Assembly (NCBI GenBank): GCA_000320545.1
Contig: ADNK01003500.1
Coordinates: forward strand, 1-64,000
DNA: 64,000 bases
DNA from: Bigelowiella natans CCMP2755
Taxonomy: Eukaryota; Protista; Cercozoa
Direction of reading: 5' to 3'
Shown here: positions 1 through 64,000 of the stretch, one piece after another
Layout of the letters: the number at the start of each line of letters is the position of its first letter
How positions within the stretch are numbered: position 1 is the stretch's first letter
Notes under the pieces: generated by a model
Seen by the model: only the letters and a program-made list of their open reading frames with translations
What the model was told of the DNA's origin: nothing
The model's database searches: none
Made by a program: the position numbers and the translations under genes

Positions 1-322
1 TGAGAGTCTCTCACATTTTTATGTGCGCTTTCTAGATGTTCTCGCCGGAATACACATACTATGAGCTCAATGGGGAACAGAAAAATTCTATCTCATATAT
101 TTGACTTTTCACGACCATCACATCCAACATATATTTTGACTTTTCACGACCATCGACAAGAGGGGGGGGGGGGGGAGAGAGAGAGAGAGAGAGAGAGAGA
201 AAGCATTTTTTAGAACGAAAATATTAGATGCATGTCGAATAATCTCCGAACAAACAAAGAAACAGTATTTCAACCACTTCCTTTCACTGCTACTACTACT
301 CCTACTACTCCTACTACTACTC

Positions 323-356
<34 letters not shown>

Positions 357-2873
357 CACTACTACTACCATACTACCACTACCACTAACTCTTCTGGTAC
401 TGCTACTTCTGCTGCTGCTACTACAAGTACTACTACAACTGCTACTACCATGATGTTTTTATGAGGGTTACTGTAGTTTTCGTCAATTGCACATAAAAAG
501 CTCCCGACAGAGTACCAGGCTCATAGCTCGAAAAGTGTCTGCATACATGCATGAAACAAAGAAAGAAATTAAAAAGAAAGAAACAATCAATTAATTAAAG
601 AACGAAAGATAACAAAACCAAAACGACGGCAGGAGAAACCAACACACACGCACACACATCCACACACATACCTTCGGGTAGTAGCGCATTTAAAAACACA
701 TCTTAATTTCTTCAACACCAAATGTTTACTACCACTACAAGGGTAGTAATAATAATCTGTAGCTACGTAGTTAGCTGCTTGCTATTTATCATGCCTCCAT
801 ATCCATGACGACATTACTGCACATAATAACCCTACTACTACTGCTGCACATGAATAACTCGATGCTGAAGAATACTCACTTGTAGACTCTTTTCACAAGG
901 AGATTGGTATTTGAAATCGTTTCCCTCATCCATGCTCTATTCTAAAGGATGGAGGTATGTATGTACGTAATAACAATAACAGTTTTATAACACGTTAAAC
1001 ACTTATTGCTGTTTAAAACGAGGAATGGAGGAGATTACTGAGAGGAAAAAAGAAAGAGAGGGGGGGGGAGGGGGGAATAAAGAGAGGACTATTAGTACTA
1101 CCACTAGATTTATGGGAGTATCTGCATCCTGTGAATCCTCCTCTTCCTGCTCGTCCTTGTTGTCGTCGTTATTTTTCTTCTCTTTGACGTCGATCTCTTT
1201 GTTCTTGTCATTAAGTTCTTCTTCTTCTTCAATTCTATTCTTTTTTTTCATGTCTGCTACTAGCCTTCTTAGAGTCTGTGACAGATCTGAAAGTGACGAC
1301 TTAGAAGGTGATAGTAGGTGCTGCTGCTTCAATGTCTTCGATGGTGATGGCGACGACGATAGTGATGTTAGAGATTCATCAATATTGTGCTCAAGAGCAA
1401 TATTTGACAAAACTGTTGTTATAATTGCCTCCCACACCATAGTTGCGGTGATTAGAACCTATACGACAACAACAACACACATGATGATAATGAGGATATC
1501 ACAATGATCACCAAGCATATTTTTTTTTATTGTTATTGTTATGATCACCTTAGTGCCTTGCTTGAAGCTTTCGGTGAGAATCCTTGTGATACCAGCCATC
1601 AGTCCTGGATAAAACCCCGCAAGTACCATTTCTGTACTTCCTTCTCGTTCCTTGTCAGTTCTACCAACTCCTAGATTTCTACTGATTCTCTTCCGTCTGT
1701 TCTTATTCTCCGAAGTGTGAATGGCCCTGATAAGAAGCAAAAGCGCTTGCAGTCCTGCCACCCGGTTCTTGCGATTAGCCGCTTGTTTGGGGGAAGTGGA
1801 GAACGTCAACAGGGTTGATACTCCAAAGGCCAATGGGTTTTTAAAGGCAGGACTAACGAAAATTTTGTCAAGGCGGCTGCTATCCAAATTGTTGCTTCCT
1901 CTTCCACTTCTTCCACGTGATTCTGCCTCCTCCTCCTCCTCCTCCTCCTCCTCCTCCTTCTTCTTCTTCTTCTTCTTCTCTGTTGAAGTGGCAGTCATCA
2001 ATGCTCCGGTTCCAGATCTTTCGCTTTCTTCCATATTGGCGTCGCTGTCACCACCAACAGACCTAAATATACATGCGAGGCACTTTACTACTAGCAGAGA
2101 TTTCTCTTCCAGCGATGCCGCTGCAACGTAGTTGCTTGTCTCTGATCCCTTGGTAGCAGTAGGATCATTCACCCGCTTCTTGCTGCGATCGTTGTTGGAA
2201 TCTGTATGCTTATTGAGTTTGTGCAACATTCCACTAAGAATTAGGAATAGTTCTGAAAATCCTTTTCTTGCCAACTTGCCGCCAACCTCGGTCTCTATAT
2301 TTTTATTTGCACGGCAAACAAAATCATTGAGATGTTCGCACACCGATATCACTATCGTCATCACACAACCACTACTTTAGGATCCACATGTAAGAGTGCT
2401 ACTCAATCTCAGAGGGAAGTTCTTTTGTCATTCTTCTTCCTCGTCATCGAACAAACCATTGCAACGACGAGGAACAGGGGGATGATTAGCACACTCTAAT
2501 GATGATTATTACCTAGAGCTTTGAGGAGACATCGTAGGGCACCCTCTTCAGCGATGAGAGGCAGCTTCGTCGTTTTCCTATCAGAGCTCATCCCACTACC
2601 GCCATTGTTTATCCTCAGGATGAACAAAATTGGCGTTAGCAGCTTTCTGAAAGATAGCTCGATCGCAGATTCATTTTTGTCCAAAAGATTCTCAAGGACA
2701 CTGAAAGCATTTATAATGATTGCCCTGTCTTTGCTTCCGATCGCAGTCCCGTTCCCTCTCTTCCTCTCCAACCGCTTTGTAATTTTTAGGAGGATCTCGC
2801 AGGTTCTCTCCAAGTGTTGATCAAGGGGAGATAAATGGTCTGCCCCTAGAATGATGGATTCGACGACGCTCAT
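1..2873 (-). CDS. TTI1: TELO2-interacting protein 1 (TTT complex) homolog, multi-exon, 3' end outside window
   Basis: Exons in ORFs 2496-2873, 1459-2364 and 1003-1440 give helical segments ending LAGFYPGLMAGITRILTESFKQGTKV, resembling the TTI1 N-terminal motif (LASFLPG..SxLxxxL...KQGxKV). Further small GT-AG exons lie near 880-943, 672-720 and 470-540. Start codon uncertain. Confidence 0.65.
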
Positions 2874-3235
2874 GGATATGAGTCAACGCCGTTTTGCTAC
2901 TATTCGTCCAAACAGTGTCCTTTCTGCTTATTGCTATTGTTGTTCTTCTTCTTCCTCCTCTTCTTTGGTCCTCTACCAATAAGAACTCTCCATCACCACC
3001 ATCATCGTGCGATGAAGATCTTCGTCTTCTTTTCATGTAGTTGTCACACCCTCTCTTTGGATCCCAATTATACACTGCGACAAACCAAAATAATAATTTA
3101 CTGATCAATTGCCATTTAATCCTTTGCGACAAGCATTCTCCTTGTCTCAGTTCTCATACGAGCGTACGAGCTTAAAGAGTGAACCAACGGACGACGTAGA
3201 GACCCCCCCCTAATCCCCCCCTTCGCTCGCCGCTG

Positions 3236-4096
3236 ATGTCAAGGGTAGAATTGAAAGGGTCTAAGGAAGAACGAAGCAAAACCTCAATTGAGGGTATTCC
3301 ACATAATGTTACAAAAATCTCTTTTATAATGCCTGCTGCTGCTTTCGATCAGTAACACATCACCTCTTGTTCCACTTTACCAATCTTCTGTGCGAAGAAG
3401 AAGATCAAGTTGTAATACCCATGGATACGATGCGATACGATATAATACTCCTGCTAAAACACAATCAGTGGAAATATGTTTTCTCCCATTACCCTTTTTT
3501 TCCCCCAACAGGTGACGGGTTCAGCGTTCAAATTCAGCCTGGATGCCTATCGAACCTTGGCTCTAAGATTACTGCGTTGGTGCCTGCTTGCAAGTATGTC
3601 ATCATCTCGGACAGAAATGTTTCCAGTAAACATGCAGATATATTGAAAAAGTCATTCGACGTAGTGAACGCCATAACATGTGTAAAAGCAATACCTCCAG
3701 GAGAGGTCTCGAAGGGACGCAGAACAAAAGAAGAGGTGATGGAACGATGCAGTAGTAAGTAGTAGTAGCTCAGTGCGCCCCCATTATGTAGTTAGATCAC
3801 TGCCAGCCCACTGTGACTTCTTCGTTATGATAGGTGGAAGACTGGATGGCCTCGAACGGATGCAAGAAGGACTGCTGTCTCGTTGCACTGGGTTAGTAAG
3901 TAAATAGCATTAAGATCTACATCATCAACAACAAAACACAAACGCATACTAACTCACATACATCACACATGCATACCAATAAACAAATATATACATATAC
4001 ATTGTTTTTGTATATGTACTCCCAAATGTTCCACCACAACCAACACCACCGAAGATTTTCTGTATGGAAGTAGTTATTATCCTCCCTAAATGCTGG

Positions 4097-4129
<33 letters not shown>

Positions 4130-7100
4130 CGTATAACAAAGGTGGAGGAGTAATCCAGGACCTTGGTGGATTTTTAGCGTCTACATATATGATGGGAATA
4201 CCATTCGTGGGGTAAGAGAAGTCTATTGCTGCTTTAGATCACCCATGCCACATGATGTTATATATTCGAACATCATCGCTTATAAGAACAACTTCAGCCA
4301 CGTCAGAGTAACAATTCTTAATCATTCTCTTGCTCTATCTCCTATTCATTTAATCACAAAGGATTCCAACATCATTGGTGGCAATGCTAGAATGTAGTGT
4401 ACCGAGAGAAGTAGGGATTAATGCATCAGAGAAGAAAAATCTTGTCGGTAGCTTTGTAAGGCCCAGAGCAGTCTTCATAGACATCGAGGTAGCAGTGGTA
4501 GTGGTAGTAATAAGAGAATGAGGAGGAGAAAGGGGACGGTGACGATAAGAGCAATAGTGTGTCGTAGTGATAAGAATTGTGTTCACGGTGGTATACTGAA
4601 AAATACTAGCTGGCATACGTACATTTAATATGCACTTGCTGCTGCTGCAGGTTTTATCAACCCTCTCTTTACGATACCTACGTGATGGTATGGCTTCTGC
4701 AATTCGTTCTGCTGTTCTGTATGATCGAGAATTATTCGCTCTTATCGATGAAAATGCCCACAGTCTCCAGCAGTACGATAAAACAATGCTTACAGCTGTG
4801 CTTTACCGAGCAATTAAAGCAAAGATTAAGATAATGACGGCAAAGTATCATCCTGGCATGAGCAGCACCAGCATCCAAGCATACACGGCTAATTCCAGCA
4901 CGATGAGCACTAATAAAGATGATGATAATGATAAGGATAGGCGACGACAGCAGCAGCAGCAGCAGCAGCAGCAGCAAAAAGACAACGACGCTGATGAGCA
5001 GTTTGGCCATGTAGTGGGGGATGCAATAAAGGAGCTGATGTCTCCGATGCTTTTTGATGGCGAATGCCTTGCAATAGGCCTTGTCGCTGAAATGGAAATC
5101 GCTCAAATCATGGGCTATCTGAAACAGCCATCCGCATGTATAGGGAGAGTGAGAAGGTAACAGATAATATAGTAGTAGTAGTAGTAGTAGTAGTAGCAGT
5201 ATCACAGGTGGTGTTGGCAGGGGGGTGACGTAGGAAATGCTCATCATTATTCCAAAGCACCACACTCACATTATTCATAAGAATGTATAACAATCCTACT
5301 ACTACTACTACTACTGCTGCACAGTTGCTCACAGCTCACCCACATTATTCATAAGAATGTACAACAATGCTACTACTACTACTACTACTACTACTACTGC
5401 TGCACAGTTGCTCACAGCTCACCCACATTATTCATAAGAATGTACAACAATGCTACTACTACTACTACTACAACTACTACTGCTGCACAGTTGCTCACAG
5501 CTCACCCACATTATTCATAAGAATGTATAACAATCCTACTACTACTACTACTACTACTACTACTGCTGCACAGTTGCTCACAGCTCACCCACATTATTCA
5601 TAAGAATGTATAACAATCCTACTACTACTACTACTACTGCTGCACAGTTGCTCACAGCTCACCCACATTATTCATAAGAATGTATAACAATCCTACTACT
5701 ACTACTACTACTGCTGCACAGTTGCTCACAGCTCACCAATAGTATCATATCTAAAAAGAGGATAGTTTTTCACAATCTGCTAACCTCACACAAACCCCCG
5801 CTTTCTCTCTCTCTCTCTCTGTATGTTTATCTTGATACTAACACACAAAATCACTCTAATGTACTACGCAACAACAGATGCCTTCGTAAGTTTTATCTAC
5901 CAACGGATATTCCCTCGGACCTCGAGCCAAAAGACTTGCTGCAAGCCATTCGTAGAAATCAAAGACGACAGCAAGGGGGAGGAGGAGGAGGAGGAGGAGA
6001 TAGTGCTGATGCTGCTGCTGCTACGATAGTAATCGAGGGAAGGGGAGAAGAGAAGCAGAAAGAAGGGCCAACGAAAGGAGTACGAGGGGGAGGAGCCAAT
6101 ACCAAGAGTCCTGCTGTAGCAGCAGCATCTACTACAAAGAGAACTTATCGAGGTAGTAGTAGTAGTAGTAGGATATTGGACAACAGCTAGATTAATTGAT
6201 GATTAGTGATGGTACATGATTACTGACGATAATGGTGATGATGATAATGATGCTTGTCAAAATGATTCTCTTAATTGGATCATCAACATATTCTTCTTTT
6301 ACTGCCATCCTACCTTTATGATTGGTTTCTCCTCCTCCTCCTCCTCCTCCTCCTCCTCCTCCTTATTCTTATCTATTAGTTGCAATGGTCAGCTCAATAG
6401 GGAAGCTGCTTCTCCTACCATCATCATCATCATCATCATCATCCGCAGCAGCATTACCATACTTCTCAAGTGTGGAGGTGAATGAAAGTGTTCTATTAAA
6501 AGTCCTTAATAATAATCAAGACGCCATTGCTGTATCGCCTACGAAGATATCGGGACATATTTCTGTCCCTGGATCTATATCTATATCAACACGTGTGCTC
6601 CTTCTAGCAGCTTTGGGAGAAGGAGAATGTCGTATCAAAGGTTTATTACTTTCAGACTACACAGAAGTTATGATAACAGCACTAAGGAAACTAGGCATCT
6701 CCATAGGTAGTAAGTAATAGAAGTAGTTTTAATACTCAATCATACTAATTCTATCCTATGAATCAAAGTGATGGTGTAGTAGATATATCCTCAACATCAT
6801 CATCATTATCACTTAGAATGGGAGGAAGATATGCAGACGCTTGTCGTACGTGGTTCTGCTGGTAAGCTAAAAAGGCCATCAACCGATTTATACATGGGAA
6901 ATGCGAGTGCAGCCACGCGATTCATTACTACAGTTGTTAACCTAATTGAGGAGGAGGAGGAGGAGGAGATGGGGGAGGAGGGGGGAAGGAGCGACGAGGA
7001 ATCGAAAAGGCAGCAGCTGAAGGCTACAAGGATGACAAATACTGATGAGAAGAAGATGAAGAAGAAGAAGGAGGACAACAACACAAAAATGAGTGGTAGG

Positions 7101-7458
7101 GGTGTATCACCATCATCATCGCCTTTGTTAATATCAACATCGTCATCATCACCACTACCTTCACTACAACCACTTAATGGTGGTGATGGTAGTGGTGTTG
7201 TCATTGCCGGAAATTGCCGAATGCACCAAAGACCTATCAGCGATTTAGTTGATTCACTCAAGCTTAGCGGCTGCGACATTTCATATATTGAGAATGTTGG
7301 AAGCTTGCCTCTGAGAATAAATACTAAAAAACATGGCTGGCAGGGTAATAATATATTGTGATAATAATAACGCTATCGTTATTTATTAAGCATCCATCAT
7401 TTTTGAATGGAATAGCAGTCGAGGCTACTACGGCATACATTCCCTCTGTTCCCAACTA

Positions 7459-7499
<41 letters not shown>

Positions 7500-9108
7500 T
7501 AATCGTTGACAATATCATTCATAGTAGTTCTACAGTCATCCCACTCTTAACATACTATATATATATATATATATATATATATGTCTGTCTGTGTGTATAC
7601 ATAAATTAAGGCGGTGAAATCCAGATGGCAGCAAACGTCAGTAGTCAGTTTGTTTCTTCAATCATGATGAGCTCACCATACGCGAAAAAGGCTGTGACTC
7701 TGACATTGGAAAGCACATTGCCTGTTGTTTCAAGGCAATATATCGAGATTACTTGTAAGCTGATGCGATTATTTGGAGTGGAAGTCAAACAGATCTCCCC
7801 CAATCGTTTTTCAGTGCCATGTTCGGTGTACAAAAATCCCAGCAATGTTACAGTTGAAGGGGATGCAACTGCAGCCTCGTATCACTTAGCAATGGCAGCT
7901 ATTACCGGAGGCACCGTTACTGTCGATAATGTTGGGAGTTTGAGTATGCAGACTGATGCTAAATTCTGCAAGCTCTTGGAGAAGATGGGATGCGAGATAG
8001 AGCAAACAGAGTCATCTACGACAGTGAGAGGACCAGGGTAAGATAGTTAGTTAGTTACTACTTTGTTGTAGAAAGAGAATAGAGGAGACAACAAGTAGTA
8101 ATTTGTTAGTTAGTTTGTTAGTTACAACTTTGTTTTGAAGGAGAATAGAGAAGACAACAAGTAGCAATAGTAGTAGTTGTAGTAGTAGTAAACCTTGAAG
8201 TAGTACATAGTCGTAGTAGCATCAGATACAGGAGAGAGAGAGGAGAGTAGCTGTAGTAGTTGTAAGTAGTAGTAGTAGTACTAGTAGTACACCTTGAAAT
8301 ATTTAGTGTGTACTATATATTCAAAGTACTTTTCTCCTTTCCTCTCCTCCTCCTCCTATTCCTCCTCCTACTCATATGGAAGGTATTCTCTACGAGATTC
8401 TGTCACGGCAGCAGCAAATGATAGCAACAATGATGATGATGATGATGAAGAAGAAGAAGAAGAAGAGAAACGACATCATCATCATCGCCCACAACAACAA
8501 GAGTTGATGGCAATTACAGAACCTGTAGATATGGGTAGCATGACAGACGCATTTATGACCCTTGCAGCTGTCGCAGCATTGGCCAAGGGCTCTACGAGGA
8601 TCACCAACATTAAAAACCAACGGTAGTAGTAGTAAGTGTACTACAAAATAATACGATGTATATGATGATTGATTCATATTACTACAGGTACAAAGACTGC
8701 AATAGGCTTGAGGTGATGGTAGGTCAACTACAATCAATAGGAGTTCCATGCACTGAGCAAGAGGATGGTCTTATCATCCATGGAAATCCATTGCTGAGAA
8801 ACCGTGCAGTTATGGAAACTTCTCTGATCAATCCTCATGAAGATAGCCGTATTGCAATGTCTTTTGCTGTGTTGGCCTGTGGAACTCCTGGGCTTGCTAT
8901 AAAAGGCAAACGGTGTGTTGATGCATCTTATCCGTCTTTCTGGAATGATATTCAAAGAGAGCTCGATGCAAAAGTAGGAGCTGTACTTGATCCAGTATCA
9001 AACAATCATATTCCTCAGGAAGAAGCAACTGTTTGGCTTGTTGGTAATATAAAACACCAACACTTGCAAGCATGCTATATATTATCATCTGCATTCCCAT
9101 TCGCATTT

Positions 9109-9144
<36 letters not shown>

Positions 9145-9171
9145 GGTATTCATCATCCTAGCTCCTAATGT

Positions 9172-9204
<33 letters not shown>

Positions 9205-9986
9205 TTACGTGTTTTCTTCTCTTCTCCCTGATATAATATAATAGGTATGCGAGGAGTTGGCAAGACAACCTTAGGGAAAATGGTTGCGAAAAACCTTGGA
9301 CGACCATTTATTGATCTAGATCACATCTTTGAGATAAGGTGCTGGTGGTGGTTATAGTTATATTTATGCTTCTTCTTCTTCTTCTTTATGATTAGAATAG
9401 TAGATAGAAGGAAGGAACGAAGGAGAAGAAGAAGAAGGAGAAGGAGAGATATCAATCATTTCCTCCTCCTCCTCCTCCTCCTCCTCCTCCTCCTTCTATT
9501 ACTACCACATACACTGAATAGGCACGGAATCAAGATAAGAGCATTCGTTCAGAAGTTTTCGTGGCAAGAATTTCGTGCAAGAGAGCTGGGGTTGTTTGAG
9601 GAGATTATGAAAAGTCACGCAAGAGGATTTGTTATAGCATGTGGTGCCGGTCTCGTTGAAACTCCCGCTGCTATGGAAGCTTTTAAGCGGCTACCTGTTG
9701 TAGTGCAAATAAATCGCCATATTGATGATGTAGCAGCATATCTCAGCAAGGACTCTTCGAGACCTGCCCTTCTCAAAGACGGAAAGTCAGTTGATTCTAC
9801 TAAAGACAGAGAGGAGGAAGGGGAGAAGGAGGAGGAGAAGAGGAAAAATAGAGAGGGGAAGGAAAAGGGGCGGAAGAGAGGAGAAGGAAGAGAAAGAGGA
9901 GGAGTTGGGGATAAATCAATCAAGGAGAAAAGTATTTTTATACACATTAGCTTGTGGGTAATGATTAAATTGAGAATTGTTGGAAG

Positions 9987-10036
<50 letters not shown>

Positions 10037-10104
10037 TTGCGCTCTTTTGCATCTGCATTTATTATTTTCTTACTTACTTTCTTTCTTTTTGTTGATTATT
10101 ATTG

Positions 10105-10139
<35 letters not shown>

Positions 10140-10317
10140 GTAGTTATGCATGGGATTGCCAAGCTATATGGGAGGCTCGGCGTCCATTATACCGTGCAGC
10201 TAGTTCCTACGAGTTTACTATCATCAAAGGGGATTCTGACTGGGCTAAAATACTGGATGATCTCACCAGATTTTTGAATGTACCAGTATAGCATTGATGC
10301 TGCCTTCCCCATTATTC

Positions 10318-10352
<35 letters not shown>

Positions 10353-11177
10353 TAGAAGAAATGATGTTGTAGAAACAGTAGCAGTCGATGATGATTATAT
10401 ATTATTTTCATGATGATATATTATATATATATATATATATATATCGGTGGTCATTCATTCATTCTTCTCCTGAACTGTTTCTTCTTCTTCTTCTTCTTAA
10501 ATTCTGCTGCTAATATTCTACTAATATTTCATCGACTTCATCATCATCTTCATCATCATCATCATTCAGACGGTAACGATGTCGCCAGTCGGTCAAACTG
10601 CATCAGTTTATGAGCATGATATTAAAGATGTTGATGTTGTGAAGCTAGTGGGTGGAACCTTCTTCTTGTCTTTGACATTTAAAAATATGCGAGAAGTCGT
10701 TCCTAAAATGCAAGATCTTGTAGCTGGTACTACTCCTACTACTACTTATTTCTTATTGACAAAGATTCTTACTTACACGATCGAAGAAGAAATAATGATT
10801 CTTTCTTCTTAATTGGTTGAAAATATGAGCATCATACTCTTTTGCCATTATTTTCAAAGGAAACAGTGCGATTGAGTTACGTGTTGACCTATGGGAAAGC
10901 TGGGATTTTGATTTCATCCATGAGCAAATAGCAATCTTTAGGAGACATTGCTGCCTACCCATCGTGTAATATATTAATATTAGTTCAGTGATACAGTGAG
11001 TGAGTGTGTGTGTGTGTGTGTGTGTGTGATTATAATAGTAGTGACGAAGATGTAATGCTTAGCTGATTATAATGACCAATGATGATGATGATGATAATAA
11101 TGCTTAGCTGATTATAATGACCAATGATGATGATGATGATAATAATAATTTAATTTATTCAGCATTTCATTCATGAA

Positions 11178-11224
<47 letters not shown>

Positions 11225-11877
11225 CCTCTACATACCTATCTTCTTTCATCTAGTTACACAATCCGCACGGAGGGTCAGTGTGGTAAATTTCCAAATGACG
11301 AGAAGAAGCTTTTCCGTCTTTACGAGCTTGGAATACGGTGTGGGTGCGAATTCATCGATATGGAACACCACTGGTCAAGAGCAGCACGGCATAAGCTAAT
11401 GCGGCATCGTCGTCATGCTAAGATTATTGCCAGTGCACACTTTAAAAACTCGAATGGTGGTACCGAAGTGGATCTTGAGAATACATTCCAGTTGTGCGCA
11501 CATGGGGTATGAATGTATTATTACGTTTTATTAAACGTAGTACTTATTGTGTGTGTGTGTGCTTGTGTGATCGAAGAAGCACTAAAATTAACATGCATGC
11601 ACATATGGGCTGCAAGGAACATCATTCATTGATTCAAGTGTGCTTGAAAGAAAGAAAGAAAAAAAGAAAGATCGAAAGTGTGGTGTGCCTGCTTACATCG
11701 CCACCGTTCGTTTCATACCATAGTACTGATACAACGATCATACAATTTTTAGGGAAGGGCAGACGTGGTTAAAGTAGTGACGACAGCTTTTTGCCTAGAA
11801 GATGCCATTCGTCTTGTCCATGTTGCCAAAAATGTGCGTCTTCCTGGAAATCCTCCCAAGGTGGTTTGTGTGTGCGT

Positions 11878-11915
<38 letters not shown>

Positions 11916-13406
11916 ACATCGTAGTAGATTCTACATTACTTTGTCGTTGTTTGTTCTCCTCACACAGTAGTAGTAGCAGTTGTAGTAGTTGTAGTAGCAG
12001 AAAAAGGAGGAGGAGGAGGAGGAGGAGGAGTAATCATCTTCTCATGATCTTCTCATCTCATCATCATCACTATCGTCATCGTTGTGTGTGTGTTTCGTCG
12101 TCGGTTTCCTCGCTATCAGATCATTCTGGCAATGGGGGCTGTTGGGCAGATCTCCCGTGTTTTCAACGAATATTTGACTCCTGTAACCCACGCATTAATG
12201 CCTGGCATTGCAGCTCCTGGTCAACTAAGTATTGAGGAAATTGCCACAGCAAGAAAGATGCTGTCGATTCGTGCACCGATGAAACGAGCAATGTATTATT
12301 ATTGTTATTATCATTATTTATCGGAAGAGATCATGATGATGGTGATAGAGATGGTGGTGTTTTTTAAAGAACATGATATTTAACTCGTTCTAAAGAACAT
12401 GATATTAACTCAATATTTTGAAGGAAGCGGTGCACTCAGCGACAGTATATATAATTGTGAATAATTCTATTTCAGGTATATCATTGGACAAAATATACAA
12501 ATGTCTCTCGCACCATTGTTATTCAACACAGCATTCAAATATCTTCATTTTGAACATGAAGCTAAGATTTTCGAGACAAAAGATGCGTCATTGGACTCCA
12601 TCCTAAAGCTATTCAAGTCCCCTGGATTTGGTGGTGCTTGCATCTCAGCGCCATTCAAAACGGAAATACTTCCTTTGCTAACAGATATGTCGAAATGTGC
12701 AAGAGAGATAGGAGCAGTGAATTCTGTGGCGGTATTAAAAGGAGAGGAGAAGGATGGAGGAGGAGGGAGAAGGAGGATGATTGGAGGGGGTTTATACGGA
12801 CATAATACTGACTGGTCTAGTTTTTACAAGAAGCTGATGACAGAGCGTGTGGCAACACATGGTGCAATGGCAATTGTCGTTGGTAGCTGTGGTACTGCAC
12901 GTGCTGCCTGTTATGCGCTTCTTACCTATGGTTACACTCATGGAAGTGTTGTAGTATATGATCCAATAAACCACAAACGGGCAGAAGAAGTCGCCAACCA
13001 TTTCAAATGTGAGGCTAGGAAAAAACTCGAGAATATGCGCAATGTGAACGTTATCATCGCATCGTTCCGCAAGTTTGGGCCAAAGCAGATGGAGGATTTT
13101 ATCATACCACAACCTGTTATTCAACAAGGCCCCCTTGTCATTGATTCCAGATATTTTCCTTTGCACACACGGCTAGAAGATCAAGCTGCTGTATATGGTT
13201 GTAATACCTTACGTGGCCTTGACCTTCTTATCCTGCAGAGTATTGAACAATTGAAACTATGGGTTGGTGTAAAACATTGGGCTATGGTGGAATCTGCTGC
13301 ACCGGTCATTGATAGAGCAGTTCGCCACTTATTCTACGAAAAATTTGTTAAGAATTCAGCGAAGGGAGATAGCAGTGATTATAGCAAGAAGCAGTTGCTG
13401 CAATAA
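3236..13406 (+). CDS. ARO1: Pentafunctional AROM polypeptide (DHQS-EPSPS-SK-DHQase I-SDH), multi-exon; two N-terminal domains catalytically degenerate
   Basis: ATG at 3236; exon 1 3236-3293 splices in frame to exon 2 at 3512. Canonical AROM domain order: [16 protein letters not shown]; [17 protein letters not shown] / VSSQF / [10 protein letters not shown]; GMRGVGKTT; IELRVD / APGQL; AVNSV / HNTDW. Stop at 13404-13406. Confidence 0.95.
3512..6480 (+). other. AROM domain 1: 3-dehydroquinate synthase fold (degenerate)
   Basis: [86 protein letters not shown]. Confidence 0.9.
5267..5737 (+). repeat. Intronic minisatellite, 6 copies of a 74-83 bp unit with an internal variable (TAC)n tract
   Basis: Unit cacattattcataagaatgtayaacaatsc-(tac)n-tgctgcacagttgctcacagctcacc starts at 5267, 5341, 5424, 5507, 5590 and 5664. 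Confidence 0.95.
6520..8975 (+). other. AROM domain 2: EPSP synthase fold (degenerate)
   Basis: [85 protein letters not shown]. Confidence 0.92.
9030..10275 (+). other. AROM domain 3: shikimate kinase
   Basis: Walker [10 protein letters not shown] (exon from 9245), [24 protein letters not shown] lid, ARRPLY. Confidence 0.9.
10640..12270 (+). other. AROM domain 4: type I 3-dehydroquinate dehydratase
   Basis: [29 protein letters not shown] (catalytic His), DVVKVV (Schiff-base Lys), [15 protein letters not shown]. Confidence 0.9.
12477..13406 (+). other. AROM domain 5: shikimate dehydrogenase
   Basis: [17 protein letters not shown] (catalytic Lys), GAVNSV, GHNTDW (catalytic Asp), [23 protein letters not shown]. 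Confidence 0.88.
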
Positions 13407-14932
13407 ATCAAGCAAGATGGCAATAACAATAACCTTTATGGGAAATAATAATATAATCAGTTGGGGCATTCCAAGGCAGCTTTGCATTAAATTCATCATG
13501 TAGTAGCAGGGTATCGATCATCTATAGATAATCATGCAAGGATGACATCGACTATTGCGGGCGCAAAAATGCAAAATCTGCATAAAGCCATGTACATAGT
13601 TTGTCTATACATGTGCACTGCGCGCAAGTAACTAGCGACACGCACTCGTGAATGATATATAATGATGCTGACTTTTGGCATCGCTAGATATCGCTGCTGG
13701 ATGCGCCATGCGCCGATGTTAAATGAGCGGAGCCGATAAAAAAAGTATCTACTGGTGAGTCATTGACGTGCACAGCAATGAGCCGCATAGACTAGATAAG
13801 CACCAAAAATTAGAACATAAAATGTCGTGTCTTCGCCATGCGATCTAGCTAGCGATGCCATGCAGCATATCTACAGATCTCTAAAAATCTCTAAATCTAG
13901 AGAGATTGGTGTGCTTATAGAGTGCAACGGTGTCTAATTGTCTGCAACAAGAACGAAGGCGTGCTAGCGTGTATAATCATAGATCTAGAGATAGCAATGC
14001 AAAATTACTATGCTCTCTCATGCGCGCTCCAGCGAGCTAACGCTGTCCAGTTATACGTAACAGGGCATCTAACGAGCGATGTCAATGCTAGAATGCGCAA
14101 AACCGTGTGCAGCACGCACCAGCGCTAGAGCGCGCCTACTAGCCTATGCGTTTCCCAATTTATGCGAGGTTGGCTATGAAACGTGTGCAATGCATGCATG
14201 TACTTAAACCTAGAGAACTAGCAAGAAATGGCAACCAATCTAAGTGCAGCACGACATCTAGCTAGCTAGATCTAAAGATGTACGATACGATGCTGCGAAT
14301 CATAGACGTAGTATGTGTATTGCATATGCGCTGCAGCTGCAGATTACTTTGCAAACTAGCAAAGCTACTTCAGGATGACAATAATTGAAAATTTTAACAC
14401 ATTCATTACTAGATTACATCCGTCTTATGCATGATCATTATACGTATATTGCCAACAATGCGATACGCCTGAGAATGTACAATGGCGCATCTACATGCAT
14501 GTATATGTTTCAATGCGACAACTGCGATCTTTACAAAGATTTGAGTTTCAGCAGTAGTTCATCACGAGCCCATATAACTAAAAGACACGCAGCACTCCAG
14601 TTATTCGTGCACTTAATATCATGAAATTTGTACATGCTTAGTGCACTCGTAGAATCGAGTACAAGACGTGTACGCATTGAACCCTTTTGTTTTAATTATT
14701 CCTTCCGTATTATACTCACAGGCCTCTGGTTGAAGAGGGCACTTTATTCTAATCGTAAATGCCAAACTCAATGTTCAAATTGAATCTTGTTCGTTGTAGG
14801 TTATGAACCGTACTTGCTTGGCAGTATTGTGGCGCCTTATTACCAAATAACCATTTACTACTGAAGCGACATTCATACGATATAGTATGTGTTAAGACTC
14901 TTGTCGACGTATTCTTGGTTGCAATGAGTTGT

Positions 14933-15234
14933 TTATTTCCTTTTCTGTTTGGGCTTCTTCTTCTTCCTCTTCTTCCCCACATTACTACTGTTGTCTTCGG
15001 CCTGTTGGTGCTGCTGCTGCTGTTCTTTCTTTCTTTTTTTGGATGTAGAGGACAACGATGACGACAACCTGCTGTCTCCGTTTGACTTCTTCCTCTTTTT
15101 TTTACCCATAGTCGTAGATTCTCCCTTGATTTTCCTGCTTATCTTGGTTGCAGCTGCCGTAAGATGTTTGCTTTCTTTTTCACAACTTTGAAGAGGTGCT
15201 ACATACCCGATTGGAGAGAAACGGATCTAAGTAT

Positions 15235-15270
<36 letters not shown>

Positions 15271-15707
15271 TGTGTGTGTGTGTCTACGTATGTGTTTAGT
15301 TCCGATTTTCCAATCAAGATGAGCAAACCACCAGATGAGCAAACCACACTCTCGCATCCTCTCAAGGTGCGGAAATTTAAAGTTTACACAAACAATCAAC
15401 TGCTATGTACGCATGACGATTGAACACTAAATATATATTCAAACCTATTTATGACCATCATCGCCATCATAGTCATCATCATCATCATCTAAAATGCTAC
15501 TACTAAGTACTGGTACTAAACTACTCACTGGTTTGCAGCTCATCTTGTGTATTCTCGTCGCTCTTGTTTGTACACCTCCTCCTACTGCTGTAGAACCAAG
15601 CTGCTGCTGCTGCTGCTTCATCATCATCATATTCTTCTTCTTCTTCTTCTACGTATAGTAATTCATCAATCAGGATAACCACCACCACCTTGTGGAAAAC
15701 AACCACT

Positions 15708-15740
<33 letters not shown>

Positions 15741-16639
15741 CACTACGATAAAACATCAATGTGCAGTACATGATATATTAGATAGTAGCGTAGTTTAGAA
15801 TAATGTTTACCTGATTGCTCCTCGTAGTCTCAAGTACAGTATTTGTTTTCTGTCGTTCCCTTACGATAAATGATCTTCGAAACTCACCTGTTGTTTTCAA
15901 TATGCTTACTATTACTCGTGGCTGCTAATACAGCGAAATAACGTAGAAATAGTCTCTAACAGTGACAGTGATGATGAAACTTTAAATGCTGCCGAATTAT
16001 TTGACGGACGACATGTACATTATTGCATTTTCATTACCTGTGCTAAAGCACGCATTTTTTAAGTTGTTTGCCTTTGTTCTGCTACCGCTTTCACCGTCCT
16101 CCTCATTCTTCTTTTTGCTGCTACTCGGAATTAGAGCTATCGAATTCTGCACATGGAATATAGGCTCCTCGTCTATTTCATAACTTTTCCCATCTATTTG
16201 TGTTGTTCAAATCATCAGTGTAAGAATCATAATGAGAATGGCCCTCTTTATTCAGGATAATAACTCAGTGCACCACACACCATCAAGTTTATATAAATAC
16301 TACTTACTCAAGTTGAATTCGAATATCTTCAGAGACTTTGAGGACGTATTCGGTCGATTCTCAGTGAATGACTTGAGTTGCTTGATCTTTTCAGCAAATC
16401 CCTTCGTGTCAAACTGTCGCATAATGATGCGTGAATTCAGGGTTGCTGCTATCAATCACCACACTACTTTTAAATTGTCATTGCACCTGTTTCGGAAGAT
16501 CGAAAAGCCAGAGGCTGTTTTTCTTTTTCTTGCTGCTACCACTCTTCTTCTTACTAGAACCAGTCAAAATCCATTGCCCCAGTTCATAATCTCCCTCCAT
16601 CTTCTCGAAGCGGTTGTCATCGTCATTGCCGTCAACCAT
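14933..16639 (-). CDS. Lys-rich nuclear protein, possibly RNA polymerase I subunit RPA34/A34.5-like, multi-exon
   Basis: ATG at 16639 gives MVDGNDDDNRFEKMEGDYELGQW...NSLWLFDLPKQ|FD, resembling the RPA34 LWL..xPxxF motif. The last exon encodes a very Lys-rich tail ending KKRKKKKPKQKRK*. Confidence 0.4.
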
Positions 16640-17222
16640 TGAGCTTCGTCTTCAAACACAATTAATTTTTTCTTATGCTATCCTCCCAGCAGGAATTCCC
16701 TGCTTTGGAGTTGTTACACAATCCTGAAGTTACGATTTCTTTCTTTTTGAACACTCGTAATTATACACTCAGGCAGTTGGTGCCACCCCCAGCAAATGGT
16801 GCGTGGCAAAGTGGTGTTGATTTTCTGAACCAAAAATATCTGAACATTTGTTGACTAATTTTATAATTTCGTACAACAACTACAATAATAACTAATCCAC
16901 TGGACACACAGGGTTTTCGCAAAATCTTTTTTTGACCACTTTGGAACTAAAAAAAAAGAAAAAAGTGAAATTGATGTAGTCAAATCAATCATTATAGGTC
17001 TAAATGTCGATTTTGTTGGTCAAAAAATAAAGGTTTGCGAAAGCCATATATTTTTTAATTTTTTACTAGATCTACTCGTAGTTGTCTTTCATCCTTGTGC
17101 ATCTTGATAGATCATGAACAACTTTTGTTAATTTATTTATTTGTCCGGGAAAATATAGGTAAAAATATTTTTTCGGTGCCGAGATGACCATAGCGCGCGA
17201 ACGAAAGCACAGAGAGAAAGCC

Positions 17223-17234
17223 TTTCGCGCGAAA
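17223..17234. promoter_or_regulatory. Palindromic double E2F-type site TTTCGCGCGAAA
   Basis: Matches TTTSSCGC on both strands, about 190 bp upstream of the ATG of the replication gene WDHD1; related GCGCGCGAA near 17192. Confidence 0.55.
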
Positions 17235-17420
17235 AAACATTTTGAAAGTTCCTTGAGATTATCGCTTGAAGACAAGTACTAAATGAAATCTAATTTTGAC
17301 CAAAACTGTTGAAGGTCATTCTGTCGTAGAGCTGCAATGTAGTAAATTAGACAAAATTTTAAAAGACTTTTTCAAAACAGAACGCTGATAAACCCCCCAC
17401 CACCACACACGAAAGTTACC

Positions 17421-20400
17421 ATGAGCCAACGAGGCGGGGGCGGACAAAAGGATGTCAAGAGTGTTTTCGCTCACGTTTTTGGTCTGGGAGATTTAACCTA
17501 CCATCCAAACGGAAGGTGAGACCACGTTGCTACACATTCATGAAAATTTATGATGAAGTATTGTAATTTCGTAGAGAGATCTTCACCTGTGGCGCGGACG
17601 CGGCTATCCGAATATTTCCTCACGATGATATTGATGCTAAGCCAAAAGAGATTACCTATCACAAAGGCGGAGTAACCTGCATCACCTTCAACTCTCAGGG
17701 AGACTGCTTCGCTGCAGGCGACGAGGAACATGTTGTGGCGCTGTACACCTATCCAGATTGCAAATTTGATCAAGTCGCTACCCGCTGCACAACTGCAATT
17801 ACGCATTTAACTTTCAGTCCCTCTGGAAACCTTCTAGCTGTGGCTGAACAGTAATTTACTTACTTCCTCGAGACTAAATCATTATCTTCTTATTAACAAA
17901 TATAATCTTATCAGGGACACAAATATAAAACTCGTCAGTGTGTTGAATACGCAGCACGTCACCCTACTAAAAGGCCATACAGGTCCCATAAGAAGGTGAG
18001 ATAGCCTGTGTAATTGTCAATAACATTTTTTTTGACAATTGCTGTCAAATATACCAATGATTCTAACTGTACTACAGTCTTGCATTTGACCCACTGAATG
18101 AATACCTGGCTTCCTCGGCTGGAGATGGCACTCTTCGAGTTTGGAAGATTCGTGATAAATCCACCGTAATCGCTATTCCATGCTTCCCAACAACGAGTGC
18201 GGACAGCTTGCAGCTTCTTAGAATGTGCTGGAGTCCGGAGGGCGGCCAATTGGTAACAACATGCTAATGTTACGAGATTTGACTAGATATTTAGATTTGT
18301 ATTGGGTAGGTGGGTAGGATGCTGATGTCTGTTTTTTACATCTATGCTAGCCAGAGATCGAAGAAGTTAATTATTTTCTCCTTAGGCTATACCTGGCGAC
18401 AAATCTGTGAAAATCTTGAATAGAAATGAATGGAGAGGAGACGCAGGATTTCCGGGGCATTCAGCAAATACAACCATAGCCTCCTTTAGTCCTAATGGAA
18501 AGTATATTGCGACCACTGGTGAAGATAATAAAGTGAACGTTTACGATTGTAAAAAGTCGGAGCTCATTGGCTACATTCAGATCGATACTCAATGCACAGG
18601 TACTTTGTAGAAGTGGTCATTCTATTTTTCCCAACATATCATTGACAAGCAATAAATTAATAAGGTCTCAGCTGGGCAACCAAGAGCAACACTTTGGTTG
18701 TACTTGAGAGATTTGGTAACATGAAGCAATGGAATAATCCTGTCCCAGAGCACATGCCCAAACCCTATGATGAGGTGGTAGTGAATGCAAAGGGTGAATC
18801 ATCCCTCAACGATAATCAGATAGAAGAGAAAAAATCCAGCACTGAAGAGAAAGAAGGCCAAAATTTTCCTAAACTTAAATCACTCGACGAAAACGATGAC
18901 GACGATGACGACGATGACGACGATGAGGATGACAATAAGAGGTTCCCAATTTCAATGACGATGTAAGCATTTGAGATTCATATTATTTTTCCTACTACCG
19001 TGTATGTTTTACAGCACTGGCAGCGGTTCCCCAGGACAGAAAAAGAAAAGGAAAAGATTAAGAAGAATTGCAGACGACGACGAGGACGAAGAAGATTCCA
19101 AAAAAGCTGCGAAGCGGTCATCTTTTGGCAGCCCATCTAGCGACAACGAGGAGAACAGTAACCCTGAGACTCCAGTGAATACCAAATTCCAAGCTGCACA
19201 CAACTCTTCATATTTAACTCCTTCGCAACCATCATTCCAGCCAAGTGCCACTCCTCTTGGTTTGCAGCGTCGATATTTGGCCTGGAATGCCATCGGAATC
19301 ATAGTTTCTCGTCAGGAACACACGCATTCTGCTATTCAAATTGATTTTCATGATGCTCAACTTCATAGATCCGTACGCTTTCTGGATCGATACAATTACG
19401 TGGTTGCTGCACTGAGCTCCACAGCAGCAATTTTTGCCTCTAGTAACAATGAGAGCGGCCCAAGCACCATATTTTATAAACCATTTGAAACCTGGGGAAA
19501 TAAAAGTGAATGGTTGTTCCAGCTCGAAGACGACGAGGAAGTAAAGTGTTGCGCTATTGGAAAGCGATGGGCTGCCGTTGGCACAAGTGAGAATTTCTTG
19601 CGAATCTTTTCCTACAGCGGTCTCCAAATTGGAGCGAAATCCCTCCCTGGACCAGTCGTAGCAATGACTGGCAACGATGATCACCTTGCTGTAGTTTTCT
19701 CCGTCTACGGGGCTTTGCAGTACTGGCTCTTGGATGTCTCAAAAGACAAATTTATCTCTCAAGGTATGCTACCAATTTCCCCTGGATCTACTCTATCGTG
19801 GCTTGGATTTACGTGGAATTTAAACAATCTAGCTACGTTTGACAGCAAAGGAGTACTTCGTATGCTAGTATCAAAAGATTTTTCCTGGATACCAATTCTC
19901 AATGCAAAGAAACATTGTAAGGGTAGGAAGGATACTGTCTGGCCAATTTACACAACTTCTGAAAATCTAATGTGCCATATCTGCAAAGGGGGTAAAAATT
20001 TCCCCCAGACACTACCTCGTCCTATTCCCCAAGCATTACCTATATGTGTGCCTATTCTTGGGCTGGCCTCAAGTGAGAGTGAAAAACTTCAGGAAAAATA
20101 CTTGCGTCAAAAAATGATTCTTGAAGAACACGCCAAGCAAGGAATGCCAATGACTCCGAAGGACAAGATCAAGCTTGATAAACTAATACTAATGAACATT
20201 AGACTTGCTTGCAAGGGAGGCCGATCGGTGCGCGCACTGGATCTGAGTACACGTCTAAATCGCAAAAAGTCCCTCGACACCGCAATTCTGATGGCGAATC
20301 GTATGAATCAAACTCAACTTGTTGAACGCATGTCGATTATCATGCAGGGAAGAGAAGCTATATCACGCGCTGCAACGACCCAACGACCAGCTTCGACTTT

Positions 20401-20452
20401 CATTGGTGACAAAGGAACAAAATCTGCGAAAGCTCAGCAGAGGACTTCGTAG
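17421..20452 (+). CDS. WDHD1: WD40 + SepB-domain replisome hub Ctf4/AND-1/Mcl1
   Basis: N-terminal WD40 exons (IFTCGADAAIRIF, ITHLTFSPSGNLLAV, FDPLNEYLASSAGDGTLRVW) followed by SepB motifs FQPSATP, RRYLAWNAIGII, LSWLGFT..NLATFDSKGVLR, WIPIL, VWPI, RALDL. Confidence 0.93.
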
Positions 20453-21209
20453 TAGGCGTAGGCGTATGTTCTGCTAACAATTCAATTGAGAATCTTCACA
20501 AATTTGTTCCTCCTATGGATTTATTACTTGTTAAGAAATAACAGCAGAATGCCGAGCCCAGCACTATGCTATGCTGCATGCATAAATCTAACGCAATTGC
20601 AACGATCGACAAGCTAAATTATAGCAGCAGCAGCGACGTTTAGATTTCATAGACAAGATGTGCGCGTTGCTGCGTGGGTCTAGAGGTACGCCATGTTGAG
20701 GTGTTCTTGCACGCTTTGCCTCTATATGCCAATGCACTTACGCGGGCTTTACATCATGCTATATGACATGGCATGATCATAGCGAGCAATAAGAGAGTAC
20801 TAGAGTACTGTATCGTCTATAGGCGTAACATGTATACGCCTGCATGCTAGCATGCAACTGCTGTCAAACACTAGTAGAAACACACACGTGCCACATATAT
20901 AATATGCATATGCAAATGCATGTGCATAACGCAACTGTACACACAGACAATATATATTATATTTATATTAGGTATGTGTGTGTCTCTTATTGTGTGTGTG
21001 TGAGTGGTGTATAATTTCGATATCAGCACATGTTACTTGACCGTGATATTTATATTCATGTGCACACATGCAGTACTGTGCGCGGCCCATCGATACTTGT
21101 AGTAGCGACGCACACCTAGACGACACATCTCTAATGCATGACTGCATCTAGATTCTGGTTTCCATTCGCTATGGATGCGTGTACTTTCAATTGCAATTTA
21201 AGCGAGTTT

Positions 21210-21898
21210 TTAATAGAAAATGGCTTTCTTCACCATTTTTTTTGGAACGTTTGAATTACTACTTTGCATATCCATTCCCTTCCTCATTTGAGACCATGGG
21301 GACAACGTACTTGGGATATCCGTTCCCTTCCTCATTGAGACCATGGGGACAACGTACTTGGGATGGATGTAGGGCTCTGATGAATGAATGATGATACAAA
21401 GATGATATATGTTGGACAGTTTTGATAAATAACCACATAGATCAGATTTAAAAAGAAGGTATTTGTAGAACCATCTCAGAAGAGAAAATTGTAGTAGTAA
21501 CCTCATAATAGTAGTTGCAGCATAAGAAGTAACAGCATGGTATCTCAATTTCTAAAATTTCATTGTAACTACTACTAGATGATGGTTGAAATAAAAGGAG
21601 ATTATCATTAGAAGAATCAAAGTCAACATCATCATCATCATCTTTATCATCGTTATAGTGATGTGGCTACTCTTTTTGACACACCATGGATGGTTTGTAG
21701 GTAGGCTCCTGTGTTAGTTCTTGTGCTAGTTCTGATGAAGGAGAGGCGGTTGGTGCAGAGCTAGGCTGCTGTGTAATCGTAGATGTCGGTTGTCCCTGGT
21801 TAGATTCAAAATAAACCAAGAAAGATGCTGAAAAAAAGAACATATCGCGACAACATTGAAATGTACGATATTATGTATTTGATTCCATTTGAATTTCC

Positions 21899-21969
<71 letters not shown>

Positions 21970-22910
21970 TATTTCAGATATATCTGCATGTATGTGAACG
22001 TGCATTTTGAAATTAGACGCGACGTACGCATACACATGTCCACACCACCCTCCATATTCATTTTCATTTTGAATGAAGATACCGTCGTTGGGCTAGTGGT
22101 AATCTCCTCCACGATCATATTAATCTCTTCGGGGGAAGTCGTAGCACTGATGTTATAAGAAGGCCAGGGTTCCATGAAAGCGCTCGAATCTGAAACATGC
22201 CGGGAGGAGCAAGGAGAGAGTGAAGAAGAAGAAGGAGTAGCAGAAGCGACGACATCATCTTGAATATTCTGTGCTGTAGCACTATTGTTTCTGGTCCCGT
22301 TACACTTGAGATACTTTGAAGGAATGTGGGAAGGAGCGATGGGTATCCGACCGAAAACTTGTACAATTTTCCTAGGAACATGGATATTTATAGTAGTTTT
22401 GTTCCCCGTTGACCTTTCTAATGATGAAAAATTGACAGAGATGCCTCTTTTCTGCTGGTTATTTCGGTCGTAGAAGATGTGCTCCTTCAGGATATCAGCT
22501 GGCGGAGGAATAGGAGGGGTTGGAATTGGAGGGGGAAAGATGAAAGACTTTATTGTGGATGTAACTGATGATGGTGAATCTGGTGAAGTACTACGCCATC
22601 GTAAACCGTGAGTTTCATTCTGAATTTACAAGAGAGGAGATAGATAATAGCAGATGGATAGATTACATGGTGATGACAAGAGAAGAAGCAATAGAGAATA
22701 ACAACCAAGCCAAGATAATTATTTACTAACAGATAGAGAATGGAAAAGTGAGAGAGCTTTCAGAAGCACCGCAGGGTCTAGTGCTAAACCGATGATAATA
22801 TACCAACGATCGAGAAGAAAGAACAAGAATGGTGTTGTGATTCTGCGGTGTCCATGATGATATTTTACCATCATTTTCACGTACTCATCCATAGAGATCA
22901 GTGTTGACAT

Positions 22911-22955
<45 letters not shown>

Positions 22956-23016
22956 TTGGTCTGGATGTTGCTAGTGGAGATGTTGTTGTTATTGTTATTC
23001 TCCCGCTGTGCTGCTG

Positions 23017-23047
<31 letters not shown>

Positions 23048-23069
23048 CACTACTACAAACGATGACATA

Positions 23070-23100
<31 letters not shown>

Positions 23101-24266
23101 TATGAGGGGAGGAGAGGATGATGAAGCACTAAGACCACCTTGCATGTTCGAATCTCTGTTTCTGATACCCTTTCGTTTGCGAATGAATTGAGAAGACATT
23201 CTATGACCTAGTAGTAGATCATCATTTGGTATTATCATCATCATCATCATCTCTTTATGACGACGACATCAAGGCATCAAAATGGGCCCATCAACAACAC
23301 AGATAATAAATGAATTTAACATATAAGAAGAAGATGGAGGGAGAGTATCGGCTGTCACTACTACTATACAACTCACTCTTGTTGCTCGAATAGCATTTTT
23401 CCGATGCCTTTGGCGAACCTACAATCAATAATTCAAGATCGATTTTCCGTTTGTGTCCTCTAATGGTAATATGAAAAGTGGATTCATAGATTCTCATGAA
23501 GGAGAGAAGAAGAGAAAGAAGAACAAGAAGATCAGAGCTAGTACTTTGTCTCTCATCATGTAGTTACTTACAATCACCTTGACACACTCAGGAGCTTTCT
23601 CGCATAATACAACGCGTTGATACTCCCTCTGCACACAGTAATAATATCATAGTGAATCAATGTTTTGGTAGGTATCAATCATCTTTACAAGAAGAACAAA
23701 GAAAAAGAAGAAGGATAACATCAACAAGAAGAGGCTTATTACTTTTTGAAGCAGAGAAACAAAGTGAGAATTGAGTAGTAGCAAAAGGATAGATGGACTC
23801 TCCATTACAGCTACTTTCTAATACCACTTGGATGATGAGGGGGGTGTACTACATGTCTGTGAGATGTCGGTCACTACAATATTCCTTGTACATATTCTTA
23901 TTATTTCTACTAGTAGTAGTAGTACTACGACCTCTGCGTTGCTACGACAAACCTTGTAGTTTTGTACAGCACTATCAAACTGTTGTTGTTTGCGGTATAA
24001 TAATAAGTGATGATAAGACGATGTAAGAAGAACAGAGAAGAACAACTTGTAATAGTGTAATATCTATAATTCTACACACTGAAACTTTCATTCTGATTTG
24101 TTTTCTCCTCTACCCACTACCACCACCACCACCATCCTACATAGTATTTTCTCATAGATCATAGGCAGCAGCAGCAGCAGCAGCAGTACCTGTTTCTTCA
24201 TGCCTGTGACATGCTCATTAAACGTTAGCTTGTGGTCACGCATTGACTGCACGGATCTATGCAGAT

Positions 24267-24315
<49 letters not shown>

Positions 24316-24460
24316 AGCTTGTGGTCACACATTGTCTGCACGGATCTATGTAAATTATTGATATTAGGATAGAGAAGAACCATCATTTACTACATCATCT
24401 CCACACACGTTGTAACATATATTATCGATGTTGTCATCATCATCATCATCATCATCATTA

Positions 24461-24499
<39 letters not shown>

Positions 24500-25047
24500 A
24501 CAAACCTACCCCTTTAGTGCCGTGTACAACGCAGAACAAGTCTTCAACTTGCCCTTAGCTAGGGCTTTTCTCGTTACGCACTCTAATTATTGATTTATAG
24601 TAATAGTAGTTGTAGTAGTAGTAATAGTAGTAGTAGTAGCAAAGAACGGAAGAATGTGATGTCATCTATGTTGATTATAATGATATGCGAGGGATGAAGG
24701 AATGTTGGAGGAGTAGTGAGTGTCATTATCTCTCTCTCTCTCTATGCGAGGGATGAAGGAATGCTGCAGGAGTGAGTGTCATTATCTCTCTCTCTCTGAT
24801 GCAAGCAACCACCTTTTTCTCCCATCCTGTATATCTTACTATTTCTTTCAAATATAGTGGCAGCCTTCTTTGTGTGTGCTAGAGCTCTTTCGAAACATAG
24901 CTCCCAACTTTCATACCTGAGTAATAGTAGAAGCAGGAGGAGGCAATATCGATGATGATTTCTCAACGTAGCAGTAGTAGTAGTATAGTAGTAGTACATA
25001 ATCATAGGAGGAGGAGGGGGAGGAGGGGTTGATACTCCTTGGTTCAG

Positions 25048-25082
<35 letters not shown>

Positions 25083-25281
25083 TGAGGAAGAGGAGACATC
25101 ATTATTACAACAATTGTTAAACAGATGCTACATGCAACGAACGTCGTTCATGAGAGACAACATCTAATAGTAAATTCAGATGAGGATGATCATATGTGGT
25201 TCACTTTATATATTAAAATTAATTTCCCCCTCCCCACCCCCCCCCCCTCTCTCTCCCTCTCTCTCTCTCTCTTCGCCTTCA

Positions 25282-25321
<40 letters not shown>

Positions 25322-26475
25322 AAGTTAAAATATGTAACGTATGCGTACATCGTCAATACTCAAGCATCCAATATAAAATAACTTTCGTTATTATTTTATT
25401 CTTTAGTCCAATGTAGGATGAAATTAGTCACTAGTAATAATAACAAATCATCACCTACCTAAAATGGCACGATTCCATTGGAACAACCACTACGGGGTTA
25501 TTTGCCTTATTTGGGGTAGATGATGGATCAACGTGGCCTATTGACAGTATCATACCATTCTCTGCTCAATCAATATGTTCGTTAATGAATATTATAACCG
25601 ATGGTGATGATCATCAATCTATGTTATTAAGAATCATTTTTTAAATAGAATTGATTGTTATAAATACCATTTAGTTTTGCAATAGCTTCTGCACATCCAT
25701 ATGTTCCTCCGCATCCAATTCGATCACAACCAGCAGCATCAGCTAAGTTTCCACTACATACCGAGCTCTAAACATTGTTATGTATTAAATGTGTTCATCA
25801 TAATGATGTCACTAGTTGTCGTTGTAGTACTTCAACACTAGACATCGTTAGATTAAAGACTGTTTCGGCGATAAACTACTTACTATTCCCACATGAGATA
25901 TCAAGTAATGACATAGATTACCAGCAACAAATGATGCTAAGAAGCTTGTTGTAGCGTACATGAAAGAGAATAAGCAATATTAAACAGCTAAAAGCACCTT
26001 TTGGCAGCATGCGACATTAAGAGTTGAGTATATGTTCTCCAGGCTTTTGGTACAATTCATTAACTCGTATTTCTCTTGTGTTGCCTTTAGAATAGGAGAA
26101 CAGGAGGAGGAGGAGAAGACATTCTATTTACTTACTTTTTTAATGTTTTCCTATCGTCCAATATGAATGGATGAATGATGACGTGGATAAATACCAAAAG
26201 ATAGTTACACTATATAATTCTCTGCTTCATTTTTCGTCGCTTATCTGTGAACATTTTTGTAATTGCAAAGTATTAAGTGAGCTGTAGAAGTGGTGTTGTT
26301 GTACGTAATAGTAGTATTAGAAGTGTAGTAGTACCATCTCCCTCGAACGATTATATGCTTGCAGAGCATCATTTATGTAGTTGTGAGCTGTGGATAATCC
26401 TTCTTCTTCCCTATCGTTCTCGCCTTCATCCAGTCTACGAGATACTGTCTAAACATGTATTTGTGTGTGTGTGTT

Positions 26476-26509
<34 letters not shown>

Positions 26510-26902
26510 CAGTCATTTTTCATTCGTAGAAGTAATAAAATGTGTGTATTATATAATTGTTATTCTAAAGAAAGCAATTGTTGATATATACAAACGTATG
26601 AATTTGATGGTTTCTCCTCCTCATATTCCTCTTCCTATTCCTATTCTTTTCCCTCCTCCAGAGAGTAAGAATAGACCAACATCCAGCAGCTACAAGCATC
26701 TATAAATAGCCTTGCTATCGTTACTACTATTACTATTTTCTATTCTTTACAATAACAAATACTAATAATTATATAGGAACTACAACTCGTACCTTAGATC
26801 ACACGATCTTATGTTGTCAAATAGAGATTTTGTAAGACTTTTATCTACCAACAAGTAGCAGATACGAAGAAGAAGAAGAAGAAGAAGAAGAAGAAGAAGA
26901 AA

Positions 26903-26937
<35 letters not shown>

Positions 26938-28260
26938 ATAGTAGTAGTACGATTGTCAGGGTTAAGGGAACTAATATGCTAAGCACCGATGTACACACAG
27001 CATCAAAGGAATAATCACACGGGAAGTACTAACAGCTGAGTACTACAATTACTACCACTACTATTCTAACGTACTACTAGTTGACGAATATTCATATTCC
27101 GTGCGTGTTATTGATAAATTGGGATCATCGATGATAAGACAGCAGTCTGCTGCTGTAGCTAGACTTACTATGACAATGAAGATGACGACAAATTAGAAAT
27201 TTTAATTATAAAGTGTTAAGTAATTATCTTGAAATAGCAGCAGCAGTCTAATATCACGTGTAGGATGTTAATTTCAAATCTTCAATTTCTGCTAAATTTC
27301 TAGTTTCACACCCTACGGGTACTACTGCTACTATTTATTGCTACTTACTACTTCTTTACTACTACTTATCACTAGTACTACCCAACCTGCATGATAAGAT
27401 TCGATGAATACACTCTCATCCACACCGTATAATGTCTTAATAATCAGCTGCAATCAACAACAAAGAACACCATGTTATAATAAGCAATCCCATAATAAAT
27501 TGATAAATTGTGCTTATTATATTACCAAACATTGATCAGCAAACAGAAGTCATGGTGATCATTACTAGTATAATACACTAAACAAGCTTCTCGTGGATTA
27601 TTATCTTTCGTTTGTATGTATCTTATAATATAGGTTTGTCAAAGCTGTTACCAATGCTATTACGATATTATACTACTTAATTGTTTTTATCGAAATACTC
27701 GTTGTCAGTCTGTCATTATCGTGATTTCTATGGATTATTACGTCAATTGTGACTTTCCCTCTCGGAGTCAGCGAACCTTTCGAACTATACACACATGATA
27801 ATTGATACAGATCATCATCGTCATCATTATCATGTTCAGATTCAATCGTTTACATATATACATATTTATTAGGGATGTATAGACAGCAGAAGAGAGTAAA
27901 ATGATGTTTCGAATAATAATACTACCTTATTTCATTTTCTAGGATCTGATTCACTTTTTTCTGAATGAATCGCCCGTTATGCAAAGCTGCCGCATGATCT
28001 GAGATGAGTTTCAAGGCAGAAGAAGTCGCTGCAGCAGCAGCAGATCCTGATTCCCATTGGGAATGATCAGAAGTGCCGTTGTTTTGTTGGTCTAGCTGCT
28101 GCTGCTGAATCCCGTCAGTAGTAGTAGTAGTAGTAGCTAATGATGATGATGATGTTGTTGTTTCCGCTGGCACAGTAGAGGCAGAAGCACCAGGAAGAAG
28201 AATGGCAAATCTGGCGACAAGAACGAAGGATAGTACTGCAGCGGGATTTCTTCCCATCAT
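21210..28260 (-). CDS. Hypothetical secreted or surface protein with many small exons
   Basis: N-terminus MMGRNPAAVLSFVLVARFAILLPGASAS looks like a signal peptide. GT-AG exons include a Cys-rich segment (SSVCSGNLADAAGCDRIGCGGTYGC), a Pro/Thr/Ser stalk (QPTSTITQQPSSAPTASPS..EPTYKPS) and a hydrophobic last exon. No family recognised; could be more than one gene. Confidence 0.45.
21268..21364. repeat. Tandem duplication, 48 + 47 bp units
   Basis: atatccrttcccttcctcatt(t)gagaccatggggacaacgtacttggg x2. Confidence 0.9.
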
Positions 28261-28532
28261 CGTACACGTGAGTTTCTTCGAGGGAGGAGAAGGACTTTAA
28301 TGATGATGATGATGTGGAATGCTTATTGGGTATGTACTACACCAACAAACACTTTCTAGGAATGAGCGGCTGATCAACAGTAGAGGAGGGGAGACCAGAT
28401 GATGAGAATCAAATATTCAAATGTCAGGAAGACATCCTAGCCGATAAATTAAGTTATTATTTATACATTTCATTCATCATTATTACAGGGCAATTATTCA
28501 AGACGACAACTGCTGAGCAGCCAGCCGCTGAG

Positions 28533-28572
<40 letters not shown>

Positions 28573-28657
28573 GCAGCAGACACATCTCATACACGTGTCG
28601 ACTAGGACAAGTAGTACCGGGAGGAGGGAGGGAGGAGGAAGCGGAGAGAGAGAGAGA

Positions 28658-28867
28658 ATGAGTACTGAAAGCAGCAACAGCAACCAGAAGAAGTCAACAG
28701 CTCATCACCATGATGATCATAAGAATAAATGCAACGACGACGACGACAACACTACGAATAGGGCTGCTGCTGTCGAGAATGATGATGAGGTAATAATCGT
28801 CGCACAGACAGTCACCACCAAGCGTATGATGGTGCTTGGAGATCAATCGATCCACGTGTCATTAGTA

Positions 28868-28923
<56 letters not shown>

Positions 28924-29474
28924 AATCGTCTACGCAGGCAGATATCACCATCCTTGGCAATGCTACTAATCTCACAACAACAATCAGATATAACCATCAT
29001 CCTTGGCAATGCTACTAATCTCACAACAACAATCAGATATCGTCGCCGTTGTCTTCGTTCGATTTTGGAATATGGTACCCGCGTCTTCGAAAGCATGCAG
29101 TAAAAGCTGAGGCCATAGAACTTCCCATGGATTTCATCGAGTATGTTAGGACTACCATGGATGATATTTTAACAACATCAGTTGTTCATTATTCACTCTG
29201 ATTTGTAAGCTTGATGATATTATTGCTCATAACGACGATGATGCTGCACCCAGTATTCTAATTAGCATCATCCTTCTTCTCGTTGAAAGGTATTTATGCG
29301 AGGATGGTGTGTTCATTCCCCCTTCACTTGCTCCTGTTGCTGATGACGACGATGCATCTTGGGGAGGTTTTTCTGACGATGAAGAAGGCGGGTGGGAGGA
29401 GAATGCGGTAGTACTTTAGCTACTACTGTTTCTTGCTAGTTGCTACCCTGAAGATTTCTTAGTATTTCACTTCT

Positions 29475-29506
<32 letters not shown>

Positions 29507-30384
29507 ATGGTACTTTATTCCTTGTGTGCTGTCCCCTAGCTAGCTCCTCCCCCTCCTCCTTGCGTTTGTACTTGCACAATTATCCGTACTACTAGTAGGA
29601 TGATTAAGCTTGCTGCCGCTGCTGCTGCTGATTTGCCCTTATTACTACACTGAATCGTACTAGTACTTACCTTCCTCATACGAATATGCTAGTAGTGCTA
29701 GTAGTAGTAGTAGTTGTTGTTGTTGTTGTAGTGAATGGCACCATGGATAGATGGTTCTTTTTGCCCTTAGCAGCAGCAGCAGCAGCAGCAAGTATCCCCA
29801 TCATATGCATCATAGGATTTGTTCCTTCTCATCATCATCATCATCATCATCATCCTTGTTCTCACTATGGTATTTGTACAATACAAACAACAATACGGCT
29901 ACAAGGATGGTGCTACTACAACAACAACTACTACTACCAGAGATTTCTTCCCAAACCTCATGGAAAGGTTATCGAAAGTAATCGATCGTCTGGGAGGTGG
30001 TGGAGGCGGAACAACAGGTGTTGATAGATTATAATAACACGTTGTTATTGTTTAGATTCATATATTACTACCACCAGGGAATAACGGTGGGGTATTTCCA
30101 AAGTTAAATCACATTGCTCCGACAGATGCAAGGTACACTACTTATAGTAATTGTTGTCATCATCGTCCATCATCAAGTGACGTCGTCTATGAAATGAGAG
30201 AGTCCAACAGCTAAGACAGAGTAAAAAAAATAATAATAGTATAGGCATTATTATTGTTACTATTATTATTGATGATTGAGTAATAGGTGGGTGAGTTGTG
30301 ATCGGAGCCTTCGTTGCCGTTCGATTGGCGAGGTACTCTTACTCTTAAAGTCATCTTCAAAAATAGGTATTATATGTATATATG

Positions 30385-30423
<39 letters not shown>

Positions 30424-30433
30424 CGGATCGTCA

Positions 30434-30469
<36 letters not shown>

Positions 30470-31076
30470 GTGCTGCTGCTGCAGCGACTACTTACTACCT
30501 TTTTGCCGATTGATAAAATTGCTTTTTAATCATCGAAGAAGAAGAAGAAGAACAGCACACACACTAACAACAACATCAACATCAATGGCTGCTACTACAG
30601 GGGACTTACTTGCTGGTGCTACTCCTGCTGCTCTGCCTGGATTGAGTACCCTGCTACACAGTGGGACGAGGAAGGAGAAGAACACATCGTCGTGCCCAGA
30701 TAATGATGATGATCATGATGATGGTGCTACTACTGGCAATGACAGCAGTTGTTTGAAAACAACTTTGACGCCATTTAAATCATCAACAATAAATAAAAAT
30801 GAGAATGATGATGATGAGGAGGAGGGGGAGGAAGAGGAGAGTAATGAAGAAGGGAGGGGGGGGGAGAAGGAAAAGGGACGAGGCAATAGTGAGAAAGAGC
30901 AGGCACAACATCAAGATGCACCGGCAGCATCGATGATAACATCGAGGGAGTATGCAGAGAAGAAGAAGATAGTCCATAGTAATACGATAGCTAAGTATCA
31001 ATTGATCTTGAAGAAATACTGCAACTTGGTAATAATAATAATATGTCGATCAACACGCTATAAGTCAAAGTAGTAC

Positions 31077-31107
<31 letters not shown>

Positions 31108-31228
31108 TACGTATTATCGGCTCTGTACCGCTTCTATTACCTCCACAAGAAACAACTATCAATCAATCCATCAACCAATAATCAATAACAACAACAGAAC
31201 ACGCCAGGGGGCAGGTGTCATCATATGT

Positions 31229-31264
<36 letters not shown>

Positions 31265-31318
31265 GATGTGCGTTGAAGTCGTTGTCGTCGTGTCTGTCTA
31301 TCCTGAATACTATCGAAA

Positions 31319-31357
<39 letters not shown>

Positions 31358-31812
31358 CACAATAACAAGACATGTATTAATAAGGTATTCTCTTCCTCCT
31401 CCCCCTCCCCCTCCTCTTTATCATCATCGTCGTCGTCGTTAATGTATGACCTTGTTGTTTCATATCAGGTACCTGCACGAGAGATGCGTTGTTTTGTACG
31501 GCAACAAAGGTATTATTATACACGCACATACTCGATTTTATTAACACATGAGAAGTTAAGGCTAAGAAAGATGTACACGTGTGTATTCGCTCTTGCTTGG
31601 TAGTGATAGTGTCCACGTCACATTGTATGATGTAATGATGTATAATACACGATGATAATACTTACATTATGTCAACGACAATAGATACTAATAGTGTAGC
31701 TTTTCTTCTTATTCTTCCTCCTCACTATGAAGTAGTGCATACATGCATGCTACCACGTGTAAAGAGGAGGCGGCTTCAGTCTTTTGTTGATTTATGATTA
31801 TTCACATACTTG

Positions 31813-31853
<41 letters not shown>

Positions 31854-33312
31854 ACTATTTTACAAATGGTGTTGTACTACTCATCATCATCATCATTATC
31901 ATCATCATCATAATATGTTTGATCATAACTGTCCTTCTAATTCTTCCTCTTCTTCTTCAGGCTAGTGGCTGTCTGCCAGCGCTCTGATAACTTTTATGAA
32001 CATTTGAAACATGTAAGAAGTTCATTAAGTCGTCGTCTTAGTAGTAGTAGTAGCGGTAGTAGTAAATTATAAAACATTTGAAAAACAACAACAACAACAT
32101 CTGAAATTGACGATGATGGTGATGCTGCTGATGGTGATGCTGCTGATGATGATGATGCCGCTGATAACGATGCACTTCATAAGCAGAAGTAAGATGTGGT
32201 CGTCATCATCACCATCACCATCACCATCACCATCACCATCACCGCACTTAATTGTTATCGTTTGTGCTTTTTGTGTGTGTGAGTGAATTATCATCCAATT
32301 ACGAGATGGAAGAAGACCGTAACTAGATGATTGTGTATGTAGTAGACGGAAAGTTGTTGTTTATACATGATAATAATGATGATGATGATAAGGAGGATGA
32401 TGATGATGGTGATGATGATGTCCACAACTTACATATATAGTCAACGCTATCTTCAAATCTATTCTTATAGGAAATACCAAGTATTAAGTCCGTAATTGAC
32501 AAGTTTTTCACGGAGGTCATTCTACCAGAAATGGCGATGATGACAGATTTCGTGACAGATGTGTACGTCGATAAGGTAATAATAATAATAATGATAATAG
32601 TAATAACGATGATAGATGGTTATATCCTAATGAATGTCCTCATAGATGAACGATCCATCCAATACATTTATTTCCCTGCTGACATCCAAATATATCAGAA
32701 AATGCGTGTGTGGGTGATTGACATGCACCCATTTGGCACAAGCGACCCGTTGCTGTTCTCCTACGATGAACCTCCTCTCATGTCTGCACGTAGAGTCGAT
32801 GAGAGGAAGAGCAATGAGAAGGATGAAGTGGTTGATGATGATCAGGAGAAGGAGAGAAAGGAAGATGTCTGCAGTAGTAGTATTAGTAGGCCGTTAAAAA
32901 CGACAAGTAAACACACACGACAACACAATAACAACTTTGAAATGCGAATAATTCGTTCCGAGGAGGAGTCCCGGCCATCATTCTTCACTTATGATCGGTA
33001 ACATGTAGGCAGTGAAGAATGCTCACTGTATCGATGATGACACATCACACAAACACCAATACATCATAGATCTGCAACCGTGATTGCTTAATATTTGTTT
33101 TCGTGTATGAAACCGACGTACGAATGCACAACTTTGGTCTCCTTCCCTCCCCCTGCTATGGTGATGTATGCGCCTCATCACTCTGCTTCACATAGACATT
33201 CTCACTGCTCAGATTACCTCAAGAGAAAGTAATGATGAACTTGACGTCGACGGAAGCAATTGAGCAGATGGTGGACGCAATCAGAGAGGGCAAACTGGAA
33301 GATACTACGTAA
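28658..33312 (+). CDS. CDC123: Cell division cycle protein 123 (D123, eIF2 assembly factor)
   Basis: FDFGIWYPRLRKHAVKAEAIELPMDFIEYLCEDGVFIP, GVFPKLNHIAPTDARWV, LRCRSIGEVLLLLKSSSKI, LVAVCQR, DFVTDVYVD, RVWVIDMHPFGTSDPLLFSYDE; stop 33310-33312; start uncertain. Confidence 0.9.
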
Positions 33313-34234
33313 TGATGCACCAAGCTGGAAATAGCTGCTGCAATAAGTTTGGGCAAAATGGATGTGTACGACATCATGCAAGCACTTTATTTGCAAGATG
33401 CTTTTCCAGTATCGTACGTACATGCAGCTGTGTGGCGCTGTGGTCTAGCTAGTGGCCATTAAATCGATCAATGCTATATGGCACAATAATAAGCGCAGTA
33501 GGGACCACGTACAATGCTGCTAGAATGCATATTGCCACAGCTAGACAGATGCCTGCAGCTCACTGCAAACGTCATTGCTGCTAAGAACTTCATTCTTGCG
33601 AATTTGGGAATTCTGCACATACAACTGTGCTCTGGGCGAACATTTAGATGCAAGATGATGAGGACGATACATCTAGATGTCGTGTTCAGCATTGCATCAC
33701 TCGCAACATCTCGCATAGCACACACTCAATGTCACGGTAGCTAGCTAGCTTCTGGAGCAATGCATTGTCTAGGCACATGGACATGCGCCACGGTCCATGC
33801 TAGCATGCTCGTCTGTATTTTAATTTAGCTCACAAAATATGCTCTACAGATGTTGCTGCTGTACGTCATGCGACGATACAACACGCTTGCAGATGTCATA
33901 GCTAAATTGTATCGCGACAGTCATGGAGACATACGCTGTGCAAATGAATTCTATTTCTAAAGTGTAGTAAGCTTGCAAGAACATATCTAGATATGCATTC
34001 ACAATGCATGTGGGAACAGTTCTGAGGACATCACAGTTAGCTGCTGCTCTTCCCTTCTGGCTGAGCTAATCTGCGATAAAATTAGGAATATTATGTGTGT
34101 TGTGTGCGGTGCCACTGCTAGACGGTCGAACTTCTCATAAGGTAGCGACTAGTCCTCATCAATTTTAGTATATTTTGGAAATTGCTATTTGTTATAATAT
34201 CATCTCTATCAGCAGCATTTCGCATTAGTGCTAG

Positions 34235-41066
<6,832 letters not shown>

Positions 41067-41219
41067 TCCGCGCGATGTGCAAAGTTATGAGAGGTAGAGA
41101 TCTCCCCCACGATTCATACACCAAGAGCCTATTTTCGTATCAAATTTGTTGGGGAGTTTTATCCGTTAACGAGGTCAATGGGGTGGAGGAGCAGTGCTCA
41201 GTGTCGCCTCAGAGACTAC

Positions 41220-42060
41220 TCGGAGATTGTCCGAGATTGTTCGAGATCATGCTCTCTCGATTCACATTCCATCATGGCATTTATTCCATAGTCAGTCACA
41301 TGTGGCACCTGAGTCTGGCGCATCATGTCGCAAATGTTCAAATTATGACAGATGATGGCTTGAGTCTTCATTGGCTTTTGCATGGCATTCATGGAATTTT
41401 TGCCTTTTTTGTGCACAATGTCTTGTCTCAATTCTAACTTCCACATCCATGAACAAGTGAGCGAGTGCAATGGAATGATGACAGAGGACGCCCTGCTCCA
41501 TTCGCCCGTTTGTTCTTCGAGGCGCGTGTGCGCCCAGCTAGCAGCTAGCCAGCTTGCCAGCAGCACAGCACAACCGTGCCAGCGTGCATCACGTTGGAAC
41601 GTCTGTCAAACAAACATGAATGAATCAATCAAAAATCGCATTCAAATCGCATCAATCCTCGCGATCAGACTCGTCTTGAGATGCATGGTGGACTGCAGCG
41701 ATGCCTTTCACTAACAGGCGCGACTGCCGTGCAAACTCACCTATTTGTTTCAAAGTGCTTGTGAACGGGGTGACTGCGGTGATGCAATGTCTAGATGTGT
41801 TTGATGCCGATGTCATGCTTGTTTCCCAAGCTAGCAAGCTAGCAAGTGGCGATGCTTCCGCATCCATTTTCGAAAACGGGCGCGCATGGAAAAGGGGGGC
41901 GAAGAAGCGCAACGCACGGTGTCGAAAAGAGACAAAGTTCAGTCGACACTTCATCTCGCTGATTGAATCGCGTGTTGCTGCCACTTTCACAGATTCACAT
42001 GACTAGACAAATGAATGCTGTGCACGTGCGCATGTCTAGATGTGCACATGCGAGCGTCGG
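41220..42060. other. TpA-depleted intergenic island
   Basis: Hand count 41441-42060: 9 TA in 620 bp, 7 in CTAG and 2 in other CTA contexts. Confidence 0.85.
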
Positions 42061-42299
42061 AATCTATAAATCAGTTGCGAGCAGGGAATGAATGTAACGT
42101 TGAGGGGCACACGCAGTGTAGTCACATTTCATGCGCTTTTGTGAATGCCACATCAAGTAGATCATGTTCCGTTAGCTCTGGTTCTGGCTGAAATGATTCC
42201 TTCACGCGATCGAACTCAACATTTTTCACCTTTTTATCAAAGCATGCATCATTGCAGAACCAGTTCAAAGCAGAGGGAGATGCGAATCAGATGCATTCA

Positions 42300-42723
42300 C
42301 TAGGGTATTACCATGCAGATGAGCTCCTTCACGGCTCTCCTCCCTGACTCTACAGCTCCATACACACATTGCTGACCAACGAGACTCGTAGCCTGTTATG
42401 TTGACCACATTGTAGAGGGTGAAATATTTCGCTGAGGTGTGTTAATCCTCATGATAAATTAACTTACCTCTCCGGCAAAAAAACATCGAGGGTCTTCATG
42501 GGGATGTGGCCATGATAAAAGCAGAGGATCGAATTGTTGGCTCTCTACCCCAAGGAAAGAATATGACCTGTTTGGTATGGTGTTTATAGTGCAAGTATAA
42601 TAGAAGAAGTACATTTGTCAGTCAGTGCTTACGAAACAGATTAAGACGAAAAGAACGTAATATAAAGGATCGCATCAGAAATGATATTTTCATGCCATTC
42701 ATTGTTATTCCCTTAAATGTTCG

Positions 42724-42762
<39 letters not shown>

Positions 42763-45092
42763 CATTGTAATACCCTAATGAAAAAGGATCTGTATCCCAT
42801 CGAGTGACTATTTGGTCAACGGGGCAAGGTAGCCTAATGGATGACGACGACAACAAACAATTTGAGAAGGAGCAAGTCACAACAGCGTATCAGAAAAACA
42901 AACAGCAACCGTCATACAAAACCGTACTATTACCTTGACTTAGAATCCATTTTGCGAAACATTGTTTGGAGGGTTTCCATCACCTATTTGTGCGCCGCAT
43001 TAGGAGGAATGCTCATAGAATCATTACTCTCTGCATGTTACCTTCTCCACAACTTTATCGTCATTTCCTTGTCCTTTGAAGTTATATGCATATGGAGGCC
43101 ACACATGAGCTACCAGAACGCCCTCCTTTTTAGGTGATACGAGTAGCAGCAGTAGATTAGCAAAGAATTTATAGAAGATCACAGACAAACAACATTATTA
43201 CGCTTCTCCCACACCAGCTACCTTTCCGTATGCGTGCATATTTAGCCATTGAATGCAAGGATCCAGGCAATTAAAGTTTGGAACTTCCTGATTTTGATGA
43301 TTCCAAAGGGAATGGTAAGATTAATTGGCTCTCACCACCCTGTGCAAGTGGTGGTACCTTTGGCCAGAATATGTCCTTCTTCGCAAACCGTAGTATCACC
43401 TAAGAAAATATGTTCTTTGGATGATTATAACAGTCTTTTTTAAGTATCACGTTTGCCGAAGAGAACCAGATTATTATCCCGTATAGATTATTGTCGATAT
43501 CATTATGAATTATCATCATTATCATGCTTGAAGTAGCCATTGCCTTGTTATGAGCGCCGCTACCCATCCTGTCAATGGCTCTTTGTTGTTCCTGCAAATT
43601 GAAAATAACTACTGCCTCAGTAACAATACCATGCATTTCAGCATTGGCACCAACATCACCATCCCTCCTTTTTAAATCAAGAGAAAATATTGATCATCGT
43701 TCGCACAACTATTACTTCTCGAATTGGGGGAGCAAAGTGAATTTTCCTCGATTTCAGCACGCCTATTGGAACTGTGCATATAACGTAATCGGCGAAGAAA
43801 TCGAGCTGGTCACCATGATCTTGATTGTCTTTGCCATCCTTCTTCTTACATCTCACATGCACGCGAGAGCCATTACTATTGCGGGTAAACAGAAAGAAAC
43901 GAGAACAATAATCCTTGCATTGAGTGTGAATGTGTGTGTGTGTGTGTGTGTTTCGAAGCGGGAGGGATATTTAACAACCAATTCAATCTGGGAAGGTTCA
44001 TGGAATAAAATGATGCCAATATTGGTGCTATTTATGATGATAATGATGATGATGATGAGGATGATGATGATAATAATGATGCCCCGACTTTATAACATTA
44101 ATCTCCGTGACAATGCGACTCAGCTGCAGATTTTCATGCTGTGTCGATTGTGGCCATTTTGTTGACGAAGATGCATCAGAACTGCCACTGCTGCTATTCC
44201 AATTCAAAGATGGTTTCAGCCGAAGTAGCTGAGATTCCATAACATCTTGATACCCATCCAATACCTAATAAATGCTTGAAAGCTAACAATGGGATACATA
44301 GGATTGATATGTAACTTAAAGAACTTGTATTGGCTTTTATTTTTCAGATTATTGCGTTTCTTTCTCAGTGAAGAATGATTCGATTTCCTTCCTGTTGTTT
44401 TCTCCTCAATAATGCACAGCATAGACACCCACCAAGAGATCAGCTTCTCCTCGATAATTTTCATAGTTATCCTCGTTGTTATCGTTTCCTGCTTCTTTTG
44501 ACAGGAATCGAACAGGTATGCTCCTATTAGTGGAATGCGTCAAATCATATCCATAAATCAATAGAATATTTTAGTGAAATGCAAACTTTTTCTTTTCTTC
44601 GTTGATGCTGTTGACGATGCTTTGGATGATTCTCCCCCTTTGCGACTCTCCCTCATGTGGAGGAACTTTTGACAAACATCCACAAATAGTATGCACGCAC
44701 AAACGAAATTATAATAAGATGCTGATGTTAATACGGCTTTTCTACAGTGGGATATACTACAACTACCATCACCACCACCATCATCATCATCATCATCATC
44801 ACCCTTACTTTTAATTCATCGCACTATGCGCCATGACATGTGCAGCCTTTGCACTAAGAAAGATACAAAAAACTGCCCCCGAGAATACTAGTATGCTTCT
44901 CACTATCTTCCCCTCCTCTCCTTTGAAGTGTTATTTTACCTCGAGAGATCTCGAGCGCATCGGTGTCTTCATCTTCGTCTTCTAACCTCTCCTCCATACC
45001 ATCCCCGCTGATGATGATGAAGGAGCGAATGACCAATAAGTAACACTTTCATCATCCATAGAGACTTCTTTATCACTACAAGCAGTAGCAGG

Positions 45093-45127
<35 letters not shown>

Positions 45128-45878
45128 GCACTACTCGTATTGGTTGTTGTCACACATCCCTTTGGTAATTTGCACATATACATCTTCCATCGTCATTTCA
45201 TTATTTCCTTCGAACATCGTCATGCTAAGACTATGAAAATCATCGCCAGCATCATCATCATCATCATCATCATCATCACAATGAAGTGCTTCTTCCATAC
45301 TGTTGAAGATGCACAGGAAGCTCGCTGAGTCGAGCCACGTAGCCCATTGTCTTGATCTTCATCTTTTCAACAATCTTCCGAGGTATACTTTCCTCCTTCC
45401 CACCCCACCAGGGAACTTCTTCGTCTTCGTAAGTGCGTCCTTCACGACTAATTGTTAAGAGAATGGAATGTCAGTGACTATGAAAGAATGATGAATACAG
45501 GCTAGATAATGCCGTGTGTACTTCTCTGCATTCTCCCAGACGTTGTGTAGATTCATCCTACGCAATGCTCTTCTGGATCCTGCCCCCTCCCCTCCCTCCT
45601 CAAAACCGAGCTTGTTACGCATGCGCCTAGCTGTTCCTTGCAATCTTCCCTGTATTGCAACCTGATCATCATCCACCAGAATATTATTATATAGATCATT
45701 ATGGTACTGATGGTAACCTCTCCACCACCACCACCACCAGTCTGTTGTATGGTGTGACGATGCAGATGACGATAACGACGACGATGATAATCATCATCAT
45801 CATCATCATCATCTATGCATCAGTACCTTCATATTCTAAAGGATATGTATAGAGCAGTCTGCATGTATATTGCACATC

Positions 45879-45912
<34 letters not shown>

Positions 45913-47296
45913 CCCTATAGGCTTCGCTCCTAGCCACTGTTTCATCAGGTATCTTCTTCCCTAAATGAGCAAAATGGCGTTCCGTGTTGACGCCGATGAT
46001 ACATCTTTTTGTTGTAATACAATGGCGAAAAAATTGTTTGGAACGGCAACAATAATCTTGATAAATTCTTCATCTTCCTTCTTTCCTTTCCCTTTGTTTC
46101 TTGTTGCAATCGATCTTCCCATCCTATCCATATTTTCTTTCTCTCCCTTCTCCTCGTTCAGCACACTTACTATATTATTATTACCGTAGTGCCACCACTC
46201 GGCAAACAATGTGTCCTCCCAGAACCCTCCAACAACGTTTCCGAGCTTTTCACCTAATAAATACCACATAATCGATGGTTATTACATCCATTACTGCGCA
46301 CTATAACTACGACTCGCTATTGATACTACTACCGCTTCATCGCGACCCACCTTTGGCTTTGGCCATTCGGAAGATCGGGTGCAATTTGTGAGCACCGTGT
46401 ATATAATTTGCACCAAGATCAACTTTTGTTTGATGGAGACCGTCCTTCTGTCATCATTGGGGTAAATATAGATTGGGTGTTGACAAACGTGTTTTGCGTC
46501 TTTTTGTAGTGTGACACATGAGCTGCATGCTCCTTCTAATACACTACCACTACTACCTTTCTCTCTGGCAGCGTTATAGTATGAACTCTGCCTCCCATTC
46601 GGTCCCGAGCTTCCAGGAGCACAGGGCGAAAACGAATTCGGCTTCTTTGATGCGATAGACAACATTTGATATGATGATGTTTGTTTGCGCACAATCAATC
46701 TTATTATTCTGAGTTGGAAACGGTGTTGGTGGTGGTGGCTTATAGTAGTAGTCTGAGTGTGCCATACCCGGTTGTCGCGTCCTTATCCTTGTAGTCGGAT
46801 AAGGCTCTCAGTGCAGACATTCCCGCAGCGCCTGAGCAGCATAAGCAGTGCATAGGATAAGAGATAGAGTTAGAGCATATGAGACATCGTGGTTGCTGGC
46901 ATCATCCGAATAGAAAGAAGAGGCCCACTACTTTTTGCATCAACTTCGATATATCCCTCTTAATAATAACGATACATTAGAAACCCCACCTCCTCCCACA
47001 ACGATCACGTCGACCAGCCTATCCCCCGATGCAAGGGAGGAGCTGCAATTTCGCTCCGCCTGTCGAGCACGTTTCGGCAAGGAGTAGTGGCGTTGCTCGT
47101 CGTTTTCGCCTGTTGCAGAAGCAGCAGCTCGAATAATGGTGGAGTGTTCCAACAGAAGGGGAGAGCTCACTTTATGTGTGTTCATGATTATCACTCTGGC
47201 CGTGAAGCAAATAGCCAAGATAAGTATCTTACTCCATGATACTGCAGCAGCAGGTCTGTAGTTGGTATAATAACCACCACCGCTGCTTCTTCTCAT
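42300..47296 (-). CDS. Flavin-containing amine oxidase (polyamine oxidase / LSD1-type catalytic family) with N-terminal hydrophobic segment
   Basis: DVIVVGGG|AAGMSA, LLEARDRMGGRVHT, VDLGANYIHG, ADYVICTVPIGVLK, VTRWDTDPFSLG|SYS, FFAGE|AT..CVYGAVESGRRA. Confidence 0.88.
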
Positions 47297-48150
47297 TCGC
47301 CCGTACTGACCCAGCCCACACTGCTGCTGCTACTACTCCCTATGCGCCAGTTTTACAAGCGAACGTCAAGCTCTTTCTGATGGCATACAGCCAAAGATCT
47401 ATGCAACCCTAATGGAGGGAGGGAGGGTTCCTTCCCGAATTTACCCGGCGCAACTCAGATTCAGGTCGACAGTGAGCCGATATCAATCAAGCGACTGAGA
47501 TCAAAATAGTTGTCGCTCACTTAAAACTATCTACATTTTACAATTTCTATGTGATCATGTGAGTAGTCGCCGAATAATAACTACCTGATATTTATTCATT
47601 GCGACAATGAAGAGACCTTATCGCAATGCAATGTACAAAAGAAAAACGCGGGAATTCTCTATCGTATCGACACTTACTGCTCGTGGTGCCGTTGACTTTA
47701 TTAATAAAAGAGTCTAGGACTCAGCGTATGAGGAGGAAGGAGCACTAAAGATCCCATTGTATCTGGTTACTTCCACCACCACACTGCAAACAACGCACAA
47801 CCACCACCATTCTCATCAATTTTACACATATTCAAACTGGAACCCTACGTACGTACAACGTGTCGATGTACCGCATACTCCAGTAAATTCAAACGGTGGT
47901 GGCACGATTTGTTTAAACCGGAAGAAGCCGAAATCTTTATGAACTAATCTCGGATTTTTTCTGAAACGTCACTCAAACTATTAGCATTGACATGCGGCAT
48001 TCACGCTGACAGTTATTCATGCACACGCTTACACGGATAGCCAGATTTCCGTCACGGATACATGACAGATTCGCCACTACTCACAATTAATGCAGAGGCC
48101 ATCCATTTTGTTACCATCCAGATTCGGGGTTATCGGCACTCAAGCTAATC

Positions 48151-50353
48151 ATGGATTCTTCTATCATTGCATGGGTTCTCTTTGAACTTCAATAGTTTTC
48201 TTGATTTCACAAACTTCCGATCACAGCTTCTTTCTGATACCAACCGTTATTATGTGATATTAATATGCACCACGGGTGATAGGTGAATGCGTTTGACTTT
48301 AATCCAAAAGTGGAGAAAGTGACTGATCTTTCAGACGGAGTCATACTGTACAAAATTCTTGAATTCTGTGAGGCAAAGCACTTCCCAGGGAATGGTCTTA
48401 CGAACGGTAGTATTAGTTTGAAATGATGATGACTGGCAAATAGATACCTCTGGAAGGTTGATATTATATTCATCTAACGCTTTTGTCTCGTCCATCCGCA
48501 GATTGTAAGGGTGATCCACAGTTAAAAGAAAGAAACTTGCAGCGCCTTTCCAGTTGCATGGAGATCTTCTTTGAGGTAATGATAAAGAAGCGAAAGGCCC
48601 TTCATTGATATTGTTTCTTGGCCCTCTTGCCTCTCTTATCTTTCTGTATCTATCCACGTTGAGGAAGGATGGAGGTCATAGATTTGTTCGGATTCACATA
48701 TCTAAAAATCATCACCGTTTATCATTTCTCTCAAATGAACCCACGCTTCTTTCCATCATCTCTTTTGGCAGGATCTTAAAGGAGGCGTTAACCAGAATCT
48801 CACGATGGATTTGTCGAAAATAGCGTAAGTCTGAGCATAACTTCCGAATCTGTATGATCTAATGAGACACATTATATAAATTATGATGGACGTACACGCC
48901 ATTCTATTGCGTGTTGACAGGTATACCGATGACGCATCAGAGCTTTACAAACTGATTGAGGTAGCACACACAACAACAATACCACCACCAACAACAACAA
49001 CATTGATAATGATAGTTATAATAACAATAACATATAAAGTCACTTTGAAAAATAAAGTATCGATGTTCTCCTAAGCACATTATTAAGTTGTTGATTGTTG
49101 TCAGAAGTTGTCGCCATGCATGCATGCTTGCTGCGTCTCTCGTTGATGTTCTCTCTCTCTCTCTCTCTCTCTCCCTCCCTCCCTCCCTCCCCCTCTATGG
49201 TGTACAGTACGTCATCTTGGCAGCAATTCAGTCTGAGAGAAGAGAGGCTGTAGTCCAGAATATCATATCGATGGATCAAGAAACGCAGCGAAAAGTAGTA
49301 AATAGCACCGATTGACATGTGAAGAAGCCTCATGCCATCGACAGTAAAATGATGATGATAGTCATTTCATTATATCTCTGTTTTCCAATCATGATGTTGA
49401 TGTTGTCGTCCATGCTTTTTACCAGCTTATGGAGATCTGCGAGGATGTGATGAAAAGGTATGCTCATACTTGAATCTTGTTTGGGAGATAACGGGGGGGG
49501 GGGGGGCACCTGGAAGAGCGATGATGATGATGATGATGATGATGATGACTAGAACTTACAGATATCACCGAATAATGCTCCTCTTTTTTTCGTCTTCCTT
49601 CCTGATTCTTTTCCCTGCTGCTACCCTGGTTCTCATGTTATTATTGCTGTTGTTTCCGTTGTATTGATAATTAGATTCGACTCCGGAGAACTAAGTGGTC
49701 CCGCTCAAGGGTGATTACTTACTACTTCTCACATACTGTCTAATATTCACATAATAGAAGAAGAAGAAGAATAAGAAGAAGAAGAAGAAGAGTAGGATAA
49801 TGGTGGGGGATGATAAAAAAGGACAATAAACCTAATGAGCGTTTTGTCCACATTATTAGGACGGATGGAGAGAATAATGAAACAGAAGACTTCACCACGC
49901 CAGAAAAATCAGTAATACAGTTGCTAGTTATCATATTTATCATTATGGTTACTATTATAATTTATATATCTTCTATCGGTTACGGCGATTGACGTAATAC
50001 CAGAGATGTCATTCATTCACAATCTCATGATGAGTGAGATTGCAATCAGATGCTGACGACGATTGCACAAACTAAATAGAACAGGAGAGCTTCTTTTGGT
50101 GATCTGATCCTTTCGGCCAAGAGCGTTGCCTTGAAGGTGGGTTTATTCACGACGTCAAGTGATGTTTGTTGATTGTGTGCCTGAGAGGAGAGAGAGAAAA
50201 GGAAAGAGCGGAGACGGAGAGAGAGAAAAAGAGAGATCAAAAGCTCGAAGCTAAGATTCATTTTAGTTAATGATGAGGAGATTTGCTCATCTGCCTTATT
50301 TGGCAGATAGGTTTGAAGACGTTACTTCTATCGTCATGATATATAATCATGGA

Positions 50354-50401
<48 letters not shown>

Positions 50402-51346
50402 ACCTACACATCGACACATACATATAAGCATCATCATTTTTTGTACGTATCTGCTGCTGTGTGATACTAGGGCTCAAATGAAGAGCTTGAAGCTGAGATA
50501 GCACAGTAAAGATAGTCCATCATCATCATATTCTAACTAACTAACTAATTAACTAACGCGTAGTTGCTTGATAATTGACCGTTGTTGTAGTTAGTGTTTG
50601 AATTCATTTATTTTGATATGTGACAATCACTTATCTAATGCAAAGATTACGTGAGGAGAATCAGAAGCTCAAAAAGAAGATTGAGGGAAAAGACGCTAAA
50701 ATCAAGATGGTATACATGGAGAAAGCTGGTAGTAGTATTCGTACGATAATACGGAATAATGGAAGCATTCTCGATAATGATGGTGATGATGTCAAATTAT
50801 GTCGTTGCTGATGCAGTATTAATCATCATTCCTTAATTATATACATATTCTCCAAATACTACATACATACATACATACATACACACATACTTACATACTG
50901 TGTGTGGCATGTCTTCCACAACAATAGCTGCTGTTGTGTTCTTCTGTGTGCTCATGTTCACGACTTTTATTCCTTGCCAGAGCAAGCGGAGAAGATCGAA
51001 AACCTTACTCATGAGCTAGAAAAGAAGGAGTTGGAGAAGGTGAGATGATAACAACGATCATGATATGAGAATAATAATGATCAAGTTAGTCAGTCATCGG
51101 CAAGAGCGTCATTCGTTCTGCTGACAAAAACACGGCATGATCATCTATCTATCCTTTTTACTACTATCTAGAGTATGGATAATAGTCAGCGAGGAAAGAA
51201 AAACGACAAGGCAGCAGAACAAAGGAGAAACATACAGAGACTCAAGCATGAAAAGGGAGACCTCATGGATCAACTCACGGAATATAAGGAAAAATTTTCT
51301 ACACTGAAGACCAATGCTACCGCACAGGTAGTGATACCTGGTGATT

Positions 51347-51382
<36 letters not shown>

Positions 51383-52236
51383 TGATTGAGATGCAGAATC
51401 GGTTATCAAGAACTCCTCGTAGTTATGCTATGCGACGACGATTACTACTACACCTCCAATCTTATTATTATTCTTATTGTTATTGTTGTTGTTACTATTC
51501 TTCCCCTTTTCTATAGATAACAAGCATGAAAAAAAAGATGGAGAAAATGCAGGACGACCTTGACGTTGCTAACTCGAAAGTAAGAATGATGATGGAGATG
51601 ATGATGATTATTATTACTATTTTACTCTGAACGACAGGCAATCTTTACGCATGTATTCTTGATATTCTTTTATAAATTCATTTGCAGTGTGAGCGGGGAA
51701 TGACAACTATCTATCACTTGTCACTGAGTTTCTTTGGTTTTGTCTGTACACACTTACTGATGATGTGAAGGCGTTAGATTACATGATGGTGGCCTCTAAA
51801 ATGGAGAGGTATATGTATTATTTTCTTTGTTCATGTCTGCGAATCTTTCTGCCTTTGATCTTCTTTGCGCACCACCATCATCATAATCATCATAGTTATC
51901 GCCTTGGGATGATCGCTTATTGAATGTGCAAGCGCATGGAATCACAATTACTATCAGTTGTATTAGTAGTAGTGTTAATCGTAGTAGCAGTAGTTCTAGT
52001 GCGTACGATAACAACTAACAAATTGCCTACTTGATTATGATGGTCATATAGATATAAACAAAAGCTCGATGAGCTGTCTGATATTCAAAAGCAATTGAAG
52101 GACGCTGAGGTATGATCATGATGAAAAGTAGCAGCGTGATAGTAGTAGTAGCAGCAGTAGTAGCATATGTGTTCACATTCTCGTTTCATATAACTCGCCC
52201 ATATTCATGCAACAACAGCCACAGCAGACTGGTAAT

Positions 52237-52268
<32 letters not shown>

Positions 52269-52604
52269 CGTATTCTTACTTATCATCATCAATTCAGACG
52301 GCGCATACGGAAAGTTTTAATCGTGTGCTGCAGCTAGAAGATAAAGTGAGAGAAATACCGACTCTCAAAGACAGGTGGTGTGGTATTATCATTAGGCTAC
52401 ATATATGTTGTTTACATCATTCATCCTGGTATACTAACAACATTGCTACGCAAAATAAAATATGATCGTTCGTCGTATCATCGTATCGTCGTCGTCTAAA
52501 ACAACTGAGTAGTAGTAGTAGTAGTATCTCTAATAATATTGTTCAAATATTATACTACACATAATAGAGTTTCGAGGCTTAAAAAGGAGCTAAGTGCAAA
52601 ATCG

Positions 52605-52636
<32 letters not shown>

Positions 52637-53362
52637 CGTCGTAGCAGTAGTAGCAGGAGTTGGGGTACCTATAGTAGTTATAAGAGCTAGAAATATATAA
52701 GAAGAAGAAGAAGAAGTGGTAGTAGTAGTTACAGCAATGCTTATTCCAATTTTAAATATTCTCTCTTGATTTCTCTCTCTCTCTCACACACACACATACA
52801 CATAAGACAACACCATTGGATCATCATATTCATTATCATTATTATCATCATCATCATCACCATGCTTCTACTACTATTACCAGGAGGAGATCGTGGCATA
52901 TAAGAATCGGGAACAGGACCGAAAATCTGTATTTGCGTCCCTCACAGACGAGGTGCTTCTTCTTCTTTTTCTTCTTCTTCATTTTCTTTATGAAAATTCG
53001 TCGTTGATTACAGCATAGCAGCATTACCATGTTTCTCAACAATAATTTTACACACGCACGCACGCGCACACATTTTCCTCCTCTACCTCTTTTAGGTGAC
53101 GAAGCTGAGATCAGAGCGAGATCAGCAGGAAAGAAAGGTGTGAAACGAAGGAAGAAGGGAGTAGAGGGGGAGGGGGGGTAACTCAGCTTCCGAATGCCGC
53201 GAAGTTTTTATGTTGGGTAATCTTAACCTATGATTATCATCCTCCTCCTATTGGCCTTGTTCTCAGATCAAATTTCTAAACGAAGAATTGCAAGCCTCTG
53301 AAGCCAAGCTAAGCTCATCAGAAGTAGTATCAAGTGTTGTAAGAACAGGTGATGGGCAGCAA

Positions 53363-53409
<47 letters not shown>

Positions 53410-53509
53410 TCATAGATGGTATTGAACAATGGTCTTGCTTATGAACTACGTTGGAATTGTTTTTAAGGAAATAAATCATTGTTGCTGCTCTCGCTGCATG
53501 ATGATGGAC

Positions 53510-53547
<38 letters not shown>

Positions 53548-53632
53548 TCTAATAGGGTTGGAAGATGATATCAACGAAGCTACTGGTGGGAGTAAGAAGA
53601 GCTCGGCTGAGAAGGAAAAGGTGGTGGAGAGG

Positions 53633-53674
<42 letters not shown>

Positions 53675-53720
53675 AATTGTATTCATGTCAAGAAGACAAC
53701 TTACACCCACAGATACGCGC

Positions 53721-53756
<36 letters not shown>

Positions 53757-53943
53757 CGACCAATGGCATATGTGCATATTCCTTCAATAAATGCTGGTAC
53801 TCCTTATACCTGCCTAAAAGTTATGAATTATTTAATAGCTTATGCGGTTGGAAAGGGATGCTTCGAAGATTCCTCTCTTAAAGGTGCTTGCTGCAGCAAC
53901 TAACTACTACTGTTTGGTCACTCCTTTTTGCTCCATTTACCAT

Positions 53944-54015
<72 letters not shown>

Positions 54016-54326
54016 CAGAGGCAAGTGGATGCTGCAGAAGAAGAGGCCTCAAAGGTAAATAATCTTTACATATCGATTATAGGTTCTCTGTTTGTCGCTA
54101 ACACCTACTACTCCACTGCTACGTTTCTTTCCCCCTCCCCTCCCCTTGCTTTCTCCCTCTTTCTTTCACGCAGTCAAAGCTACAGCTTTCGGCAGCTGAG
54201 CGTCAGGTGGATGCACTCAAAGAAGAGGTAGTTCCCACAGCTGCTGCTGCTACTACTATTGCTACTGTTACTACTACTGCTGCTACTACAAATTATTCAC
54301 GTAATTGATATGATTCAGAAATATTC

Positions 54327-54363
<37 letters not shown>

Positions 54364-54898
54364 TTCTCTCATGGACACACTCACACACGTAAATATTATC
54401 AGCTCTCTGTGGAGAAGAAACGCTACGAAGCATTAGAATCGAAGACTAAAGGGCTAGAAGGAGGTTGTTCATTGTAGCAGTAGCAGCAGCAGTAGTAGTA
54501 GTAGTAGTAGTAGTAGCAGCAGTAGTAGAAGAAGTACAAGACACAGCATTCTCTACCTATTCTTTACCATCACTTCTTGTTGCAGATGTCAGTGAGAGCT
54601 CAAGCCTCAGGATCGATCTACGTAAAATCACAGCATCAGATGAATAATTTAGTAGTACGATCGCAAGAATTACACAGACGAGGAGGAAGAAGAATTAAGA
54701 TAGTAGCTATTCGCACAAATAGTCAATTATTGAAACAAAGCAGCGGCAGTAGTATTAGTGGCCATTATTATCATTATTAATTATTAATTAATAATGATAA
54801 TAATAGGAGTAATAATAATCACTTTTATTGTAATGCAATTTCTTCCCTTGTATAGGTAAAACAAAGCACCAGCTTGAGGCCACAGAACAAGAACTGTC

Positions 54899-54970
<72 letters not shown>

Positions 54971-56404
54971 TATGCTAATTGTGCTTATTGTGGATGTGGT
55001 TTGGATAGAATATCATCATACGTTGTTGATGATGATGGTGGTGTTGTTGTTGTCTCAAAATAGCCTTAAGGAGCAGCTTGAAGAAGTCAAGCGACAGGTG
55101 ATGATCTCCCTAAAAAAAAGCCGACAATACAGCCGCAACATCGACCATCAAGCACACCGTTGAGCTGCTGATGTCGTTGAGCTGCTGATGTTGATGTCGC
55201 AATAATACACTGCTGCTTGCACTATCTCTTTTCTCTCCACATCATATTTTTTTTCTGTCTTATTTTGTGTGTGCGTGCATGTATACGTTTGTTGTCGGTT
55301 TTTGATGTCTATGTTTATGCTCTTTGATCATCGTTTAGGAGAATAAGAATGCCGGTGCTGTAATGCTTAATGAGGAAATTGTCGGCAAGCTCAAGAATAG
55401 GTGCGGTATATTGCATCCTGAAATTCAAGCGAGCGCATCATCATCATTATCATCATCGCCATCATAATAACATTAGAAGCAGTTTCTTCATCGGGTGTGT
55501 TTGCTGCGAATAGTAATCATGATAATAATGATGAACAAAATGATTCGGTATTGATTAATAGGAACATCGAGTTGCGGCAGAAACTCCGTTTGGTTCTTAA
55601 TCAGGTAGTATGATGGTCGAGCTGTCATATGTTGTCATTATCATCATCATTATCATTATTATTATCATTGGAGCAGCATCACGCGATTCTAGGATAATCT
55701 TGTCAATGACAAATGATTGTTACCATAGACAAAAAGCGACAAGAAAACGATTGAAAGACTACAAGAAAACCTCGGAAGATCATCTCAAGCTAACAGCGGG
55801 TGCTTTTATTCTCATTACCATCCAATTCTTTACACCATCATTGTGGTATCATTACCATCATGATGGTTGTCACCAATTGTATCACAGATCTTCTGAGAAG
55901 GGGGGGAGCAAGCTGGCCATTGCTGAGTTACAAAGACAGCTAAAAGATGCCCAAGATGCTGAAAAAAAGATGCAGGTAGAAGCCTATCGCATCATTTTTT
56001 AATTGTCTCTCTATTTGCTTTCAAAAGCATCGTCTCTTCATTGTAGCTGCAAAAAGCTGCTCTCGTATTATTTTCTAACGTCTCCCATCAGGTGAAACTC
56101 AAGTCGATGCGTGAGAATTATCGGAAGGAACAACTGCTCATAAGCAACGCATTCTATACAATTGGTAATAATTACAACTCTATGGTGTATGCATATAGTA
56201 TAAGGATACTCAAGAGAAAGAAGGGTAACTAACAATCCGAACAGAGATTAGTGAAGGAGGATGGATTCTTGTTGCGTCTCAACATCTTTTTATGCAGGTC
56301 TCGAGGCCCATAATCAGCTCCAGAATCGCCTTCCACTTGTAGATCTGAAACCAGGTAGAAAGAAGCGTCTTTTTCAAGAACGATTTCCACATACGATCAT
56401 TTAA
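48151..56404 (+). CDS. HOOK: HOOK-family dynein adaptor (CH-like domain + long coiled coil), many small exons
   Basis: MDSSIIAW|VNAF..VTDLSDGVILYKIL, LKERNLQRL, DLSKIA..SELYKLIE|YVILAAIQSERREAVVQNIISMDQETQRK|LME, coiled-coil exons, C-terminal EQLLISNAFYTIG. 3' end approximate. Confidence 0.82.
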
Positions 56405-56584
56405 AGAACAAATGTGCACAACTTTCTCAAACACAGCAACATTTTGACTAGAAATTATTATCAATGCTGGCTGTATTTTATGTAGACACAACCACATCTA
56501 AACGATCCTGGATATCGAAACAGCGAAGCAAAGCCAGAAGCAACATTCACAAAAAATAATTTGTTGCAGTGATGATGTTCTTTC

Positions 56585-56599
56585 AACCCTAACCCTAAC
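56585..56599 (+). repeat. Short interstitial telomere-like repeat AACCCTAACCCTAAC
   Basis: 2.5 units of the CCCTAA/TTAGGG repeat. Confidence 0.5.
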
Positions 56600-57089
56600 T
56601 TGCTAACGTCATCCATTTCGTCGACATAGCAATGCGCACAAATCTAGACTTCTAGACTTCACGTGCTAGCGTGGCATGCTTTTTCAGCATGATGCCTGCT
56701 AGCCTGCCAGGAACACAGTGCGCAGCGAAGGGCTCTTTGTGCCTCTCACACCAAGTGAGCAGGCATGCTAGCATGTCTAGATGCATGAACAGCGCAGCAA
56801 TGCTGCGTTTCGGCCACTGTGTGGGAGCCATAAACGTGCAAACGGCTACTTGCCAAGATCAGCCTGTAGATGATGACAATGTGCTGGAAAAAAACAAAAA
56901 AGTCAGGAATTGTTCAGAAGCCATGCTGTCTAGCTGTGCATTGTGGTTGGAGTTGTGTCTCTTGCATGTTGACACAATGAATGTGAACTAGCTTGCATCG
57001 CAGGACCGCAATGCAATGATCGCAAACTGCGCTACGCTAGCTAGCTCCAGAGCCCGTCACGTCATCGCCACATTGAGATGACGAACCAA

Positions 57090-57150
57090 GAAAGTCGAGA
57101 CAGCTAGACAGGCTAGCTAGCTAGCCCCCTGCTAGCCTGTCTCGACTTTC
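57090..57150. repeat. 14 bp inverted repeat enclosing a degenerate copy of the 57195 palindrome
   Basis: gaaagtcgagacag ... ctgtctcgactttc, with internal gacaggctagc ... gctagcctgtc. Confidence 0.9.
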
Positions 57151-57194
57151 CACATCAAGCTCGTTGTTCGAACTGATGACGTTTCGAAGCCATT

Positions 57195-57226
57195 GACAGG
57201 CTAGCAGGGCTCCCTGCTAGCCTGTC
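57195..57226. repeat. Perfect 15 bp inverted repeat with 2 nt spacer
   Basis: gacaggctagcaggg-ct-ccctgctagcctgtc. Confidence 0.95.
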
Positions 57227-58067
57227 CATCACAGCTGTGCGATGCAGACTTGAACGCGTGCTTTTGCAGCCAAGCTAGCAAGCGCACATGCCACTGTCCA
57301 GCTGTGCGCATTCGCATCGTTTGCACTCATCGCGACATCATCTCGACTTTCACTTTTTCCCGCCCAACTGCAGGCTGATTTTGGCAAGTCCAGAAGTGGC
57401 CAAACGATGCCCAACAGTCATGCAAGCACGTTCCACAAGCTGGCAAGGCTGGACATGGCCATCTAGGTGGCATGCAACTGCTAGCTGGCTGGCTCTGGAG
57501 CTGGCTGGAACACTCCAGCACTGGAGGGTGAGCATTTTTCATTGTTGTTCTTGCCAGCTAGCTGGCTTGCATTGCACACATCCAGGCATTGCACGTCTCG
57601 GTCGTCTGGATCGTGCCAGCGTGTGTGCTTTCTGGCCACTGCTGACTGGCCGGCGCAGTGCCAGAGTGTTTGTTTGGCATCTGCGATGCATGTCATCACT
57701 GCCAAAACTTCGATCGTGCCGTCCTGTCCAGCTTTGTCTCAAAATTCCAGAGATTTGCTGTCGAGCTGTGCGAACGATGATCATTTTCAGTCCCTGCTGG
57801 CCTGTCGAGCTCTTGTTTTTCTTCATTCTTGGTGTGAAAGACAGACCAAAATCACATCAATCTCATGGGCAACCACCGATCCACTTCCAAGAGGCGTGAA
57901 CATCAGGAAGAACACAGCAGGTTTTGGTGGGTTTTGAGGATCGTCAGTCCTTCTAGCCTTGCTGACGACATCGACAGTACGCCCTACGACTTGACATGAT
58001 CCTATCCCTGCGACATCCCCTAGTCCTTGTCTTAAGTTATCAAGTGCGAGGATCATCCTTGATTTTG

Positions 58068-59077
58068 ATGAAGGAAAAGCTGACCTTTTTCCGTGCCTGG
58101 AATGATGTAGAACGATCAACGGATGATGACAGAGACAATGGAAAGACGAGCAGAGAACAATGTAGTTGTGTCATTCCTTCTTTCAATATATCACCGATAA
58201 AATATGTGACTTCCGAGTAGGAGAAGGAGTGGGCAAAGGCTACATCAAACAAGGAGGACCAGGGGGGGGACCAGAACAAAGGACGACAGCAGAATCGAGG
58301 GAGAGGGGGTCTACGGACGACGGGAATTCTGGATACACAGCCGCGACTTTGTGCGTGCTGCTACGGCCTTGGGGAAAGAAACCCCAAATTCTATTGGCAT
58401 CTAGTCCGCGAAAATGAAGCGAGCAGACGGGGGTTTTGCGACGATGGTGGATAAAATCACCAGCTTGATCACGGGTGCTAATAAAACCCAGAAAGCGGAG
58501 AATATACTGCTTGAGGTAGTAAATTCTCATTTTTCTAAGCCTCATCCTTTCTGTTGATTAATTAAAAGAATGCATCGTCGTTAGGCTTTATCTGCATTAA
58601 AAGAATCCAGGAAGAATTTCCCTCCCGCTGACAACAACAGTGCGAGCATCGTCAATTCTGAGTCGCTCACTAAGATGTTCAACGCTCTCCAGCAATTCGT
58701 TCACAAGAATATCGGGCAGCTCCGAAAGCAACTCGTCATCAGCGCACTCACCGGATTTCTTCATCAATCATCAAGCTTGGGGCTCAGCGTAAACCGTACC
58801 CTCAACAGTAGATTTTCCGTCTTTATTGCCGCGATCTTGAGCCGAATTATTGAAGGAATGGAACCTCCATGGCCAGAAGACTTAGCTTTGGCTTATGTAG
58901 AGGATGTACTGCTTTCCAATGGAGGAGGAGGAGGAGGAGGAGGGGTGACCATTCCGGAGACTTGGTCTAGCCACCCTGAAATTGAAGCTTTCAATGCAAA
59001 AATCAGGACTGTCTTTCTACCACAGCAATCGCAGCAAGAAGTAAATGCATACTTTCGTCTCCTTCTCTTTGTGTGTG

Positions 59078-59119
<42 letters not shown>

Positions 59120-59522
59120 ACATGTATAACCTTGCAGCACAAGCAGCAGCAACGTGGAGGGAGAGGGGGAGGACCGAACTGGTTCAACACTGCCGTCAAG
59201 TCAGAGGCACGCCGCACTATTGAAAATCATGTCAAAAGGCTGCTCAAGCAAATTTCAAGCAAGGTGGTAGTAGAGAACATTAGTAACATTATGGACTAAC
59301 CTTGTGGTAGTAGGTGTACCATATACGCACCTAGGATGATGAATGTTGCCTTCATTTTGTAAAACACCCTTTCTGTTCACAGGGCAAATCCCTAAACCAA
59401 AGGACTCGCTTAAGCACACAAAATACTTTAATACGCCTTTTGACCATTTCCATGCACTACCCTTACTGTCGGATTGTGGCCTCAAAGGTGATATTTAAAA
59501 GAACATAGTGAATATGGTTGTG

Positions 59523-59592
<70 letters not shown>

Positions 59593-60528
59593 TCACAAAT
59601 GTTGACGACATGGCAACACTCAAACAATACGCTCTTTCTCTCCCAGCACCTTTCCGATTGGATATCCGCAATAGGGACAAGAAATGCGGCTCAAAAACTA
59701 CTCACATCGCTAACTCAAGCTGCAAGTTAGTAGCTCACTTCTAACTCACATGACACCCATCAATCAATAAACATAGGGTTTTTCTTCGTCGTTGTCGTTT
59801 TGATCGAACATTGGTGTTGGTAGATTCGGGGTATTTCATAGTTGATGCAGCCGATACCGCAGTTGCGAGAGATATCTTCGTCATGTCTTTGGTACTTCTA
59901 TAGTAAGGAAGAGAGTAGGAAAAGGGAATGATCGATTTTTATGCCGCTTTTCACAAAATTTATCTCTTCTCCACCTTCTTTTCCCCTTACTTTTATGAGT
60001 CTCTCGTGCATATGATACAATAATCATAAAAATACTTGTAATAATAATCATAATGGCAATTGGTTGGGGTGATGGTGATGGCATCAATAAACACATTCCT
60101 TCTTCTTTCACTTTCACTTTCAATATAGTACTTACATGCTGATGTGCGGTTGTGACATCAACTACTACTTACTACTCATAATATAGAATATCGGTGGCAG
60201 TGGGAACAACAACAACAACAACAATAGCAGCAACAATGCCATTGGTTCCCTGCGTTTAAGGGTACAAGCGTGTGCCCGAGCATTGCTTCGTTTCCCTGTT
60301 CATTTCGAGGTAAATAGCAATAATAATGCACCCAACTACCAACACGAGGATATCAATACATCTCACTCGTTATCTTCCTCACCAACATCGTCATATCACC
60401 AGTATTGTCTTCTTCTTCTTCATCATCATCATATCAGGCGGGACTATCAATCCTGCTGCAAATGTACCCATCTGCTCTATTCCTCAAACGGGAGGCTCTC
60501 CCCCTCGTATGTTCATGCCGGCCATTAA

Positions 60529-60564
<36 letters not shown>

Positions 60565-60567
60565 CAC

Positions 60568-60606
<39 letters not shown>

Positions 60607-61037
60607 TTATGGGCATGATATTTTGTGATTGATTCCTGGTGGTGTGTTTGTCGTAAGGTGGATACGCTCTTGTTCTCACAACCGAATGCAAGGGATTTGG
60701 GTCGAGCGCTAGGTGAAGAAGAAGAACAAGAAGAAGAAGAAGAAGAAGATTATGATGTTAATGATAGTGACTACTTAGTCAACAGCAACCGACTTCGATA
60801 TAGATTAGCTGCTACATTACGAACAAACAAGAGACGATTCAGAGCTAATGCTTCGAGCATCTTCATCATCATCATCACCATCAGCATCTCTTTCTTATTT
60901 TTGCATCATCATCATCGTCGACGTATTATTCATCATTCTGTATAGGATCGAGCTTTCAAAAAAACCTGCATGGCCTCATGGATAGTGATGTGAAACTCTT
61001 TGACAAGATGAAAGTCATCTTGTACAGGTCATGACCT

Positions 61038-61069
<32 letters not shown>

Positions 61070-62312
61070 TATCATCATAATAACAACAACGACAACATCA
61101 TCGAATCTGGAGTGAATCGATATGGCATGGAAGAGCACATAGAGACTGGCATGCTTACCACCCCCCATAGCGGCTAACGTTTGCGAATACTTTTTAGAGC
61201 ATTTTCAGTTACACCGAACATATTGGAGCTGTTGGAAGTATTTGTCCTAGCAATCACCACGGTATCGTCGTCATCATCGTCGTCATCATCATCATCATCA
61301 TCATTATGTAATTTATCTGGAAAGATTGTCCCTCGACACTACTATCAGTTGAAGTGTTATATATAACGGAACGGTGGTCCACATCGCTTGATGATGGTGA
61401 TGTATAATGCAAAAAGGTGGAGAAAAACCTGCGACCTTCTCACCCGTTCAACGGAGAGGCCAATGGAATCAACTTGCATAGCAGGGAGATTATCATTAAA
61501 GGAGTGGTAATGAGTGTAGAAATACGAAACAACAACAACAACAATAAGAGAAAAAATAAAGCAGTACTACACTACAAACGATTGCTTTATGATAACAAAG
61601 ATAACAACCACTAATATAAGTTAAGCACTGCAAAATAATGATCTAATTGCGTCGAACAACTTAGCCTGTTTAGTCCTTTCTATTTGTTGGGATTTCTCCT
61701 CTCTACATGATAATTAGTATTCTCTCTGCACTGTTTCTCCTTATCTTCTTCTTCTTCATCTTCCTTTCTTGATTGATGATGGTTTTACTACTTCTTCATT
61801 ATAATGTGTTGGGTAGGTTGATTTAGTAACTTTAGCATTCCTGGCCTCTGCCGAACGTCATCTCAAACTGTAATAAGCATAACTTTTAGCTAGGACAATC
61901 TCTCGTCAAATAACTCACCTTAAGATCACATGCCTTAGCTCTTAGTGCCATCCATCATCATTCATGATGATGCTCGTTGTTAGTGTTATCATCATCATCG
62001 TCATCATCATCATCATCACTCTCATCATCATCATCATCATCGTCAGGTTACCGAATACGTACATAGCATTGACGTCTCCAGAATGGCTGCGAGACTACCA
62101 TGTATACAGGCCTCCTCCCCCCCCTCTTAATCCCGCATCTTCTGGTCCTCCTACTGCTGGTTCTGCTCGAGTAGACGAAGGCAAGAAGATGGCTGCTGCT
62201 ACAGTAAAAACAACAACAACAATGCAAACGACAGCGACCGTGACAAAAAAGGGGAAAGCTGCAATAACTGGCAACAAGGGGCACTCCCCTCCGGTAAAGA
62301 AGAAGAAGTGTA

Positions 62313-62365
<53 letters not shown>

Positions 62366-63005
62366 GAGAGAGAGAGCTTATGCATCATATCTGCATATTC
62401 TCACCTAGAAGATAGACAATAATGCCTGGGAACAACATCAACAATAACAACAACAACCAACCAACCAAAAGAAGGAGGAAGATATAGTGGAGCTAGCTCT
62501 CCGAGAAAAGGGGGGGGTAGGCAATTGCACGTTCCATTCAACGCTGCTACTTGAATAATGATGATGATGATGATGATGATGCTGTATTCCTTGCAACGAT
62601 ACTCATCACGATCTTCCTCCTCCTCCTCTTCCTCCTCCTCCCCCTCTTCCTCTTCCTCTTCCTTCTTATAAATCAACGATGCTATATTGTTACATAGATG
62701 ATAGCATTTACTCAGTCCCAGCACCAACTGCAGCACCAGCAACCACCCAAATTGCAGTTGAGCCTCTCCTCCCCAGCTGTTATCGATAGTCATAGAGGAG
62801 GAGGAGGAGGAGGGGGGGGAGGAGGAGGAACAGCGAGTGGCCTAGCATATATGACAACAACACCAACACCAACAACTTCTGCTATCGGTGGTGGTGATGG
62901 TGCTACTGATCCTACTACTGCGTCGTCATCATCATCCAAGAAACCATCTTTGACAACAGCTTTTGCCTCTGCAAGCTACGCAAGGTAATCAATACTTGGG
63001 GGATA

Positions 63006-63041
<36 letters not shown>

Positions 63042-63634
63042 ATGGTGACGACGATGTCTTCAATGATGCTATTCGTTAGACATTTCAGATATTTTAGGTA
63101 GATTATTGATCCACATCATCATCATCATTTCCATGATCATCGTTGTGCACAAAATATGTTCTTCGTCGTTATTATACCAATAGCCTTGTCGCATATCGGG
63201 AGAGTGTAGCCAATGCTCAGAGGCACGCAGTGGTAGATCATCATCAGCAGCAGCAGCAGCAGGAGCAGCATTCTTCTGATCTTATCCATAATAACTTACA
63301 AAAACAATCATGATACTAAGTAGTAAGAACGCCCATGGTAGTAGCAATAGTAGTAATAGTAGTATAATCTTGCCTGTATATGGAGAGAGTAGTATACGTG
63401 ATGATTGTGTGCTGCTTAGATTAATGTTTTTGGTCTGTGTTGTTGTGGCGTTGTTGTACTTGATAGGTTTGGCTGACGACTTTTGGAATGCCTTACTTAC
63501 CGTTGGCCAACGAGCAAACTCTGACACAGATGCTAGTGCAGCTGTACGATGACGATTATATTGATCATAACGACGACGACGACGATGATGATGATGATAA
63601 TGAATATGAGCCTCCGTATCCGAAGAAGAAGAAT

Positions 63635-63668
<34 letters not shown>

Positions 63669-64000
63669 GGAGGAGGAGGAGGAGGAGGAGGATGATGCTT
63701 TAGTGTTGAATAATCTCATCTTGATTTCACGATGTTCAATCCTTGAACGAGCAATGACAACTTGCGGTCTCTTTCTTTTCTCTGTTGTTATGATGTGTCG
63801 TCGTCGTCAGGTTATTCATTCATCTTAACCCCTATTCGCATCCAATCAACAAGCTCTTTGCTTTCAAGAACAACAACGCTCCGCAGCGCCATTCCAATTC
63901 GAAGCAAGGTGAGTTACAACATCATGTGTGAATGAAGGTGTTGTGAAGAAGAAGGAAGTTGGTTTCTTTCATCGTCACACACATATCAATAATAACTTAC
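58068..64000 (+). CDS. INTS1: Integrator complex subunit 1-like, 3' end outside window
   Basis: VFIAAILSRIIEGMEPPWPEDLALAYVED..WSSHPEIEAFNAKIRTVF resembles INTS1 WPExFVKVYIED..W.D.P..K.FVxNIxTAF. The later YRESVANAQRHAV resembles INTS1 FQxQIAxIQRDAV. Start uncertain. Confidence 0.6.

What the first reader, a model, noticed from the sequence alone, without database searches (positions are those of the whole stretch)
3236..13406. Half-dead AROM: five-domain frame intact, two N-terminal pseudoenzyme domains, three apparently usable C-terminal domains
Seen: no stop or frameshift found in the exons I joined, and structural residues are conserved, yet active-site residues are selectively replaced in DHQS and EPSPS while SK and type I DHQase keep theirs. 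Established: AROM catalyses steps 2-6 of the shikimate pathway and dimerises through DHQS. The fungal repressor QutR/qa-1S derives from the three C-terminal AROM domains, and QutA has been proposed to relate to the N-terminal two. Inference: this is not a decaying pseudogene but a repurposed protein. It could be a quinate/shikimate salvage enzyme on a pseudoenzyme scaffold, a metabolite sensor, or a partner complementing a second AROM or a plastid pathway.
Basis: partly seen in the sequence, partly recalled or inferred. Interest (0 to 1): 0.85.

Follow-up and report, generated by a model that had tools for sequence, protein, structure and literature searches.

The report
Gutted AROM enzyme kept for dehydratase
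In chlorarachniophyte algae the five-in-one enzyme for making aromatic amino acids has handed four of its jobs to separate daughter genes, yet is still made whole, with two dead domains and an unusually conserved dehydratase, which suggests it now acts as a regulated gate of the pathway.

Summary
Observation confirmed. The locus is a spliced, expressed 21-exon, 1805-aa AROM of Bigelowiella natans, without a leader peptide. DHQS has lost two of three Zn ligands and most catalytic residues. EPSPS has lost PEP-side residues (K22, D49, G96S, E341, H385, K411) but keeps the shikimate-3-phosphate side. Three orthologs (Amorphochlora and two unnamed) share the pattern; synonymous sites are saturated against the window, and dN/dS between two orthologs is about 0.25 even in the dead domains. 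New here: the genome holds stand-alone AROM-type DHQS, EPSPS (sister to the dead domain, 98/94), SK and SDH with canonical active sites, but no stand-alone host-type dehydroquinase was found. The AROM DHQase is intact and about 4.5 times slower-evolving than in oomycetes. SDH is not plain: S16A/T, T61S and an Asp at the NADP-selecting site in all four. Best reading (0.45): after duplication and fission the old AROM is the cytosolic DHQase, probably with SK, and the dead domains serve as scaffold and metabolite sensor. Activity and sensing are inferred, not assayed. Closest precedents: Candida Aro1 (dead DHQase) and QutR. The scan noted this same stretch before, not other DNA.

The parts
3167..3235 (+). 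5' untranslated leader; an in-frame stop lies 13 codons before the ATG, so no N-terminal targeting extension
   Evidence: contigs of two studies begin at 3167; upstream translation
3236..13406 (+). AROM gene, 21 exons: 3236-3293, 3512-3735, 3834-3891, 4142-4211, 4362-4488, 4651-5156, 5878-6152, 6380-6706, 6817-7344, 7611-8037, 8383-8622, 8688-9043, 9245-9338, 9522-9785, 10144-10279, 10570-10726, 10860-10965, 11254-11506, 11753-11860, 12120-12292, 12476-13406; 1805 aa
   Evidence: JGI Bigna1/91935 lies in the same cluster
3236..6513 (+). Pseudo-DHQS domain (aa 20-484): Zn ligands E194 (codon 4696) and H287 (5056) and catalytic H275 (5020), R130, K152, N268 replaced; fold predicted intact
6514..8982 (+). 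Pseudo-EPSPS domain (aa 485-1045): K22>I (6577), G96>S (6906), E341>D (8695), H385>S (8845), K411>A (8923); S3P-side residues S23, R27, S169, S170, Q171, S197, Y200, D313, N336, K340 kept
9019..10575 (+). Shikimate kinase domain (aa 1058-1232): P-loop, D34, R58, E61, R117, R136 kept; G80>A and a short LID insertion shared by all four orthologs
10651..12275 (+). Type I dehydroquinase domain (aa 1258-1490): catalytic His (codon 11438, aligned to C. thermophilum H1179) and Lys (11771) kept; 85% mean identity among orthologs
12285..13346 (+). Remodelled shikimate dehydrogenase domain (aa 1494-1786): K65/D102 dyad kept; S16>A, T61>S (12645), G128>C, N149>D (12960); lineage-specific invariant C-terminal tail
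5157..5877 (+). Intron 6, holding several copies of a ~60-70 bp tandem unit; ordinary intronic repeat
   Evidence: skipped as a repeat

Best explanation
The host-derived AROM was duplicated and a copy was split into stand-alone enzymes. These now carry DHQS, EPSPS, SK and SDH catalysis. The parental five-domain protein is kept because it is the only leaderless (cytosolic) dehydroquinase found, converting DHQ to 3-dehydroshikimate, probably with a working SK. DHQS became a non-catalytic dimer scaffold. EPSPS became a module that can still close on shikimate-3-phosphate or EPSP but cannot use PEP. SDH was retuned towards NAD(H). The most likely role of the whole is a DHQase step gated by downstream intermediates. 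Shown: gene structure, expression, residue losses, selection, daughter genes, sister relation of the EPSPS daughter. Inferred: activities, cytosolic location, ligand binding, allosteric coupling.
For: Intact spliced mRNA. Same pattern in four orthologs. dN/dS between two orthologs: DHQS 0.25, EPSPS 0.24, SK 0.21, DHQase 0.08. Tree length relative to an oomycete quartet: DHQS 3.21, EPSPS 1.43, SDH 0.96, SK 0.53, DHQase 0.22. Stand-alone DHQS with 14 of 14 canonical sites and no leader seen. Stand-alone leaderless EPSPS with K22, D49, G96, E341, H385, K411 intact, sister to the dead domains at 98/94 (111). Stand-alone AROM-type SK and SDH. Leaderless chorismate synthase and DAHP synthases. Only two DHQase genes found: this one and one with a signal-peptide leader; no type II. 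S3P-only sites changed 1 of 8, PEP-only sites 8 of 11, Fisher p=0.02 (site classes from my knowledge of the E. coli structures). In C. albicans Aro1, mutating the equivalents of H275/H287 abolished DHQS activity (PMC9074039).
Against: No assay. Locations rest on N-terminal sequence only. Intron-rich genes are easily missed: the C2605 EPSPS was missed by Pfam and found only with a custom profile, so a third DHQase could be hidden. The S3P-versus-PEP test is post hoc and modest; 93 of 144 canonical-invariant EPSPS columns are kept in all four anyway. Being the sole DHQase explains retention but not by itself the extreme conservation of variable columns (78 of 119 invariant, against 17 in oomycetes). 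D313 and K340 of the daughter EPSPS fall in a contig gap. Daughter genes were checked in B. natans only, apart from SDH in Amorphochlora.
Confidence: 0.45

Rival explanations
1. Structural ratchet: the protein is simply the cytosolic DHQase (and SK). The dead domains bind nothing and remain only because the C-terminal domains need them to fold or dimerise.
For: DHQS evolves three times faster than in oomycetes. AROM dimers are held by DHQS and DHQase contacts (PMC9074039). Purifying selection on the fold alone could give dN/dS near 0.25.
Against: The S3P-side residues are all kept while the PEP side is lost. G96S, G118Q, K197R, G80A, T61S and N149D are the same new residue in all four orthologs. 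An SK-DHQase-SDH fragment of C. albicans Aro1 was crystallised alone and dimerises.
Confidence: 0.2
2. Oxidative or salvage module: the SDH domain is an NAD+-dependent quinate/shikimate dehydrogenase that, with DHQase and SK, feeds quinate or shikimate from prey or medium into the pathway, on an inert N-terminal scaffold.
For: Changes fall at the positions that define plant quinate dehydrogenases (T381, S338, NRT to Asp-motif; PMC7752791, PMC6797610). The dyad is kept. A long stem (1.07) followed by short tips in the SDH tree fits neofunctionalisation. A canonical SDH exists elsewhere.
Against: The substitutions are Ser and Ala/Thr, not the Gly shown to switch plant enzymes. S338A impairs the Arabidopsis enzyme. 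G128 of the nucleotide loop is Cys or Leu in three of four orthologs. No dehydroshikimate dehydratase or intradiol dioxygenase was found (weak negatives). It does not explain the kept S3P site.
Confidence: 0.15
3. QutR-like signal transducer: the protein mainly senses several shikimate-pathway intermediates and binds a partner protein through the near-invariant DHQase domain; catalysis is incidental.
For: Extreme conservation of normally variable DHQase columns and of new insertions and the tail. Substrate sites are kept in four domains. Fungal QutR derives from the three C-terminal AROM domains (own knowledge).
Against: All nine DHQase and nearly all SK catalytic sites are intact. No other cytosolic DHQase was found. 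No DNA-binding domain or partner was identified.
Confidence: 0.12
4. EPSP hydrolase: the G96S domain cleaves EPSP to S3P and pyruvate, acting as a brake or running the pathway backwards.
For: G96S is fixed in all four orthologs. E. coli G96S is reported to do this (Padgette 1991, PMID 1939260, seen only through a secondary review, PMC6695815). D313, R344 and R386 are kept.
Against: E341 reads D, E, D, G across orthologs, K411 and D49 are lost in all, K22 is lost in B. natans. A selected catalytic activity should keep its acid.
Confidence: 0.06
5. Decaying pseudogene or assembly artefact.
For: Long low-complexity insertions and a fast-evolving DHQS.
Against: Spliced RNA identical to the genome, open frames in four lineages with saturated synonymous sites, dN/dS far below 1 (68).
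Confidence: 0.01

Closest known systems
Pentafunctional AROM (A. nidulans AroM, C. thermophilum 6HQV, oomycete and foraminiferan AROMs)
   Same: Same five domains in the same order; SK+DHQase nest with a foraminiferan AROM and unnamed relatives at 97/96, so host-derived
   Different: DHQS and EPSPS catalytic residues lost, SDH remodelled, the usual conservation order reversed
Candida albicans Aro1 (PMC9074039)
   Same: A full-length AROM carrying a catalytically dead domain, compensated by a stand-alone enzyme (Dqd1)
   Different: Mirror image: there only DHQase is dead, dispensable and replaced by an unrelated type II enzyme; here DHQase is the conserved core, two domains are dead, and the replacements are AROM-type, at least EPSPS being a duplicate of the same gene
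Fungal QutR / qa-1S repressor (own knowledge; genes discussed in PMC12610400)
   Same: AROM-derived protein with lost activities and a likely sensing role
   Different: QutR has only the three C-terminal domains and no catalysis; this keeps all five and an intact DHQase site
Plant NAD-dependent quinate dehydrogenases derived from DQD/SDH (PMC7752791)
   Same: Changes at the T381, S338 and NRT positions
   Different: Different residues (Ser, Ala/Thr, Asp-Pro); plant QDHs lose DQD activity, here it is kept; independent origin
E. coli EPSPS G96S mutant (PMID 1939260, via PMC6695815)
   Same: Gly96 to Ser, here fixed naturally in four lineages
   Different: Accompanied by loss of K411, D49 and variable E341

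Membership tests
Pentafunctional AROM | DHQS-EPSPS-SK-DHQase I-SDH in one polypeptide | tested here: met
Pentafunctional AROM | Descent from eukaryotic AROM genes | tested here: met
   trees
Pentafunctional AROM | DHQS Zn ligands and catalytic residues | tested here: not met
   E194, H275, H287, N268, K197 replaced in all four orthologs; TIGR01357 161-177 bits against cut-off 305, foraminiferan AROM 370 (123)
Pentafunctional AROM | EPSPS PEP-binding and catalytic residues | tested here: not met
   D49, G96, K411 replaced in all four, E341 and H385 in three (57); the aroA HMM still passes its cut-off, so automatic annotation calls it active
Pentafunctional AROM | SK and DHQase I catalytic residues | tested here: met
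   (G80>A the only change); His aligned to H1179 of 6HQV
Pentafunctional AROM | NADP-type SDH signature (S16, T61, GxGG loop, N-R-T) | tested here: not met
   S16>A/T, T61>S, N149>D in all four; dyad kept
Pentafunctional AROM | Five measured activities | not testable with these tools
   needs assays
QutR/qa-1S repressors | Only the three C-terminal AROM-like domains | tested here: not met
   five domains present
QutR/qa-1S repressors | Non-catalytic DHQase-like domain | tested here: not met
   all nine DHQase sites kept
QutR/qa-1S repressors | Binds and inhibits a transcription activator | not testable with these tools
   no partner known
NAD-dependent quinate dehydrogenase (plant type) | Gly at 381 and 338 | tested here: not met
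   Ser and Ala/Thr instead (criteria)
NAD-dependent quinate dehydrogenase (plant type) | Asp replacing Asn of the NRT motif | tested here: met
   Asp in all four orthologs and in fragment P0005
Pseudogene | Frame breaks, no expression, dN/dS near 1 | tested here: not met

The most novel reading that the evidence does not exclude
A whole algal lineage turned its five-enzyme AROM into one working gate enzyme (DHQase, with SK) surrounded by pseudoenzyme sensors that read shikimate-3-phosphate or EPSP and the NAD(H) state, after exporting the other activities to fission daughters. This would be a built-in mid-pathway feedback point of a kind I found no description of for the shikimate pathway.
Probability: 0.3. 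Interest if true: 0.87.

Novelty: new variant of a known kind. Interest (0 to 1): 0.7.

Why it matters
It is a natural experiment on two open questions: why AROM domains stay fused when fusion gives no channelling (PMC9074039), and how enzymes become pseudoenzyme sensors. Parent and daughter genes lie in one genome, so each dead domain can be assayed beside its working counterpart. It also shows an annotation trap: the dead EPSPS passes the curated aroA cut-off. No paper in the searchable library describes it, but most subscription journals are not covered.

Tried and rejected
One script came back unrun because it held short typed motifs; it was rewritten with residue numbers only. The raw RNA run X21 gave 11 reads, all in repeats, and says nothing; X1, X2 and X9 are labelled RNA by guess, but their spliced joints show it. 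A second full AROM was sought and not found. The C567 DHQS-family gene looks like an EEVS/DDGS-type cyclase by eye, not DHQS. A metagenome scan with the DHQase profile found no confirmed relative; two further protein searches added no named orthologs. dS against the window is saturated, so only the P0161-P0162 pair gives dN/dS. Intron positions, compared by eye, are mostly not shared between parent and daughters (one shared in DHQS), so they give no support. The DHQS tree cannot place the dead domain (long branches); the stand-alone DHQS groups with an unnamed marine AROM, and no bacterial sequences were included, so its origin by fission is not shown. AlphaFold models keep the folds but were built on alignments rich in canonical homologs, so they are weak evidence. 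The Padgette 1991 paper and a paper on eukaryotic shikimate-pathway origins were not held. The organisms behind P0161 and P0162 could not be named.
Full report
Gene and organism. The window is contig C237 of a 91.4 Mb assembly. The protein cluster of the C-terminal exon holds JGI model Bigna1/91935 of Bigelowiella natans. I built a 21-exon model; all introns are GT..AG and the frame reads 1805 aa to the stop at 13406. Pfam places DHQS, EPSPS, SK, type I DHQase and SDH in AROM order. Spliced contigs of three studies support nine of the first twelve introns directly and show no letter differing from the genome. The MMETSP protein P0001 matches aa 600-884 and 891-1805, differing only in an acidic repeat. 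Transcript contigs start at 3167, an in-frame stop precedes the ATG, and the N-terminus has no signal-like stretch, so the protein is most likely cytosolic (inference). The joined model was not sent to any search tool.

Active sites. I aligned the model with three orthologs and 32 canonical AROMs, anchoring the numbering on PDB alignments. In DHQS, E194, H275, H287, N268, K197 and G118 are replaced in all four orthologs; H271 survives only in B. natans. In C. albicans Aro1 a double mutant at the H275/H287 equivalents has no detectable activity (PMC9074039). In EPSPS, D49, G96 and K411 are replaced in all four, E341 and H385 in three, K22 in B. natans only, while S23, R27, S169, S170, Q171, S197, Y200, D313 and N336 are invariant and K340 changes once to Arg. 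By my own classification from E. coli structures, 1 of 8 S3P-only sites and 8 of 11 PEP-only sites are changed (Fisher p=0.02; post hoc). SK keeps everything but G80. DHQase keeps all nine sites. SDH keeps its Lys/Asp dyad but has S16>A/T, T61>S and Asp for the Asn of the NADP-selecting motif in all four. These are the positions that mark NAD-dependent quinate dehydrogenases in plants, though with other residues (PMC7752791, PMC6797610).

Selection. The orthologs are Amorphochlora amoebiformis GAB5361551.1 (P0002), a JGI contig of transcript size (P0161) and an intronless gene on a compact marine metagenome contig (P0162), found and placed. Synonymous sites are saturated against the window. 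Between P0161 and P0162, dN/dS is 0.25 (DHQS), 0.24 (EPSPS), 0.21 (SK) and 0.08 (DHQase). Relative to four oomycete AROMs, tree length is 3.21, 1.43, 0.53, 0.22 and 0.96 for DHQS, EPSPS, SK, DHQase and SDH. Of 119 DHQase columns that vary among canonical AROMs, 78 are invariant in the four orthologs against 17 in oomycetes. SK+DHQase nest with the foraminiferan Nonionella and unnamed relatives (97/96), and SDH has a long stem and short tips. The gene is therefore a host-derived AROM that was remodelled once and then conserved.

Who does the lost steps. Genome searches found no second AROM but these stand-alone genes. DHQS on C3696: 370 aa, 14 of 14 canonical sites, no leader seen, though an upstream exon is not excluded. 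EPSPS on C2605/C2606: leaderless, all readable sites canonical, sister to the four dead domains at 98/94. AROM-type SK on C2575. AROM-type SDH on C2264 with a short mildly hydrophobic N-terminus and an ortholog in Amorphochlora. Chorismate synthase on C3482 and at least two DAHP synthases appear leaderless. A second set has signal-plus-transit-like leaders: EPSPS C1769, SK C3337, DHQase I C1029, chorismate synthase C3503. Three searches found only two DHQase genes, this AROM and the leader-bearing one, and no type II enzyme. So in the inferred cytosolic pathway four AROM steps have their own gene, and DHQase alone seems to depend on the old polypeptide. The negative is soft, because intron-rich genes can escape these searches.

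Mechanism. Shown: structure, expression, residue losses, selection, daughter genes and the sister relation for EPSPS. Inferred: the protein dehydrates DHQ in the cytosol; DHQS is a scaffold (AROM dimers use DHQS and DHQase contacts; the predicted fold still matches DHQS); EPSPS binds S3P or EPSP without turnover; SDH prefers NAD(H). I put 0.45 on a ligand-gated DHQase, 0.2 on inert passengers, 0.15 on an NAD-linked salvage module, 0.12 on a QutR-like transducer and 0.06 on an EPSP hydrolase. The last rests on the E. coli G96S mutant (seen only in a secondary review) and is weakened by the variable E341.

Comparison and novelty. By architecture and descent this is an AROM; by active sites it is not pentafunctional. 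The closest tested precedent is C. albicans Aro1, whose DHQase is dead, dispensable and replaced by Dqd1; the present case is its mirror image and goes further. It fails the QutR membership tests but may work partly like it. Literature searches found no description, within a library that lacks most subscription journals. Two first-stage notes on this same stretch agree with the residue findings; they are not independent support. Verdict: real, a new variant of a known kind, interest 0.7.

Noticed in passing
window 1-2873 (-): A TTI1-like gene (PF24173) lies head to head with the AROM, about 360 bp between the putative start codons.
   Followed up: partly
window 18971-20452 (+): Ctf4/Mcl1 (WDHD1) homolog; ordinary neighbour.
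   Followed up: partly
L033 5700-1640 (-), L032 5850-4540 (-), P0008, P0009: The stand-alone SDH has a short, mildly hydrophobic N-terminal stretch followed by basic residues in three species, and the stand-alone SK may have a similar upstream exon; possibly membrane anchors.
   Followed up: partly
L063 3832-4830 (+) (C1873) and L064 near 6030-6240 (-) (C586): A divergent SDH-like gene with an unusual nucleotide loop, and a second partial, apparently broken copy.
   Followed up: no
L006 577-2900 (+) (C567): EEVS/DDGS-like sugar phosphate cyclase with a long N-terminal extension, judged by eye; a lead for mycosporine or gadusol synthesis.
   Followed up: no
C3322, C247, C2666, C3598 (L053-L056): Three class II DAHP synthase loci and a tandem class I locus (two genes or a doubled domain).
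   Followed up: partly
P0003, P0004, P0006, P0007: Unrelated protist proteins with SK, a DHQase-like middle region that looks degenerate in P0003, P0004 and P0006, and two tandem SDH domains (one cluster holds Mucochytrium, another the diatom Attheya): another independent remodelling of AROM-like C-termini.
   Followed up: no
   Followed up: partly
P0151 (JGI model): The public model skips aa 440-462 and 1022-1036; the second gap removes the K411 position, which transcript protein P0001 retains.
   Followed up: yes
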